From: Promethearchaeota archaeon
GTDB taxonomy: Archaea; Asgardarchaeota; Lokiarchaeia; Sigyniarchaeales; SOKP01
Direction of reading: 5' to 3'
Assembly (NCBI GenBank): GCA_019058245.1
Contig: JAHPZJ010000028.1
Span: forward strand, 64,001 to 128,000
Length of the DNA stretch: 64,000 bases
In this document: one piece after another, positions 1 to 64,000 of the stretch
Layout of the letters: each line of letters begins with the position of its first letter
Numbering within the stretch: position 1 is the stretch's first letter
Notes under the pieces: generated by a model
Told to the model about the DNA's origin: nothing
The model's database searches: none
What the model saw: only the letters and a program-made list of their open reading frames with translations
Translations under genes and position numbers: made by a program

Positions 1-247
1 AGAAATATAGTAATAAAGTAGGGCGATATTTACCCTTTAAATTAAAAAAAAATTAAGTTAAATATTATTAAAAAGTTCCTAGAGGTTTAGATTAATTATT
101 TCAATATTATGGACGATTAGATTAAGTTTAATTGGATGTTTATTTATTCTTATAGCGATTTTTGCATACTTTCTTAAAAATCGTGAGAAATACTCAGTAT
201 TTTTAGAAAATCTTGCTCTAAATATCATTTCGGTTATTATTTTTAAC

Positions 248-736
248 ATGTTTTGCTATATTCCCATGCTTCTTCCTTCTGATGAAAAAATTATACAAAA
301 ACCTCAATTGCTTAATCACTTTTTAATTATTATATGGTTTGATGTATTAGCTTTGATTATAATGATATTAGGTGTGATTTTTTTATTATGGCCTGTTTTA
401 AAGCGCAGAACGATTGGAGCTCAAGATACTGCGGGTAAATTATTGACAGACGGTATTTATTCATTTTGTAGACATCCAATTTATTTAGGAATAGTACTCA
501 TATCTTTAGGATTTAGTTTAGGAGGGATTAATGTTGATGGATTATTAGTATTTCCATTGGTTCTATTGTTAAATTATGTTCAAGCAAAAATAGAAGAAAT
601 TTATGATGTTGGAAGACGGTTTAAAGAGGAATATTCAAGATATAAGAGAAACACGAGATTATTTGGTCCAATATGGTTTTGGAGTTTTTTATTTATAAGT
701 TTAATTTTTCCATTAGTAATTACTTCAATAATATAG
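248..736 (+). CDS. Isoprenylcysteine carboxyl methyltransferase/PEMT-family membrane methyltransferase (frame is open further upstream, true start may be earlier)
   Basis: L-x-TDGIYSFCRHPIYLG motif, downstream EE...F..EY..Y motif, TM helices. Confidence 0.8.
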   Translation: MFCYIPMLLPSDEKIIQKPQLLNHFLIIIWFDVLALIIMILGVIFLLWPVLKRRTIGAQDTAGKLLTDGIYSFCRHPIYLGIVLISLGFSLGGINVDGLLVFPLVLLLNYVQAKIEEIYDVGRRFKEEYSRYKRNTRLFGPIWFWSFLFISLIFPLVITSII

Positions 737-769
737 GGTAAGGTTCATTCTGATTGTCCTAGATAACTT

Positions 770-988
770 TTAGTAACGCTTTTTCATCCAAATAATAAAT
801 TGAACTCTTGTAAATAATAAGATTCCTCCGAGGAGAAGTGCAATACCTATAGCCATTATTAATGGAGAATAATTTTCTGGAGAATTTATATAACTTATCA
901 TCCAAAAAATAATAATTATAATTGCAATTAATATCATTAATAGAGAGACATTTCGAATTTTTTGATCTAATTTATCTGATTCATTCAT
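770..988 (-). CDS. Small two-TM membrane protein
   Basis: ATG start, two hydrophobic helices, fills intergenic gap. Confidence 0.6.
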   Translation of the reverse strand: MNESDKLDQKIRNVSLLMILIAIIIIIFWMISYINSPENYSPLIMAIGIALLLGGILLFTRVQFIIWMKKRY

Positions 989-1083
989 ATTTACAGAATT
1001 AAGATTGTAATATAATCATTAAAAATTCATATTAGATTTGTTATATTTATTAAAAAGAGAATAAAAATATTTAAATCCATTTT

Positions 1084-3174
1084 ATGGTCCAACCATTTGG
1101 AAAAAAAATGACTTTGCATAAAGAAGGAAGAGTATATACACCTGAAAATTTAACAAATTACATAGCAAAAATTTCAATTGAAAAATTTCTAATAGATAGA
1201 ATAAATATAAAATTTTCAACTAAAATAAGGAGTATTTCAACCCTATTAGAAAAATATAATGAATCTGAAAATGCTGAACGAGATGTAATAGAGAATTCTA
1301 TTAATGTATATGATAAAGACCAATTAAAATATATTTTTGAAGTATTAAGGGATCTTAGTATATTAGATCCTGCTGTGGGGAGTGGACACCTTTTAACTGC
1401 TGCTTTAGATGTTTTAGAGAAATTATATTTCAATTTGCGAAGCCTAGGAATAATAAATTGGTCAAATTATAAAATAAGAAAAGAGATTATATCTAATAAT
1501 TTATTTGGAGTTGATATCAATAAAGAAGCAGTTGAAGTTACAAGAAATAGGTTGCTAATAGCTTTAAGTGAATCGATTTCAAACGAAAAAGATAATAATC
1601 TTTTCCCAAATATTGATTTAAATTTAAGAGTAGGAAATGCGCTAGTTGGATATACACATCAATCCGAAATTATTTCTCATAATTATAATAATCTAAATGA
1701 TAGTTTTTATGATGAAATTAAACAACTCTTTCAAACCCATAAAGACCTAAAATTCTCTAATTTAACAGTAGAAGAGAAAAAAATAAAATTATTAGAATTG
1801 AATCCTTTTCACTGGTTTTATGAATTTCCAAAAATTATGGAAAAAGGAGGTTTTGATATAATAATTGAAAATCCTCCTTATATTTCTAATAGACACCTTT
1901 CTCCTCTCGAAAAGGCAGTGTTTAAAAAAAGATATAAAACACCTAAAGGTTTAATGAATACTTTTGGAATCTTTATTGAGAGATCTATTAATTTATCTAA
2001 CTCAATGTCAATAAGTAGTTACATACTTCATAAAAATATTATTCGTTCTAATAATTATCATTTGTTGAGGAAATACCTTCTTGAATATACTACTATTGAA
2101 GAAATAATTGATATAGGAGACAGTGCTTTTCCATCCATAACTGCAGAAATAGTTATTTTTCTCATAAAAAAGGAATCCGCATCAAAAGATCATAAAATTA
2201 AAATAATAACTAATTTCAATAACCAAAATTTACTTTCAACTAGAGATATTTTAGTCAAGAAATTACCCCAAAAACTCTATTTAGAGCAAGAGAATTATAA
2301 TTTTAATTTAGAACTCCAATATGATGAACTTGAGATTATTAATTATATTAAAGAGAATAAAGAATATGTTTTAAATGATTTTTTTGAAGCCAGAACGTGT
2401 ATTGCCACTGGAAATGACACTAAATTCTTAAAAGATCATAAAGTTAACAGCAAGTTCAAAAAAACGCTCAGGGGTAAAAATATTGGTCGTTTTTATATAG
2501 AATTTGACGGATTATATGTTAATTATGACCCTAAAGCACTCCATAGGGCTCGGGAAGAATTGATATTTCAAAAACCTGAAAAATTAATAATGCAAACAAT
2601 TAGTTCAAATCTCACTGTAGCATATGACAATAATAAATATTATCCATTAAGTACTTGTATTGTGATAATCCCTAAAGATAATTTGGATGAAGTATTTAGT
2701 ATTAAATATCTTCTCTTATTGCTGAATTCGAAAGTTATGAACTTTTATTATGATTTTATATTTAATTTGGGCGCACGTTTAACTACTGAGATTTCTGTTA
2801 ATAATATTAATCGATTACCGCTTAAAGTACCTAAAAATTATGAGATTTTTGATAAGTTAACTGATATAATGACAGTGATGAATAAAAATATAGTTTTAAG
2901 AAATGAAAATAAATGTAAAATAGATTTTTTAGATGATTTAATAAATCATTTAATTTATGAGATTATTTTTTTAAATAAATTTCAAATAGATGGGTTAAAT
3001 ATCGAATTAATCAACAGAGTATCCTTATATCTTAAGAATCTAAAGCAGTTATCATTTGAAAGATTAGAGCTTTTTATTAAAAACTTACAAAGTGATGAGG
3101 ATATAAATAATGAAGTAGAAAATATTAACAAACATCCTTGGATTATTAAAATAGAAAAATACTTTGAAAAATAA
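1084..3174 (+). CDS. N6-adenine DNA methyltransferase (Eco57I/TaqI-like with C-terminal target recognition domain)
   Basis: VYTP motif X, ILDPAVGSGHLL motif I, NNLFGVDIN, PFHWFYEFP...GGFDIIIENPPY motif IV, LLLLLNSKVMNFYY TaqI-C-like region. Confidence 0.9.
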   Translation: MVQPFGKKMTLHKEGRVYTPENLTNYIAKISIEKFLIDRINIKFSTKIRSISTLLEKYNESENAERDVIENSINVYDKDQLKYIFEVLRDLSILDPAVGSGHLLTAALDVLEKLYFNLRSLGIINWSNYKIRKEIISNNLFGVDINKEAVEVTRNRLLIALSESISNEKDNNLFPNIDLNLRVGNALVGYTHQSEIISHNYNNLNDSFYDEIKQLFQTHKDLKFSNLTVEEKKIKLLELNPFHWFYEFPKIMEKGGFDIIIENPPYISNRHLSPLEKAVFKKRYKTPKGLMNTFGIFIERSINLSNSMSISSYILHKNIIRSNNYHLLRKYLLEYTTIEEIIDIGDSAFPSITAEIVIFLIKKESASKDHKIKIITNFNNQNLLSTRDILVKKLPQKLYLEQENYNFNLELQYDELEIINYIKENKEYVLNDFFEARTCIATGNDTKFLKDHKVNSKFKKTLRGKNIGRFYIEFDGLYVNYDPKALHRAREELIFQKPEKLIMQTISSNLTVAYDNNKYYPLSTCIVIIPKDNLDEVFSIKYLLLLLNSKVMNFYYDFIFNLGARLTTEISVNNINRLPLKVPKNYEIFDKLTDIMTVMNKNIVLRNENKCKIDFLDDLINHLIYEIIFLNKFQIDGLNIELINRVSLYLKNLKQLSFERLELFIKNLQSDEDINNEVENINKHPWIIKIEKYFEK

Positions 3175-3209
3175 AAAAATAATGAAAGAATTAGTAGATT
3201 ATTACTTGA

Positions 3210-3515
3210 TTACAAACTTTTACCTAATACCTTAACCGCATCTCTCATTCCCATTACCATCTCAGTTTTCATTGAAAAACCTTCTATTTTCCAGAATGGC
3301 GTGAATAATTTTGAAACCTCGATTGCTGCTTCATCAGCTTTTCCTTTTTCTACAAAGATAATATTATAACCCTTTATTCCACGATTTTTATCAGGAGCAG
3401 CGAAAGTTTGCCATTTCTTTATATAAGGCGGAAATTTGCCTTGAACTTCTTGAAATGCTTTGAACCATTCATCAGTTTTATTATATGGGATCCATTGAGT
3501 AGTTATAAAAATCAT
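3210..3515 (-). CDS. Hypothetical protein
   Basis: ATG preceded by GAGGTGA Shine-Dalgarno; globular composition. Confidence 0.7.
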   Translation of the reverse strand: MIFITTQWIPYNKTDEWFKAFQEVQGKFPPYIKKWQTFAAPDKNRGIKGYNIIFVEKGKADEAAIEVSKLFTPFWKIEGFSMKTEMVMGMRDAVKVLGKSL

Positions 3516-3661
3516 ATAGGTATCACCTCTCTAATTATTTATAATTAAGATTTAATTTTAAAATATTTTACATTTTTGTTAGTAAATATATAAATTTTTG
3601 CTTTTTTATAACTCAAGTTAGAAAATCATAATAGAAATTGTTCATTTTTTTATAATATTGT

Positions 3662-4153
3662 ATGTCAAGAATTAATTCTTCTGAATTTAAAGTTAAACTC
3701 AAAATTCAAATAAATAATTTACTAACTATTTATGAGCAAAAAACTGAATGTGGGATATTCTTTAAACTTAGTCCAGATAAATCACCTTTAGAGGTTGTTG
3801 GAGTATTAAATTTTTTACAAGATAAGATTAAGAAATGGGGAAACACAAATATCTTTAGTTATCATGGATCACTATTTGGTGGAGACTATGCTCTATTAGT
3901 CGGATCAAGGAATTTGGAGGAAGCCATAAGTATAATAATTTATATGTACCTTTCTAGTATTATAGACGCGAATTATGAAGATGATATTTTTTTACAGAAA
4001 ATAGAAACATCGATGGATCTTGAGCTACTTTTAAGAAATCACATTTCAGAACATATAGATAAAGGATATCCAGCTAACCGAGATTTAGAATCAGAATTAT
4101 CAACGCATCTAAACAAATTGATTAGAAAAAATCCCGAACAAACAATAAAATAG
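3662..4153 (+). CDS. Hypothetical protein
   Basis: 163-aa ORF filling gap, no recognised motif. Confidence 0.65.
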   Translation: MSRINSSEFKVKLKIQINNLLTIYEQKTECGIFFKLSPDKSPLEVVGVLNFLQDKIKKWGNTNIFSYHGSLFGGDYALLVGSRNLEEAISIIIYMYLSSIIDANYEDDIFLQKIETSMDLELLLRNHISEHIDKGYPANRDLESELSTHLNKLIRKNPEQTIK

Positions 4154-4162
4154 AGATATAAC

Positions 4163-5506
4163 TTATTCTTTATTATTGGGGTTTCGCCGTTTAACATTTC
4201 TAGAAAGAAATAAAAGAGATAATAAAACAACAAGTCCAAAAAATACTTCAAAAACAAAAATTCCATATAAAAACACTTCTACAACATATCCAGCAATGAT
4301 TGGAGTTAATCCAAAACCGATCCCTATTAAGATTTCGTTAATAGTAGCGTATTTAGAAGTATTTTCCGCTGTACCATATTCAAGCATGATTTTCATCCCA
4401 CATCCATGGATTAATCCCAAAAACAACCCTACAAAAATTATAACAATTGAAGTAAATAAGAGATGATCTACAAGGATAATTGTTAAAGCCACCACTACTA
4501 TAAGAGGAACACTTAGCAGAGTTGTTATTTTTCTAGTATAAGGTTTCATATAATTTATCCAAGTTAATCCTAAGAGTTGGAAAAATTGTAGTCCGCCTTG
4601 TACAAGATAAGTTAGATAGGACGGGTTTTCAAAAGCCTTTAAAATCACAGGGTATCCAAATATAAAAATTGTTTTTGATATTGATAAAAAGACAATGCTT
4701 ATCCATGAAAACAATACTGGAAATATTAACATAGGTGTGTGGGAATTAATAGTTAAATCTTCTTTTAAATCCAAATGAGAAAGTGGATCTTCAGATTGAT
4801 AAATTACAATTTTTTCAGAAGTCTCAATTTCTGTATCCTTTCCTAAAAAGAAACTGACGGGAATTAATAAGAATGATATTAACCAAGAGGTAATCATTGC
4901 AAAATAATCATTCCAAGTAAAAGCCCATATAAAACCGATAACAAGCCCTCCAATAAAGCCAGCATTCCAAGAATAATTGAATAATGCAAAATTTTTCTTT
5001 GATTTCTCCTTACTGTCAATTTTTTGCCATTTACTTAATAAATAGGTGCAATTTGGCCAAAATAATCCCATTATTAATCCTAATAAAATTCGACATATTA
5101 TTAAGAACCAGAGTTCAGGATAAATTATTTGTGCACCTGTTAATCCAACTGTTAAAATACAGTTAAGAATAAGTGCATTACGAATCCCTAAAAATCTTTT
5201 GGTAATAAATTGCCCAAAAACTGGACCAATGATATAAACTAGAGAACCCACAGCACTTATAAATCCTAAAGCACTTGCACTTATATCAACAACAAAATAA
5301 AGATAATTTGCTAAAGCTCTTTCAAATATAGATACATAAAATAATCTTATAAAAGCAAGTGTAAATATTGGCCATGTCTGATTAGTTAATTTTGAGTTAG
5401 TGCCAAAAGTATTATTGTCTTGAATTCTATCTAACATCTCTATAATTTTATATTCACTGCAAAAAGATAATGTGTAAAATAATAAATTCCTCATATATTT
5501 TTTCAA
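4163..5506 (-). CDS. MFS transporter (true start probably ~5437, MLDRIQ)
   Basis: About 12 TM helices in two bundles with a central hydrophilic loop; RILLGLIMGLFWP motif. Confidence 0.85.
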   Translation of the reverse strand: MKKYMRNLLFYTLSFCSEYKIIEMLDRIQDNNTFGTNSKLTNQTWPIFTLAFIRLFYVSIFERALANYLYFVVDISASALGFISAVGSLVYIIGPVFGQFITKRFLGIRNALILNCILTVGLTGAQIIYPELWFLIICRILLGLIMGLFWPNCTYLLSKWQKIDSKEKSKKNFALFNYSWNAGFIGGLVIGFIWAFTWNDYFAMITSWLISFLLIPVSFFLGKDTEIETSEKIVIYQSEDPLSHLDLKEDLTINSHTPMLIFPVLFSWISIVFLSISKTIFIFGYPVILKAFENPSYLTYLVQGGLQFFQLLGLTWINYMKPYTRKITTLLSVPLIVVVALTIILVDHLLFTSIVIIFVGLFLGLIHGCGMKIMLEYGTAENTSKYATINEILIGIGFGLTPIIAGYVVEVFLYGIFVFEVFFGLVVLLSLLFLSRNVKRRNPNNKE

Positions 5507-5659
5507 ATGATTGAAAAGTGTTATTTGATAATATCTCGAGATTTTAATTTAATCTGTGTTTAAAATCTATTTGATCTAAAAATTTTGAAATTCATAAGCA
5601 TAAACTTATTAAAAAGAAATACTTACATTTCATAATCCCAATTTTAATAGGTTTTTTAA

Positions 5660-5914
5660 ATGGGAAAAGGAACAGTAAAATGGTTTAACAAGAAAAAGGG
5701 CTATGGTTTCATTACCCCCGATGATGGTTCTCCTGATATTTTTGTTCACTATTCTGCTATAGCAGGTGAAGATAGCGAATTCAAGATTGTGTATGAAGGA
5801 GACATTGTAGAATATGAGGTTACAGAAGGTCAAAAAGGACCACAAGCAAGTAATGTGACTATAATTGAAAAAGGCCCCCGAATGAGTTCCCAAGGTCGAA
5901 GATCTTTTTATTAA
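5660..5914 (+). CDS. cspA: Cold-shock domain protein
   Basis: [15 protein letters not shown] (RNP1), DIFVHYSAI (RNP2), [10 protein letters not shown]. Confidence 0.95.
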
Positions 5915-6105
5915 TAAAGTTAATTATTAATTAGATTAAAGAGCAAAGGATTCAAATATTAGGAATTTTGGAAGATATGAAATATATGAAAGTGAGTTGA
6001 AACGCCTTTTTATTATTATTTTAAATCTTACATATTCCCTTTTTTTTAATTTTTTGATTACATTCTTTTTATTATAATCAACATTCACTATCTATTATTT
6101 TTCTG

Positions 6106-7626
6106 TTAGATATTAAATACTTCATTATCCTTTAACAGAATTGCATTTTCAAAATTTTCACTAAACCATTTAGGATTATCAGTATGTACAGGAATTATAA
6201 TATCAGGATCTATTGTTTCAACTGCCTTAATTAAGTCTGATTTTGAAACATGACCAGAAGCGTGATATCCTTTCATAAATTGTGGCTTAATTCGATTTTC
6301 CTCTTCAATCATATCAAATCCAATAATCTTAAATTCAAAAAATTTTAGCCAATAGTATAATCGTGCAAAATCGAATTCACTTTCTTCCTCAAAAGCTTCA
6401 CTTGAGGAATATATATATGTTCCTCCTTTAATTTTAATATCCAATAAATTTTTTATATCAAAAAGTGAAAAACATAAGATGTAACTATTAGGGTTATTAG
6501 AGATGGTTATTGGTTCCAAATAGTTAAAATCAATCTCCTTCGCAAGGATGGTATCTTCCCAGTATCTGGTTGAACTTCTCAAATCCTTATATATGAGCAT
6601 ATCTTCTATTCTATCAATTCCATCAGCTTTTTTGAGAGCATTTAATAGATAGGCATCTTTAGATGTAATAACAAGATTTTTACCCACTTTCTTCGCAATT
6701 TTTTTAAAAATTTCCAATCTTTCGAAATTTCTTGCAGAAAAATCTGCTATAACTAGGCCTTTTGAATTTTCAACTTCTTTCAAACAATTTTCATATACAG
6801 TGTCCTCAGATTCCTCAATATCTTTTCTAGCAGCACGAGTACCTTCAATTATTAAAACAGATGCGTTTTTTGCTTCATTGATGAAATTTTCACTTTTTCT
6901 AGCATTTTTACCGTGCAAACGAAAGTCACCTGTATATGCTATTGAATTATCTCCAGAAAGAATATAAGCTGTCGCTCCAAAAATTGAATGATCTACCTCA
7001 AATGAGTTAATTTCGAATTTTGAGGAGAAATCGTCTAGGTGACTTAAATTTCCATAATTGAGGTTTTTTTTACTTTTAGCATTCAGTTCCATAAATTCAA
7101 GCAATGAATCTTGAAATTCTTCTGTACACATTAAATCTCGGCCATAATAGGTATTCGTCTTTGATTCTAAAGTTCTCCCATCTCCTTTAGGTGTTCTTTT
7201 TGAATAGTAAATAGCATCAGGACCAAGTTTAACACTAGCAGAATCAAAAAATCCTTTAAGTAAGGCTAAAGTGATTGGAGATGCTCCAATAGGAATATCT
7301 GGATTGAGCAATCCAATATTACCAAAATGATCCATATGAGCATGACTTAGTAATATGGCATTTATATTTAGATTAGGAAATGATGAGATATCACAATCTG
7401 AAGTAATAATATCTTTTCGGTAAATTTTGTATTTAGGAATTAAATTTAGATAAAAGAGATCGTAAATACCTCGAGTACTTCTCGGTGATATATATTCTTG
7501 GAAAAAATATCCATATTTTTTGAAATTCATTCCAAAATCAAGAAGAATTCCCTCATCTTTTTCTTCTACATAGATCTTATTTCCTCCAATAGTATCATTT
7601 CCATCGAAAATTTTTATAGTTGTCAT
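6106..7626 (-). CDS. MBL-fold beta-CASP ribonuclease (RNase J-like)
   Basis: TIGGNKI, LDFG, SHAHMDH, VDHSI, YTGDFR, HASGH, PVHT motifs. Confidence 0.88.
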   Translation of the reverse strand: MTTIKIFDGNDTIGGNKIYVEEKDEGILLDFGMNFKKYGYFFQEYISPRSTRGIYDLFYLNLIPKYKIYRKDIITSDCDISSFPNLNINAILLSHAHMDHFGNIGLLNPDIPIGASPITLALLKGFFDSASVKLGPDAIYYSKRTPKGDGRTLESKTNTYYGRDLMCTEEFQDSLLEFMELNAKSKKNLNYGNLSHLDDFSSKFEINSFEVDHSIFGATAYILSGDNSIAYTGDFRLHGKNARKSENFINEAKNASVLIIEGTRAARKDIEESEDTVYENCLKEVENSKGLVIADFSARNFERLEIFKKIAKKVGKNLVITSKDAYLLNALKKADGIDRIEDMLIYKDLRSSTRYWEDTILAKEIDFNYLEPITISNNPNSYILCFSLFDIKNLLDIKIKGGTYIYSSSEAFEEESEFDFARLYYWLKFFEFKIIGFDMIEEENRIKPQFMKGYHASGHVSKSDLIKAVETIDPDIIIPVHTDNPKWFSENFENAILLKDNEVFNI

Positions 7627-7834
7627 TTTTTTGATTAGATTTAATTACTTTAGAAAAAAATTTTTTTTACAAAATAAATTACTATAAATCCTTTATTGAT
7701 TAGTTTATTTAATATCTACTAAAATTATTATTAATGTTTGATATTTTATTGGATTAGTTTATTAATAATATATATAAGTCTACTTTAAATTAAAGAAAGA
7801 ATAATTTAAAAAAGAATTACTATTAGTAGAAAAT

Positions 7835-9046
7835 ATGAATCAAAAAGTCCAAGAAAGGTCTTCTGACTTTTCAAAAATACTTGAATTTGTAATTTTTTTA
7901 TTATTTTTTTTAGGTCCTTTAACTGGTAATATTATCAATGTCTTATTTAATGTCCTTTCTTCTCAATTTCAAGTTACTCCTGATGAAATATTAATTGCAA
8001 TTCCAGCATTTATGTTTCCATTTGCGATTACTCAAATTTTTTCAGGTGCAATATCAGATATTAAAGGTAGAATTCCAGTATTAATTTTAGGGTTAAGTTT
8101 ATTTACAATAGCAATGTTAACAGCTGCCTTATCATTTAATCTAGAAATATATGTTATCGCAAATATAATAGGAGGTATCGGATTTGGTTTTATAAATCCT
8201 GTTCTTATAGCACTCATGACGGATATTAGTACTCCTTCTAACTTACCCAAAAAAATGGGGTATTTAGGAGCTAGCGCTAATCTAGGTGTAGGTATCGGTC
8301 CATTAATTGCCTCTCGGATGATTTTAATTGGCTGGCAGTCCATCTACATTTTATTCATTATTATTACTTTCTGCTCTTTAATATTTTTTCTTATATCTAC
8401 TAGACCTCCTCAAAAAATTCTAGAAGAATCAGGAATTCGAATCTTAATATCTCAATTATCACAGGAATGGCGCCGATTAATTGTGATTCTAATGATGATA
8501 TCTGCATTCTTACTTGCTCATACATACATAGCAATAAATATTTGGACTTCGAAAATTTTAACACAATCTAATGTTTTAGATGAAGAAATAATAGGAAATA
8601 TTCTTGGATTATCAGGTATTGGAGCAGCAATAACAGGATTAATAACAGGTTTTTTGATAAAACAAAAAGGAGTAAAACTGCCTTTAATTATAGGTTCACT
8701 GATACTTTTTTTTTCTATTATGACATTACTAATTATTGGAGATATTAGCAATCCAGTCATATTCATACTTTTGACAATTGCTTGGATATTAGCTGGATTT
8801 TCTGGTGGAATTCTTTATACTTCATTGACTTACTATTGTCAGGTTTTATCTCCAGAAAGACGAGGGGTTTTAGCAGGATTATTAACAGCAAGTTATTTCA
8901 TAGGAATTGCATTAGTCCCAATCACTCTATCACCATTCTCAAATGCTTTTGGTATTACTGGCATATATAGTGTTATTTTACTTATAACGATCATTTTCAT
9001 TATAAGTATATTTCTATTAAACACTTTAGCAAATCATAGAATATAA
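7835..9046 (+). CDS. MFS transporter
   Basis: GAISDIKGRIPV MFS motif A, about 12 TM helices. Confidence 0.9.
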   Translation: MNQKVQERSSDFSKILEFVIFLLFFLGPLTGNIINVLFNVLSSQFQVTPDEILIAIPAFMFPFAITQIFSGAISDIKGRIPVLILGLSLFTIAMLTAALSFNLEIYVIANIIGGIGFGFINPVLIALMTDISTPSNLPKKMGYLGASANLGVGIGPLIASRMILIGWQSIYILFIIITFCSLIFFLISTRPPQKILEESGIRILISQLSQEWRRLIVILMMISAFLLAHTYIAINIWTSKILTQSNVLDEEIIGNILGLSGIGAAITGLITGFLIKQKGVKLPLIIGSLILFFSIMTLLIIGDISNPVIFILLTIAWILAGFSGGILYTSLTYYCQVLSPERRGVLAGLLTASYFIGIALVPITLSPFSNAFGITGIYSVILLITIIFIISIFLLNTLANHRI

Positions 9047-9125
9047 AAAAAATATATTACAAAAAAAAAATAGATTTACTTCAATATATTTCTCTGAAAT
9101 TAGGAAGAAATCAATGTTTAACTTT

Positions 9126-9452
9126 CTAGGATTTAATCATTATTAGTATCATCTTAAACTTTTTTGGAGCATATAACGCATGTGGCTCATTAGCAGGCAT
9201 GATAATAATTTGTCCATTTTTAAGATGAAATTTCTCTTTTGATATAGTTATTTCGGCTTCTCCGTCAAATATAAAAACTAGAGCGTCAAATGGCGCTGTA
9301 TGTTCACTTAAACCTTCCCCTTTATCGAAAGAAAATAAGGTTACTGTACCAACATCTTTATTTATTAAAGCTCTACTCACAACAGAGTTTTCTTGGTAAT
9401 CGAGCATAGATTCTAAATTCATTATTTCTTTCTTGATATGTTTATCACTCAT
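9126..9452 (-). CDS. Cupin domain protein
   Basis: VTLFSFDKGEGLSEHTAPFDA...MPANEPHAL. Confidence 0.9.
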   Translation of the reverse strand: MSDKHIKKEIMNLESMLDYQENSVVSRALINKDVGTVTLFSFDKGEGLSEHTAPFDALVFIFDGEAEITISKEKFHLKNGQIIIMPANEPHALYAPKKFKMILIMIKS

Positions 9453-9602
9453 GATCTTAATAGTTTTAAAATTATTGTTATAAAAATTAAAAAGAAAAAT
9501 ATAATTTAAAAATAAGAGCGAACATGTTTAATTAGATTATACTTAATTATCTCAGAATTCACATAGGAAATATAGAAATAATTAAAAATTAAAATATTAT
9601 GG

Positions 9603-10178
9603 TTACATTTCAACTGGAACTCGCCATTCTATTCCGCAATCGCCGCAATGATACTTTTTTCCATATATACGAGGATAATCGCAAATTATATGAGATTTAT
9701 CAATTATTTCTCGGATAAGTGTCTTATTTCTATTTCCACATTTAGGACATTCTCTTCTTGAGTCTCCTTGGAGTACGTCTCCTTTGTGCATTTCAAGAGG
9801 GGCTACATTTTCAGAGAAAATTGATTCTGGAACATATCTTTCAATTTTTTGCTTAATTGGTTCGATTTCCTCTTTTAAAATAGGTTCTTCAATCAATCTT
9901 TCTGACTCAATTGTTTCCGCTTCTATTTTAGGGGGTGATATTTCTGTTATGGATGAAGGAGTTCCAATGACAGGTTTTGGAGTTTCTATAATTACTTCTT
10001 TTTGTTCTGCATAACCCTTATCTCTATCTTCTAATTCTGCAATTTTTTTTTTAAGTTCTTCATTCTCCTTAATCAATTCCTTGATTAGGTCTTCATATTC
10101 TTGTGGAGTGAAATCTTTATTATCTTCCATATCTTTACTCATTTTTTGATTGTATATGATATTTACATAAGTAAACAT
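9603..10178 (-). CDS. Coiled-coil plus C-terminal zinc-ribbon protein (start probably Met at 10142)
   Basis: Heptad stretch, acidic linker, CPKCG...CGDCG. Confidence 0.75.
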   Translation of the reverse strand: MFTYVNIIYNQKMSKDMEDNKDFTPQEYEDLIKELIKENEELKKKIAELEDRDKGYAEQKEVIIETPKPVIGTPSSITEISPPKIEAETIESERLIEEPILKEEIEPIKQKIERYVPESIFSENVAPLEMHKGDVLQGDSRRECPKCGNRNKTLIREIIDKSHIICDYPRIYGKKYHCGDCGIEWRVPVEM

Positions 10179-10295
10179 TTCATATGAACATAATAAGAGG
10201 TCATATTAAAAAACTTAAGGAAATCTAAAATTTTTACGAAAGAAAAAAGATTTTTAAATTTTTAATTTATTTATTTTTATATTGTTAGAATACAC

Positions 10296-11177
10296 TTGAG
10301 AGTGAATATAATGCAACTATTCAATATTAACAATAAGGGAGAAATGATAGGGATAGATAGATTAGATTTTGATGCTAATGATGTATATCTTGTGGATGAT
10401 ATAGAAAAAAATACAATTTACATTTGGGTCGGAATGGAAGTAGAACAAAATAAAAAAGATATCACAGCAGATATCGCAAGAAAAATTGATAAAGAAAGAG
10501 GGGGATCAGCAAAAATCCTTATTATGAAACAAAAAAGAGAATATGGTTCCTTTTTAGCAATGATGAATGATTTAATAAAGGGGAATATACCTGGAAAAAC
10601 AATTGAAAGAAGACCTGAATTCGTATTTAAGGCACCTCCTAAAACTATTAAACCTAATAGGGCTGAGCAAACATCAGAAGAGAAAACGATTAATCTTGAA
10701 GAGAGAATAACAAAATGGCTACTACAAATTAAAGAACATAGAGTATTTGAACCAGACAAAAAAGAAAGTCTTGATGCTGTAAAATTCATCAAGTTTGAGG
10801 AGTCCCATGAAGAAATACAAACTGAGAGCAAAACAGAGGCAGAACAATTGTTAGAGCAAACGGAAAAACATAAAGAAATTGAACCCGAATTTGTTGAGGT
10901 AGAACTGGAAGAACCTGATTTAAAAACAGAAATAAAAGAAGCTGCATATTTTCTTTCCTTAGACAGATACTCCTATAACGATTTATGTTGGATGTTGGCT
11001 GAAAAAATTCAAAAAATGAATATTGTAATGCCTTCTATTGAAGATATAAAACGAAAGGCAGAAGAAGTCTTTAGTTCAAGTTGTACTTATGACGAACTAT
11101 GTTGGTTAAATGCTGAAATGGATATATTGATTAAGAAAAGCTTTATTGAAAAAGAGAAGAAGATGTTTAGATATTAA
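10296..11177 (+). CDS. Gelsolin-domain protein with C-terminal duplicated helical domain
   Basis: DVYLVDD...IYIWVG...A.KI..ER.G...Q..E..SFL gelsolin-repeat pattern; C-terminal repeat AAYFLS..Y.DLCW.LAE / KAEEVF..YDELCW.NAE. Confidence 0.75.
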   Translation: MRVNIMQLFNINNKGEMIGIDRLDFDANDVYLVDDIEKNTIYIWVGMEVEQNKKDITADIARKIDKERGGSAKILIMKQKREYGSFLAMMNDLIKGNIPGKTIERRPEFVFKAPPKTIKPNRAEQTSEEKTINLEERITKWLLQIKEHRVFEPDKKESLDAVKFIKFEESHEEIQTESKTEAEQLLEQTEKHKEIEPEFVEVELEEPDLKTEIKEAAYFLSLDRYSYNDLCWMLAEKIQKMNIVMPSIEDIKRKAEEVFSSSCTYDELCWLNAEMDILIKKSFIEKEKKMFRY

Positions 11178-11200
11178 AAATTAAGATTTTATAGTTATTA

Positions 11201-11506
11201 TTATCCACAACAACTATTGTTTTGAGGATTTTTAGCAACAGAGCGAGCATTCCATAAGCAACCACAACCTTTTTGTTCTTGTAAAAAAATTGCCATTGTA
11301 GGACAATTTCTTTTACAAGCAGAGCACTCCGTGCAAAGTTCTGGATTATTAATTTCAAATTTCCCATCTTTATTTGGAGTTGGGAGTCCAAAAGGACAGA
11401 TTTCTCCACATATACCACAACCTGTACATAAATCAGGGTTGATTGAGATCTTTGGGATATTTAATGAAATTTTAACTGATTTTGATTTTAATGTTAATTT
11501 GATCAC
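11201..11506 (-). CDS. hgcB: HgcB-like 2[4Fe-4S] ferredoxin with Cys-rich tail (homologue, non-canonical)
   Basis: CTGCGICGEICP, CTECSACKRNCP (cf. HgcB CMECGAC..NCP), GCGC, terminal SCCG; directly downstream of an hgcA-like gene. Confidence 0.7.
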   Translation of the reverse strand: MIKLTLKSKSVKISLNIPKISINPDLCTGCGICGEICPFGLPTPNKDGKFEINNPELCTECSACKRNCPTMAIFLQEQKGCGCLWNARSVAKNPQNNSCCG

Positions 11507-11558
11507 CTTTTTTTTTCCTATTAATAATATTTGTTTATATTATTTATCTTAATTTGTT

Positions 11559-13247
11559 TTAAAATATTAGAGGGAAAATGATACTAATAGCTAGAGATAT
11601 TAAACTAATTATAAATAAAACCATATTGATTTTACTGAAAATTGGATATTCTTCTTGGATCTCCCGAGGGCTAGTTGCCATAGTATATCCACTGTACGAC
11701 ATTGTAGAGAAGAATGCTAACCAAAAGTAAAAGCAAGATTGCCATAATATTAAGAAGAATGAATTATGAATAAGCCAAGATATACTACTTAATAGAAAAA
11801 CATTTATAATACCATAAATCAAACCTTTAATAATAAATCTTCGAGTGAAATTGGTAATAGGGTATAAAAACATAATTGATGCATTAGTAATAATAACCCA
11901 AAGCCAAATTTCAGCAACAATCCACATTAACCTTATTTCTACAATATTTAATATGCTTAATCCTAATATAATTAAAATTAATGCAACACTTGGCCATAAG
12001 AAAATCTTTCGAAATAAAAATGTAGTATGCGTAATAGCTGCACGCAAACGATGAGAAGCTGTAAATCTTGCTAATCTCATTTTCTCTGGCTTTCGAGCAG
12101 GGCGTTCATTTAGAAATTTAGGAATATGTTTCGCCCATACAGGTCCAAATAAGATATTATATGGGAAATTTGACGCTTCACTTTTTATTAAGGGAGATGC
12201 AATTCCTCCAGCAGAAAGTTGAGGAAGTATTAATGTTTTCTTATTAGAAATATTAGTAATATCAGTTGCTTCTACTGCTTCAATCAATTGTTTATTTCCA
12301 AAATTATTTCCTCGAGCTGCACACCAAACATTTATCCCATTAGAATCAACACATAAAACCCAAGCGTTTATCCCTTTAAGAGCACGCATTAATTTAATAT
12401 ACGTATAACTATAATTAGCAGTTACTAAAATAGGTGAATCTCTGTCAGGAATCCCCGATTTATAAATACCTGGCTCTATTGGTACATGATCTACCTGTCC
12501 TGTAAAAATACAACGATAAATGTTCATTTGCGCCCGAAATCCTTTAAACTTTTTAAACTTAGGATGATAATAACCAGGTTCTTTTAAATTATTATTCTGA
12601 ATCTTTTTTAATTCAATAACTCGAATAGAACCATGATTCCATCTTTTTTCTGCCACTAATTTAAAACCAATAGGCTCTAAATAATTGAAAAACCATTTGA
12701 CTAAAAATGTATTAGGCAATCGGAGCCTACCTAATTTTTTTTTGTACTTCCAACGTTTAATGTTAAAAAAAATTCTCCAAAGCCCAGAGGGGACAAATTC
12801 AGCGGCAAGTATCATCCGACCATTCGGTTTTAAAGCCTTCCAAGCATTTCTTAGAAAAGTTTGTTGTTCAAATGGTCTAAGTTCTGAAAGCATAAATGTA
12901 CTTACAATCAAATCTTTAGAATTATCTTCAGCAGGTAAATCAGTAATTGATCCTATTTGGTATAAAAGTTTCGTTTTGGATTCAGAAGGAAAATTTTTCA
13001 TAGCCGTGTTAATCATTTGTAAGTTTTTATCAATAGCTAGAACTTCACTCCCCTTTAACGCCATTTTTTTAGCAAGAGCTCCTGTACCGCATCCTACTTC
13101 TAGGATAATTTGTGGTGCTTTAATTCGTTCTATTATCCAATTCTGAACTTCGATATTCGTACCTTTTGTAAGTTCAGTGAATTTTGATTCATAAGTCTCA
13201 GGCTCTAATTCCAATTTCCGCATGTAGACTACAGCTATTTTATTCAC
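11559..13247 (-). CDS. hgcA: Class I SAM methyltransferase fused to HgcA-like corrinoid domain and TM domain (homologue, non-canonical)
   Basis: ILEVGCGTG SAM motif; PGIY..G.P...SPILVTANY; GINVWCAARG cap helix; LILPQL; FGPV; TM helices ending FFSTMSYSGYT..TSP. Confidence 0.8.
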   Translation of the reverse strand: MNKIAVVYMRKLELEPETYESKFTELTKGTNIEVQNWIIERIKAPQIILEVGCGTGALAKKMALKGSEVLAIDKNLQMINTAMKNFPSESKTKLLYQIGSITDLPAEDNSKDLIVSTFMLSELRPFEQQTFLRNAWKALKPNGRMILAAEFVPSGLWRIFFNIKRWKYKKKLGRLRLPNTFLVKWFFNYLEPIGFKLVAEKRWNHGSIRVIELKKIQNNNLKEPGYYHPKFKKFKGFRAQMNIYRCIFTGQVDHVPIEPGIYKSGIPDRDSPILVTANYSYTYIKLMRALKGINAWVLCVDSNGINVWCAARGNNFGNKQLIEAVEATDITNISNKKTLILPQLSAGGIASPLIKSEASNFPYNILFGPVWAKHIPKFLNERPARKPEKMRLARFTASHRLRAAITHTTFLFRKIFLWPSVALILIILGLSILNIVEIRLMWIVAEIWLWVIITNASIMFLYPITNFTRRFIIKGLIYGIINVFLLSSISWLIHNSFFLILWQSCFYFWLAFFSTMSYSGYTMATSPREIQEEYPIFSKINMVLFIISLISLAISIIFPLIF

Positions 13248-13397
13248 ACCTATTTATCGTATTTTAGAAAATTCTTTTTAATTTTTATTCATAAAAAGTC
13301 ATATTAAATTTAATTTTTCAGTCGAATAAATCAAAAAAAAAATAAAAAACTTGAGATTAAATTTTTTAAATTTTGCTTTTGATAGAATTATATTAAT

Positions 13398-13481
13398 TTA
13401 ACAACACCCTTCTTTTGATTGGGATTCCTCTTCATCATTTTTAGGTTCTTCAGAACAACATTCTTTATCTTTATCTTCCAT
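13398..13481 (-). CDS. 27-aa acidic Cys-pair peptide MEDKDKECCSEEPKNDEEESQSKEGCC (not in ORF track)
   Basis: Hand translation; ATG with upstream GAGGT SD, TAA stop, own TATA and operator. Confidence 0.7.
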   Translation of the reverse strand: MEDKDKECCSEEPKNDEEESQSKEGCC

Positions 13482-13523
13482 AAGTAATTAAGACCTCGTT
13501 TATATTTAATTGTTAGATAATTG

Positions 13524-13543
13524 ATAGTTAGGAGCCTAACTAT
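13524..13543. promoter_or_regulatory. Perfect inverted repeat ATAGTTAGG-AG-CCTAACTAT, probable MarR operator overlapping a minus-strand TATA box (13541-13548)
   Basis: 9-bp perfect arms; related site ATAATTAGG-AA-CTTAACAAA at ~13562-13581. Confidence 0.7.
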
Positions 13544-13622
13544 ATAAATGTTTCGTTTCATATAATTAGGAACTTAACAAAATAATTTAATTTAAAATTT
13601 TAAAGGAGCGTAAGTTAAAGCG

Positions 13623-14087
13623 TTAACATTTTAGTGAGTTTAATAATTTCTGAAGTAATTCTCCTAACTTTTTCACCTCTTCTTCATTGATTTCTGGACA
13701 ACACCCATTAACGATTGATTCTAAGGGAGGAGTTTCATTTTTTAAGTTTTTGCCCTTTTCTGTAAGTTTAACAAGGAGACTTCTTCTATCCGAAGGATGT
13801 AATTTGCGAGTAACTATCTTCTTTTTTTCCATTGTATCTACTACTCCTGTAATTGTAGATCTTGAACATCCACATTTTTCTGCTAATTCTTTAAATTGTT
13901 GACCATCGGATTCCCATAGCTGACTTAATATAAAATGCTGTGCTGGAGTTAGTTCTAATTCTTGAATATTATTACGCTTTAATTTTTCGTATTTCTTATT
14001 TATGGTATTAATTAAAGAAAATACATTGACAATATGTTTAGGTTTACATGAATTTTCACATAATTCATGGTTTTTTTTTTCACTCAT
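13623..14087 (-). CDS. MarR-family regulator, Cys-rich
   Basis: LTPAQHFIL..LW, ELAEKCGCSRSTIT, DRRSLLVKLTEKG; extra Cys in CENSC and GCCP. Confidence 0.9.
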   Translation of the reverse strand: MSEKKNHELCENSCKPKHIVNVFSLINTINKKYEKLKRNNIQELELTPAQHFILSQLWESDGQQFKELAEKCGCSRSTITGVVDTMEKKKIVTRKLHPSDRRSLLVKLTEKGKNLKNETPPLESIVNGCCPEINEEEVKKLGELLQKLLNSLKC

Positions 14088-14307
14088 GTCTATATTAAAT
14101 TATTAGGATCATTATAATTTATGTCCTTATAATATTTATAATCCTCAGTCTTTATTAATTTTTCAATTTTCAAAACAAAAAATTAGTTCCAAATAAGCCT
14201 AAGAGTATAAAAACCTTTGGTAAATAATTATTTTGAGTAGATAACTTTAAATATTCATTTTTACTGTCAATACATAAAAAATTTTTAGAAATTAAAGGTG
14301 AAAATAT

Positions 14308-14889
14308 ATGGAAAATAGTAATGATATAAGCGAAGAACAATTTTGGAAAGAAGCTATAAAGAAACATACTAATGCTTTTATAGTGATGATTGTAGCAGCT
14401 GTTTGTTTAATTATAGGAGCTGTTTTGACATTGTTTTGGATTATAGAGGTAAATCCTTTCGTTGACCCACAAACTGGCTTAATTGGTAATTGGACACTGA
14501 ATTATATCGTTGGATTCTTTATACAATTAATATTAGCGGAATTATTATTTGTGGGCGCTCCGGCAGCATTATTTTTTGGCTTAGGAGGATATTTATGGTG
14601 GAGTAAGTTACCCGCAGAAGATAAAGAATGGTTTAGAGCAAGAGACAAAAAAGAAAAGCACAGAAAGCAAAATTGGGGTGGTGGTGGTGGTTTTGGTTTC
14701 TTTATGTTTATTGCTTATTGTATTTATATTGCTGTTGATGGAAATTACAATACACCAATTGGGACTAAGCCATGGGGATATTGGGTTTATTCATGGTTTT
14801 TAACCTTGATGTGGATATTAATTGTGCTCGGAATTCCTGCGTTGATTATACTTATAATTGTATACTTTACTTATTGGAGAAAAAAATAA
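14308..14889 (+). CDS. Membrane protein with Gly-rich motif
   Basis: Four TM segments, WGGGGGFG. Confidence 0.75.
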   Translation: MENSNDISEEQFWKEAIKKHTNAFIVMIVAAVCLIIGAVLTLFWIIEVNPFVDPQTGLIGNWTLNYIVGFFIQLILAELLFVGAPAALFFGLGGYLWWSKLPAEDKEWFRARDKKEKHRKQNWGGGGGFGFFMFIAYCIYIAVDGNYNTPIGTKPWGYWVYSWFLTLMWILIVLGIPALIILIIVYFTYWRKK

Positions 14890-15048
14890 ATATTAATTTT
14901 AACTTTTTTTTTTATTTTTCACTAATTTTAAGAAATTTTAACCAAATGCCTTCAAAAACTTAATATATCCGCAATTTAACCTAAGTCCAAATATATTTTC
15001 TATTATTTTAATAAATCTTATTTCTTTTCAATCAATTATTCCTACTTT

Positions 15049-16224
15049 TCAAGAATTTTTAAGCGGCGTCATAAAACCCCCAGCATTTCTTTCTGTCAGG
15101 GGAATCATTTTTTCACATTCTTCTATTTGTACAACTTTATCAAAAAAGAATTCTCCTATATTTTGAGCTTTTAAATACAATTCATCGATATATTCTTCTT
15201 TAATTGAACGAAATAAAAATATTTTAAGAATCGGTTCAGGTTTATCTTCTAGATCCCAAACACCAACAGCAATCCCATCTAAAAAAATAGTTGATGTTAT
15301 ATTTCCAGATCGATCAAATATCAGATTATAATTTTTGGCACCTATATACCTTTCACGATTCTTATATCCCATTGGATATGGATCGAGTCTGGGTAATATA
15401 TTTAATGTTTGTTTTTGCGAATTAGGTAAATTATCTATCTGGTCTATATCTTCTTCAAACATTAGAAATTGTTGTTTTATATTAGTAATTTTAACTTTTA
15501 TCAATTTACTGTCTATAGCACTTAAAGCATTTCTAATTTTGGTCTTTGTTAAACCTGTCCACCAAGAGATATCATTCTCCGATACTGGTCCATATGTTTT
15601 AATATAATTCTCTACAAGGAGTTGAATTGCCTCATTTTCATCAAATTTTGTTAAATTTAGGTTAGGGAAATAGTCACCAAATGCTACATATTTATTTCTT
15701 CGATCCTTCCAATCTTTGATTGGTTTTCCTCTAATGAGTAAACCATAATTACACATAACTTGGATAATTGCTGGGATATTTGATTTGGAGTTCATTTCTT
15801 TTCTTATCTCTGATGCTGACAATTCTTTTTCTTTTAATAGTTTCAATATATTTTGTGATATATCCTGATATTCTTTCAATGTAATCTTATGAAATTCCAT
15901 AAATTTTTCGAAAGATTTACTAATTATATTAGAAGTTGCAGCATACACTATTGGAATAAAATTTTTGGTTTCAATAAAGATAGTTCTTCTCATTCCTCGT
16001 ATTCTTGCGAGATTTTTAATCAGATAGAGTTCATTTTCCAAATCATTTTTAATGAAATTATTAGTTCTTGCAAAAAGAGATAAATATGAAGTAGTAAGTT
16101 CCGTTGAATGAAGTCCACATAAATCATCAGTTATTTGTAATATATCATCAATTTTTGCATTTTGAGTTAAATGTTGTTTCTTCAAAATTAGTTTATTAAC
16201 TTGATCTAAATCCAAAATTCGCAT
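15049..16224 (-). CDS. AlkZ/HTH_42 winged-helix DNA glycosylase-like protein
   Basis: GLHSTE..SYLSLFAR, RGMRRTIF, YIKTYGPVSENDISWWTGL, LPRLDPYPMGY, DG..VGVW. Confidence 0.85.
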   Translation of the reverse strand: MRILDLDQVNKLILKKQHLTQNAKIDDILQITDDLCGLHSTELTTSYLSLFARTNNFIKNDLENELYLIKNLARIRGMRRTIFIETKNFIPIVYAATSNIISKSFEKFMEFHKITLKEYQDISQNILKLLKEKELSASEIRKEMNSKSNIPAIIQVMCNYGLLIRGKPIKDWKDRRNKYVAFGDYFPNLNLTKFDENEAIQLLVENYIKTYGPVSENDISWWTGLTKTKIRNALSAIDSKLIKVKITNIKQQFLMFEEDIDQIDNLPNSQKQTLNILPRLDPYPMGYKNRERYIGAKNYNLIFDRSGNITSTIFLDGIAVGVWDLEDKPEPILKIFLFRSIKEEYIDELYLKAQNIGEFFFDKVVQIEECEKMIPLTERNAGGFMTPLKNS

Positions 16225-16314
16225 TTTTATTTATTTTGGTTGTTAAATGATAGATAGTGTATTTATCAATTTCGATAAAAATTAAAAAAATTATATTTAA
16301 AATAATGAAAAAGG

Positions 16315-16896
16315 TTATTTACTCAACTTTTCTAGCAAAAAAGCAAAATTCTTGCCTAAATTTTCAAATGTTTCAATACCCTCTTCATCATCCAACACTT
16401 CTCCCGCTTGTCTTCCAATTCCTACATTCCAATAACTCGAACCAACAACAAACATCTGGTTTATAAGAAAGAAATAGTTTATACTTGAGAAAACATGATT
16501 TGCTCCAGCCCTCCTAACTGCTACAACTGCTGCTCCTACTTTGTGTTTTAATTTTCTTCCAGCAGCATATCCGCAACGTTCTATTAACGCTTTTGTGGTT
16601 GTTGTTAAATTAGAATAATATGTGGGAGAACCAATAATTATTCCATCAGAATTTAACATCTTTTCAATATACTTATTCATATTATCTCCAGGTAATACAC
16701 ACTTTTGATCATCATTATCTCTACATTTCATGCATGCCGTGCATCCTTGCATTTTTTCCATCCCAATCCAATTATAATCACATTCTATCCCAGCTGCTTT
16801 TAATTCATCCATAACGACATTTAAGCAATGATATGTATTTCCTTCTTTTCTGGGACTTCCATTAAATAATACCACTTTCATTATTATAGACCTCAA
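16315..16896 (-). CDS. Iron-sulfur flavoprotein / flavodoxin family (start probably MKVVLF)
   Basis: NGSPRKEGNT, CTACMKC....C, GSPTYY, GSSYWN. Confidence 0.9.
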   Translation of the reverse strand: MRSIIMKVVLFNGSPRKEGNTYHCLNVVMDELKAAGIECDYNWIGMEKMQGCTACMKCRDNDDQKCVLPGDNMNKYIEKMLNSDGIIIGSPTYYSNLTTTTKALIERCGYAAGRKLKHKVGAAVVAVRRAGANHVFSSINYFFLINQMFVVGSSYWNVGIGRQAGEVLDDEEGIETFENLGKNFAFLLEKLSK

Positions 16897-17027
16897 ATAT
16901 TATAATTTTCAAATTATTCTTCAATAATTAATACGACACTTTTAATTTTTATAAAAATCCTCTTATTATAATTAAATTTTACCTCTTTTATAATAAGAAT
17001 AAAAAAAAGAATTATTAGTTAATAATC

Positions 17028-18386
17028 TTATTTCCAAACATTTACTGCTTCTTTTAGATGTTCAATGGCTTTTATTTCATTGGGTTTGATCTTTAAAAGT
17101 AAGTCAGTACCTTTTTTTCTTTTATCTTCTGGGAACTCACCTTCAAATGTAAATGGAAATATTTCAACAAATTTTGCAAGCAAATCTTTAGACTTAGAAA
17201 ATTCTTCAGAAGCCTTTATTAACGGTTTATATTGAGGTCTATCTATGTATCGTGTTGCGACTCTTTTTAGAAACTCTACGGTTGTGGATCTACCTTCTAA
17301 TGCACAATTTGCTACATAACTATTTCCAAAATAAATTAAATTTTCTCCCTTTATTCCTTTTTGTAGGACATTTGCCCATTCTACAAAAGCTTCTGGTCCT
17401 GCAACATAAGTATCTTCATGTGCGTAATTCTTTCCTTCTGCCATACGAATCGCACGTTCAATAGCTTCCTTGTCTCTAACTTTTGGATCAACATCTATTT
17501 GCTTATCAAAGGAGAAATAATGTAATAATCCTGGTGCTTTTATTTTGTCATATGGAATTGGTGTTTCTGGTAAGCCCTGATAGTGTCGAAATGTGCTAAC
17601 AAGATAGGACTCATCTTTATAACCATAAACAATCCCATATTCTGGAACTGGAATCCCCCAAAAAACTATTGGTTTTTGATTCTCATTAAAATCTTTTTTG
17701 AAGTGATCGAATAATTTCTTGGCTTGACCTCTTTTAGGTGTATCTATGTCAATTTCACTTTCATATTTGGTTTCCTCCTTATATCCCCATTTAATTTCAA
17801 TTCCAAGGGCTTGTGTACCCTTCAGGATTTCATCATATGCTTTATGAGCTGTTGGTCCAGATGCACAAGTGTCTTTCTTTGCCACATTGATAAAAAAGGA
17901 CCACCCACTATAACCCCCCACATCAATTATACTACATTCTTGTCCAAAAGATTTTAAAACACCAGAAACTGCACCTAAATATGATATCCAACACTTTTGA
18001 TATACGGGAATATTACTAGTTCTATTTTCACCCATTTCAGTTAACCTTCTTTTCTGGAATCCTTGTGAATAATATTGTTGGATTTTTTTTCTCTCAAATA
18101 ACTCTCGAACTTTTGCATTATCATAAAATTTAGTAATTGCTTTTAGTAATTCTTGTCCATCTTGGGTAATTCGATAAAATCCCCGTTCAAAACGCTCTAT
18201 TAATTTCACTTCAATTAATGAGGTCAAATTATTTGAAAGAGCTGTCTTTTGTAATTCAGTTTGGCGTTTTAATTTACTAAAATTCAAAATTTGTTCATTT
18301 AATAGAGATAATATTTGAATTCTTTTTGGATGTGCTACTGCTTTTAGAAATTCTGTCATTCCTTCAATATTATCCAATAATAACAC
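17028..18386 (-). CDS. ArsR-type wHTH fused to a large uncharacterised C-terminal domain
   Basis: FLKAVAHPKRIQIL...L.E..LIER..RGFYRIT. Confidence 0.75.
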   Translation of the reverse strand: MLLLDNIEGMTEFLKAVAHPKRIQILSLLNEQILNFSKLKRQTELQKTALSNNLTSLIEVKLIERFERGFYRITQDGQELLKAITKFYDNAKVRELFERKKIQQYYSQGFQKRRLTEMGENRTSNIPVYQKCWISYLGAVSGVLKSFGQECSIIDVGGYSGWSFFINVAKKDTCASGPTAHKAYDEILKGTQALGIEIKWGYKEETKYESEIDIDTPKRGQAKKLFDHFKKDFNENQKPIVFWGIPVPEYGIVYGYKDESYLVSTFRHYQGLPETPIPYDKIKAPGLLHYFSFDKQIDVDPKVRDKEAIERAIRMAEGKNYAHEDTYVAGPEAFVEWANVLQKGIKGENLIYFGNSYVANCALEGRSTTVEFLKRVATRYIDRPQYKPLIKASEEFSKSKDLLAKFVEIFPFTFEGEFPEDKRKKGTDLLLKIKPNEIKAIEHLKEAVNVWK

Positions 18387-18503
18387 CTTAAATTGTTATT
18401 ATAGTAAAAATAGTCAACAACATATTTAAGTCTTCCTATGTATCCAGAACACTGTTCACGAAAAGGCGGAATAGTATAATAATATTTTTCAAAAATATAT
18501 ATT

Positions 18504-18827
18504 TCACTCAATTCTTTCCACTTTGAATATTACAGGTCGAAACCAATCAGAGCATCCAGTAATAACAGTGCCTTTATATTTCATTCCTAGTACATCTCCT
18601 CCTGACGCTACAAGCATTATATCCTTTCTTATATCTGCCCATGCCCAATGGCAGAATCCATCGGGAACCTGAGCAAGATTTGGATCAATTATTATTTCTT
18701 GACCTTCTTCAAAAATCTCGCATAGTTTCATACCAGTATATTCATCACTGATAAATTCTTCAATCAAGTCTTTATTCAATGACTTTTTCAATACTGTTAA
18801 TTTACATTTTGGCATAGATGATTTCAT
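18504..18827 (-). CDS. TIGR04076-family Cys protein
   Basis: C..F.EGQE, P.GFC.WAW.DI, GCSDWFRPVIFKVERI. Confidence 0.8.
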   Translation of the reverse strand: MKSSMPKCKLTVLKKSLNKDLIEEFISDEYTGMKLCEIFEEGQEIIIDPNLAQVPDGFCHWAWADIRKDIMLVASGGDVLGMKYKGTVITGCSDWFRPVIFKVERIE

Positions 18828-18914
18828 TTTTTAACCTCATTTATCATACAAATTTTCAAATTCTTTATTTTATAATTGCATATTATTGGATGTTAAATAA
18901 TAATTAAGTTTAAA

Positions 18915-20150
18915 ATGGAAATTCGACCAGAATTACTAGTCCCTGTTCAAGATTGGAATTCTCTTAAAATAATAAGTGGATTAGCAGACGCGATATATTT
19001 TGGTGTTGAGCAATACAATATGAGACAAAAAGCTATTAATTTTGAGAGAAAAGATTTAACTAAGATTAGTGAGTATTGTCATAATCAAAACCCACCATTA
19101 AAAGCATATTTAACCACAAATATTTTAATATATGACACAGAATTACAGGATTTAGAGTATCTAATTATAGAAGCAAAAGATGCTAAAATTGATGCGATTA
19201 TTGCCCATGATCTTGCTGTGATTCGAATTGCTAAACGTAATAAGATGAAATTTCATATATCTACACAAGCAAGTGTTTCAAATATTGAAGCGGCGAAATT
19301 TTATGAGGATTTAGGGGCAGAAAGGATCATTTTAGCCAGAGAGTTATCAATAAAACAAATAAATCTTATTAAACATTTACTTTCAAAAACAGAAATTGAA
19401 TGTTTTGTTCATGGGGCAATGTGTACATCGATTTCAGGAAGATGCTATTTTTCAGCTACTATTTGTGATTCTGAAGAATATTCTGCAAATCGAGGAAATT
19501 GTGTCCAACCTTGTAGAAGGGAATGGAGAGTTATTGATGATGAGAATAACGAATTTATCTATAATGGTCAAATGTTTTTGAATGCAAAAGATCTATGTAT
19601 GATTGAATATATTCCGGAGCTTATTGATGCTAATATCGATGCTTTTAAGATTGAAGGTAGAATGAAAGATCCCCTTTATATAAAAACAGTTTCAGAATGT
19701 TATAGAGAAGCAATAGATAGTTATTTTGATGGAACATATGGAAAAGAAAAAATTACCAACTGGTTAAAAAGGCTATCAATGGTATATAATCGAGGATTTC
19801 ATACTGGATTTTATTTTCATAGACCAACTATCGAAGATATTGAGTTAAATAGGAGAGGAAATATATCTGAATTTAAAAAACATTACATAGGAAAAATACT
19901 TTCATATGATCAAAACAGTAAGTCGGCTAATGTTTTATTAGAAAGCCTAGAATTTCCCTTAAATATTGGAGACGAAATCATAATCATAGGTTCCAATACA
20001 TATACTATCGAAACAATCAAAAAGATGATTTATAAAGGTGAGAAGATAAAAAATATATCTAGAAAAAGATATACTGATCCAGTTAAAATCAATTTACGCA
20101 TTAATAAGGAAGTCGAAGTAAACGCAAAGATTTATATCATAAAAAAATGA
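18915..20150 (+). CDS. Peptidase U32 family (RNA hydroxylation-type Fe-S protein)
   Basis: PELLVP, ADAIYFG, HISTQAS, RIILAREL, HGAMCTSISGRC, NRGNCVQPCR, KDLC, FKIEGRMK. Confidence 0.92.
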   Translation: MEIRPELLVPVQDWNSLKIISGLADAIYFGVEQYNMRQKAINFERKDLTKISEYCHNQNPPLKAYLTTNILIYDTELQDLEYLIIEAKDAKIDAIIAHDLAVIRIAKRNKMKFHISTQASVSNIEAAKFYEDLGAERIILARELSIKQINLIKHLLSKTEIECFVHGAMCTSISGRCYFSATICDSEEYSANRGNCVQPCRREWRVIDDENNEFIYNGQMFLNAKDLCMIEYIPELIDANIDAFKIEGRMKDPLYIKTVSECYREAIDSYFDGTYGKEKITNWLKRLSMVYNRGFHTGFYFHRPTIEDIELNRRGNISEFKKHYIGKILSYDQNSKSANVLLESLEFPLNIGDEIIIIGSNTYTIETIKKMIYKGEKIKNISRKRYTDPVKINLRINKEVEVNAKIYIIKK

Positions 20151-20157
20151 TTTTTAT

Positions 20158-20877
20158 GTGAAACATCACTCGATAGTAGGCATTATGGTTTCAATAGTAA
20201 AAATGAATTTTGAAGAAAAGAGAAAGCAACTGGTTGAAAGTCTTAAAGAAAGGGGTATTCTAACTAAAGAAGAAGTAATTAAAGCAATGTCTATTGTACC
20301 AAGACATAAATTTGTTCCAAAAGAGGCTGAATCAAGTGCATATATTGACTCGCCTCTTTCAATTGGATTAGGACAAACTATCAGCGCTCCTCACATGAAT
20401 GCTATGATGTGTGAGTGTTTAGAATTATCTGAAGGAGAAAAAGTATTAGAAATAGGAACTGGTTCGGGGTATCATGCTGCTTTATGTGCAGAATTAGTTG
20501 CCCCAGAAAGTTCAGAAAATCCTGGTCATGTATTCACAATTGAACGTCATGAAGGATTAGTAAAACGTGCTAAAGAGGGCCTAAAAAAAACTGGATATGA
20601 TAAAAAAGTTACAGTAATTCATGGAGATGGAACTCTGGGATTTCCCAAAGAAGCACCTTATGATAAAATATTGGTGACAGCCGCTTCTCCTACGAAGATT
20701 CCTACTCCCTTGAAAGACCAGTTAAAGGAAGGAGGAATTATTTGTATTCCCGTAGGATCTAAGAGCTTTTCTCAAAATTTATATACTATTAAAAAACTTA
20801 AAGGAAATTTTGACTCAAAGAAAATAACTGGTGTTCGTTTTGTCCCTCTTATTGGAGAATATGGTTTTGAAAGCTAG
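20158..20877 (+). CDS. pcm: Protein-L-isoaspartate O-methyltransferase (start likely at a downstream Met)
   Basis: VPRHKFV, GQTISAPHM, VLEIGTGSGYHAA, GDGTLG..APYDKILVTAA, VRFVPL. Confidence 0.95.
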   Translation: MKHHSIVGIMVSIVKMNFEEKRKQLVESLKERGILTKEEVIKAMSIVPRHKFVPKEAESSAYIDSPLSIGLGQTISAPHMNAMMCECLELSEGEKVLEIGTGSGYHAALCAELVAPESSENPGHVFTIERHEGLVKRAKEGLKKTGYDKKVTVIHGDGTLGFPKEAPYDKILVTAASPTKIPTPLKDQLKEGGIICIPVGSKSFSQNLYTIKKLKGNFDSKKITGVRFVPLIGEYGFES

Positions 20878-20890
20878 ATATTAAAAATAA

Positions 20891-21046
20891 CTATTTAAGT
20901 AATAAACTGTTTAAACATTTCTCAAGTTTTTTATTTTTAAGTTGTGTTCTAATATTCTTGACGAATTTTGATCTCTCAATACATTCATGTAGATACTCAT
21001 CACAACAGTTCCAACTTAAACATTCTGTATTATTATTAGCTTTCAT
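20891..21046 (-). CDS. 51-aa small protein MKANNNTECLSWNCCDEYLHECIERSKFVKNIRTQLKNKKLEKCLNSLLLK (not in ORF track)
   Basis: Hand translation; gap-free similarity to adjacent 47-aa ORF. Confidence 0.65.
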   Translation of the reverse strand: MKANNNTECLSWNCCDEYLHECIERSKFVKNIRTQLKNKKLEKCLNSLLLK

Positions 21047-21213
21047 AATTCAGATCTATTTTTAGTTAATTTTTGTATTGTCTATTCATATGAGAAGAAT
21101 CTAACTATATTAATGTAGCATCTAGAAATTGGAATAGATCATACTAGAACCTTTTCAATTTATAAAAAGAGTAAGATTTGCATTTATAAAAACTAAGTTA
21201 TGATAATAAATAT

Positions 21214-21357
21214 CTATTGTTGAAGTTTTTTCTTAAGTTTTTGTTCCATCAACTTTTTTCTAATATTTTTAACAAAATGATTATTTTCTATATTTCGTTT
21301 TACTGATTTTTCATTGTATGTCCAGCCATTTCTATTACCATTCTCATTAATTACCAT
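21214..21357 (-). CDS. 47-aa small protein (MVINENG...FVKNIRKKL...), paralogue of 20891-21046
   Basis: Shared W12, IE23-24, FVKNIR28-33, L36, KL40-41 when started at internal ATG 21357. Confidence 0.65.
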   Translation of the reverse strand: MVINENGNRNGWTYNEKSVKRNIENNHFVKNIRKKLMEQKLKKKLQQ

Positions 21358-21487
21358 AAATGTCAAACCAATGCAAATTCTGTGTTTATTAGTTCTTACT
21401 AGGAGGTTAATATATTTAAAGATAGTTAAATTCGACAAAAATCGTGCATATATCGACAATGTTGTTATTTATCCAATGATTTAAATA

Positions 21488-23665
21488 TCATGTAATTATA
21501 AGTTTTAAATTAAATTCTAAATTTTTTTCAAGCTTAATTATAGGACATATATTTATACCTTGATATATTTCTTTATAGCCCTCATCTGTATATGCATATG
21601 CGATTATTGGAAATTTACTAATTTTAATTGAATCATTTTTACTTAAAATATCAATCTCAAAACCTAGATCATATGTTTCATCATAAGCTTTAAAATGCGA
21701 ACCAATAAATTGAAATGGGTCAATTAATTTATTATATTTATCATCTTTTTTTTCTATTTGGTTGCTTTCCCATTGGAAATTTTCAGTATCTCCGTTAAAG
21801 AAAAAAGGAATATCAATTCCAAGATTTAAATTCTTAATAATACGGGTAAGAACCTTTTGATTTTCATCATTTTCATCGAGATTTATTCTAATTTTCACTT
21901 TTATTTCTCTATCTTCAACATAAATATCTTTTGTAATTCGAACAGAGTTTCTTTCATCAGTATCAGTGTCCTTTATACTTCCTATTTTTTCCATTTCAAT
22001 GATAGCAATCTTTCCTTCCTTTTCGCTGCTAGTAACCTTGAAAGTATCATTAACAAAATCTCCAAATTCATAATATTGATCTGATTGGAGTTGTTCAAGA
22101 GTAACATCATCATGCAAAACCCTAAGACGTAATAAATTTCTCTTGAATCTATCAACCATAACTTCTTTTGTTTTAAGTTTTTTACTTTCATGGTAAGCTT
22201 CTGGCCATCTTGTTAAAGTATTTAACAAATTATAAGATTTTGGTTTATAATCTAACTCAAAAATAGTTCCGCCATCGTTAGGATTAACATACACATTTAA
22301 AACATCAGATTCAATTAAATACTCTGTTTTGCTATCCTTAATAAAATCGATGGGAGTTATATAAATATATGATTTCATTTTAGGATTGATTAAAGAATTA
22401 ATATCATCAATTATTCTTTCAGCATTAATTAAATGAGTATAAACTGAAAATCTAAGAAACTGTAAATAAACTCCACCAAATAATCCGTGCCAATAACAAT
22501 CATTACATTGAGCTTTATAAATCTCATCCCAAGCTTCTTCAACTTTTTTTAAGATAACAGAAATAAGTTGTTCATTTTCAAGCTTTGACAGAGTTTCTTC
22601 AATTACTATAAGTTTGTTTCTAACATATAACATCTTTTTGTGCATATTATTGGATTCAGGATACTTTACTAGAAAATATCTCCAAAACCCACCACGAAGA
22701 AATTGATAGATCTCCTTCTTTTCCTCATCTTCTCTTAATGATTTCCGTATAATTTTGAATTTTTTGCGAATATCTGTGGGTAAAACCCATTCTTCCATTT
22801 TATCATAACTCGCTGTGGGTAGATATACCAAACTTTTTGCGGGATATTGACTCATATATTCTGAAAGCGTTATTGATTTAATCCATGAATTTTGTTTAAT
22901 TTGTTCAAAAAATGCTGGAATAAATGGCTTCCCTTTGTCTCCTTCTTGATGCCCAAATCCTTTTACATAGCAAATTTGATGTGTAGTTCCCCACACTCCC
23001 ATTTTTTCTGCATCGGATATTAATAAAGCACATCTGTCACCCTTTTCATCAGCAGCTTTTTTTAAATAATCAACAGACATATAAGTAGGTTTCCAAGGGG
23101 TTAAATATCTCAATTCTTCGTTAATAGGAAATATCCGTAGAGTTTTTCCTTCATCTTCGGTAATATATGAATAATACGTTCCTTCCTCGGTAATTCCAGT
23201 AGAACGAAAATGATTGTCATCAACGATTACATACTTTAATCCAACATCATTTAAGAAAGAGGGATAATTTGGTTCCCAAACTCTTTCTGATAACCAAGCA
23301 CCTTTTACTTCTAATCCGAATTCTTCTTTTATTAGCTTAGATAACTTTTTCATTTGAGCAATTTTATCACGATATGGTATGATAGCAAATATTGGCTCAT
23401 AATACCCGCCACCAATAATCTCTATCTGACCTCTTTTTGCCATAACTTTTATCTTATTTACAAGATCTGGCTTATTTTTAATAAACCATTCTAATAAATT
23501 GCCTGAAAAGTGAAGTGTAAATTTAACATCTTTATATTTGAAAATATTCTCAATTAAAGGTTCATATGACTTTTTATAACAATCTTCTATAACAAAATTG
23601 AAGTTATCAACGGGTTGATGGAAGTGCAAGCAAAATAATAGGCAAATAGTATTTTTTTTATCCAT
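21488..23665 (-). CDS. GH57 alpha-amylase / 4-alpha-glucanotransferase
   Basis: HFHQP, GGGYYEPI, WLSERVWEP (nucleophile E), SDAEKMG, YLPTASY, AQCNDCYWHGLFGG. Confidence 0.92.
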   Translation of the reverse strand: MDKKNTICLLFCLHFHQPVDNFNFVIEDCYKKSYEPLIENIFKYKDVKFTLHFSGNLLEWFIKNKPDLVNKIKVMAKRGQIEIIGGGYYEPIFAIIPYRDKIAQMKKLSKLIKEEFGLEVKGAWLSERVWEPNYPSFLNDVGLKYVIVDDNHFRSTGITEEGTYYSYITEDEGKTLRIFPINEELRYLTPWKPTYMSVDYLKKAADEKGDRCALLISDAEKMGVWGTTHQICYVKGFGHQEGDKGKPFIPAFFEQIKQNSWIKSITLSEYMSQYPAKSLVYLPTASYDKMEEWVLPTDIRKKFKIIRKSLREDEEKKEIYQFLRGGFWRYFLVKYPESNNMHKKMLYVRNKLIVIEETLSKLENEQLISVILKKVEEAWDEIYKAQCNDCYWHGLFGGVYLQFLRFSVYTHLINAERIIDDINSLINPKMKSYIYITPIDFIKDSKTEYLIESDVLNVYVNPNDGGTIFELDYKPKSYNLLNTLTRWPEAYHESKKLKTKEVMVDRFKRNLLRLRVLHDDVTLEQLQSDQYYEFGDFVNDTFKVTSSEKEGKIAIIEMEKIGSIKDTDTDERNSVRITKDIYVEDREIKVKIRINLDENDENQKVLTRIIKNLNLGIDIPFFFNGDTENFQWESNQIEKKDDKYNKLIDPFQFIGSHFKAYDETYDLGFEIDILSKNDSIKISKFPIIAYAYTDEGYKEIYQGINICPIIKLEKNLEFNLKLIIT

Positions 23666-23961
23666 TTTTCTTAAATCACCAATTGTTTTTAGCTTTCTGG
23701 AAAATTGAAAGAATAACTATAAGATATGATAGATTTTATCAAGAATACGTTTGAAATTTAGAAATAATAAGAATTAACCATTTAAAAAATAATCTAAATC
23801 TATCTATTTTTCTTTCAGATCTTTTTCATTTAAATACCCAAAATTAAAGTATTCATCAAAATTTGATTTTTTTGTCTAAGCTAATTTAAATATTAATAAA
23901 ACTTAATTATTAAATTACATTAACTAATTTAAAGCCTTCAAAAGATTAAGAAAATTTAAAT

Positions 23962-24417
23962 ATGGCTCCAGAAATTTCAGAAACTATAAGGAAATGGATT
24001 AAATTAAGTTTATCTAAATCAATATATAACATTTTTAAATTTTCGAAAGAAAATGATATATCTATGCCTCAAATTGGTGCTCTCATACGAATTTTTCGTA
24101 AAAGCAATTGTAATGTATCAGTTATTGGCACAGACTTGGGAATTTCGAGTGCAGCAGCAAGTCAGTTGCTAAATCGAATGGTTCAATTAGGATTGATTGA
24201 GAGATCAGAAGATCCTAATGATCGAAGGATTAAAAATCTAAGTTTATCACAAAAAGGACTTGAATTTCTTAATGAATGTTTTCAAACCAGTTATAAATGG
24301 TTTGAAGATTTAATAATTACATATAGTAATGATGAGAAGAGAGAGATCGTTGCTGTATTTAACAAATTGATAAATAAAATTAATATAAATAATGATGTAC
24401 CTGATTTAGAAATTTAG
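23962..24417 (+). CDS. MarR-family regulator
   Basis: ISMPQIGAL, LGISSAAASQLLNRMV..GLIER..D..DRR. Confidence 0.9.
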   Translation: MAPEISETIRKWIKLSLSKSIYNIFKFSKENDISMPQIGALIRIFRKSNCNVSVIGTDLGISSAAASQLLNRMVQLGLIERSEDPNDRRIKNLSLSQKGLEFLNECFQTSYKWFEDLIITYSNDEKREIVAVFNKLINKININNDVPDLEI

Positions 24418-24465
24418 TATTGTCATTTTAAATAATTAATCAAAAAAATTAAAGAAAATGGAATT

Positions 24466-26682
24466 ATGAATAGGACATTCAAATATACAAAACCTTACCT
24501 TCCGATGATAATAGGAGCAATCGTGCTTTTATTTGTGCAAGCGAATGTAAATTTAGCATTACCAAATTATCTATCTGACATTGTAAATGTTGGAATTCAA
24601 CAAGGTGGTATTGAGGATAAAGTACCGGTTGCAATTACTCAAAAAGAAATGAATAGAACATTATTTTTCATGAATAATACAGATGATAAAGATATGGTAT
24701 TAGCCCAATACACACTTTATGATAATAACTCTGATAGATATGATTATTATGCTAAAATATATCCGGTTATTAGCACCGAACCAATATATGTTCTCAATAA
24801 TCGTTCTAAATCGGCTGTCATTCAATTAAGTTCAATAATGACTAAACCGCTTGTAATTGTATTTTTTGTCAAACAAATTATGGAGAATCCAGATTTAGCA
24901 ACTACATTGGGTTTTCCTACAGATACTGATTTATTCATTTATTTAGAAAGTTTGCCCGAGGTCATAAGAACTCAAATTATTAATGAGTTTTATGCTGAAT
25001 TTGATTCTTTTGATAAAACAATGTTGGAACAAGCTGTTATACAGTCAATAAGAGCAGAATACGAACTTCTTGGTATGAATATGGATGAGATTCAGATGAA
25101 TTATATATGGCGAATTGGGATTTTAATGTTATTAATGACATTAATATCAGTATTATGTATTATCGGAGTGAGTTATTTATCTGCTAAAACCGCTACTGGA
25201 ATGGCTCGTGATATTCGAGAGGATTTGTTCATAAAAGTTGAAAGTTTTACAAATATAGAGTTTGATAAGTTTTCTACAGCATCCTTAGTGACCCGTTCAA
25301 CCAATGACATTACCCAAATTCAGATGATCATTATTATGTTGGTTAGTATTGTATTTTATGCCCCAATATTAGGTATTGGAGCTATTTTTCATGCGATGTC
25401 TTCAGCATCATCAATGTGGTGGCTAATAGCAATACCTGTTGTAGCACTTATATCTATTATAATCATGGTTTTTATAATTGCTTTACCTAAATTTAAGTCA
25501 ATCCAAGATTTAATTGACGACCTTAACCTTATTACACGTGAAAATCTTACAGGTATGATGGTAGTAAGAAGTTTTAACAAGCAAGAATTTGAAGAAAATC
25601 GTTTTGATAAGGTTAATCTTGATTTAACGAGAAAAAGTTTGTTTATAAATAGATTAATGTTCATATTAATGCCATTAATGATGTTTATAATGAATGGAAC
25701 TATGGTTTTAATTATATGGATTGGATCTCATGAAGTCGCGAAGGGATTATTGCAGATTGGAAATATGATGGCATTTATGCAATACACGATGCAAATAGTA
25801 ATGTCATTTTTAATGATTTCTATAATGTTTATTCTACTTCCACGAGCTAGTGTGTCAATAAAAAGAATAGGTGCGGTATTGGATACTGAACCATCCATTA
25901 AAGATTCCCAAGATTCACGTTTGTTTAAAGAACCCTTCGATTCTACAATTGAATTTCGTAATGTATCATTTAAATATCCTGGTGCTGAAGAGAATGTATT
26001 ACATGGAATTAACTTTATAGCACGTCCAGGCGAGACGACAGCGTTTATAGGAGCAACTGGATCTGGTAAATCCACACTTATAAATTTGATACTCCGATTT
26101 TATGATGTCTCTTCTGGATCAATTTTAATTGATGGCTTGGATATTCGGAAAGTTTCGCAACATGATTTACGAGAAAAAATAGGATATGTTCCTCAAAAAA
26201 GCTCCTTGTTCTCAGGAACTATTTCAAGTAATTTATATTATGCGAATGAAAACGCTGAAAGTAAAACAATACAATCAGCAATTGAAATTTCACAAGCTTC
26301 CGAATTTGTAAGTGCCAAAGCCAGGGGTTTGGAGTCAAGAATTTCGCAAGGTGGTAGTAATGTATCTGGTGGACAAAAACAGAGATTATCCATAGCAAGG
26401 GCAATTGTAAAACAATCTCCAATTTATATCTTGGATGATAGTTTTTCTGCGTTAGATTTTAAAACTGATAGAGCATTACGTAAGGCATTCAAAGAAAATT
26501 TAGAAGACATCACATTATTAATTGTCACTCAAAGAGTTTCCACTATTATGGATGCTGAACAGATAATTGTACTTGATAATGGTAGAATTGTAGGTAAAGG
26601 TTCACATATAGAGCTGTTGAAAACTTGTGAAACATATAAGGAAATTGCTTTATCTCAACATACAATGGAGGAATTATTATAA
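24466..26682 (+). CDS. ABC exporter, TMD+NBD (heterodimer partner 1)
   Basis: GATGSGKST, SGGQKQR, degenerate LDDSFSALD. Confidence 0.95.
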   Translation: MNRTFKYTKPYLPMIIGAIVLLFVQANVNLALPNYLSDIVNVGIQQGGIEDKVPVAITQKEMNRTLFFMNNTDDKDMVLAQYTLYDNNSDRYDYYAKIYPVISTEPIYVLNNRSKSAVIQLSSIMTKPLVIVFFVKQIMENPDLATTLGFPTDTDLFIYLESLPEVIRTQIINEFYAEFDSFDKTMLEQAVIQSIRAEYELLGMNMDEIQMNYIWRIGILMLLMTLISVLCIIGVSYLSAKTATGMARDIREDLFIKVESFTNIEFDKFSTASLVTRSTNDITQIQMIIIMLVSIVFYAPILGIGAIFHAMSSASSMWWLIAIPVVALISIIIMVFIIALPKFKSIQDLIDDLNLITRENLTGMMVVRSFNKQEFEENRFDKVNLDLTRKSLFINRLMFILMPLMMFIMNGTMVLIIWIGSHEVAKGLLQIGNMMAFMQYTMQIVMSFLMISIMFILLPRASVSIKRIGAVLDTEPSIKDSQDSRLFKEPFDSTIEFRNVSFKYPGAEENVLHGINFIARPGETTAFIGATGSGKSTLINLILRFYDVSSGSILIDGLDIRKVSQHDLREKIGYVPQKSSLFSGTISSNLYYANENAESKTIQSAIEISQASEFVSAKARGLESRISQGGSNVSGGQKQRLSIARAIVKQSPIYILDDSFSALDFKTDRALRKAFKENLEDITLLIVTQRVSTIMDAEQIIVLDNGRIVGKGSHIELLKTCETYKEIALSQHTMEELL

Positions 26683-28550
26683 TGCAGAGACGTCCCCAAA
26701 GAGGCCCAATGGGTGGAGGCCCAATGGGTAGAGGCCCAATGGGTAGAGGGGCATTCCCCATGATGGGAGGTAAAGCAAAAGACTTTAAAGGTACTATTCG
26801 AAAATTATTTGCTTATATGGGTAAGTACAAAAAGGTAGTAATAATTGCAATCATTTTTGCGATAGCTTCTACAACCGCCGTCATTTTTGGTCCGAAGATT
26901 TTAGGGATGGCAACTACAAAATTATTTGAAGGTTTAATTGACCAAATAAGAGGTACAGGTTCAATTGATTTTGAATATATTGGATTTATAATTCTTTTAA
27001 CAATTGGGTTGTATGTACTTTCTGCAATATTTAGATTTGTACAAGGTTGGATAATGGCCAAAGTTTCCACAGATACATCTTATCGCCTAAGGCAAGATAT
27101 CTCCAAAAAGATTAACAAATTACCTCTCAAATATTTCGATAAAAAAACACATGGTCAAGTACTGGCACATGTAACTAATGATGTGGATGTAATTAATCAG
27201 ACTTTAAGTCAAACACTTACCCAGATAATTACTTCAATTGTTACTATAGTTGGTGTTCTCATAATGATGTTATCTATCAGTTGGTTTCTAACTCTAATTG
27301 CGTTGCTTATAATCCCAATTTCACTAATTTTAATGCGAACGATTATGAAGAGGTCTATAAAGTACTTTATAAAACAACAGCAATACTTAGGTCATGTAAA
27401 TGGTCATGTTGAAGAGATGTTTAGTGGTCATGTTGTAATGAAAGCTTTTAATGGGGAGGAAAAAAGTATTAAGAAATTTTCTGAATATAATAATATACTT
27501 TATAAATCTGCATGGAAAGCGAGTTTTTTTTCTGGTTTATTGATGCCACTAATGTTTTTTATAGGAAATATAGGTTATGTTGGAATTGCCATATTAGGTA
27601 GTTGGCTCGTTATAATTAATTCTATATCTATTGGTGATATTCAAGCATTTATCCAATATATCCGTACTTTTACACAACCCCTAACTCAAATTGCAAATAT
27701 CTCTAACACAATTCAACAAACTATAGCAGCAGCAGAAAGAGTCTTTAAATTCCTTGAGGAAGAAGAAGAAATTGAAGAGACGATGAATCCTATTAAAATT
27801 GAAGATAAAAATACCTACCAGGTTGAATTTAAAAATGTTCAATTTGGATATAATCCAAATAAAATTGTAATCCATAATTTTTCAGCCTTAGCAGAATCTG
27901 GTAAAAAAATAGCTATCGTTGGTCCAACAGGGGCAGGAAAGACCACAATTGTCAAACTTCTAATGCGTTTTTATGATATACTTGATGGTAGTATTTTAGT
28001 AGATGGAAAAGAAATTAGAAATTTCACTCGAAAAGATCTACGTACTTTATATGCTATGGTTCTGCAAGATACATGGCTTTTTAATGGGACTATAATGGAA
28101 AATATACGGTATGGAAATAGCGACGCGAGTGACAAAGAAGTTATTGAAGCTGCTAAAGCTGCACATGTAGATGATTTTGTCCATTCATTACCGAATAGCT
28201 ATAATATGATTATTAATGAACAAATTACTAATATATCTCAAGGTCAAATGCAACTTATAACCATTGCTCGAGCTGTTTTAGCGGATCCTAAAATACTTAT
28301 TCTTGATGAGGCTACCAGTTCTGTAGATACCCGAACTGAGATACTAATACAAAAAGCTATGGATAAATTAATGGTAAACCGTACAAGTTTTATTATAGCT
28401 CATAGATTATCAACAATCCACAATGCAGACCTTATTCTCGTAATGAATGGGGGAAATATAGTTGAACAAGGAACTCATGATGAATTAATGGCAAAGAATG
28501 GATTTTATGCCGACGTCTATAATAGTCAATTTGTAAGTATAAAAAGATAA
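26682..28550 (+). CDS. ABC exporter, TMD+NBD (heterodimer partner 2)
   Basis: GPTGAGKTT, SQGQMQ, LDEATSSVD, IAHRLST; TAATG stop/start overlap with partner 1. Confidence 0.95.
   Translation: MQRRPQRGPMGGGPMGRGPMGRGAFPMMGGKAKDFKGTIRKLFAYMGKYKKVVIIAIIFAIASTTAVIFGPKILGMATTKLFEGLIDQIRGTGSIDFEYIGFIILLTIGLYVLSAIFRFVQGWIMAKVSTDTSYRLRQDISKKINKLPLKYFDKKTHGQVLAHVTNDVDVINQTLSQTLTQIITSIVTIVGVLIMMLSISWFLTLIALLIIPISLILMRTIMKRSIKYFIKQQQYLGHVNGHVEEMFSGHVVMKAFNGEEKSIKKFSEYNNILYKSAWKASFFSGLLMPLMFFIGNIGYVGIAILGSWLVIINSISIGDIQAFIQYIRTFTQPLTQIANISNTIQQTIAAAERVFKFLEEEEEIEETMNPIKIEDKNTYQVEFKNVQFGYNPNKIVIHNFSALAESGKKIAIVGPTGAGKTTIVKLLMRFYDILDGSILVDGKEIRNFTRKDLRTLYAMVLQDTWLFNGTIMENIRYGNSDASDKEVIEAAKAAHVDDFVHSLPNSYNMIINEQITNISQGQMQLITIARAVLADPKILILDEATSSVDTRTEILIQKAMDKLMVNRTSFIIAHRLSTIHNADLILVMNGGNIVEQGTHDELMAKNGFYADVYNSQFVSIKR
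26701..26749 (+). repeat. 3x 15-bp tandem repeat GAGGCCCAATGGGT(G/A) encoding (R/G)GPMG
   Basis: Read directly from sequence. Confidence 0.9.
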
Positions 28551-28847
28551 AAGATTCTTTCAGATTTAAGGCAAGAATGTTTTAATATTTTAATCGAAAG
28601 TAAGAATTGAATGAATATAACTCTTATTTTTAATCAAGATTATTAAATTTTTAGGCCAAAAATACAAAGAATTCTTAAAAGTTTTAAAAAAAATGATGAA
28701 AAACTCTTAACTGTTAAGACTATTAATACACATATTTTTAAACCTATTAATAATCTTGTAAATAAAATATTTTAATATAGTTTCAATGAATTGAAAAATA
28801 TAATAGTTTTTGTAAATTAAAAACTATATTTAGTAAAAAAAGATCTA

Positions 28848-30578
28848 ATGATTTCTATGATAAATTATTTAGAAAAAAATATGATTCAAGGAATTTGTAA
28901 TTCCAACGAGTTTAAAGGATGGCTACTTTCAAGAAGATGGTTTGGAGACAAATCAACTTTATCGAATTTAGAGTTTGATGTTTCACTCCATTATTTTGAA
29001 AATATTACAAAGAATATTTTTCTCACCATAATCGAAATTAAAACTTCAAATTATTCAAAACGATATTTTCTTCCATTAATTTATTATAAAAAGATTGAAG
29101 AAATTCTTGATTCCAGTGAAAAAACCCATTCCAATATTGTGAAGCTTACGGAAAATACTTTCAGCAAGAAGTTGGTTATAAATGTAGAAAATAATCAGAA
29201 AATATTTACACTCAACTTGTTAGAAGCTGAGTTTTGTCTTTTCTTCTGGAAGAAAATGTTATTTGATACAAATATCTCAGAGAGATTTCCATCATTGGAT
29301 TTAGAATTAATCCTCTATAATAAACAATTTGAAGACGACGTAAATATGAAAAAAGTACAAAATTTAATAGAAGCAAGCTTATATCCTGATCGCTATAGCC
29401 TTTCAATAAATCAATTAGGAAAAGGAAACACTACAAATACCTTATTTTCATTAAATATAATAAATAACAGGTTTCCCGAGCAAGATCCAATTTCGTATGT
29501 ACTAAAATCTTACAAAGTTTATTCAACAACTATAGAACCTTCTGCTTTATTTGTTTTAGTTAAAAACAAATTTCCAAATGCTCCAAAGATTTATGGAACA
29601 ATTAAGGTACATGATAAAGAAACAATTCAAATTATGGAAAATGTTCCAAATAATGGAAATTTGGGAGATATATACTGGACTGAACTTAATAAAATGATAA
29701 ATACTATATTCAAAAATGCAGATACTAATTATTCCAAATTTAACGATAAATCAAATATTTCTCAATTAATTAAAGATCATTGCCTTGAAACCATTAGAGT
29801 ATCTTCTGAGATAGGAAAATATATCAACAATCTGCATAAATCTTTAATTTTACCATCCCAAATAGAGTATAGTGTAGAAACTGTTGATAGCGGAACTTAT
29901 CTTAAAACCTACACAGAAAAATTAAATTCGATGATCTCAGAGTTACTTACTAACATGACGGATCAACCAGAAAGCACATTTTTTAATTTACCAAAAGTGA
30001 GTTCAATCCTTATAGATATTAAAGATATTATTGAAAAATTTCGATCAGAATTTAAAGCCCAAAATATTAATATTCAACCAGTACATCAAGATTTACATAT
30101 GGAACAAATTCTTTATAATAAAATCGATGACCACTATAATTTTTACTTCATAGATTTTGAAGGAGATCCACAACTTTCTTTAGAAGAGAAAAAAAGTAAA
30201 TTTCCAATTGAAAAAGATCTAGCCTCTTTTTTAAGGGCCCTCAGTTACATAAAATTCAACACTTTGCTAAAATTTATTGAAAATAAGATTATACGGAAAG
30301 ATAAATATGAAGTACCTGAAGAAATTCTATATAATCTTTTCTTCAGACGCGCTGCTAGACCCTTAAAAAAAGTTCTCGATATAGTACTTAATGTTCTAAA
30401 TACCTGGGAAAAGAGGTTGATAGGAAAAATATTAAAAAATCTGAAAGCAGATTATATTTTAATTACTTATTTCTATATTGAAAGAGCATTGCATGAATTA
30501 AATTATGAAATATTATTTAGACCCAATATGATCATTACACCTATATTGGGTTTAAAAGAGATTATAGAAAAAAGTTAA
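28848..30578 (+). CDS. Maltokinase (Mak/Pep2)-like protein
   Basis: WLLSRRWFGDK N-terminus, G.TTN, VHQDLHMEQIL, IDFEGDP, KDLASFLRAL.Y, ERALHEL.YE...RP. Confidence 0.8.
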   Translation: MISMINYLEKNMIQGICNSNEFKGWLLSRRWFGDKSTLSNLEFDVSLHYFENITKNIFLTIIEIKTSNYSKRYFLPLIYYKKIEEILDSSEKTHSNIVKLTENTFSKKLVINVENNQKIFTLNLLEAEFCLFFWKKMLFDTNISERFPSLDLELILYNKQFEDDVNMKKVQNLIEASLYPDRYSLSINQLGKGNTTNTLFSLNIINNRFPEQDPISYVLKSYKVYSTTIEPSALFVLVKNKFPNAPKIYGTIKVHDKETIQIMENVPNNGNLGDIYWTELNKMINTIFKNADTNYSKFNDKSNISQLIKDHCLETIRVSSEIGKYINNLHKSLILPSQIEYSVETVDSGTYLKTYTEKLNSMISELLTNMTDQPESTFFNLPKVSSILIDIKDIIEKFRSEFKAQNINIQPVHQDLHMEQILYNKIDDHYNFYFIDFEGDPQLSLEEKKSKFPIEKDLASFLRALSYIKFNTLLKFIENKIIRKDKYEVPEEILYNLFFRRAARPLKKVLDIVLNVLNTWEKRLIGKILKNLKADYILITYFYIERALHELNYEILFRPNMIITPILGLKEIIEKS

Positions 30579-30591
30579 TTATCTAAAAAAT

Positions 30592-31188
30592 TTATTCTTC
30601 TTCTACATCAGGTAGTTTAGCAAATTCGAAGGAATAATGGGAGGAAGATATATCAATTGGTTGTACCTGCTTTTGGTATGCAGTTCGTATTTTGCTTTGG
30701 TCAGTAATTTTCGACGTAGTCCAATTTGCATTGAATTCACCTTGATTAAAAATTCTCCATGCAAAAGCTTCCACAAATTTTTGAGGTCCAAATTTCTTAT
30801 CTATTAAAATATATTTATTATCATCAATAAAATTTCGAAAAAACCCTAGGTTATCACATAAGTCTAATTTATAAAAGATATCATCAATTTTACCATTTAT
30901 TCTTGCGCAATCATTTATGAAGCGCGCTAATTTATCTCCTAACTTAATTTGATCCTCTTCCACTTCTTTCTCAACAAGTTTTCTTAAAAAGCTTCTTTTT
31001 ATCATCATAAAATCTCGATCATTTAAAGATTGAAGCGAACTTTTTTGTTTAATTATATATTTTGATATTTCTAAATAGTTTCTAATAAGATCAGCTTTAG
31101 AAATACCCAATTTTCTTCGGACCTTCTCTAAGTTTTCATTTAAATTTTCATCAATTCTAACAGTTATAACAGTTGTTGATTCTTTCAA
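30592..31188 (-). CDS. Ribbon-helix-helix regulator with C-terminal domain
   Basis: VITVRIDENL...L....GISKADLIR. Confidence 0.75.
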   Translation of the reverse strand: MKESTTVITVRIDENLNENLEKVRRKLGISKADLIRNYLEISKYIIKQKSSLQSLNDRDFMMIKRSFLRKLVEKEVEEDQIKLGDKLARFINDCARINGKIDDIFYKLDLCDNLGFFRNFIDDNKYILIDKKFGPQKFVEAFAWRIFNQGEFNANWTTSKITDQSKIRTAYQKQVQPIDISSSHYSFEFAKLPDVEEE

Positions 31189-32033
31189 TTTATTTCATCT
31201 TTCTGAATATTTTTTTTTTTTCATTTAAGATTTTTGGGCTAAATTTCGGCTTATTTGTGAATTACTCTTATCTTTTTATTTGTAATTAATATATTTATAT
31301 GTAACATAAGTAATATTAGTATATAAATGATTAATATCAACGAAAAATTAAATTTAAATTGATCTCAAATTATCTGATGACTGTAAATTTAGAATGATAA
31401 GATATCTATAATAATGAAAGATTAACTTATTTTAGGGTTTTGAAGTTTTTCTAATATATTATTCATTATTTCTTTATTTATTATACTTTAATATTAGGAA
31501 AGTTAACTATTTATTCTAAATTGAGAAATCTTAAGTGGTAATTTATTGAGGTCTTATTTCTGACATTATTTTCATAGAAATTTTTTTTACAAAAAAATAA
31601 AGAACATAAATCACATTATCTAATGCTTAAGGTTCTTAAATTTAAATATTATTAAAAAATGATACATTTATTTAATAAATTTTTAAATTATTTTATGAAA
31701 ATTAAAATGGTATGATTTCATAATGTTTGAATCAATTATTATTTCTAGAATATTTTTTTTTTAAAATCTTTATGGTCATAAATATACTACGCTAATCTCT
31801 TAGAGAAATTCAAGTCTATCATTAAGATTTTTTGTTCCTTTTTATTAAACAAATATCTATCCAAATAAAATTTTGTTTTACATATTCAATGATTTTCAAT
31901 GTCATTTGTAAGTATAGTAATCAAACGTAACATAGGCTTACAAAAGACACACAAGGTAAATATATATGCAGTAAAAAATATAGGTTTCATGTATAAACCA
32001 ACTTGATACTTATTAAGGGTTTGATAGCAAGTT

Positions 32034-32357
32034 ATGGAAATCACACAAAGTGGTATTTTAGAGGTTAGTTTGCAGAATAAGTCTGAATCTATATCTGTAG
32101 ACTCAGATGATCAAATTGAAAAAATAGTTAAAGCCTTATCTTCACGAACTAGACGTAAAATACTTAATCATATCCAAGATGAACCGATGGATGTGTCTAA
32201 TATCGCCGCTAATTTAAAGATGACTGAAGCTAATATTTCTGCTCAAATTAAGAAGCTCGAAGAAGCAGGACTAATAATTTGTGATTATGCTTCTGGTGAC
32301 CACGGGGTTAGGAAAATTTCGAAGTTAAAATTCAATAGACTTGTAATACAATTTTAA
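32034..32357 (+). CDS. ArsR/HTH transcriptional regulator
   Basis: KALSSRTRRKIL, EANISAQIKKLEEAGLI, G.HG.RK. Confidence 0.88.
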   Translation: MEITQSGILEVSLQNKSESISVDSDDQIEKIVKALSSRTRRKILNHIQDEPMDVSNIAANLKMTEANISAQIKKLEEAGLIICDYASGDHGVRKISKLKFNRLVIQF

Positions 32358-32455
32358 GTATTATTTTATAAAAAATTAGGCTTTAATTTAAGGTCCTAGA
32401 TCTATTTTTATGCCCTAAATAGTATATATTGTCTTAATTTCATTACTAAGTTGAT

Positions 32456-34039
32456 TTAGTTAGATATTTTTGCTGATTTTCGTTTCTTTTTAATTAGAGG
32501 TATAAGCTCAGTTTCTTTTTCATGAATTTCTGGTTTGTAAATTATAGTGTCTTTTTTAACCTTTCCTTCTGACATCAATTCTTTTAGTTCATCAGAAATT
32601 AACGAAAGATTCATTCCCATCGACTGAAGCATTTCTCTTCCGCTTTTTATTACCGTTTTAGCAAAACGAGGTATATTTCGCCCCATCCAGTTGAATTGAC
32701 CAAAGGGATTAGTATATCTTTTTATGAGCATTCTTAGCCAACCCTTACTAAGATAATATGCAGAATATGCTTCACCGACTAATTGAAAAAGTTCGTTATT
32801 GGTTAATTGTTCTGTACGCATCATTGGATGGAACAAATCATAATGTTTGAAATTATTACTAGTTATCATATTTTTTTCCGACATTTCTTTGTAAAAATCG
32901 GTACCTGGAAAGGCAGTAATGGGTGTAAATTGAATACAGGTTAAATTAAGGGATTTTGCGAACTGAATATTTTGTCTTACCATCGTTTTAGTTTCACCTG
33001 GAAAACCAATTATTACCCCTCCAAAAATTGAAATTCCACGATCTTGTAACATAGATACGACTTTTTTTACCATATTAGGAGTTAGATTTTTTTTATTCAT
33101 TGCATCAAGGCTTTGTTGATGCACGGATTCGATACCAAGAAACACTTGTCTCATACCTGCTTTGTGCATTAAATCAATTAAGCTTGGATTCCTATATAAC
33201 GTATCAACTCTAGATTGACAAGAGAAGTACATTTTGTTGGGGATTCCTGAACGTATCATAGTTTCAAGGATTTCTTTTGTTCTTTTTGTTTTAATAGTAA
33301 AGTTGTCTTCACAGAAAAAAATAAAATCATTTTTCCAATCAACGTCATATATTTCTTGCATAATCCTTTTAGTTGATTTTGTACGATAAGTTACAGGATG
33401 ATCTGGATTTCTCCACATTTTTATAATACAACAGAATTTACAATTATGAGGACATCCTCTTGATGTTTCAAGTTGGGCAACCCTAGCACCTAAATAGACA
33501 TATTTTTTATCATCTAATAAATCCCTCCGAGGCATTGGAAAATTATCTAAATTAAGTTCTAATCTACGATCTTTATTATGAATGACTATCCCTTCTTTAT
33601 TTTTATATGAAACACCATCTATTTTACTTAATAGTTTAGTTCCTTTATTTCCATCGATATATTCAACAAGTTCGCGGAAAGTGTGTTCTCCCTCTCCACG
33701 TACAACATAATCTATTGAAGGGTGTTTTGCTACTGATTCTGGGGCTAATGTGGGTTGATATCCCCCAATTATTGTAGTGCATCCGTGCTCTTTTGCCATC
33801 TGCGCAACTTCAAATGCATGAGAGATTTGTGGTGTCATGCTTGTAAGAGCGACTATGTCATTTTGATTTAATAATGAACGAAATCTCTTTTCATTATACT
33901 TATGGACTTTGAAATCAAATAATTTAGCATCATGTTCTGGAACCATTGCAGCAATTGAAATTAAACTTAAGGGAGGTCCTTTGATTATAGCATCAAGTCC
34001 AGAAGTCAATCGAGCAGGATTAACGTATAAAATCTTCAT
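32456..34039 (-). CDS. B12-binding radical SAM protein
   Basis: PPLSL, GG.QPT, VVRGEGE, TSRGCPHNCKFC, GIES, IIGFPGET, FPGT. Confidence 0.93.
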   Translation of the reverse strand: MKILYVNPARLTSGLDAIIKGPPLSLISIAAMVPEHDAKLFDFKVHKYNEKRFRSLLNQNDIVALTSMTPQISHAFEVAQMAKEHGCTTIIGGYQPTLAPESVAKHPSIDYVVRGEGEHTFRELVEYIDGNKGTKLLSKIDGVSYKNKEGIVIHNKDRRLELNLDNFPMPRRDLLDDKKYVYLGARVAQLETSRGCPHNCKFCCIIKMWRNPDHPVTYRTKSTKRIMQEIYDVDWKNDFIFFCEDNFTIKTKRTKEILETMIRSGIPNKMYFSCQSRVDTLYRNPSLIDLMHKAGMRQVFLGIESVHQQSLDAMNKKNLTPNMVKKVVSMLQDRGISIFGGVIIGFPGETKTMVRQNIQFAKSLNLTCIQFTPITAFPGTDFYKEMSEKNMITSNNFKHYDLFHPMMRTEQLTNNELFQLVGEAYSAYYLSKGWLRMLIKRYTNPFGQFNWMGRNIPRFAKTVIKSGREMLQSMGMNLSLISDELKELMSEGKVKKDTIIYKPEIHEKETELIPLIKKKRKSAKISN

Positions 34040-34527
34040 CTTTCTAATTCCTTAATTTTTTTTTTTTCATTTTTTTTATCAACGTGCCTAAATTCCACTA
34101 TCTAAAATTAAAACTTAATAATAATAGAGAAGTAGTGGTACAGAGAATTCTATAGAGAGTTCTCTAGACAAATAAACACTTTATAATTATATAGTTAAAC
34201 CATCTATTTAAACTTTTTGTTATATCTACATAGCTGTAAAAAACACAAAGAGGGTTTAAAAATTCAATATAGGAAAATATGGTATTTTTTTATATATGAT
34301 TTCTTATTAATTAAAATATTTTTTTTTCAAGTATATAAAAAATTGAGTCGTAATATTCAACAATTATAAATACCAGCGACGTGGAAAAAGTAATAAGATT
34401 ATATAAAATGGTTAAACAAGATTATTATAAAGGAGCTTGTAACGTTGAGATGAATAATGTTGCGTGTGAGGCCACTTTGAAATTTTATTGTCTAAGAGCA
34501 TAAATTGTTACTGTTAGGTACTACTAA

Positions 34528-35673
34528 TCATTTGAGGGATTCAAAATATTCAATTAAAGTATTTTTTATCAACTCAAAATGACCCAAATGAGTTTTTTTA
34601 AGATCATCAAGAGCTTCTTTTATCCCTAATTTCTCAATCCTTTCAGTTATTGTGTAATATGGTGATTTTTTCAATTCCTTTGCTAACTGTTTATTTTTCT
34701 CAATACCTTCGAAGAGATAATCATTCGGATTGAGATAATGTTTACCTAACATTCCTTGAATTATCGCTATTAACATTATATCAAAGGTAATTCTTAGTAT
34801 TATTTCATGATCAAAATCTGATATTATTGGAAATAAATAAGATTTAAGCATAGTAATTGATTTTTTGAACAAATCAAAAGATTCATTTCCTAATTGTTTA
34901 ATTCTTTCATTATAAGCACGATCTTCAGATACCCTTAAACACAATGCTGAGACTGTTTGATATTCTGCAATAAAATGAATAAATCGTGCTTTAACATTAA
35001 GATAAGTATTTTTTGATTCTTCTTCATCTATCATCGTATCTAAATCATTTAGGGATTTTCTAAAATATTCAGCAATATCATTAAACTTTTTAGCGGAAGC
35101 TTCAAATTCTTTCCTTATTAAGAGATTCAATGCTTTTTTTTCTTCTTGTTCATAAAGCTCATCGAATTTATTAATTTTCATTACTGACTTTAAAATTAAA
35201 CGCTTACCCACATCTTTTTTGATTCTGGATCGTTCAAAAGATTGTCCTGCTTTTAAGAGAAGTATTGAAGATAAACTATTATATTCTTCGGGATCAGTTT
35301 GATATAAATAATCTGAAGCCGTTTCCCACGCTTCTCCAGCAGTCTCCCAGTCATGCATATTAAATGATATATTTCCTAATTGAATCAATAATTTTGCAGA
35401 AACTTCATAAAGTTTAAGTTCTTCAGTTTTTCTGATAATGGATTTTAATCTATAAACCGCTTGAATGTTATTCTTAAATTGTGAGATAATTTGAGCGATT
35501 CTAATGTAAAGTTCATCTAATTTAATGTAACTCCCTAAATCAAGATAAATAGAAGCTGCTTTCTCATATAAATTGATTGATTCCTTTCCTTTTCCACGAT
35601 CAGCAAGTGTTTCTGCTTGATCAATTAATTTTATAGCTTCTAATTCTTTCTCGTCACTATAGCGATTATCCAT
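34528..35673 (-). CDS. TPR/alpha-SNAP-like helical repeat protein
   Basis: A..L..LYEKAASIY, AGEAWETASDY, KAGQSF, ASAKKF repeats. Confidence 0.65.
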   Translation of the reverse strand: MDNRYSDEKELEAIKLIDQAETLADRGKGKESINLYEKAASIYLDLGSYIKLDELYIRIAQIISQFKNNIQAVYRLKSIIRKTEELKLYEVSAKLLIQLGNISFNMHDWETAGEAWETASDYLYQTDPEEYNSLSSILLLKAGQSFERSRIKKDVGKRLILKSVMKINKFDELYEQEEKKALNLLIRKEFEASAKKFNDIAEYFRKSLNDLDTMIDEEESKNTYLNVKARFIHFIAEYQTVSALCLRVSEDRAYNERIKQLGNESFDLFKKSITMLKSYLFPIISDFDHEIILRITFDIMLIAIIQGMLGKHYLNPNDYLFEGIEKNKQLAKELKKSPYYTITERIEKLGIKEALDDLKKTHLGHFELIKNTLIEYFESLK

Positions 35674-35834
35674 GATAAATTGCTCTTAATAATCTGAAAT
35701 TTTAGTAATTAACAGTTTAAATTAAAGTTTCAATCCAAATACATAAGCTTAATTAAGATATTAAAACCTTAGTATTAATAGCTTTTTATATATAATTTAC
35801 TTTTAGATATCTTTGTAAAAGAATAAAAAACAAG

Positions 35835-36725
35835 TTATTTTGAGAATTGGTTAAAGATTTTTATTTTTCCTCTTTTTATAATGTTTTTAAATTCTATTGA
35901 TTGAAACACCGATGCAAAAGATTCCTTAGCGTCTTCAATCGCACCATAGAAAATGAAATTACTATACAATGTCGCGATAGACATGATACTAGCTCTTCTA
36001 TATTTTGTATGATATTTTATATTTAAATGTGGAGAAGAATATGGAAAGAGAAATAGATTAGGTGCTGTGCCCACAGGAAGTTTTAATGAGGTGCTAATTA
36101 ATTGTTGTGTTTCAAGTATATGAGCTAAGCTCTCTAAATTTACAACACCACCATCTACCCAGAGTTTTTCGACACCAATTTCTTTTAATCCATTAATTAT
36201 GCTTACATTACCAGGTTGATTTTTTTCTGTAATATAAGCATATCTTTGAGTCGAAGTCATATTTCCTGAACCAAGAATTAATATAACTACTGATTTGATT
36301 TTATATTTACGTAGTAGTTCTACTTCTTTCTTGTTTTTTAAATTTGAAATTGTATTATATATATATTGATCTGGATTTATATCATGCTCTGCAAGATATT
36401 CAATTCCGACGACTCTTGATTCAAAATCTCCCCCTAAAACGAAGGGAGGTTCAAAATTATCTAAATAAAATTCTAAATATTTTATCATTGATTTAGGTGT
36501 ATTAGCTGATATTTCTACTAAATGAGGGATTTTATATCTTTCTGATAAAGCTTGTTGTGTTTTAATCCGTTTAATCGCTTTTTGATGATTAAAAATTTCT
36601 GGATTTTTTCGATCAACAATAGTTTCATTCTTATAAAAGATTGTTCCAATTAATAGGGGTGGTAAATTAAATTCTCCTCTTTCTAATTTTATATCCCCAT
36701 AAGAAAAAAATTCAGAATCATCCAT
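35835..36725 (-). CDS. MtrH-family pterin methyltransferase-like protein
   Basis: PPLLIGTIFY..E.IV, IYNTI, VDGGV, LPVGTAPN, FIFYGAIE.A. Confidence 0.75.
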   Translation of the reverse strand: MDDSEFFSYGDIKLERGEFNLPPLLIGTIFYKNETIVDRKNPEIFNHQKAIKRIKTQQALSERYKIPHLVEISANTPKSMIKYLEFYLDNFEPPFVLGGDFESRVVGIEYLAEHDINPDQYIYNTISNLKNKKEVELLRKYKIKSVVILILGSGNMTSTQRYAYITEKNQPGNVSIINGLKEIGVEKLWVDGGVVNLESLAHILETQQLISTSLKLPVGTAPNLFLFPYSSPHLNIKYHTKYRRASIMSIATLYSNFIFYGAIEDAKESFASVFQSIEFKNIIKRGKIKIFNQFSK

Positions 36726-36908
36726 TTTTAAATCATTTATCTAATATAATACTTAAATATGAATTATATGCTATTTAATCTGCTTACTTTTTCAAAGTCA
36801 AGATAATTTTATATTATCCTAGAAACTTGGAATTAAAAATTATGAAGACTATTATTTAATTAAGAATTAAAAAAACTTAATAAAAAAAATTTTTAGTATT
36901 ATAATAAA

Positions 36909-37151
36909 ATGAATGGTGACGAAGTCTCACAAGTTAATGTAGCAGCATATTATCTCGCACAAAAAGGCTATACTTATGATAAACTATGTTGGATGTTAGC
37001 GGAAAGACAGCTATTCCTTCAAAGAGACCCAAATTATAAAAATGAAAGCAAGATAAAGGAAAAAGCAGCTGAAATTTTCTTTTCTGGTCCTACATACGAC
37101 GTGCTATGTTATTTAATCTCAGAAGTTGATATTAAGATGAAATTACAATAA
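36909..37151 (+). CDS. Stand-alone small helical protein homologous to the C-terminal domain of 10296-11177
   Basis: VAAYYLA..YTYDKLCWMLAE...IKEKAAEIF..TYDVLCYLISE aligns with the gelsolin-protein tail. Confidence 0.8.
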   Translation: MNGDEVSQVNVAAYYLAQKGYTYDKLCWMLAERQLFLQRDPNYKNESKIKEKAAEIFFSGPTYDVLCYLISEVDIKMKLQ

Positions 37152-37249
37152 AAGAAGTGACATAATAAATCTAAAGTATTTTGAGAAGAAAATTTATAAG
37201 AGTGAATTAAAAAAGATTTAATTATATATATTATGCATCTAAATCGATT

Positions 37250-38455
37250 TTAATACAAATGCAATCGAAAATCACAGTTGCGACAATGTCCTTCTTTTAG
37301 TTTTTTGAAACATTCTTCATGATAAAGAGTATTACACTGAAGATTTCCGCATTGAACTGCAGATTGACCTTTTTCAAAAATTAAATGACATACAGGACAT
37401 GCGATAAAAAGAGCCTCTTCCCCCAATAAAGCAATATCTTTTACATATTTAGCTGGTATAATATCAGGTTTCTGTGTGGTTTCTTCTTTCAATCCTCTGG
37501 TAAGGACTTGTAATTTTTGAATTTGAGTAACTTCCATTGGTATTTTTAAAAGATAAAAGCAATGTGGACATCTTGCAGTGCCAGATTTCTTTACTTGATG
37601 ATTTTTTTGAGAATCTGCCCATGCGGCTAAACAATGTATATGAAAAGGTGTGGTACAATTTGGGCAATATCTTCCAGTTACATAGAAAGACCCTTTTGTA
37701 TACGGATTTTGATCAGAGAAGCAAATAGAGCATTTTTTAAAATCAACTTCTCCTCTAATTTGTTTTGCTCGTTGTTCTTGATCTTTTGTTAAATCTTGAA
37801 CTCTTAGTAGATCAGCTGCAATCTTTCTAAGAAAAGCAGGATTTTCTATAAGAGTTTCTTTTCTTGATCCATATGTTTTATAGTTATCATCAGCAATTTC
37901 TTTAGCGGAATTAATCAATGATTCAAGATCATTATTGTAAAAATTTCGACCACCTGTAATATCACTTATTTTCTTAAGTATATTTTGTTTTCTTGTATTT
38001 CCTAAACTTAAAGTGTCTATTCGAATATTTAGTCCTTGGGCTAAACGTGCCATTTTGATTGGATCTACAGCAGTTTTCATAGAATTTCCATCAGAAATCA
38101 AAATTATTCGAGGTGTTTTGGCTCCAATTTTACGTAACTCTCCAATTAAAGTTTTTATCGATAAAGCTAATGCATCCCCTATAGCGGAGTAACCACCACA
38201 TTTTAGAGAATCCAAAGCTTCAATGAGATTATGTTCAAAACTTGAAGTGCTAAAGTCCACGACTTTTGTAGCAATATTCGCGTATTTTATTAATGCAAAT
38301 GCACTTAAATTATCTATATTGAATCGTTCTTTAATCAATATCTTACTTGCAGAAATACAACAAGCTAATCTGTTTGGAGAAAAATCTTTTCTAAACATTG
38401 ATCTAGAAGTATCTATGCAAATAACTAGATTTTCAGGAATTCGATTCTCAGACAT
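37250..38455 (-). CDS. vWA domain plus two RING-like zinc fingers
   Basis: DTSRSM MIDAS, PNRL, ISDG, TGG; CSIC...CPNC..FH.HC..W...CPHC and CPVC...C....C...H..C...CRNC. Confidence 0.85.
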   Translation of the reverse strand: MSENRIPENLVICIDTSRSMFRKDFSPNRLACCISASKILIKERFNIDNLSAFALIKYANIATKVVDFSTSSFEHNLIEALDSLKCGGYSAIGDALALSIKTLIGELRKIGAKTPRIILISDGNSMKTAVDPIKMARLAQGLNIRIDTLSLGNTRKQNILKKISDITGGRNFYNNDLESLINSAKEIADDNYKTYGSRKETLIENPAFLRKIAADLLRVQDLTKDQEQRAKQIRGEVDFKKCSICFSDQNPYTKGSFYVTGRYCPNCTTPFHIHCLAAWADSQKNHQVKKSGTARCPHCFYLLKIPMEVTQIQKLQVLTRGLKEETTQKPDIIPAKYVKDIALLGEEALFIACPVCHLIFEKGQSAVQCGNLQCNTLYHEECFKKLKEGHCRNCDFRLHLY

Positions 38456-38683
38456 TTTGCCGATAATATAACTAATTCAAGCTTTTATTATTCTAAATAT
38501 AGAAAATAGCTTTATTGATTAATTGATTTTTTATACTTTTATTAATTACTAATTAATTAATACTGCTTCAATTAGATAAAGTTTTTTTTTACAAATATTA
38601 ATATATATTTAATAATACCTTTTTTTACTAGTAAAGATAAAAATATTATCTAAAAGAAAAATAATAATTTAATTTGATGTCTA

Positions 38684-39892
38684 ATGTCTGAAAATAGCAG
38701 TAAGAGTGTAGCTCTTAAAGATTTCTTTAAAAGAAATGTTCTTATTAATCAAATTGAAGAAGTTCTAAGATTTAAACCAGATACGTTAATAGGCGTTGAT
38801 AAAATCAGTTCTGAAAATTTGTCTAATGAAAGTATAAATACTATTGAAGAACTTGCTAATTTATCTGTAGCAAATCTTCCTGAAATAAAAGAAATACTAC
38901 CAAGCATGTTAATGAAATGGGTAAAAATCGCTCAGCTGATACAGAAAACTATAAAGGAACAACTACGGCGTCATAAAAAATTATTAATGATAGGGCTAGA
39001 TAATGGAGGAAAAACTTCTATCCTCGCAGTAGTTCAAGATAAATTCTCGATTATTAAATCTCTTTTACCTACAAGGGGCGTAAAAAGAGAGAAATTAGAT
39101 TTTTTTGGATATCCAATAATAAGTTGGGATTTAGGCGGTCAAGTACAATATAGAGAGAAGCTTTACTTTAATAGACCAGAATTATTTTTCACTGAAGCGG
39201 ATATTATGTTATATGTGGTAGATAGCCAAGATCCTGATAGAATTCCTGAAGCCGCCAATTATTTTCGAGAAGTATTAAAAGTATTACAAGAATTACATGA
39301 ATTACCTTCTGTTATGATTGTTTTAAGCAAAAGTGATCAAGATATACGAAAAGCACTTCAATGGCAACAAAATGTCACAAGCATAAAAAACAAATTTAAC
39401 AGTATTGCTAAGGAATTTGAAGGTTTCTCGGTTGATTATTGTGATACTACTATTTTTCAGAGAGAGACAATAATGCATATGTTCAGTGAGGCGTTAAAGA
39501 AGGTATCTGATACTTCTGAAATAATCGAACATATACTCGAAGAGTTTACACATCAAGTAGAAGCAAAAGCTTCAAGTCTTGTATCAATGGATGGCTTAAT
39601 TTTTGGAAGCTATACTGGATCAGATACAGATGAAATGCTAGTAAATAATACGGCATTATTGCTTCAAACGCTTTCGAACTTCTACAATTCAATTGGCTTA
39701 ATAAGGGAAAAAACGATAAAATTGGAACTACCTCTTAATGGATTTACTATTTGCGGAGAAAAATTATTCGAATATTCCGAATTGCAGATACCTGTATTTT
39801 TGTGGATGCTTTCAGAAAACCCAGAATTATTGGATGGAAGACTTGATTATTTTAGAGAACAATTACTTCCGTTGATTAATCTTTTTCTTTAA
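38684..39892 (+). CDS. Arf-like small GTPase with N-terminal HhH-like and C-terminal roadblock/longin-like domains
   Basis: GLDNGGKTS, PTRG, WDLGGQ, SKSD; C-terminal SLVSMDGLIFG. Confidence 0.85.
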   Translation: MSENSSKSVALKDFFKRNVLINQIEEVLRFKPDTLIGVDKISSENLSNESINTIEELANLSVANLPEIKEILPSMLMKWVKIAQLIQKTIKEQLRRHKKLLMIGLDNGGKTSILAVVQDKFSIIKSLLPTRGVKREKLDFFGYPIISWDLGGQVQYREKLYFNRPELFFTEADIMLYVVDSQDPDRIPEAANYFREVLKVLQELHELPSVMIVLSKSDQDIRKALQWQQNVTSIKNKFNSIAKEFEGFSVDYCDTTIFQRETIMHMFSEALKKVSDTSEIIEHILEEFTHQVEAKASSLVSMDGLIFGSYTGSDTDEMLVNNTALLLQTLSNFYNSIGLIREKTIKLELPLNGFTICGEKLFEYSELQIPVFLWMLSENPELLDGRLDYFREQLLPLINLFL

Positions 39893-39916
39893 ATATCTTT
39901 ATAAAATTCAAAATAT

Positions 39917-40147
39917 TTACTCTAATTCTAATTCCTTATTTGCTAAAATTAAAAACTCATTACATTTATCTAACATTTTAATTGCATTATCTAAGTTTTC
40001 GACTACTGATTCTAAACCTTTTTCTTGAGCAACATTTCTCCATTTTATGAAATTTTCCTTATGTGAATCATTATGATCTGCCCAATGTTTACATAGTTTT
40101 GATAATTTTAAAATATCCTTATCTTGTTTATCCAAAATATTGTTCAT
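39917..40147 (-). CDS. Small His-motif helical protein (possible metal binding)
   Basis: HWADHNDSH..F..W. Confidence 0.65.
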   Translation of the reverse strand: MNNILDKQDKDILKLSKLCKHWADHNDSHKENFIKWRNVAQEKGLESVVENLDNAIKMLDKCNEFLILANKELELE

Positions 40148-40277
40148 CTCTTATTATTATCCAGTATTATGATGAAAAGATTCTTTATACATTAAGTTTT
40201 AGGTTTTCTATTTGAATACATTTATATAATTATAGACTATTGGTAAATTATTTTTAATAAATTAGAATTGGAATAAT

Positions 40278-40667
40278 ATGCAAGAAATTAAAGATTTTGA
40301 TACTGAAGCAAAAAAACGTATGAAATGGATTACCTACAAAGAAAATGAAATTCTTCTTGATGATTATACAAATATTTATCCTGAACAATTTGCACCCCTC
40401 ATCAAAAGGATTACTGATCTTACATTTCAATCAGGAAAGAAAGATATTTTATTAATAGTTGATGTAACAGGAGCATATGCTAATAAAGAAGCTGTTGATG
40501 CATTTGTTGAAGCAAGTAAGAAATCAAAACCACTCTTAAAAAAAACTGCTGTTGTTGGAATAACGGGTGTAAAAAAAATATTTCTAAATATTGTTAATAA
40601 ATTCTCAGGAGTAAATGCTAAAGCAGTAGCCTCAATGGAAGATGCTAAAGAATGGTTATTAAAATAG
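40278..40667 (+). CDS. STAS/SEC14 (SpoIIAA-like) domain protein
   Basis: LLIVDVT, KTAVVG, EDAKEWL. Confidence 0.65.
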   Translation: MQEIKDFDTEAKKRMKWITYKENEILLDDYTNIYPEQFAPLIKRITDLTFQSGKKDILLIVDVTGAYANKEAVDAFVEASKKSKPLLKKTAVVGITGVKKIFLNIVNKFSGVNAKAVASMEDAKEWLLK

Positions 40668-40778
40668 TTAATTAAAAATAATTCTAATCTAATTTAATAA
40701 ATGTTAATATAATCAAGTAGACTTACTATTTTATAGACTAAAACAAAAAAAAATAGAAAAAAAGTAAGAAAAATTATT

Positions 40779-43190
40779 TTAGGTTCTACAAAGTCTTTTT
40801 AAAAGAGTTGGATCTATTATCTCTTTTGGTTTCCATCCCTTCTCTTTTAGATATGCCATTATCTCATCTTTCATATTAATAGGAATATCCGCTTCCAGAC
40901 GGACAAATTTCTCTAAATCATTAGGAAATTCAACACCCTTATATTTTCTCTCTAAATCGATCCAATGAGATAATTTTATCATTCGTCCTTTAGAATTATC
41001 TGCAGGTCTTAAAGCTAATTTGGCGACTAAACAGATAGCTTGTTCTATACTTTCCGCGGTTGTTAATAGATGTTCAGGTCCAGGTCCCACTAGATGATCG
41101 GCTGTTCCATCTCGAGCATTGAATACTTTCCAAACATCTTCATCATCGGAGCGTCCAATATACATTCTTCTATATTCCGCGGCATGAGGGCCACAAACAG
41201 CTGGTACACCTAAACCATTTGCCATACTTGCAATACTTGCAGCTTTTTGAGACATAGCACCCCATGCAACACCAACTGCTCCAACTCTGTTTAAAACATA
41301 GTCAGCTATTTCTTCAAAATTACCACGTAATGGTCTTCGGGCGAAGATATTAGCAACTTTAATTGCAGCTCCAGTAATATGAGGATTACTTACGCAACTT
41401 CCTACATTTACTAAACCGCCTCTATCAAAATCACCCGGAAATCTATCATATAATGTTTTTCCATCTTCATCCTTTACAAGGCCAATATCCATTGCTCCAC
41501 AGCCTGAAACTACAACTATATAATTTCTTGTTAGAAATTCTTCAGCCATTTTATATAGTTCTTGAATTTCATGAGCATAACTCGCACATCCAATTATTGC
41601 AACAATTCCAGGGATTTCTCCTAAGACAATAGGGGCACCTACATTCCTAATTTCGGTGTCCATAATAGGTCCACGCCCTACTCTACAGTTGAATTTCTCA
41701 TTTCTAATCTGTTCTCTAGCGGCATATTGTAATAAAGTTAAAGGAGATACACCTTTCATACAGTCTCCTTCACATCGTCCACATCCCAAACACTCATCGA
41801 ATGCTCCTGCTAATACTGAGAAATCCCCATCTTTAGCTAATTTTACTCCTTCCACAAGTGGTAAATCATTTGGACAATTTCTTTGACAATTTCCACAGCC
41901 ATTACAATTCATCGCCATATCAATGCAACCTTGTTCATCAGGAACTCCACTTTTTGCTTTTCTAATTGGTTTGACTTTTATTGCAGTTTCAGCTGCTACT
42001 GCACCAGCTTTTATTGGATCTAAAATAAGGACACCGGGTTCCTTTCCACTTACTAAATCATCAACAATTTCATTGATAGGATCAGTGGTTCTATCAGGTA
42101 AACCGCTCATATTCTTTTCATTTGTAGCAATAAATGGAGCTCCAATCAACTGGGCTTGCTCAAATGATCTTAGATTTACACATTGTTCATCAACCATTAC
42201 TACATCTGGAAATCCCGATCGAATCACATGAAGCTGTCTTGACATTGATCCCACAATCTTAGCACCATCATAGTATCTCGTTAAATCATGGGCAGTACAA
42301 CAAATTGCTCCAACATCTACCTTTTCATCTATACCTTTTTCTCTTATATAATCAACTAATTCGACTCCAGGGGCAACGTTATGTCCAATCATCAAAATAA
42401 CTGCCTTACTCGTATCTAATGTTCCCATACCAAGTTCTACAATAGGAACATTAGGATCTCCCATAGGAAATCCGTACGCGGCAATTTGAACAGCATCAGA
42501 AATTTCCATACCTACAGAATCTGCTAATCCTGCTAAAAAGCTTTTTGATTCATAATCTAAATAAGAACTCTCTTGTCCTGTATGTCCCGCCGCTAATAAG
42601 TGTGTTATTGTAAAATGCACCCACTCCATAGCGGTTTCTAAATCTTCTAGGGTTTCAGGTTTCATACCGACAACTAATCTTGTGTGAGGCATCTCAACGG
42701 CTATATTATTCCCAAAATTAATTGGTACATTGCCATACTTTTCTTTTAACCAATGTAATAGATGATCTCCGTGGGCAGAATGGCACGCAGCGCCTATACA
42801 GCAGGCAATCTCTACTATCCGACTCTGTTGTGTCTCCATATTGATCCCGCATGCACCTGTTCGCCCCTTGGAAAGATTACATTTCCCATATGTGCATAAA
42901 CAGCACATATCACATTTGTCGTATATGCACAGATCAATTGTGCATATATATCGGCATGTAAAAAGGTTTGTATCTTTCCATCATTTTGAAAAACCAATTG
43001 CGTAGGGTTGGAATATGGGGCATAGGATTTTACCCTTGAGAAGTCATGCTTCAATCAAGTGAGGTCCCATAGGCTCCCATTCCGTCTCATCTCCGAAAGA
43101 AACTTTACCAGTAGTAAGTTCGAATCCTTTAATCGTTCCGAGAGGACCTTTATATTCATCTATTTTAACTTTAGCTCCTCTTTTTTCCAT
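40779..43190 (-). CDS. cdhA: CO dehydrogenase/acetyl-CoA synthase alpha subunit, predicted 3 exons (43190-43061, 43028-42950, 42915-40779), 781 aa spliced
   Basis: Spliced N-terminus MEKRG...[18 protein letters not shown]...[32 protein letters not shown], DEQC, two CxxCxxCxxxC, GSCVSN, WGAMSQKA. Protein identity is secure; exon structure is inferred. Confidence 0.93.
42916..42949 (-). other. Putative 34-nt BHB-type mRNA intron 2 in cdhA
   Basis: 10-bp hairpin UAUAUGCACA/UGUGCAUAUA, bulges AU|A and AA|A around GCCG:CGAC; removal restores the frame (MP-I-CDMCC). Confidence 0.8.
43029..43060 (-). other. Putative 32-nt BHB-type mRNA intron 1 in cdhA
   Basis: Hairpin CUUGA(UU)GAAG/CUUCUCAAG, bulges UC|A and AA|A around GACC:GGUA; removal restores the frame (MGP-H-PMP). 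Confidence 0.78.
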
Positions 43191-43423
43191 ATATTTTCAC
43201 TCAATTTTATTATTTTAATTTTGATTTCCTTTTTTAATTTTTTATAATTTAAAATAATTTTATTATTATTTGTTATAAATTATCCAATAAAATAAAAGCT
43301 ATTGATTAAGTTTTAAAATCGATATAATAAACTTGTTTATGGATAATTAGTGTGAAATTTCAAACTAAGGTTAAAAATGTCGCTTTTAATTTTAAAAAAA
43401 CAAGGATGAAAAATAAGTTAAAT

Positions 43424-44422
43424 TTAAGAAGAGAGTAAATTAAAAATCTCAGGAATTATATTATCAATATTGAAATTAGTTTTAACAGATGTAAATAAAA
43501 AATTCCACTTTCTGTTTTTTATTTTATTAAAATTGTAGAAATTAAAAAGTTCTTCTTTTAATAGTGTAAGTTGTTCATTATTACCTTTATCTGAATACTT
43601 AACTAAATCAGTTTTATTTCCTATAATAAGTAAGGGTGTTCCATTTAATTCATCCTTGTTCAATACATTCCAAAACTCTTTTCTTGATTCTTCAAACCTT
43701 CTTTGATTAGCTACATCAATCATATAGACGATAATGTTGGAATCTTGAAGTCCTTTTAACCATTTTGATCTAAATGATTTTTGTCCAGGCATATCCCATA
43801 CCGCAAGTAAGCCTTTTTCTTTTACAGGAATATATTCAATGTTGAATTTTCTCGTTGGAACAAAAAAATTATCATTAAATTCACCAGTTTTCAAACGTCT
43901 TACTAAACTGGATTTTCCCACTTCATCAATTCCAAAAAGAAAGATTTTGAAAAATGTTTCAGTCTGATAATAATATTCAATATCAAGAGGTTTCTCGATT
44001 ACTTCGTCACCAAACCTTCTAATATCAATGAACATAGAAATTAGTAAATTTTCAACTTCAATTTCATCATTAAAGGAGTACCCATTATTATCACTCAAAA
44101 TTTCAGTCAGCAATTCCTCTGTTATTTCTTTATAGTCATAAGGATTATCTTCATTGTCAAAAATTAACCCAATTATAATGTTTCCATTAATACAAGAAGA
44201 ATAAATATTCATTTCATTAGTAAATTGAGCAATTGGTTCAGCAATTTTGAATTGATTTATATTCGTTTTTTGGCTGCCTTCTTCCTTTTCATGATTTTTT
44301 ATAATCTCATTTATCAGTAATTTATCATTAATACTGATAATTTCATTTGGGTAACTATAAATATTTAGATCCTCTAAATCCTGAATTTCGTTTCCTTTAA
44401 ATAAAAATATATTAAGTAGCAA
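43424..44422 (-). CDS. Arf-like small GTPase with N-terminal longin-like domain
   Basis: GIDEVGKSS, PTRKFN, WDMPGQ..FR..W, GNKTD, TSVK. Confidence 0.88.
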   Translation of the reverse strand: MLLNIFLFKGNEIQDLEDLNIYSYPNEIISINDKLLINEIIKNHEKEEGSQKTNINQFKIAEPIAQFTNEMNIYSSCINGNIIIGLIFDNEDNPYDYKEITEELLTEILSDNNGYSFNDEIEVENLLISMFIDIRRFGDEVIEKPLDIEYYYQTETFFKIFLFGIDEVGKSSLVRRLKTGEFNDNFFVPTRKFNIEYIPVKEKGLLAVWDMPGQKSFRSKWLKGLQDSNIIVYMIDVANQRRFEESRKEFWNVLNKDELNGTPLLIIGNKTDLVKYSDKGNNEQLTLLKEELFNFYNFNKIKNRKWNFLFTSVKTNFNIDNIIPEIFNLLSS

Positions 44423-44594
44423 TTATACATCTAATTAGCTTAATTGATATATGTTTGAAAATAAAATTAACTTAAAAAAAGTTTGTAATCTTGCTGATAT
44501 CTTTTACTTTTAAAGTCTTTGGATTAAAATGTAAAAGACTTACCCCTCTTTGGCATTTATAAGGGATATTAATAAGCAAAATGTTGAGAAAATA

Positions 44595-46094
44595 TTATTC
44601 TTCTTCTTTTGATTCTTCAATAAAGTTATCAATACCTTCTTCAGAAGTATCTTCTTTAGGTTCTTCAGTATCCTCTTCTTTGGATTCTTCAATAGATTCT
44701 TGTTCCATTTTTTCACCTACGGGAGTGTCGCATACAGGACAACGACTCCATCCAGGTCTTAAACTATAACCACATTTAAGGCATTCCTTCATAGTCTCAT
44801 CTAGTTTCCATTCTGGTATATCCAGCCCACCTTGTCTTTTGCGGGCTAAATCTTGTAATTCATCCTCTGTCCAAACCTCCATTCCTTCAGGTAATCCTGT
44901 TCCCCGTTCAGAAGCAAATTTGGTCAATTCTTCTTCTGTCCATGCAGGCATATCAGGTTGTGAAGCCATTCGTTTTTGAGCTTCTTGAGCTAATTCTTCT
45001 GCAGTCCAAGTTTTTAATTCTTGACTTCCTGGAGTTCTAACACCACCAGTTTGTTGAGGTGCTACTTGAGTAGGAGCACTCGATTGTTGAGAGGGCACAT
45101 TACAACATTCTGCAGAAAATCTTAAAAGAGCTTCAAAACACCTTGAATATTTATTAGGTTCTTTTCCTTCATCGGTAACTAAAACTAGGGTGGTTTTATC
45201 AGCATTTTGAGGAATTGCTATACTATATAATGCAATATCTGAAGATATTCGTTCTGATTCGATACCCGAGCTGACTCGCTCTAAAGAATTCATTAATTCA
45301 TTATTATTCATTAGGAAATCACAAATTGGATCACCATGTCTTTGATAACCTTCATGATATTTTGCAAGATGATTTTTGTTTAGTGTAGAATCAAATGAAT
45401 CAATTATAGCCTTGATATAGGAATAATTTTGAGATTTTGGTTCCTTCTGAGTTTCATCCAGTTTAAAATCTCCTAAATCAATAGTTTCCATTATTGGAGC
45501 AAATAAAGGTTTTTCATTCTTCATTTTCCCAAAAACTATCGGACGTGAAAGAACACACTTTACTTCACCATAATAAGCAATAGCATTATCCAACAACTCT
45601 AATTTTCCATCAAAAACGATACGAGGGACTGTTCGAAATAATACATCCACCCATGGCATTTCTTTTATAGGAATTATTGCTACACATGTTTTTTCAATTA
45701 ACTCTCGTAGTTTTTTAGTATAATTTTTCAATTCCTTCTTGATATCTTCGAATTCTTCATTTTTTAATATATCATCAACCTTTTCTTCAAGTTCTTTAAA
45801 TTTTTCCTCATTTTTTTTTACATTTCCACCAAATGCTTTGAGTTCTCCTATGATATTATCTTTCATAATTATTGTCGCATTTTCGATTACTTTTTTCTGA
45901 AACTCCACGAGTTCTTGTTCTTCACTAGAAACTAAGTACTCCAAGGGATCAAATTCTAATTTGTTCAAGAAAATATTAAAAAGCTTTTGTTCTGACATTT
46001 CCTTTATTTTTTCTCCTAAATTATTTTGAATGAATAATAGATATTTGTAATTATAACAACCGATTGGATATAAAAATTTATTTGAATTAAGCAT
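44595..46094 (-). CDS. Hypothetical protein with WTxEEL repeats, zinc ribbon and acidic tail (start probably MSEQK ~45998)
   Basis: WTAEEL/WTEEEL/WTEDEL; CLKCG...CPVC. Confidence 0.75.
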   Translation of the reverse strand: MLNSNKFLYPIGCYNYKYLLFIQNNLGEKIKEMSEQKLFNIFLNKLEFDPLEYLVSSEEQELVEFQKKVIENATIIMKDNIIGELKAFGGNVKKNEEKFKELEEKVDDILKNEEFEDIKKELKNYTKKLRELIEKTCVAIIPIKEMPWVDVLFRTVPRIVFDGKLELLDNAIAYYGEVKCVLSRPIVFGKMKNEKPLFAPIMETIDLGDFKLDETQKEPKSQNYSYIKAIIDSFDSTLNKNHLAKYHEGYQRHGDPICDFLMNNNELMNSLERVSSGIESERISSDIALYSIAIPQNADKTTLVLVTDEGKEPNKYSRCFEALLRFSAECCNVPSQQSSAPTQVAPQQTGGVRTPGSQELKTWTAEELAQEAQKRMASQPDMPAWTEEELTKFASERGTGLPEGMEVWTEDELQDLARKRQGGLDIPEWKLDETMKECLKCGYSLRPGWSRCPVCDTPVGEKMEQESIEESKEEDTEEPKEDTSEEGIDNFIEESKEEE

Positions 46095-46106
46095 AAAATA
46101 TTTTCT

Positions 46107-46345
46107 TGAAGATATTGATGTGTTAATTATTGGAATTCTAGTTACTTCTTCGACAACGAAATTAATAAAAAAAAAGAACTTGAACTTCTAGATACTTAAG
46201 GAATTATAGTAAATGTCAGTAGAGGTGAAATAATTGATGAGGAAAGCTTATTCTATGCTTTAAAAAAAAAGATTATTCAAGTCGCTATTATTGATGTTTG
46301 GTATAATTATTTCCTAGAAATCGATGAGGAAGGTAAGAAATATAT
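46107..46345 (+). pseudogene. Fragment of D-2-hydroxyacid dehydrogenase (NAD-binding domain)
   Basis: DIDVLIIGILVTSSTTKLI, frameshift in A-run, ELELLDT*GIIVNVSRGEIIDEESLFYALKKKIIQVAIIDVWYNY. Confidence 0.8.
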
Positions 46346-46710
46346 ATATAATTAAATTAAATTATAATTTATAAATTGAAATTTTTTTTTAACTTTATTT
46401 TTATTAATTAAAAAGTTTTTATCCATTTTTTATACTTATCAAAAGTAGTAAAATATCATTAAATTTGAGGAGTATAGAAACGTTTTAAAAATTAACACAT
46501 TAATAAGCAATTTGGAATATGTAAGAAATGACAATTAAGTATCGCTTTAAATATATTAACCAGCTAAAAAAAAACATTTATATAGTAATGTGTGATAAAT
46601 ATTCTTATAAAAAAAATTGTGGTTTAAGGCGGTAATTTTAAAAAAAGGTTAAGTCAATTTGCCGTTTTTTGAATTCGGAAAATTAAAGAAAAGATATAAT
46701 GTGATTAAAT

Positions 46711-47004
46711 ATGAAAATAGTGACTGTCAATATTCCTGAATCATATCTCGATAGTATTGAAAAATTAGTAGGGGAGGGTGGTCTTTATCCCTCCAGATCG
46801 GAATTAATTCGAGTAGCTGTAAGAGATTTCTTACTTCGAGAGCTGAAGATGGCTGATACCATAGCTAAATATAAAGAGACTGAAATTGAAGATGGTTTTG
46901 ATAATGAGAATTTTGTAAGGGTACCAATTGAACGATTAAATAAAGATAAGGAACCAGTAAGAGAGTTTAAAACGTATAAAATCATTAAGCGATTAGAGTA
47001 TTAA
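46711..47004 (+). CDS. CopG/ribbon-helix-helix regulator
   Basis: MKIVTVNIPESYLDSIEKLV..G.YPSRSELIRVAVRDFL. Confidence 0.9.
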   Translation: MKIVTVNIPESYLDSIEKLVGEGGLYPSRSELIRVAVRDFLLRELKMADTIAKYKETEIEDGFDNENFVRVPIERLNKDKEPVREFKTYKIIKRLEY

Positions 47005-47184
47005 AAAATTTAAAATAACAGCTCTTTGTTATTATAGCAAAAGATGATCAGAAAAAGGATCACCTTTTTTTTTCTTTTTTTTTTATAACCCAACAATACT
47101 TATAATTACAAATGGGAGTATTAAATATAGAGTATTGAAATAATATTTATAATATCTATACTTAAAAAGAAAGAGGTAATTTTT

Positions 47185-48456
47185 ATTTCTGATGAGAAAG
47201 AGATTCCTGATCAGTATATTCCTAAGTTTATGGAGTGGGGTATAATTAACAAGGAAAATTTTAAGGACAAGACCAGTTATGATGTTCCAATTAAGAGATG
47301 GGACCCTTTATCAACAGTTACTATACAATCTAAAGATTTTGGTCTTAGGAAAGAGCGTGTAAGATACTATGGGCATTATTCATACATCAGTCCTATCCGG
47401 AGTGCCCGACCAAAGGGATTTAAGACTGAAGATGATGAAAAAAAATTTATGGATTGCTCAAAAAAATTTGTAGGTGGATTTAAAGATGTATTTAGTTCTA
47501 TTACAGAAGGTAAGATTGTATACGATGATGGGGGGAATCCTCTTAGTGATGGTTATACTATGATTATTACTCAAGACGAAAAGAGAATAGACAGTCCATT
47601 TTCAGAAGTGCCTTATAGAATAGAAAGGATTCCAAAAGCTTGTAGAGCCCTTAGTTTAATAAACAGGTATCCTTCAATGGCAAGAATTATAGATCCAGAT
47701 ATAACTGAGAATATTGTGAAAAAGCTTCCTCCTTATATAAAAATTTCAAGAGGAATTAATTTAGTAACCATCTCTCGAGATTTCTATCCTTCCTTATGTT
47801 TTAACTTAATTCCTACAGATGTATTAACCAGTATTTTTCTTTCTATGAAAGCGGCGATCCTTTATTGCATTGAGGAAGCTATAGAAAGAGATTATTATGA
47901 TATACCTGTAATGCCATTCTTCAATATAGGAACTAAAGTTGGAGGATCTCAACCACGAATTCATAGTCAGGTTTACATTGATCTAACTATGGATGGTCAT
48001 GGAAGTAGATTAGAGGGACATCTTGAAGCTTTTAAAGAAATGGGAGATAAATGTCATTTATGTATAACTTCTCATGGAGGATCTGATCGCATCATATTAG
48101 AAACGGAATTTTGGACCTTCTATACTACTGGGAGCCCTGTAAGAAATTATCACATAAGATTTCATCCAAATGAACATTTACGAAGATTTTCTCAACTAAA
48201 AGTCAATCAAATTGAAGACTTAGCAAGATCACTTAAAATGATTTTTCAAGCATTAGATGACTTAGAGATCGATAAAAACCGAAATATTTTATTTAATTGT
48301 TGCCCATTTGGTTATGATGCTAACTTTCATATGTTTGCTGATATTATCCCACACGAGATAATCGGTGGTGCTGAAATGGCTGATGATATGCGAGTAGCTA
48401 GAAAATTGCCGAATATAGCAGCCAAAGAAATAAGAGATTCATTGAAAATAATATAA
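47185..48456 (+). CDS. GalT-like (HIT superfamily) sugar-phosphate nucleotidyltransferase; start possibly ATT 47185 (first ATG 47230)
   Basis: NRYP, FFNIG..VGGSQPRIHSQ, CHLC, HMFADI.P...GGAE. Confidence 0.75.
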   Translation: MSDEKEIPDQYIPKFMEWGIINKENFKDKTSYDVPIKRWDPLSTVTIQSKDFGLRKERVRYYGHYSYISPIRSARPKGFKTEDDEKKFMDCSKKFVGGFKDVFSSITEGKIVYDDGGNPLSDGYTMIITQDEKRIDSPFSEVPYRIERIPKACRALSLINRYPSMARIIDPDITENIVKKLPPYIKISRGINLVTISRDFYPSLCFNLIPTDVLTSIFLSMKAAILYCIEEAIERDYYDIPVMPFFNIGTKVGGSQPRIHSQVYIDLTMDGHGSRLEGHLEAFKEMGDKCHLCITSHGGSDRIILETEFWTFYTTGSPVRNYHIRFHPNEHLRRFSQLKVNQIEDLARSLKMIFQALDDLEIDKNRNILFNCCPFGYDANFHMFADIIPHEIIGGAEMADDMRVARKLPNIAAKEIRDSLKII

Positions 48457-48646
48457 ATTATATTTTCTATTTTAAAAACATTGTAATTCAAGCATTTTTT
48501 TAATTCAGTATCATAATCTAAATATTTTCTAGCTCCTATAGATACATTTTATAATACTAACAGATAAGTTTTAAATTTCAATTAAAATTATATTTAAATC
48601 TATTGATTTTCTTATATTATTTAAAAATTTTTACGAGATTCAAAAA

Positions 48647-49795
48647 GTGAGAGATTGGTCTGCGATTATTCTGGCTGGGGGAAAAGGTAAAAGATTAATG
48701 CCTTTAACCTCGATAATTCCCAAACCACTTGTTAAGGTTACAAATGTACCTATGGTTGATTATGCGATAGCTCATTTAGTGTATGCTGGAATAAAACACA
48801 TTATATTAGCATTAGCTTATATGGGAAAGGAAATGAAAGAATATATTGAAAAAACTTGGACCCCAGACAGATTGGGGGATGTCGAGTTAGAATGTGAAAT
48901 TCAGCATAGCAAAGGGACTGCCGACGCTTATAGACTTTTAACAGACCAAATAGACTCTGAAAATGTCGCCGTATCAATGGCAGATATCGTGACAAACCTT
49001 CCTATGAAACGATTTATGGATTTTCACATTGAGAAAGGTGGAATATCGACTGTTTCAATGAAAACTGTTGAGAGTCATATTTCTCAATATGGTGTCGTTT
49101 TATTGGATAAAAATAGGAAAATTTATCTTTTTCTCGAAAAACCAGCACCAATGGAATTATATTTAAGTAGTATGGCTCAAAGAGAAGATCTCTTTTTACA
49201 CACCAATATAATTAATACAGGTATCTATTGTTTTAAAAAAGATTTAGGGGAAATCCTTCATGAAACTGGATTAATGGATTTTGGAGGTGAAGTTTTTCCA
49301 TATCTTCTTGAAAACAAATTTGATCTTTATGGTTTTGTAGAAAATTATTATTGGATGGATGCTGGGAATTCCACTACTTATTTATGGGCAAATTGGGATA
49401 TGTTACGTAAATATGCTTGGCCAATCCTACCTAATGGGGTTGAATATGATGGTATTTATATAATGGGAATAATTAACTCAGGGCAAAATATTAGAATTGA
49501 TAAGCCAACGTGTTTCGGAGAATATGTTTCTCTCTCGAATCGAGTTAAGATCAAAGAGTTGACATCTATAGGAAATAATGTCACTATTGGAGAAGACACA
49601 TTGATTGAGAAGAGTGTTATATGGGATGAAATTAAAATTGGAGCTGGTTGTATAATTACAGAAAGTGTAATCTGTAATAATTGTGAAATTGGAGAAAATG
49701 TAGTTTTAGAAAGAGCAATAATTGCACCAAATTGTAGAATTAGTGATAATTCGCAAATCCGTGATCGATCAATAGAACTTGGTCAAGAGATATAA
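48647..49795 (+). CDS. NDP-sugar synthase (sugar-1-phosphate nucleotidyltransferase with C-terminal beta-helix)
   Basis: AIILAGGKGKRLMPLT..PKPL, GTADA, YGVV, FLEKP, INTGIY, DFG, YWMDAG; hexapeptide tail. Confidence 0.92.
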   Translation: MRDWSAIILAGGKGKRLMPLTSIIPKPLVKVTNVPMVDYAIAHLVYAGIKHIILALAYMGKEMKEYIEKTWTPDRLGDVELECEIQHSKGTADAYRLLTDQIDSENVAVSMADIVTNLPMKRFMDFHIEKGGISTVSMKTVESHISQYGVVLLDKNRKIYLFLEKPAPMELYLSSMAQREDLFLHTNIINTGIYCFKKDLGEILHETGLMDFGGEVFPYLLENKFDLYGFVENYYWMDAGNSTTYLWANWDMLRKYAWPILPNGVEYDGIYIMGIINSGQNIRIDKPTCFGEYVSLSNRVKIKELTSIGNNVTIGEDTLIEKSVIWDEIKIGAGCIITESVICNNCEIGENVVLERAIIAPNCRISDNSQIRDRSIELGQEI

Positions 49796-49829
49796 GTCAA
49801 TCCAGTTTTTAAATATATTCATTATTTGT

Positions 49830-51038
49830 TTATACAATATCGGTGTCTAATCTCTTTAAAGTATGATAGCACAAATCAATACAACCATTAAGATTTTCAG
49901 GTTTACATTTATCTGGTGTATCTTTTGAACTATGTATAAATCTTGAATCCTCAGATGAATAAAACCAGCAAACCTGTAATTTTCGTTTACTTTTTTTCGC
50001 ATAATCTTGAAAAACTGTGTGGTCTCCCATAAAAGATATTGATTTTATTTCCTTTCTAAGTGGAATTTCTTTTTCTCTCGCGGTATCTTCTAAGATATTA
50101 TTTAAACTTATATTTAGTTTGGCTTTTTTGAATATTCCAGTTTGATCTATTAATCCTATATAAGATCCAACCATATCGACGTTAATAACATAGGATTTAT
50201 CGAGATCATATTCTTTATCCAAATTTTTAAAATTTCTATAACAAAAAGCTTTTGACCCATATAATCCCATTTCTTCCGCCCCTGTCCATAAAAATATTAA
50301 ATCTATATTATTTAGTGGATTAATATGAAATAATTTTGATAATTCTATCAATATAGCTGTACCACTTGCGTCATCAACAGACCCTATTGATTTATTTTTT
50401 GCTCTAATGCTAATAAAGAAGATTAGATATCCAAATAATAAAATTATATTAATTAATTTAAAGATAAATTGTGCATCCATCGTTAAATTTAAGGGGAAAA
50501 AAATAAAAACATATAAGATAAAAATTAAAACCATAGAATTTATGATTCTTTCAGAATAATTGATAGAGATAGAATCATAATGAGCACAAAAAATAATAAC
50601 TGGTTTTCGCTTTCTATAAACATTCGCTTCAATTTTGGTAGTAACATTATGTGATATATGCCCTCTTTGAACGGGTTGTGTTAAATCAAACACTTTATAT
50701 ACTGAAACAGAAAGTATGTAATAAACTAGGAAATAAATTGATATAAAAAGAGTAATATACCCAAAAGCTCTTGCTGCTATTATAAAAAAACTAAGGAAAA
50801 TGATAAATAACATGATAAGAATAAGAATTACAAATAATAAAATATAAAGCCCCCAAATAGAGACCCATAGAAAAGGATCTAATTCTGTTTTTATATATTT
50901 TTTTTTTAATGAATCTCTAATGTAATCCATAGCAATATATTCTTCAGTTGTTCCTGCTTTTCTTCCAAAAGCTAAAGCTTTCACATGATCTATAGCTGAT
51001 TTTTTTTTATATAATGATGAATTTGATATAACTCCCAC
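49830..51038 (-). CDS. M28-family peptidase, membrane-anchored
   Basis: RKAGT, AHYDS, GSVDDASG, GAEEMGLYGS, NVDMVG, GDH, IHSSKDT. Confidence 0.9.
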   Translation of the reverse strand: MGVISNSSLYKKKSAIDHVKALAFGRKAGTTEEYIAMDYIRDSLKKKYIKTELDPFLWVSIWGLYILLFVILILIMLFIIFLSFFIIAARAFGYITLFISIYFLVYYILSVSVYKVFDLTQPVQRGHISHNVTTKIEANVYRKRKPVIIFCAHYDSISINYSERIINSMVLIFILYVFIFFPLNLTMDAQFIFKLINIILLFGYLIFFISIRAKNKSIGSVDDASGTAILIELSKLFHINPLNNIDLIFLWTGAEEMGLYGSKAFCYRNFKNLDKEYDLDKSYVINVDMVGSYIGLIDQTGIFKKAKLNISLNNILEDTAREKEIPLRKEIKSISFMGDHTVFQDYAKKSKRKLQVCWFYSSEDSRFIHSSKDTPDKCKPENLNGCIDLCYHTLKRLDTDIV

Positions 51039-51248
51039 CTATATGTTTAATTTTTGATTTTGACATATTACTTTGGATAAGTTTTGAACTTATTAAAGTA
51101 AAAACTATTATATTTATTTTGTAAAAAATTTGGATGAAAATGGTGATTTCTCAATTATAATAGAGTTTAATATATTGTTTAGGAAAAATTACTTTCTAAT
51201 TTATCTTTTACTTTTTTAAAAGATAAGGATTTTAAATTTCTTACTTTT

Positions 51249-52970
51249 CTATTTCTTAGCAAATGGTTCAAGATCTAATGCTTCAAATAAATCATCATTA
51301 GCTTCAATAGTACCAAGAAAATGCCATTCACCTTCTTCAACATTTTGACCATTTGCATATGTCTCAGCCATATTATAAAGTCTGATAAAATTCTCATAAT
51401 GCAGAGCAACCCTATTCTCTGCATAATCTCTTGCGGACCATGTTGTTATTAAAAATTGCCAATCACTACTTTCTAAGAGTAAAAGCTCTCGCGCCATCTG
51501 TTTAAGAATTTTGATTAAATTAGGATCTTGTGAGTTTTTACATTTTGCAATAATTTCTTCGGATTTCGCCTCACATTCATAAATTCTCTCCCATGTCCAT
51601 GTAGTCCACTCATTAAGCCATACCCAATGAGAACTAGCTTGCCCCCATGACCCCTCAATCACTGAAACTACCTTATTAGGAGGATTATTTTCCAAATATA
51701 TTCTAGTATTAGTCAGATCAATCTCAGGATCATCTTCCATCCACCTTAGTATCCTAGCTATCCACCAATTCCCCTCGAACCACCAATGCCCAAACAATTC
51801 TGCATCATAAGGTGCTACGACAATTCCATTATTGTTAAATTTATTTTTATAATCTCTTAATATATCTTTTACTAAATTTATGTAATGGCTTGCATTTTCA
51901 TCTAATTTTCCTGGAACATCGTCAGGCCAATATAACATTTTCTTACCTAAATCTAATTTAGCTTCTGTAACTTTCCAATAGCGTAAACCCCCTGGATAAT
52001 GTTTCTTGTGGAAATCTAAATATTCTGCACAACCAGGATATCCATGTTCTCCGCTCCACACCACAATTCCTGTTTTTTCATCTCTTGTGAAGAACCCTAC
52101 TGGAGCTCCTGTTGATGGAGCAGTAGACACTAAATATGGTTCATATTGAGATTTTTCAAATGAAGTGGGAATTTCTTCATATTGGGATTCAAATTGCTTC
52201 CAGAGTTCTGCTAATAGAGGAAAACGAGCAGCATATACACCTTGAGATTTTCCCCCCAATAATAGCGCGGTATCAATAAAAAAATACTTCAAACCATTTT
52301 TCGCTAGAAAATATTCTACACCTGGGCGTTCATATTCATCACCTGTTAAGGGGTTCTTCCATCGATATCCCGGGCGATAAGCACACTCTGGTAACCAAGC
52401 ACCAGTAGGAGCTCTTCCAAAATGCCTTTTATAATTATCAACTGCAGTTTTAAATTGAGCATTTATTGAAGAATCTTTAGAAAGTAATGGGGCATATCCA
52501 TGAGTAGCTCCGCATGTTATAATATCAATAAGTCCTTTATCTTGAAGGTTTTTAAATGCCCCTACAATGTCTTTATTGTATCTATGTATAAAATTATCTC
52601 TAACTCGTTCATAAAACTCTTGCCACCATTTAGTTAGTTTGATTCTCCCCTCTTCATATTTATTTCTTGTAAAATCTTCATAATCAAATAATGCGGCACT
52701 ATGTTTCTCATCGATATAACCTAAAAATCCATCGATGAATCTTGGATGACGAAGCATCTCACAAAGAACAGGTGTGATCCCTATAGTAAGTTTTGGATGA
52801 TATCCATCATCAACAAGTTTATATAATTCCATTAAAATAGGTATATAGGTTTCAGCTGCTGCTTCATTAACCCAGTCCATACCATGTGGCCATATTCCAT
52901 GACCAATGACCCATGGCAAATGTGAATGTAACACTAAACAATAACTTCCAATCTCAATCATTTTATTCAA
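51249..52970 (-). CDS. GH57 1,4-alpha-glucan branching enzyme
   Basis: LHSHLPWV, ETYIP, ATHGY.PLL, WLPECAY, PYDAELFGHWWFEG, ESSDWQF. Confidence 0.93.
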   Translation of the reverse strand: MNKMIEIGSYCLVLHSHLPWVIGHGIWPHGMDWVNEAAAETYIPILMELYKLVDDGYHPKLTIGITPVLCEMLRHPRFIDGFLGYIDEKHSAALFDYEDFTRNKYEEGRIKLTKWWQEFYERVRDNFIHRYNKDIVGAFKNLQDKGLIDIITCGATHGYAPLLSKDSSINAQFKTAVDNYKRHFGRAPTGAWLPECAYRPGYRWKNPLTGDEYERPGVEYFLAKNGLKYFFIDTALLLGGKSQGVYAARFPLLAELWKQFESQYEEIPTSFEKSQYEPYLVSTAPSTGAPVGFFTRDEKTGIVVWSGEHGYPGCAEYLDFHKKHYPGGLRYWKVTEAKLDLGKKMLYWPDDVPGKLDENASHYINLVKDILRDYKNKFNNNGIVVAPYDAELFGHWWFEGNWWIARILRWMEDDPEIDLTNTRIYLENNPPNKVVSVIEGSWGQASSHWVWLNEWTTWTWERIYECEAKSEEIIAKCKNSQDPNLIKILKQMARELLLLESSDWQFLITTWSARDYAENRVALHYENFIRLYNMAETYANGQNVEEGEWHFLGTIEANDDLFEALDLEPFAKK

Positions 52971-53171
52971 TTTATTATTTTTTTTAAATATAAGAAATAA
53001 GTCTATTTATAATAATTTTAACTTCTCAAAAAGTAAAGAGAAAAAATATTTTAAAACAGATAAAGTTATATACCCTAGATTAGCTTTTTATCATATAGTA
53101 TTTCCAATTGAAACATGAGTAAGAAAAAATAGGTTTTAATAATTCTAAACCCAATTAAAAATCTAAATGAA

Positions 53172-54527
53172 TTGAAAAAAAAAGGGAGAATCATAGGGAA
53201 AGCAAACTATGTTTTCACTCCCGAAATTTCTAGCTCAATTGGCTCAATTCATGGTAGTTTATTAAAACAAGATGAATCTATCGTACTTGGTAGGGATTAC
53301 CATAATGATAGCCGGATGTTGAAAAGAGCATATACATCAGGTTTGATGTCAACTGGTATAAACCTTTTAAACCTTTCAGATTGTACTTTTCCACTCTTAC
53401 AATTCACTATTAGACGTTTTGGGGCAAGTGGAGGGGTTTATTTCTCAGCAGGTCATTTGTATAGTGAAGATGTAGGAATTCGTTTTTTAGATGCTGGAGG
53501 GATTGAATTATCACAATCAGAGATTCAAAAAATAGTTGATTCTTATAATAATTATCCTCAGGGTGTAAGAAGGGTCGATCCTAATGAGATTGGGCAGATA
53601 ACATCTATTCCTCAGACAACAGATGTTTATATCAAGTCTCTTCAGCAATTTGTGAATAAAAAAAAAATAAAACAAGCGAATTTAAAAATAGTAGTGGATT
53701 GTTCTTACGGACCTTCTGGTAAAATCACTCCACTTTTAATGAATGATATTGGAGTTGAGATTATTGCTCTAAATACACATTATCGTGAAAGATCTTCAAG
53801 TCCAGTGCCCAGTATTAATACAATTCGAAATACCGCAGATATAGTCAAAGCTTCCAATAGTCATCTGGGAGTCTGTTTCGATGTTGATGGTTCAAGAATT
53901 CTAGTAATTGATGAAAATGGATTAGAAGTTAATTTTGAAGATTTATTAATGCTTTTTATATCTTATGATAAAAAAATTCAAAGTTCCAAATCCAACACGA
54001 TTATAACGACGCCCTCAATTTCTCCTATTGTAAAAGACTTTATTGTTGATGCTGGATTCCCACTCAAACAAGTGGAAAACTATCCTGGGGAGATATCAAG
54101 ACATATCAGAGAAGAAAGAGCTTGTTTTGCTGCTGCAGACACTTTAAAGTTCTATTTTCCCGAATATGCCCCTTTTAGTGATGGAAATTTCATTTTATTA
54201 AAAATATTAGAGATAATGAATCTTCAAAATGACTTACTTAGCTCCTTGACAAAAGGATTTCCGAAAGGAATGAAAATTAATAAAACTATTCCAATTTCGC
54301 CAGAAAAGATTGAAAATGTTCATAATCGATTAAGAGAATTAGCTGACGAAAAAAAATTAAATTATCATGATATCATAAATGAATTGAAAATAATTAATGA
54401 GGATGCATTTACAATTATTAAATTAGCGTTATACAGAAACGCTATACTTCTTTCTGCGGAAGGAGATGATAGGGAAAAAGCTCAAAAAATGATTTTTGAG
54501 TTAGAAAAATTAATAAAAGAAGTTTAA
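53172..54527 (+). CDS. Phosphohexomutase-like protein with degenerate active site
   Basis: LGRD..SRMLKRA..GL.STG, VVDC..G, FDVDGSR; phosphoserine loop reads FSAGH. Confidence 0.8.
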   Translation: MKKKGRIIGKANYVFTPEISSSIGSIHGSLLKQDESIVLGRDYHNDSRMLKRAYTSGLMSTGINLLNLSDCTFPLLQFTIRRFGASGGVYFSAGHLYSEDVGIRFLDAGGIELSQSEIQKIVDSYNNYPQGVRRVDPNEIGQITSIPQTTDVYIKSLQQFVNKKKIKQANLKIVVDCSYGPSGKITPLLMNDIGVEIIALNTHYRERSSSPVPSINTIRNTADIVKASNSHLGVCFDVDGSRILVIDENGLEVNFEDLLMLFISYDKKIQSSKSNTIITTPSISPIVKDFIVDAGFPLKQVENYPGEISRHIREERACFAAADTLKFYFPEYAPFSDGNFILLKILEIMNLQNDLLSSLTKGFPKGMKINKTIPISPEKIENVHNRLRELADEKKLNYHDIINELKIINEDAFTIIKLALYRNAILLSAEGDDREKAQKMIFELEKLIKEV

Positions 54528-54678
54528 AAAAACGTGAAACATTATTTTAAAAATTATAATTATTTATCAGAGAAATTAATAATTTAATATGAGAAAATGA
54601 ATTAAAAATTTAAAAAAAAAGGAACTAATTATATAATAATATAATTTTAAGTTATAGATTAAAAAAGTTGATTGTATA

Positions 54679-55341
54679 ATGGCTGTGAATGATATTACTT
54701 CAATAATAATAATAGCTACTTTAGGAGTTATTTTTGTAATTTTTTTATTATTTGACTTATTCCAACGTAATGAAAAATATGGATACTTAGCATATGCTGT
54801 TGCTCTATTACCCGTTGATTATTATTGGGGAGTTGGAGGTGATCCTCTTATTGCATATATTATTCTATTTGGTTTATGGATAATTACACTATTACGTGAT
54901 ACAATAGGAATGCAACTTGAAAAGAATAAGGATATAAATGAAATATTGATATATCTTTTTCTAGCAATCATAATTCAATTGATCGTTAGCGCTATCATGC
55001 CAGAAGTCAATGAAGATCTAAAACTTTACACAGAAAAAGTATTGTATTTCTGGTTACCAAATGTACACTCCGCAATTTTTACGAGTTCGATTGCTTTAGC
55101 TTTTAAACTTGTAGCAACATTATTGGTATTTCTTATTATCATTCCATTAATCATTGATATCAAGGATGAGGAGGCTCCTCTGCCCATTATTATAATATTT
55201 GTTGCTATTTTCATTATACCTTTTCTTTACTTAAGCTTTATCTGGGTTCCAAACATGATGGGTGTATTAACTTTCTTATTTTCAGTAATATTATTTATAA
55301 TTTTGCTGATTATAACACGGTCTGGCATGGAGACAAAATAA
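54679..55341 (+). CDS. Multi-pass membrane protein
   Basis: About 7 TM helices. Confidence 0.75.
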   Translation: MAVNDITSIIIIATLGVIFVIFLLFDLFQRNEKYGYLAYAVALLPVDYYWGVGGDPLIAYIILFGLWIITLLRDTIGMQLEKNKDINEILIYLFLAIIIQLIVSAIMPEVNEDLKLYTEKVLYFWLPNVHSAIFTSSIALAFKLVATLLVFLIIIPLIIDIKDEEAPLPIIIIFVAIFIIPFLYLSFIWVPNMMGVLTFLFSVILFIILLIITRSGMETK

Positions 55342-55455
55342 ATCAAATTAAAATTTTTTTATTCTTCTTTTAACTTTTTCTCATTATTTTTATATTTAGT
55401 TCGCTATCAATTTTATAAGGAATTCAAATAAAAAGTAAGTATTTAATATAATATA

Positions 55456-56454
55456 ATGGCAAAAAAAAAAGTACAAACTGATGAGATTCACCAAAAGGAG
55501 AGTTCTGAATCAGGATCTTCTTACACCTTAAAAGATTTACCTGGAGTTGGTGAAGCAACAGTAAAGAAATTACAAGAGGCCGGAATTCTATCCATCCGAA
55601 CTCTCGCTATGTATCCAATGAGTAAATTAATGGATGAGGCAGGTATCGGTGAAAAAACAGCTGAAAAAATAATAAAGGTTGCACAAGATATCGAAAAAAT
55701 GGGCTTCAAGTCTGCTGATATAATTTGGGAAAAACGTAAAACATTAAACAAATTAACAACAGGAAGTCAGAATCTAGATGATCTATTATATGGCGGTATT
55801 GAACCGGGGGCAGTCACAGAAGTTTTCGGTGAATTTAGAACAGGAAAAACACAGTTAGCACATCAATTGTGTGTTAATGTTCAATTATCTTATGAGGAAG
55901 GTGGTCTTGAAGGTAATGCTTTATATATTGATACTGAAGGTACTTTTAGACCTGAAAGAATAATCCAAATGGCAATAGCAAAGGATTTAGATCATAATAT
56001 GATTTTAAAAAATGTAATTGTTGGGAGAGCTTATAACAGTGATCATCAAATTTTATTGATAAAGGAATCTCCTAAAATTATTTCAGAAAAAAATATAAAA
56101 TTAATAGTAGTAGATTCGCTTATTGGCCACTTTCGTAGCGAATATATAGGGCGTGGTACTCTAGCAAATCGTCAACAGCTAATAAATTCTCACATACATG
56201 ATTTACTAAGATTAACAGAAACATATGATGAATTAGCGGTTATATTCACAAATCAGGTATCAGCAAAACCAGATGTATTTTATGGTAATCCAATAACACA
56301 TACCGGTGGACATGTAGTAGCTCATGGCGCTACGATACGTATATTCTTAAGAAAAGGGAAGGGAGAACAGAGAATTGCTAAAGTTGTTGATGCACCACAT
56401 ATTCCAGAAAGTGATTCTGTCTTTTCGATAACTGAAGACGGGATTCAAGATTAA
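55456..56454 (+). CDS. radA: DNA repair and recombination protein RadA
   Basis: N-terminal HhH LPGVG, GEFRTGKTQ, YIDTEGTFRPER, VVDSL..HFR.EY.GRG.LA.RQQ. Confidence 0.97.
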   Translation: MAKKKVQTDEIHQKESSESGSSYTLKDLPGVGEATVKKLQEAGILSIRTLAMYPMSKLMDEAGIGEKTAEKIIKVAQDIEKMGFKSADIIWEKRKTLNKLTTGSQNLDDLLYGGIEPGAVTEVFGEFRTGKTQLAHQLCVNVQLSYEEGGLEGNALYIDTEGTFRPERIIQMAIAKDLDHNMILKNVIVGRAYNSDHQILLIKESPKIISEKNIKLIVVDSLIGHFRSEYIGRGTLANRQQLINSHIHDLLRLTETYDELAVIFTNQVSAKPDVFYGNPITHTGGHVVAHGATIRIFLRKGKGEQRIAKVVDAPHIPESDSVFSITEDGIQD

Positions 56455-56457
56455 TTC

Positions 56458-56895
56458 TTAATATTTAAGATTAACATTTATTTCTATTCCTTTTTTCAAT
56501 GATTCTGAGATTATACAGTATTGCTCAAATAATTTTTTACATTGATCTATCCTCTTAAGCAATTCTGGATTATCGATTTTTGGCACTATTTCAACGTCAA
56601 TTTTTTTAAGTCTCCAGAAATTTTTACTATTTCTAGCAACTGTAACTTCAGCTCTTCCTTCTAAATCTGACAATGAGATATTTTTTTTTTCTATGCAAAA
56701 TTCAAAACTTGCTGCTAGACAAGACAATATAGATAAACCAAGTAATTTTACAGGAGAGGATCCAATTCGATCATTTCTTCTTTCTGTTCTTAAATCAATA
56801 TATAACTCATCCACTTTTAATTTTCCAAGATTTCCCCTAAAGAGCATCTTTTCTTCTAGCTTTAATTCAACTTTTGACTTTACTTCATTTGACAT
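56458..56895 (-). CDS. OsmC-family protein
   Basis: G.SPVKLL...ILSCL, FEQYCIISESL. Confidence 0.85.
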   Translation of the reverse strand: MSNEVKSKVELKLEEKMLFRGNLGKLKVDELYIDLRTERRNDRIGSSPVKLLGLSILSCLAASFEFCIEKKNISLSDLEGRAEVTVARNSKNFWRLKKIDVEIVPKIDNPELLKRIDQCKKLFEQYCIISESLKKGIEINVNLKY

Positions 56896-56969
56896 TTGAA
56901 TAATCTTTTTATAGTTTAATTAAATTTACAAAAATGAAACTCCACAGTGTTTTAAATAATAAGAAGAAA

Positions 56970-57437
56970 TTATAGATTAATATTTACATTTACCTCAATT
57001 CCAGATCTTACTGATTGTGTTACTATACAATATTGCTCGAAAAAACTAAAACCATCTTTTAGTGGTTTCAAACATTGTTTTGCTCTTTTAAGAGTTTCTG
57101 GATTTTCTATTTTTGGTACTATATCAACTTCTATTTTTTTAATTCTCCAAAAACCTTTCTCATTTCTTAAAATAATAACTTCTGCTTCCGCATTGAAATC
57201 CTCTACTTTAAACTCTCTTTTCTTGAGACAGAAAATAAAACTGGCACTTAAACACCCTAATATTGCAAGTGCTAACATTCTTGAAGGATTTGGTCCAAGC
57301 ATATCCACTTCTTCACGATGTTCTTCATCAATATAACAGTCTTTAACCTTCATAGTTCCTAAGTCGCATTTAAAAATCATTTGAGACTCAAACTCGTCTA
57401 ATTTTAATCCCACTTTAGTTTTCATTTCATCAGAAAT
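56970..57437 (-). CDS. OsmC-family protein (probable ATT start 57437; first ATG 57425)
   Basis: GPNPSRMLALAILGCLSAS, FEQYCIVTQSV. Confidence 0.88.
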   Translation of the reverse strand: MSDEMKTKVGLKLDEFESQMIFKCDLGTMKVKDCYIDEEHREEVDMLGPNPSRMLALAILGCLSASFIFCLKKREFKVEDFNAEAEVIILRNEKGFWRIKKIEVDIVPKIENPETLKRAKQCLKPLKDGFSFFEQYCIVTQSVRSGIEVNVNINL

Positions 57438-57466
57438 AACTCACACCTCATAAATATTAATTAGGT

Positions 57467-57997
57467 TCAATTCAATCTTTTTTTATTATTATCCATATTT
57501 TTAAACAGAGAAAATAACTCTTCTCTTTTTGACTTATCGTTTTTTATTTCTTGTAGTAATTTATTTATTTCATTTAATTTTAGTTTGTAATACTTTAGTT
57601 CTTCCTTAATTTCTGAATGAATTATTGATAAATCTATAGAATCGTCGATTGAGCATGCTTTTTTAACAAATTTGAAGCATTGATTAATCCTTTGAGTTAA
57701 TAAATCATCATCAAATTGTTTATCAATTAAAATATTAATTTGATCAATTAACCACTCATTATTTTCGTTTTTTATAATTTGTAATTGGATTTGAGGAAAA
57801 TCTAATTCCTCTTTATTATTTTTTAAACAATTAACTATACTAGCATTAATACAATTTATATATGTTTTATCAGGTAAAATTGATACTGGATTCGACATCA
57901 AATCTATATTTTTTTCACCTACTTCATCAAGAATACAAGTAAATAAATTATTATCATTTAAATTACATTCAAAAAGCTTTTGATCATTTTCATTCAT
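57467..57997 (-). CDS. Divergent OsmC-like protein
   Basis: CINASIVNCL...W.I..I.I...RINQC..F..ACSI aligns with the two neighbours. Confidence 0.6.
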   Translation of the reverse strand: MNENDQKLFECNLNDNNLFTCILDEVGEKNIDLMSNPVSILPDKTYINCINASIVNCLKNNKEELDFPQIQLQIIKNENNEWLIDQINILIDKQFDDDLLTQRINQCFKFVKKACSIDDSIDLSIIHSEIKEELKYYKLKLNEINKLLQEIKNDKSKREELFSLFKNMDNNKKRLN

Positions 57998-58169
57998 ATG
58001 ATATTTCTCTAAAATTTCCTTATATTAATTAGTTTTATATACAATTAATTTGGTATCTTACAAATAAAATTATTGTTTAAATGTGAATTTTTTATCCTTA
58101 TTACAATAAGGAGTACTTTAAAAAAATAACCATCAAAGCTGTTCAAATTAAATTATATTCAGCTTAATT

Positions 58170-58760
58170 TTAGCTTGTTTCCATTTTCTTTAAATGAAGA
58201 TGTCGAGTTAAATGAAAATAGATAAATGGAATATAGAGAAGAGTAATAAGGATAAATTCAAAAGCATAAATAACTATAAATGTAATCATAAGAATAAAAA
58301 GGCAAACCTCGATACTTAGATAAATTTTATTACTATAATATTTTTCATCAAAGAATGACGCAGGATTGTTATATTTGGATAAATAATCAGAAAGATTTTC
58401 AAATTCCTCTTTTGATATTAAAAACTTTAATCCTACTTGTTTTTTTGTAAAATAGAAAATATTTGTGCCCCAATCTAAAGTATCAATTAAAATATGAATA
58501 AAATAAGAAATTCCACTTAAGATTAAAACTATCCAATTAAAAATAAATCCTAAAATTAGGATAATTAGACTTGGAATAATTGAGTGGGTTATTAACATCC
58601 TATGATTATTATCTTTAGCAAATTTTGAAAAAAATATATCAAAATCACATATGAATGAAAATGACACTATAATAGAGAATTCCATGAGATTAAAATGAAA
58701 AAAGTAATTGAAAATTGAAGCGATGATAACTCCTACTGCAAAATGACTATTTATGTGCAT
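58170..58760 (-). CDS. Membrane metal-dependent hydrolase (YdjM-like)
   Basis: SHF, DFD, HR..THS, HI.ID. Confidence 0.8.
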   Translation of the reverse strand: MHINSHFAVGVIIASIFNYFFHFNLMEFSIIVSFSFICDFDIFFSKFAKDNNHRMLITHSIIPSLIILILGFIFNWIVLILSGISYFIHILIDTLDWGTNIFYFTKKQVGLKFLISKEEFENLSDYLSKYNNPASFFDEKYYSNKIYLSIEVCLFILMITFIVIYAFEFILITLLYIPFIYFHLTRHLHLKKMETS

Positions 58761-58783
58761 AAATTTTAATTCCTATCGAATAA

Positions 58784-59767
58784 TTAATAAATGTATTTTT
58801 TTTTCTTAATTCTTTTTAAAACTGCCTTTTTTGTTTCAAATCCTGCAGGACCTTTTTTTTCAACAAGAAAAGACGCTGCTGCGGAGGCTAAGTAAGCTGC
58901 CTTTTCAATTGATTTCCAAGATTTATCCGAATGAATAAATTCATATAGAAATATAGAAAAATATACATCTCCAGCACCAGTCTCATCCAATACCCTCTTG
59001 GGTTTAAAGGCGGGAATTTTTAATATGTTTTCATCTCTCCTAGTGAGCATCGAACCTTTTTCTCCTAATGTCATAATGTATATTCCGTTATTTTTGTATT
59101 TATAATAGTGAGTTATAATATCGTTATAATTTACGCATTTTCTTGCAATAAGTTTCATTTCTTCCTCTGAACCTTTCAAGATTAATCTGTCGCCTATTAA
59201 TTCTATAATATTTTCCATATTAGCTATGATTTCTTCATCGTAAACATATTTGACTTTACCATCATTTTCAATTTTTCTTATAAAGCCCTGTAAATCTATA
59301 CCTATGTATGTTTTAGGAAATTTCTTTAAAATTTGAGAAATATATTCATAAGAGATCTCATTACACAATGGTACTAAAACGAAAGCATCAGGAGGATCTC
59401 TAAAAAAATTTGTTGGTATGTCATTAAAATCAAGATTAGGACTTCTAGAGTTAAGTGTTAAACTTCTTTTATGATCAAAATAATCAAGAACAAAATTTGT
59501 ATTTTCTGTTTGAGAGTATTTAATTCCACTTAAATCAATATTCTTATTCTTTATTTTATCTAATAAAGAAATATTGAAATTTAATTTTCCAATATGAGAA
59601 ATTATTCTAATATCAACATTATTAATATATTCACTTAAGGCTAATGAACAAAAAGTTGTACTACCTCCTAAACTAGGCTTGTTAAGTCTTTTAAAACGAA
59701 TGATATGATCAATGGCAAAATGACCAGTAAAAGTTATAGAGGTATTCTTAAGACTTTGTCTATTCAT
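58784..59767 (-). CDS. PfkB-family carbohydrate kinase
   Basis: LGGS, TLGEKGS, DETGAGDVY. Confidence 0.9.
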   Translation of the reverse strand: MNRQSLKNTSITFTGHFAIDHIIRFKRLNKPSLGGSTTFCSLALSEYINNVDIRIISHIGKLNFNISLLDKIKNKNIDLSGIKYSQTENTNFVLDYFDHKRSLTLNSRSPNLDFNDIPTNFFRDPPDAFVLVPLCNEISYEYISQILKKFPKTYIGIDLQGFIRKIENDGKVKYVYDEEIIANMENIIELIGDRLILKGSEEEMKLIARKCVNYNDIITHYYKYKNNGIYIMTLGEKGSMLTRRDENILKIPAFKPKRVLDETGAGDVYFSIFLYEFIHSDKSWKSIEKAAYLASAAASFLVEKKGPAGFETKKAVLKRIKKKKYIY

Positions 59768-59770
59768 TTA

Positions 59771-60895
59771 TTAGGATTTTAATTTTTTAATAATGTTATC
59801 CTTTTCTTCTATTGTTATCTTTAACTTATTAATTTTATTTTGTAAATCGTCAACTAGATATTTCATTGTTGTTTCCTCACTAGCGGGTTGAGCTTGTTGA
59901 TTACTTTTTAGTTCCACAATTAATTTTTCTTTTTCTTCCAATTGTGCTTGGAGATTATTTATCATTTTTTCCTTTTCGTTACTTTCAGCAGTTTTTGTTG
60001 TTTCTTGCTTATTCTTTTGTAAGGATGTTTGTATCTGCGTAAGTTGGTTTTTAAGATCTTCATTTTCTCTCTTAAGATCTCTTAATTCATCCGGTTGTAA
60101 TTGGAATCCTCGACTTTTTATTGTTCGTTCAAGTTCAGATTTTTCACTATTTAATTTTTCAACAATTTGTTTATATTTATTAAGATCTGATTGAAGATCT
60201 TGACATAGTATTTCTAAAGTCGCTGATGAGGATTGGATTGATTTAGATTTTTGTGTAGCTGTTTTTGGTTCTTCCACTGGAACTATATTATCAATAGTTT
60301 GTTTTTTCATACTTTCTTCTAATTGTTGGTTTAATAAATCGTTTTTTTCAATTAATTCATTAATTTTATTTTCTTGTTCATTAATTTGGTTTTTCTTATT
60401 CGATAATTCAGATTGTAAATTATCAATTAAAGCGGTGGTCATTTCAGAATCTTTTTCTGTAGAAGCTTTCTCAATAGGTTTTGATATCTTTGAAGCTGTT
60501 TCTAATTTTATTTTTAATTCGGTAATTTCGTTTTCTTTATTTTTCAAATTGTTTTCTTTTTCAGCTAAATTTTTTTCTAAGACTGTTAACTTACTATTTA
60601 ACACTATATTTTCTTCTTGAATTTCAGTTAATTTTTTATCATCAACCTTTCCAGCTTTTTCTAATTTTTGTTTTAAAATTTTGTTTTCTTCGATTACGTT
60701 CTTAACGATTTCTTCGGTTTTTGTGATTAATTCTACATTTTCTTTAATTTTAGTTTTCAATTCTTCATTCTCATTTTCAATTTCTCTAATTTTGTTAATA
60801 GTATCATCAATTTGATTAGGGTTTTTTATCTCCCCTTCCATTTTTTTTCTCCAGAGACTGATGAAATCCTCTACTTTTTTATTATTTTCCGGCAT
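59771..60895 (-). CDS. Long coiled-coil protein
   Basis: Extensive heptads; repeated L.D.LQS.L.K.K motif. Confidence 0.75.
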   Translation of the reverse strand: MPENNKKVEDFISLWRKKMEGEIKNPNQIDDTINKIREIENENEELKTKIKENVELITKTEEIVKNVIEENKILKQKLEKAGKVDDKKLTEIQEENIVLNSKLTVLEKNLAEKENNLKNKENEITELKIKLETASKISKPIEKASTEKDSEMTTALIDNLQSELSNKKNQINEQENKINELIEKNDLLNQQLEESMKKQTIDNIVPVEEPKTATQKSKSIQSSSATLEILCQDLQSDLNKYKQIVEKLNSEKSELERTIKSRGFQLQPDELRDLKRENEDLKNQLTQIQTSLQKNKQETTKTAESNEKEKMINNLQAQLEEKEKLIVELKSNQQAQPASEETTMKYLVDDLQNKINKLKITIEEKDNIIKKLKS

Positions 60896-60943
60896 TTTCC
60901 TTCAAAACTTTCTTTTATCCTAATTATTGAATATTTAATTGGT

Positions 60944-61828
60944 TTATTTCATTACGATACCTGAAAAATATCCTACACAATATCCTCTAATATTTCCTGT
61001 TTTTTCTGAACTTGTATAGTACTGTAATAATTTACCCTTACTTGCATTTAAATTTTTAGAAATCATTATAAGGGATGCTATAGTTTGAGGTCCACATACA
61101 GTTGTTTTTGATGCAGCTTCAATTGTTTTTTCAGGATTAAGATCGATAAATCCTTCAATTACTTTTTGATCAATCTGTTTAAGTTTCATCAATTGCTCAG
61201 AATCATGGATTTCTTTATGAGTCATGTCAGAAGAAGCAACAATTACTACGTCTTTATCAAATGAGTTAATAGCTTTAGAAATATCACTTGAGATTTGATT
61301 TAAAGTATTAAAAGCCTTTGTAGAAATTATGATTGGTATAAATTTTACATCTTTTTCTAGGGAACAGTATTTAATAAACGGTAACTGTACTTCGATGTTA
61401 TGTTCTCTTCCAAAAGGATAACCTATAAATGCTGATTCATCATTTTTGATAATATCACTATATTCTAATATTTTCTTGGATAATTCTCCATCAATACGGA
61501 TATTTCCTAAAGGTGTTTCCCATTCGCCCTCATCCATTAACGCAACTTTGCCATAACCAATGTGATCTGTACCTAAGACTATTACAGTATCTGGTATTCT
61601 TTCCTTAAACAAATTAAAAAAGGTAAAAGCCGCGCAACATCCAGAATATATGTATCCAGCATGAGGAGAAACGCCCCCAATTATAGTTCTTTGATCTTGG
61701 TTTAGAGTGGTAGGTTCTTCTCCGGGTCCAAACTCTTTATTTAGAAAAGATTCTTTTAATATAGTAATTAGGTCAGGTTTATAACGTGGATAAAAGCTGC
61801 CAGCAACAGCAGCCTTTCTTATAACCAT
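60944..61828 (-). CDS. MEMO1 family (AmmeMemoRadiSam protein B)
   Basis: RKAAVAGSFYP, PHAGYIYSG, WETPLG, EHNIEVQLPF, ASSDMTH, TVCG, VGY. Confidence 0.93.
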   Translation of the reverse strand: MVIRKAAVAGSFYPRYKPDLITILKESFLNKEFGPGEEPTTLNQDQRTIIGGVSPHAGYIYSGCCAAFTFFNLFKERIPDTVIVLGTDHIGYGKVALMDEGEWETPLGNIRIDGELSKKILEYSDIIKNDESAFIGYPFGREHNIEVQLPFIKYCSLEKDVKFIPIIISTKAFNTLNQISSDISKAINSFDKDVVIVASSDMTHKEIHDSEQLMKLKQIDQKVIEGFIDLNPEKTIEAASKTTVCGPQTIASLIMISKNLNASKGKLLQYYTSSEKTGNIRGYCVGYFSGIVMK

Positions 61829-61949
61829 TTTTTTACCACGAGTTTTTTTTGTTTTGATATTTAAAATATGATTCTTAAGAATTATATATTTTCATCTAAT
61901 ACTAGATAAATTGAAAGATTTATTAAATTATTTTTAATATTTTTTAATA

Positions 61950-62543
61950 ATGAACCAAGTAAACAATGAACAAATCTCTCTTGATAATATTGATTTACCA
62001 GATAAAATCCCAGCAAAATTTATCAATTCAAGAGTTATCGTTTTCAATCCTTTATATGCTTCATATTTATATGTTATTAAAGGTTTTTTTGGTTCTCCTT
62101 TAGGTATAAATAAACCGAGATTAGAATATTTTTCAAAACCAAGTGAATTGTCTCTAATAGAAGCGTATTATTTATTGGAACGTGATGACATTTCTATTTA
62201 TGATATAAAAGAGAATAAGGTTTTAGAACCGAAGGAATTCTATGAGATTGCTAATAAAATTCATCATAAATTTGCAGAGAAATATGTTATTTACAAAGAT
62301 CTAAGGGAAAAAGGATATATACCGAGACCTGGTCTAAAATTTGGAGCGGATTTTGTCGTGTATAAAAAGGGACCTGGTATAGAACATTCACTTTTTATGG
62401 TTCATGTATTACCTCATGATTCTGAAATAACTGCTATTGATATGGTTAGAGCTGGTAGATTAGCAACATCAGTGAGAAAAAAATTTGTTATAGCAAACCC
62501 ACTAACTAAATCATATTATTTCTTTGAATGGTTTAAGCCATAA
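61950..62543 (+). CDS. endA: tRNA-splicing endonuclease catalytic subunit
   Basis: LSLIEAYYL, VIYKDLREKGY, GLKFGADFVVY, GP..EHS, RLATSVRKK (Tyr-His-Lys triad). Confidence 0.95.
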   Translation: MNQVNNEQISLDNIDLPDKIPAKFINSRVIVFNPLYASYLYVIKGFFGSPLGINKPRLEYFSKPSELSLIEAYYLLERDDISIYDIKENKVLEPKEFYEIANKIHHKFAEKYVIYKDLREKGYIPRPGLKFGADFVVYKKGPGIEHSLFMVHVLPHDSEITAIDMVRAGRLATSVRKKFVIANPLTKSYYFFEWFKP

Positions 62544-62599
62544 AATAAAGAAAAAGTACAGATAAAAAAAATTGATATATTAATTTTCCACTTTATAGA

Positions 62600-64000
62600 T
62601 TATTTCACAAAAACCAATTTTAGAATATCGCTAAGATTTTTATTTTTAAATTGTTCTATTTGGTCAAAATCTGCATTTGGAATGGAATGGGTAATTTTCA
62701 TAATACTATTCAAGACCTCGTCTTCCTTATTCTCATCAAATCTAAGCCCTCTTTTTAACAGAATTTTTCCCTCTTTAAAAAATAATAAAATTATTTTTAT
62801 TAATCCTAATAATTTCTTATGTTCAGTAAAATTGTCAATCTCTACAAATGCATTTTGACCTAAAAAACTATTTTGAATTAATTTTGCCATAAAAAGATCA
62901 AGTTTTTGATCATCAGGCAAATTTTTCTTTCCAATTAACTGTGTTATAAATTTTAACTCATGATCTTTTGATAGTATTTCATCTACTTGTTTTTGACACC
63001 CTATCCAATCTAGATCAATTTCTGACCAATAAATATCGTTATTTCTCCACCATTCTGAAATTTGTACGGGATAATTTGAATAAGATTTCATCCAATTTAT
63101 AGCAGGATATTGTTTTAAGTATGCTAAATTATTATCTAGAGCTAATAATGATTGCACAACTCGTTTAGTAACTGTAGTAACTGGCTCATTAAAATCTCCT
63201 GCAGGAGGTGATATTGATCCTATAATTGTCAAAGACCCAATATTTTGTTTTCCTAAATGATCTCGTCCATTTGTTTGAAAAACACCGGCTCTTTCATAAA
63301 AACTTGAGAGTCTTGTTGGTAAATATGCAGGATATCCTTCTTCGGCTGGCATTTCTTCCAATAATCCACAAATTTCTCTTAAGGATTCTGCCCATCTTGA
63401 TGTACTATCTGCAAGAACGGCAACATCATATCCCATATCTCTATAGTACTCCGCGATAGTTACTCCTGAAAAAAGACTAGCATCACGAGCAGATACAGGC
63501 ATATTTGAAGTATTTGCAATAATAATTGTGCGATCTAATAATGGTCTCCCATTTTTAGCATCATAAATCTCTTTAAATTGTTTTAACACATTAGCAATTT
63601 CATTACCTGGTTCTCCACAACCTATAAAAATAATTATATCTGCCTTACAATACTTTGCAATTGTTTGTAAAATAACTGTTTTCCCTGTTCCAAATCCTCC
63701 TGGAACTGCAGATGTCCCTCCTTTTGCTATTGGAAATAGTAAATCAATTATTCTTGTTCCTGTCAATAATGGTTCATTTGGTTTAATTTTCCTTTCAAAG
63801 GGTCTCCTTTTAGTAATTGGCCACTTTTGTAACATCGAGAATGAGGTTTCTTGTCCATTTTCTGTTAAACAATAAATTGTATCTATTATATTATAATCTC
63901 CCTCTTCTGCAATAAAAGTTATTTTCCCAAACACCGCAGGTGGAATCATAATTTTATGGGTAATTATTTCAGTTTCTTGTACTGTTCCAATAAAGTCTCC
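62600..64000 (-). CDS. atpA: A/V-type ATP synthase subunit A (5' end outside window), divergent
   Basis: VPGGFGTGKT, ANTSNMPVSAR, DSTSRWAE, EMPAEEGYPAYL, SPPAGDF. Confidence 0.9.
   Translation of the reverse strand, partial: GDFIGTVQETEIITHKIMIPPAVFGKITFIAEEGDYNIIDTIYCLTENGQETSFSMLQKWPITKRRPFERKIKPNEPLLTGTRIIDLLFPIAKGGTSAVPGGFGTGKTVILQTIAKYCKADIIIFIGCGEPGNEIANVLKQFKEIYDAKNGRPLLDRTIIIANTSNMPVSARDASLFSGVTIAEYYRDMGYDVAVLADSTSRWAESLREICGLLEEMPAEEGYPAYLPTRLSSFYERAGVFQTNGRDHLGKQNIGSLTIIGSISPPAGDFNEPVTTVTKRVVQSLLALDNNLAYLKQYPAINWMKSYSNYPVQISEWWRNNDIYWSEIDLDWIGCQKQVDEILSKDHELKFITQLIGKKNLPDDQKLDLFMAKLIQNSFLGQNAFVEIDNFTEHKKLLGLIKIILLFFKEGKILLKRGLRFDENKEDEVLNSIMKITHSIPNADFDQIEQFKNKNLSDILKLVFVK

Follow-up and report, generated by a model that had tools for sequence, protein, structure and literature searches.

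What is the native role of the HgcA family, and where does its methyl group come from? Both have been open questions since 2013, and both are raised by a locus in the window (the whole 64,000-nucleotide stretch of Asgard archaeal DNA analyzed here) that encodes a SAM methyltransferase and an HgcA-like corrinoid protein as one polypeptide. The minus strand carries four ORFs, for a MarR regulator, a 27-aa peptide, the methyltransferase::HgcA-like fusion, and an HgcB-like ferredoxin (Table 1). A sequence-only reading of this DNA had described these four co-oriented genes, a class I SAM methyltransferase joined to an HgcA-type corrinoid domain and a transmembrane (TM) region, a Cys kept in a variant helix (NVWCAARG), and a ferredoxin with an HgcB-type Cys motif, GCGC, and a terminal CC. 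All of these elements were found; domain calls and AlphaFold2 agree with the architecture, and the Cys of the variant helix is invariant.

Table 1 Features of the methyltransferase::HgcA-like locus (positions in the window).
Feature	Position	Strand	Details
HgcB-like 2x[4Fe-4S] ferredoxin, 101 aa	11201..11506	-	GCGC motif, C-terminal CC
Methyltransferase::HgcA-like fusion	11559..13247	-	562 aa from GTG 13247, or 554 aa from ATG 13223
Five-helix transmembrane domain	11562..12059	-	AlphaFold2 helices
Cap helix NVWCAARG	12309..12332	-	Presumed Co-ligand Cys = C309 (562-aa numbering)
CpaM-like class I SAM methyltransferase domain	12603..13247	-	About residues 1-215; motif I LEVGCGTG
27-aa acidic peptide gene	13398..13481	-	N-terminal CC and C-terminal CC; SD-like GAGGT 13493-13497
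Candidate MarR operators	13527..13578		Perfect palindrome and 12/14 copy
MarR-family regulator, 154 aa	13623..14087	-	PF01047 E 7.9e-17

For the fusion, the upstream GTG start is favored because the residues IAVVY, which precede the ATG, recur in homologs, including distant ones. Domain searches found Methyltransf_25 (residues 48-143) and CdhD/PF03599 (residues 241-346), while the NCBIfam models for CpaM and HgcA covered residues 6-214 and 255-554, respectively (the latter over model positions 28-321 of 325). The N-terminal SAM methyltransferase domain has a GxGxG motif and acidic residues that are invariant across 37 sequences; it is of the CpaM type, and its SAM-binding motifs are intact. 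After it comes an HgcA/CFeSP-type corrinoid domain, in which the cap-helix Cys is kept, and then a five-helix membrane anchor. The cap helix shows no variation at N, V, W, C, or the second A in alignment A1, and AARG is kept throughout the fusion family down to 35% identity. The confident AlphaFold2 model (pLDDT 90.1, pTM 0.86) has five C-terminal TM helices, at residues 389-424, 430-457, 463-486, 489-512, and 519-553 in the 554-aa numbering, and the structure it matches best is the HgcAB model 9a0b. A sequence search for solved structures returned no HgcA, only CFeSP and generic methyltransferases; the CFeSP corrinoid-binding fold was matched in 2h9a and 4c1n with E values of about 4e-7.

We compared the fusion with the named families at their NCBIfam cut-offs. 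It scored 168.9 bits against HgcA (NF040863, cut-off 275), 177.1 bits against HgcAB-like (NF043039, cut-off 285), where only profile positions 14-272 were covered and the ferredoxin is a separate gene, and 131.3 bits against CpaM (NF043040, cut-off 180). CpaM is nevertheless by far the top-scoring methyltransferase family for the N-terminal domain, the next one reaching 49, and the fusion combines the class I SAM motifs and the association with an HgcA-like corrinoid protein that characterize CpaM. Some distant fusions carry the NCBI name CpaM. Against ArsM (NF008823, cut-off 263) the score was 39 bits, and the methyltransferase domain has one Cys, that of motif I. Like HgcA, the fusion has a Cys in the cap helix and ends in a membrane domain of five predicted helices, but NVWCAARG falls outside the accepted HgcA cap-helix motifs, N(V/I)WC(A/S)(A/G/S)GK (Capo et al. 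2022, PMC10087281). In our tree, a branch with 100% SH-aLRT support lies between the fusion and 94 HgcA representatives, mainly canonical ones (NVWCAAGK type), and at this main split the fusion falls with the 'fused HgcAB-like' proteins, with which it shares both the clade and a CpaM-type methyltransferase partner. Organisms with these sister proteins, when tested, produced no MeHg (PMC10087281, PMC10083202). The HgcA-type mercury methylase proposed earlier for this locus fell short of the cut-off, the motif, and the clade alike, and the fusion, judged on these comparisons, is neither a canonical HgcA nor a true mercury methylase. A non-exhaustive literature search found no paper on an Asgard methyltransferase::HgcA-like fusion.

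The ferredoxin scored 53.5 bits against HgcB (NF040864, cut-off 99). Its sequence contains CTECSACKRNCP, GCGC, and a terminal SCCG, and it has the two CX2CX2CX3C motifs, the extra Cys after the second (here the GCGC pair), and the C-terminal CC expected of HgcB. Twelve Cys columns are conserved in an alignment of 25 rows, which lists two loci twice and so holds 23 distinct sequences: 11 columns, among them GCGC and the second of the two C-terminal Cys, are filled in 25/25 rows; the twelfth, the first of these two Cys, is filled in 24/25.

A second set of the same modules was found on contig C11 of the same genome, where the genes for a canonical CpaM (246 bits, cut-off 180) and an HgcAB-like fusion (376 bits, cut-off 285) overlap. 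The methyltransferase domain in the window is 30% identical to this CpaM (E 4e-17), and the corrinoid and ferredoxin modules are each 38% identical to their HgcAB-like counterparts (E 6e-34 and 6e-9, respectively). Sequence comparison thus identifies the locus as a paralog in which these three modules are divided up differently, [MT-A]+[B] versus [MT]+[A-B], and the occurrence of one module set in two different fusion topologies argues for a joint function. As a Rosetta-stone argument, the pairing of an unfused CpaM gene with an overlapping HgcAB-like gene also backs the previous suggestion that the methyltransferase serves the corrinoid domain. The NCBIfam name of the CpaM methyltransferase is already 'corrinoid protein-associated'. 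In the assembled genome, PF03599 matched only the two HgcA-like proteins, so it has no CFeSP to donate methyl groups, and no ArsM scored above the cut-off. CobS was not found, a point against the relay proposed below, although genome completeness is only 76%.

The methyltransferase::HgcA-like pair is a variant of the catalogued but uncharacterized CpaM + HgcAB-like system (NF043040/NF043039), with the same SAM methyltransferase, Cys-cap corrinoid domain plus TM region, and 2x[4Fe-4S] ferredoxin. It differs in having the methyltransferase joined to the corrinoid protein and a free-standing ferredoxin, in the cap helix (AARG versus GACG in the HgcAB-like fusion), and in the GCGC and terminal CC, which are missing from the fused HgcAB-like form in the same genome. 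With HgcA/HgcB it shares the corrinoid domain with cap-helix Cys, the five TM helices, and a ferredoxin encoded on its own, whose clusters are followed by extra Cys and a C-terminal CC, whereas its cap helix lacks GK, its clade is separate, and its fused SAM methyltransferase is absent from canonical HgcA. The corrinoid fold is also homologous to that of CFeSP (AcsC/CdhE), whose methyltransferase system follows the same logic from methyltransferase to Co to acceptor, but with a methyl-pterin donor, the Ni site of acetyl-CoA synthase as acceptor, a soluble protein, and no Cys cap.

Homologs of the fusion number at least 541, and the fusion-ferredoxin family is present in 167 of 400 Asgard genomes. 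Conservation of the neighborhood in related genomes had been set beforehand as a check on the sequence-only reading, and the adjacency of fusion and ferredoxin is kept: the two genes adjoin in every complete locus (27 species genomes), including one at 43% identity, so their arrangement does not reflect chance. An arsR<>acr3-fusion-ferredoxin operon occurs in 7 of 23 diverse loci, representing 5 of the 15 genera sampled together with one record whose title names an actinobacterial (Nanopelagicaceae) MAG; the operon Acr3 scored 295 (cut-off 282.8) and the operon ArsR 74.7 (cut-off 55). At one locus (L025), ArsR stands in place of MarR. Arsenic genes were found neither in the window nor at most distant loci, and the acr3/arsR of the source genome lie on another contig. 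Unlike its arsR<>acr3 relatives, the fusion studied here is downstream of a candidate MarR-controlled promoter and the peptide gene. The operons of these relatives lend support to a thiophilic metal(loid) such as As as substrate, an idea already put forward from the sequence. Canonical hgcAB has likewise been tied to ArsR and arsenic in published work (bioRxiv 10.1101/2022.10.17.512643).

The regulator has a winged-helix MarR domain (PF01047, 61.3 bits, cut-off 24.6), its top NCBIfam match is OhrR, and five invariant Cys (an N-terminal C, a CxC, and a CC) occupy columns conserved in 15/15 orthologs. Two candidate operators, a perfect palindrome, GTTAGGAGCCTAAC, at 13527-13540 and a 12/14 copy at 13565-13578, bracket a TTTATATA box on the minus strand (13541-13548). 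These sites are GTTAGGNNCCTAAC sites. The proximal candidate (52-69 nt upstream of the peptide ATG) is present in 14/14 MarR-bearing loci and the second (77-107 nt upstream) in 11/14, and both are missing from two peptide-bearing loci without a detected MarR. The peptide itself, MEDKDKECCSEEPKNDEEESQSKEGCC, is encoded in 16 of 27 loci, its length varying in frame from 25 to 38 aa. Nucleotide identity is 82% within the ORF versus 56% in the flank, and differences concentrate at third codon positions (267, versus 167 and 86 at the other two); on this coding signature, the CC...CC peptide gene is real. A 57-aa ORF at 13388-13561, which overlaps it in another frame and matches no family, was rejected. 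The four genes may share one transcript, with the T-run after the peptide gene as a caveat. The four-gene module first envisaged is not supported, as MarR and peptide make up a separable cassette that in several other genomes accompanies an FMN reductase while the fusion is missing, and for this reason the local MarR may sense redox or thiol stress rather than metal. The FMN reductase near the locus (16315-16896) is only 26-27% identical to the operon-linked one and was rejected as its ortholog. Also rejected as module members were a 193-aa membrane protein, a gelsolin-like gene, and a zinc-ribbon gene, whose synteny extends only among close relatives. NCBIfam has no family for the 27-aa peptide, the small c4/c5 proteins, or the 193-aa membrane protein.

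We propose, with a probability of roughly 0.55, that fusion and ferredoxin constitute a self-contained three-module corrinoid methyl relay acting on a soft metal(loid). The methyltransferase domain would pass the SAM methyl in cis to Co(I) of the Cys-ligated corrinoid; the methyl would then move, as a carbanion or radical equivalent, from methyl-Co(III) onto a soft electrophile bound by the GCGC/CC thiols of the ferredoxin, which would also bring the cobalt back to Co(I). The Cys-rich MarR would gate the promoter, with the module expressed from it or from just downstream, and the same promoter would drive the peptide, possibly a thiol chaperone or buffer. To our knowledge, there is no characterized class I methyltransferase that moves a SAM methyl to a protein-bound corrinoid. 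Methionine synthase reactivation and the class B radical-SAM methylases are precedents for methylation of cob(I)alamin by SAM, although their SAM-binding folds and substrates are unrelated to the present system. A thiophilic metal(loid) is the most likely substrate class, with an As(III)/Sb(III)-type compound preferred over Hg(II). More tentatively, the Asgard pair could perform ArsM-independent corrinoid methylation of As/Sb, in which the SAM methyl would travel via cobalt, with inverted polarity, to thiol-bound As(III). ArsM also uses SAM and is found in ars operons, but it transfers the methyl directly through conserved Cys, without a corrinoid.

Two other roles appear unlikely. The SAM domain might be a repair module that, with the ferredoxin, re-methylates inactive Co(II) while the turnover methyl comes from, e.g., a methyl-pterin; this would follow the SAM-plus-reductant logic established for MetH reactivation, and the ferredoxin always adjoins the fusion. 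However, no methyl-pterin:corrinoid methyltransferase is conserved beside the module, the assembled genome encodes no PF03599 protein, CFeSP included, beyond the two HgcA-like ones, and the strict conservation and repeated fusion of methyltransferase and corrinoid protein suggest a stoichiometric role. Alternatively, the acceptor might be organic or a thiol (the CC peptide, a small thiol or sulfide, or a membrane compound) within a redox/thiol-stress response, as the OhrR-like, Cys-rich MarR, the FMN reductase found with the MarR-peptide cassette, and the conserved membrane domain would suggest; the orthologs in arsR-acr3 operons, the substitution of ArsR for MarR, and a vicinal-Cys tail like known soft-metal ligands argue instead for a metal(loid). 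A genuine mercury methylase (HgcAB) with its own built-in methyl donor is less probable still, since the retained cap-helix Cys, five TM helices, HgcB-like Cys tail, and nearest unfused relatives by raw phmmer score (NVWCAAGK HgcA proteins) are outweighed by the 169 bits against 275, the unaccepted motif, the 100% SH-aLRT separation, and the absence of MeHg from organisms tested with sister proteins.

In summary, a natural SAM methyltransferase::HgcA-like fusion points to a concrete methyl donor for the HgcA family, a link strengthened by the unfused form in the same genome, and with its ferredoxin it makes a compact two-gene system for which the recurrent arsR-acr3 context in relatives provides a specific substrate hypothesis. 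This abundant Asgard family should be left out of mercury-methylator counts in metagenomic hgcA surveys. If the As/Sb reading is true, the native chemistry of the wider HgcA superfamily would come to light, mercury methylation would be a side activity, and anaerobic sediments would have a second, B12-based arsenic methylation pathway that arsM surveys have missed.

All four same-direction minus-strand ORFs of the metal(loid)-methylation module proposed in the sequence-only reading were found in the window (G+C about 28%), and every motif quoted there is present. The names attached to near-identical proteins, together with the adjoining gelsolin-like gene, mark the DNA as Asgard (Lokiarchaeial/Promethearchaeotal). 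The largest ORF encodes the fusion, in which a class I methyltransferase domain (Methyltransf_25, residues 48-143) is joined to a CdhD-type corrinoid domain (residues 241-346). Two starts are possible, GTG at 13247 for 562 aa or ATG at 13223 for 554 aa; since the residues IAVVY, 5' of the ATG, recur in the alignment among homologues, distant ones included, the upstream GTG is favored as the probable start. The neighboring gelsolin-repeat and coiled-coil/zinc-ribbon genes are of the Asgard cytoskeleton type and have no part in the module, with which they share synteny in close relatives alone.

Features of the module and of related loci. Plain coordinates refer to the window; L-numbers denote loci sampled from other genomes or from other contigs of the window's own genome (L017, L068).
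Feature	Location	Strand	Remarks
MarR	13623-14087	minus	PF01047, E 7.9e-17
Candidate operator, perfect palindrome GTTAGGAGCCTAAC	13527-13540		abuts TTTATATA box
27-aa ORF, MEDKDKECCSEEPKNDEEESQSKEGCC	13398-13481	minus	
Fusion, 562-aa ORF	11559-13247	minus	
CpaM, 'corrinoid protein-associated methyltransferase' NF043040	fusion residues 6-214		131 bits, cut-off 180
HgcAB-like NF043039	fusion residues 255-518		177 bits, cut-off 285
HgcA NF040863	fusion residues 255-554		169 bits, cut-off 275
Ferredoxin, 101 aa	11201-11506	minus	
HgcB NF040864	ferredoxin residues 16-95		53.5 bits, cut-off 99
Gelsolin-repeat protein	10296-11177	plus	PF00626, E 3.9e-6
Coiled-coil/zinc-ribbon protein	9603-10178	minus	
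Paralogous pair, contig C11	L017:2983-4748	minus	CpaM 221 aa, HgcAB-like fusion 367 aa
TnpA/TnpB pair	L017:746-2321		IS200/IS605-type
FMN_red (iron-sulfur flavoprotein-like)	L025:3378-4004, L026:3220-3819, L072-L080		~80% identity across genomes
DUF166 protein (PF02593)	L062:5230-5976, L059, L039		
Two small proteins	L062:10026-10806, L059, L060, L061, L039		3' of ferredoxin
Small-protein homologues	L068:3212-3890		near acr3
347-aa class I methyltransferase and 233-aa protein	L068:5435-7256		contig C10, 3' of acr3

The fusion is a real, folded and widespread protein. It has at least 541 homologues, the best 120 of which are all fusions of about 550 aa with 61-84% identity, and matches at E <= 1e-30 occur in 167 of 400 Asgard genomes, including 105 of the 134 from the window's own family. 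More remote fusions (29-35% identity), some carrying the NCBI name 'CpaM', come from Hodarchaeales, Heimdallarchaeota and one bacterial MAG. Across 37 aligned sequences, N-V-W-C of the cap helix does not vary, nor do SAM motif I (GxGxG) and the acidic residues that bind SAM. An AlphaFold2 model built on this alignment (pLDDT 90.1, pTM 0.86) shows Rossmann and corrinoid domains plus five TM helices; in the PDB library it best matches 9a0b, a published model of HgcAB (E 1.3e-12), and next class I methyltransferases.

On another contig of the same genome (C11), two bona fide family members overlap, a CpaM gene (246 bits) and an HgcAB-like fusion gene (376 bits) whose cap helix reads NVWCGACG; an IS200/IS605-type transposase pair lies 0.7-2 kb away. 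The modules of the window match their C11 counterparts at 30% identity for the methyltransferase (E 4e-17), 38% for the corrinoid domain (E 6e-34) and 38% for the ferredoxin (E 6e-9). The same module set thus exists in two topologies, a methyltransferase beside a fused A-B protein and a fused methyltransferase-A protein beside a separate B, which by a Rosetta-stone argument suggests that SAM methyltransferase, corrinoid protein and ferredoxin act together. SAM would methylate Co(I) of the Cys-ligated corrinoid in cis, methyl-Co(III) would give its methyl group to a soft electrophile held by the thiol tail of the ferredoxin, and the ferredoxin would re-reduce the cobalt. A mere repair function of the SAM domain, as in MetH, is an improbable alternative.

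The ferredoxin of the C11 protein lacks a Cys tail, whereas the separate ferredoxin of the window keeps the HgcB-like one. In an alignment of 25 rows (23 distinct sequences, two loci being entered twice) representing all fusion subfamilies, 11 Cys columns, including both GCGC cysteines, are kept in every row, and the first Cys of the C-terminal pair in 24. Among 27 species genomes, the ferredoxin gene adjoins the fusion gene in every complete locus, one of them at 43% identity. Of the four genes proposed as a module, those for MarR and the peptide form an accessory cassette outside the enzyme core, since they also occur apart from the fusion. In a search seeded with MarR, this regulator adjoins the fusion in about 17 genomes and lies away from the listed fusion match in 9 others, next to an FMN_red flavoprotein in five, to peptide and flavoprotein in two, and to the peptide alone in one. 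The FMN_red gene, which in some loci sits between peptide gene and fusion, travels with the cassette whether or not the fusion is present; the flavoprotein could be the partner through which electrons enter. The window's own genome, 76% complete, yielded no close orthologue of it.

The conservation pattern of the 27-aa ORF indicates a real gene. It occurs in 16 of 27 loci, varies in frame from 25 to 38 aa with invariant terminal CC pairs, and is preceded at 11 nt by an SD-like GAGGT; nucleotide identity is 82% within the ORF vs 56% in the flank just downstream, and differences peak at third codon positions (267 vs 167 and 86). MarR itself is Cys-rich, five Cys being invariant in 15 orthologues. 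The palindromic sites are candidate MarR operators: besides the perfect palindrome, a second copy (12/14 match) lies 38 bp away, and a third often precedes marR. All 14 loci with MarR have the proximal site, 52-69 nt 5' of the start codon of the peptide, and 11 of them the second, at 77-107 nt. The two loci with the peptide but no detected MarR lack both sites; in one of these, an ArsR carrying a CVC motif takes the place of MarR.

We clustered the neighboring genes of 23 loci (20 further loci from 15 genera, the window, L017 and two loci of the first set). An arsR<>acr3-fusion-ferredoxin arrangement occurs in seven (L045, L046, L059-L062 and L039), two of them (L045 and L046) from closed genomes of 4.32 Mb and 6.04 Mb, and ArsR without acr3 adjoins the module in three more. 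The transporter (295 vs 282.8 bits, ACR3) and the regulator (74.7 vs 55, ArsR/SmtB) exceed their cut-offs. The ars context recurs without being universal, and the window's own genome has arsR<>acr3 on a different contig. Canonical hgcAB has itself been linked to ArsR and arsenic (10.1101/2022.10.17.512643). The 76%-complete own-genome assembly yielded no ArsM above cut-off, no CobS and no CdhD/E, its sole PF03599 matches being the two HgcA-like proteins.

Several ars-type loci carry further genes. Two small proteins that match nothing in Pfam or NCBIfam are encoded 3' of the ferredoxin, with homologues near acr3 in the own genome. One contains the motif LDACACEW; its L062 and L039 versions also carry, at the N-terminus, an SCC...SCC stretch reminiscent of the CC peptide of the window. 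Three loci have, between arsR and acr3, a DUF166 protein weakly matching the selenoprotein family DfsP. The L039 contig (DATKTW010000069.1), filed under a 'Candidatus Nanopelagicaceae bacterium' MAG, bears a plainly Lokiarchaeial arsR-DUF166-acr3-fusion-ferredoxin operon and is probably mis-binned. The 347-aa methyltransferase at L068, next to the 233-aa protein, does not score as an ArsM (18.8 bits).

The ars context, the exchange of ArsR for MarR and the vicinal cysteines speak for an As(III)-like metalloid rather than mercury as the candidate substrate. We give little credence to an organic or thiol acceptor. Fusion and ferredoxin score under every curated cut-off tried (CpaM, HgcAB-like, HgcA and HgcB), and the cap helix NVWCAARG, unchanged among family members down to 35% identity, is not one of the sequences by which true HgcA is recognized (PMC10087281). 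A tree of 114 representatives divides at 100% SH-aLRT into 94 mainly canonical (NVWCAAGK-type) HgcA and 20 rows holding all methyltransferase fusions, related truncated rows and four of five fused-ferredoxin rows. The fusion of the window sits among the 20, in agreement with Lin et al. 2023 (PMC10083202), where Asgard sequences fall in the fused-HgcAB subtree. Judged by sequence, it is not a canonical HgcA, and a true Hg methylase formed by fusion and ferredoxin is highly unlikely.

Systems of the uncharacterized CpaM/HgcAB-like kind are already catalogued in NCBIfam; what is new here is the partition of the modules, the distinct cap helix, the thiol-tailed ferredoxin and the putative MarR-peptide control.

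What the first reader, a model, noticed from the sequence alone, without database searches (positions are those of the whole stretch)
42890..43190. cdhA appears to carry two tandem bulge-helix-bulge micro-introns: candidate mRNA splicing in an Asgard archaeon
Seen: the ORF track starts CdhA at MCCLC, but the missing N-terminus lies upstream in three different frames. Exon 1 (43190-43061) ends ...EWEPMGP, exon 2 (43028-42950) reads [25 protein letters not shown], and exon 3 starts [12 protein letters not shown]. Matching the usual CdhA pattern (GPxPxP...LRxW...RYxPFYxPxCDMCC) needs removal of exactly 32 and 34 nt. Independently, each insert is a hairpin flanked by 3-nt bulge / 4-bp helix / 3-nt bulge geometry. 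Cutting after the second bulge nucleotide (the archaeal EndA rule) gives 1+25+4+2=32 and 1+27+4+2=34 nt, and a continuous 2346-nt (781-aa) frame. All four bulges end in A and both 3' sites are AA|A. The remaining ~700 codons are intact, which argues against decay. Known: BHB introns occur in archaeal tRNA and rRNA and in a few mRNAs such as crenarchaeal cbf5. Inference: multi-intron splicing of a Wood-Ljungdahl core gene. Gene callers would read this as a truncated gene or pseudogene.
Basis: partly seen in the sequence, partly recalled or inferred. Interest (0 to 1): 0.97.

Follow-up and report, generated by a model that had tools for sequence, protein, structure and literature searches.

The report
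Two tRNA-type introns in Asgard cdhA
The carbon-monoxide dehydrogenase gene of this Asgard archaeon is broken by two real inserts of 32 and 34 bases shaped like the introns archaea cut out of tRNAs, so its messenger RNA very probably has to be spliced twice; the papers I could search show such splicing inside an archaeal coding sequence for only one gene (cbf5).

Summary
Observation confirmed. Removing 43060-43029 (32 nt) and 42949-42916 (34 nt) gives a 781-aa CdhA, equal in length and junction residues to an insert-free relative (97.8% identical). Contigs from three runs carry both inserts. Across the family, 18 of 122 genomes with cdhA carry 26 inserts (23 distinct, 29-34 nt) at 7 sites. The best bulge-helix-bulge (BHB) cut lies where protein homology wants it in 25 of 26. 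Stems covary, and the upstream exons remain under purifying selection. The genome encodes RtcB and two EndA subunits; the catalytic one (in this window) has the residues linked to broad specificity in Aeropyrum. Correction: neither central helix here is a perfect 4 bp (one mismatch each), so these are relaxed motifs. Best reading: EndA/RtcB-spliced mRNA introns (0.9). Splicing is inferred; no spliced RNA was seen here. Nearest known: crenarchaeal cbf5 (one intron, one site). The scan noted this class before on other DNA (at least 33 genomes), including another cdhA with a claim of RNA support that I did not check.

The parts
43061..43190 (-). cdhA exon 1 (130 nt, ATG at 43190, codons 1-43 plus one base)
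   Evidence: matches the N-terminus of insert-free relatives
43029..43060 (-). Intron 1, 32 nt, after CDS nt 130: 1 nt + 25-nt hairpin (43059-43035) + 4-nt central strand (43034-43031) + 2 nt; holds an in-frame stop; its partner central strand is exon 43066-43063 (3 of 4 pairs, G.A mismatch)
   Evidence: an unrelated 31-nt insert sits at the same site in G028
42950..43028 (-). cdhA exon 2 (79 nt)
   Evidence: purifying selection
42916..42949 (-). Intron 2, 34 nt, after CDS nt 209: 1 nt + 27-nt hairpin with a 10-bp stem (42948-42922) + 4-nt central strand (42921-42918) + 2 nt; holds an in-frame stop; partner strand is exon 42955-42952 (3 of 4 pairs, C.A mismatch)
   Evidence: homologues in G002, G016, G022, G032
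40779..42915 (-). cdhA exon 3 (2137 nt with stop); begins one base before Cys71; gene callers start it at Met73 (709 aa)
   Evidence: TIGR00314 cdhA: the 709-aa ORF covers profile 65-761, an insert-free relative 5-761
61950..62543 (+). endA catalytic (alpha) subunit, the inferred trans-acting nuclease; Y138/H146/K177 triad, R170, W194 and loop residues K55/R57 align to Aeropyrum Y125/H133/K164, R157, W183, K44/R46
   Evidence: PMC3241643

Best explanation
Both inserts are BHB-type (relaxed) pre-mRNA introns. The cdhA transcript folds each insert into a hairpin whose 3' tail pairs with the last bases of the upstream exon. [quoted passage not shown] Unspliced message stops at codon 49. Shown: inserts in DNA, exact frame restoration, BHB register matching homology, covariation, exon conservation, presence of the enzymes. 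Inferred: transcription, cutting by EndA, ligation by RtcB, protein made.
For: (1) The spliced product has the same length and junction residues as insert-free G024, 97.8% identical. (2) There are 26 inserts in 18 genomes at 7 sites; the BHB-best cut, picked among 17 offsets by pairing alone, lies in the homology-best window in 25 of 26. (3) All have at least 3 of 4 central pairs, all 3' bulges begin with A, and lengths are only 29-34 nt. (4) Site-228 introns show 7 stem pairs with two-sided changes, 0/500 shuffles, all slid controls lower; site 209 shows 2 such pairs. Kin inflate these counts. (5) Exons upstream of the stops are under purifying selection: G000 versus nearest pS 0.50, pN 0.045; G005/G094, both interrupted, 6 silent and 0 replacement changes. 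(6) In G005, G084, G103 and G157 (98-100% complete) the only cdhA found is interrupted, while cdhC and cdhE-like genes are present. (7) Two EndA genes and RtcB in G000; the catalytic subunit's best hit is Aeropyrum EndA and it keeps the loop lysine tied to relaxed substrates. (8) The same anatomy interrupts ahcY, mevalonate kinase and elf1 in G000, with insert-free orthologues.
Against: No spliced RNA or peptide was observed here. Both central helices have a mismatch and low predicted pairing probability. G022's interrupted copy is degenerate (Cys71 lost, one stop), so some interrupted copies decay. G000 is 76% complete: cdhD/cdhE were not found and a second, intact cdhA cannot be excluded.
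Confidence: 0.9

Rival explanations
1. Pseudogene: hairpin DNA inserts have inactivated cdhA, or only the 709-aa product starting at Met73 is made.
For: Inserts carry stops. G022's interrupted copy is decaying. Gene callers output 709- and 723-aa products. G000 is incomplete, and D-cluster cysteines are dispensable in some CODHs (PMC13240472).
Against: Exons 1-2 keep pN far below pS in all interrupted copies, and 17 of 18 have no other stop. Inserts at sites 228, 343 and 510 lie downstream of Met73 and would break the short ORF too. Random inserts would not obey the 1+hairpin+4+2 layout with pairing to exon bases.
Confidence: 0.04
2. Translational bypassing or frameshifting: ribosomes hop over each hairpin, as in T4 gene 60.
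For: Each insert is a hairpin, usually with a stop soon after the junction.
Against: Matched take-off/landing codons exist in only 3 of 23 distinct inserts and not for intron 2. The one synonymous pair at intron 1 would change His44 to Asn. Bypassing does not explain the central-helix pairing or the invariant A of the 3' bulge.
Confidence: 0.02
3. The inserts are removed at RNA level by a nuclease other than EndA, or excised from the DNA in part of the population.
For: Central helices are imperfect; insert-free DNA alleles of relatives occur in run X9.
Against: The layout fits the EndA cut rule in 25 of 26 cases. No target-site repeats: junction slide is 0-3 nt. Contigs identical to G000 all keep the inserts.
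Confidence: 0.03
4. Assembly artefact.
For: The genome is a metagenome bin.
Against: Identical inserts in contigs of three runs from two studies; homologous intron 2 in four other genomes.
Confidence: 0.01

Closest known systems
cbf5 pre-mRNA intron of Desulfurococcales and Sulfolobales (Watanabe 2002; Yokobori 2009, PMC2738675)
   Same: Short BHB intron inside an archaeal coding sequence, often a relaxed motif, cut after the second bulge base by a hetero-oligomeric EndA; lineage-specific presence and absence; misread by gene callers.
   Different: cbf5 has one intron at one conserved site, gained once, with splicing shown by cDNA. Here there are two introns in one mRNA, at least 7 sites in the gene family, unrelated inserts at the same or neighbouring sites, a core metabolic gene, an Asgard host, and no cDNA yet for this gene.
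BHB intron in the 5' UTR of Haloferax HVO_1309 (PMC7714728)
   Same: mRNA substrate of the splicing endonuclease; short (46 nt) intron.
   Different: Lies in the UTR and does not affect the reading frame; single intron.
Non-canonical multi-intron tRNA genes of Asgard archaea (PMC11291895; bioRxiv 10.64898/2026.10.13.758758)
   Same: Same motif, similar size, repeated independent gains, two EndA paralogues in most genomes, route of arrival unknown.
   Different: Those papers treat tRNA genes only (the preprint has no occurrence of 'mRNA'); here the host is an mRNA.
IRE1/RtcB splicing of XBP1 and HAC1 mRNA in eukaryotes (from my own knowledge, not tested)
   Same: Protein-only excision of a short frame-shifting intron from an mRNA, followed by tRNA-ligase joining.
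   Different: Different nuclease and motif; regulated stress switch; no regulation shown here.

Membership tests
Archaeal BHB (EndA-type) introns | Layout 1 nt + intron helix + 4-nt central strand + 2 nt, with cuts after the second bulge base giving the correct exon join | tested here: met
   both G000 introns, and 25 of 26 family inserts
Archaeal BHB (EndA-type) introns | Canonical, fully paired 4-bp central helix with both outer helices in register | tested here: not met
   G000 introns have 3 of 4 pairs; the outer helix of intron 2 is shifted 1 nt. 16 of 26 family inserts have 4 of 4 counting G-U. The canonical class is not met; the relaxed class described for cbf5 (PMC2738675) fits.
Archaeal BHB (EndA-type) introns | Structure conserved by compensatory change | tested here: met
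   strongest in the intron stem; central helix varies on one side only within a site
Archaeal BHB (EndA-type) introns | Precise absence in orthologous genes | tested here: met
Archaeal BHB (EndA-type) introns | Host encodes EndA of the broad-specificity type and an RNA ligase | tested here: met
   by sequence only
Archaeal BHB (EndA-type) introns | Excision from RNA in vivo (junction reads, circular intron) and cleavage by EndA in vitro | not testable with these tools
   needs RNA of this organism or a biochemical assay; see Tried and rejected
Group I / group II self-splicing introns | Large catalytic RNA core (hundreds of nt) | tested here: not met
   inserts are 29-34 nt; no Rfam match up to E=1
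Translational bypass elements (T4 gene 60 type) | Matching take-off and landing codons | tested here: not met
   3 of 23, none at intron 2
MITE / insertion-sequence remnants | Target-site duplication and multiple genomic copies | tested here: not met
   slide 0-3 nt; each intron is single-copy in G000
CdhA (TIGR00314) | Score above the family cut-off with the N-terminal Cys-x3-Cys D-cluster motif | tested here: met
   (exon 3 ORF 980.8 bits, cut-off 781.3); the motif is complete only after splicing (PMC13240472)

The most novel reading that the evidence does not exclude
In this Lokiarchaeia family, endonuclease-spliced micro-introns are an active, recurrently gained class of mRNA introns: multi-intron messages in core genes, a hotspot at the 5' end of cdhA (5 sites within CDS nt 130-228), and exchange of introns between diverged alleles by short-tract recombination. 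Intron 2 is 32/34 identical to that of G032, whose flanking cdhA differs by 16-28%, while each genome's nearest relative lacks it. This would be a spliceosome-free exon-intron gene architecture in the archaeal relatives of eukaryotes. Ancient presence with repeated exact loss explains the same pattern and is not excluded.
Probability: 0.5. Interest if true: 0.92.

Novelty: new variant of a known kind. Interest (0 to 1): 0.82.

Why it matters
The literature I could search treats splicing inside archaeal coding sequences as a single-gene exception (cbf5). Here a Wood-Ljungdahl enzyme appears to need two splices, and about 15% of the family's genomes with cdhA carry such introns, at several sites. 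If confirmed, tRNA-type splicing is a routine step of gene expression in these Asgard archaea. Their annotation would then be systematically wrong (truncated proteins, false pseudogenes, false metabolic gaps), and intron gain and loss could be studied in mRNAs with clean present/absent alleles. The predicted junctions make it testable with one RT-PCR or one in vitro cleavage. These introns are not spliceosomal and say nothing direct about the origin of the spliceosome.

Tried and rejected
RNA evidence: no RNA holder was listed for this stretch, which is no evidence either way. Two exact scans of JGI contigs for the spliced junctions found nothing (records of this genome may be left out). No full-length protein identical to any spliced product was among the cluster members or the top 120 homologues. 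A homology-free genome scan (BHB pattern plus frame restoration, with wrong-frame controls) gave no excess over controls and missed the tandem cdhA pair, so it cannot count introns (it did list the ahcY insert). DNA comparison with a sample of relative G024 (about 290 kb aligned, 84% identical) found only the two cdhA inserts as BHB-like differences. An apparent shared end motif among some introns gave 36 genome matches without enrichment and was dropped. No similarity of the two introns to other G000 sequence, including tRNA introns. My recollection of mRNA introns in a DPANN paper (PMC8784108) was not borne out. The M. barkeri structure paper was not held. The bacterial promoter scan was uninformative.

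Full report
1. Observation. The called ORF (40779-42908, minus strand, 709 aa) begins at Met73 of CdhA and matches TIGR00314 from profile position 65. The missing N-terminus lies upstream in two other frames. Removing 43060-43029 (32 nt) and 42949-42916 (34 nt) gives 2346 nt and 781 aa with no internal stop. Unspliced, the frame stops inside intron 1. Contigs from runs X1, X2 and X6 span both inserts with no differences. X1 and X2 may be the source of the assembly, but they belong to different studies. In run X9, contigs of other organisms skip a net 32 and 34 nt at these places, that is, insert-free DNA alleles. Near-identical CdhA proteins are named Promethearchaeota or Ca. Lokiarchaeia by their sources.

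2. Anatomy. Each insert reads 1 nt, hairpin, 4 nt that pair with exon bases -6 to -3, then 2 nt. This is the layout left by cutting after the second base of each bulge of a bulge-helix-bulge motif. Intron 1 has a G.A and intron 2 a C.A mismatch in the central helix, intron 2's outer helix is one base out of register, and the central pairs are weak in equilibrium folding (0-0.42), while the inner stems are strong (0.74-1.0). Such relaxed motifs are usual for cbf5 introns (PMC2738675).

3. Relatives. The closest cdhA (G024, 97.8% protein identity) is exactly 2346 nt, with the same residues across both junctions. Of 122 family genomes with cdhA, 18 carry inserts: 26 in all, 23 distinct, 29-34 nt, after CDS nt 130, 208, 209, 216, 228, 343 and 510. 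This is a lower bound, since mostly the first 112 codons were screened. Two JGI contigs add another 30-nt insert at 208. The cut chosen by pairing alone, among 17 offsets, falls inside the window preferred by protein homology in 25 of 26. The exception (G109, site 510) agrees with its homologue in G022. Central helices pair 89% and stems 92%, against at most 49% and 54% in slid registers, and 50% and 47% across sites. All 23 3' bulges begin with A. Site-228 introns show seven stem pairs changed on both sides, site-209 two. Related sequences inflate these counts, and site-228 inserts may not all be homologous. The ten genomes outside the family with a cdhA match had this region intact.

4. The gene is alive. 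Exons 1-2 lie upstream of or between the stops yet show pN far below pS in every interrupted copy (G000: 0.045 versus 0.50; G005/G094: 0 replacement and 6 silent changes), and 17 of 18 copies have no other stop. G022 is a decaying copy. In G005, G084, G103 and G157 (98-100% complete) the only cdhA found is interrupted, with cdhC and cdhE-like genes present. Splicing restores Cys71 of the Cys-x3-Cys D-cluster motif typical of CdhA (PMC13240472; the ligand assignment is my inference). G000 has intact cdhB and cdhC elsewhere; cdhD and cdhE were not found in this 76% complete bin.

5. Machinery. G000 encodes two EndA paralogues and RtcB. The one in this window (61950-62543) is most like the Aeropyrum catalytic subunit, with Y138, H146, K177, R170 and W194, and with K55/R57 aligned to K44/R46 of the loop shown to confer activity on relaxed substrates (PMC3241643). 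The second lacks the catalytic His in my reading of its sequence and is the likely structural subunit.

6. Not limited to cdhA. Following earlier scan notes, I confirmed inserts of the same layout in G000 ahcY (32 nt, absent in G024), mevalonate kinase (31 nt, shared with G024, G006 and G086, absent in G065) and elf1 (31 nt, absent in G024). I also found candidates in cdhC (G084, two) and cdhD (G084 and G005). I could not obtain a genome-wide count.

7. History. Interrupted copies are scattered over the cdhA tree, often sister to insert-free ones. G000's gene is a mosaic: nt 1-209 differ from G024 by about 17%, the rest by 5-10%. Intron 2 is 94% identical to that of G032, whose exons differ by 16-28%; the two share 14 nt upstream and 16 nt downstream of the junction, where their own nearest relatives differ. 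This suggests exchange by short-tract recombination. But introns can also be well conserved vertically (mevalonate kinase), so repeated exact loss is not excluded. Unrelated inserts at one site (130; several at 208) point to repeated gains where exon sequence can supply half the motif. All five carriers of intron 209 have a CCG proline codon, found in only 4 of 59 others.

8. Mechanism and rivals. Most likely: transcription, folding of two relaxed BHB motifs, cutting by (alpha-beta)2 EndA and ligation by RtcB (0.9). The steps at RNA level are inferred. Pseudogene (0.04), ribosomal bypass (0.02; matching codons in 3 of 23), another nuclease or DNA excision (0.03) and artefact (0.01) fit worse.

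9. Known systems and novelty. The papers found report BHB introns in archaeal mRNA only for cbf5 and the 5' UTR of Haloferax HVO_1309 (PMC7714728; PMC2738675, which adds that introns in other genes were predicted but unconfirmed). Asgard intron papers concern tRNAs (PMC11291895; bioRxiv 10.64898/2026.10.13.758758). The library lacks most subscription journals, so a prior report cannot be excluded. This works like a cbf5-type intron and meets every membership feature testable here except the canonical perfect helix. It differs in having two introns per message, many sites and a core metabolic host. Class: new variant of a known kind. The scan itself has noted this class in at least 33 other genomes, including a cdhA intron said to be missing from RNA assemblies; I did not check that RNA claim and do not count it as evidence. 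Interest 0.82.

Noticed in passing
window 43365-43350 (minus strand), about 165 nt upstream of the cdhA start: A near-perfect 16-bp palindrome, conserved upstream of cdhA in most relatives; likely a transcription-factor operator.
   Followed up: no
window 40779-43190: cdhA stands alone, between a small-GTPase-domain gene (43424-44422) and a 129-aa gene (40278-40667); cdhB and cdhC are together on contig C30.
   Followed up: partly
G000 C10:121094-121063, C15:8315-8345, C25:73734-73704: Same-layout inserts in ahcY, mevalonate kinase and elf1, each absent from at least one orthologue.
   Followed up: yes
L114 (G005 cdhD) and L113 (G084 cdhD): Both carry a 30-nt BHB-shaped insert at the same site; the G005 one is in frame WITHOUT a stop, so an unspliced message would still read through it. 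G005 has a second, 36-nt insert further on.
   Followed up: partly
L106 (G084 cdhC): Two BHB-shaped inserts (30 and 29 nt) in the acetyl-CoA synthase beta subunit gene; G084 thus has candidates in cdhA, cdhC and cdhD.
   Followed up: partly
L038 (G022 cdhA): Interrupted copy with two introns that has lost Cys71 and has a stop and assembly gaps; possibly a pseudogene arising from an intron-bearing allele.
   Followed up: partly
G000 whole genome: ARAGORN finds only 19 tRNA genes, 14 with a called intron and several implausible, consistent with multi-intron tRNAs escaping the caller.
   Followed up: no
genus g28 (39 of 42 genomes with cdhA): No interrupted cdhA 5' region was seen in this large genus, apart from two weak partial matches (G125, G151) not examined, whereas g1 has 12 interrupted genomes.
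   Followed up: no
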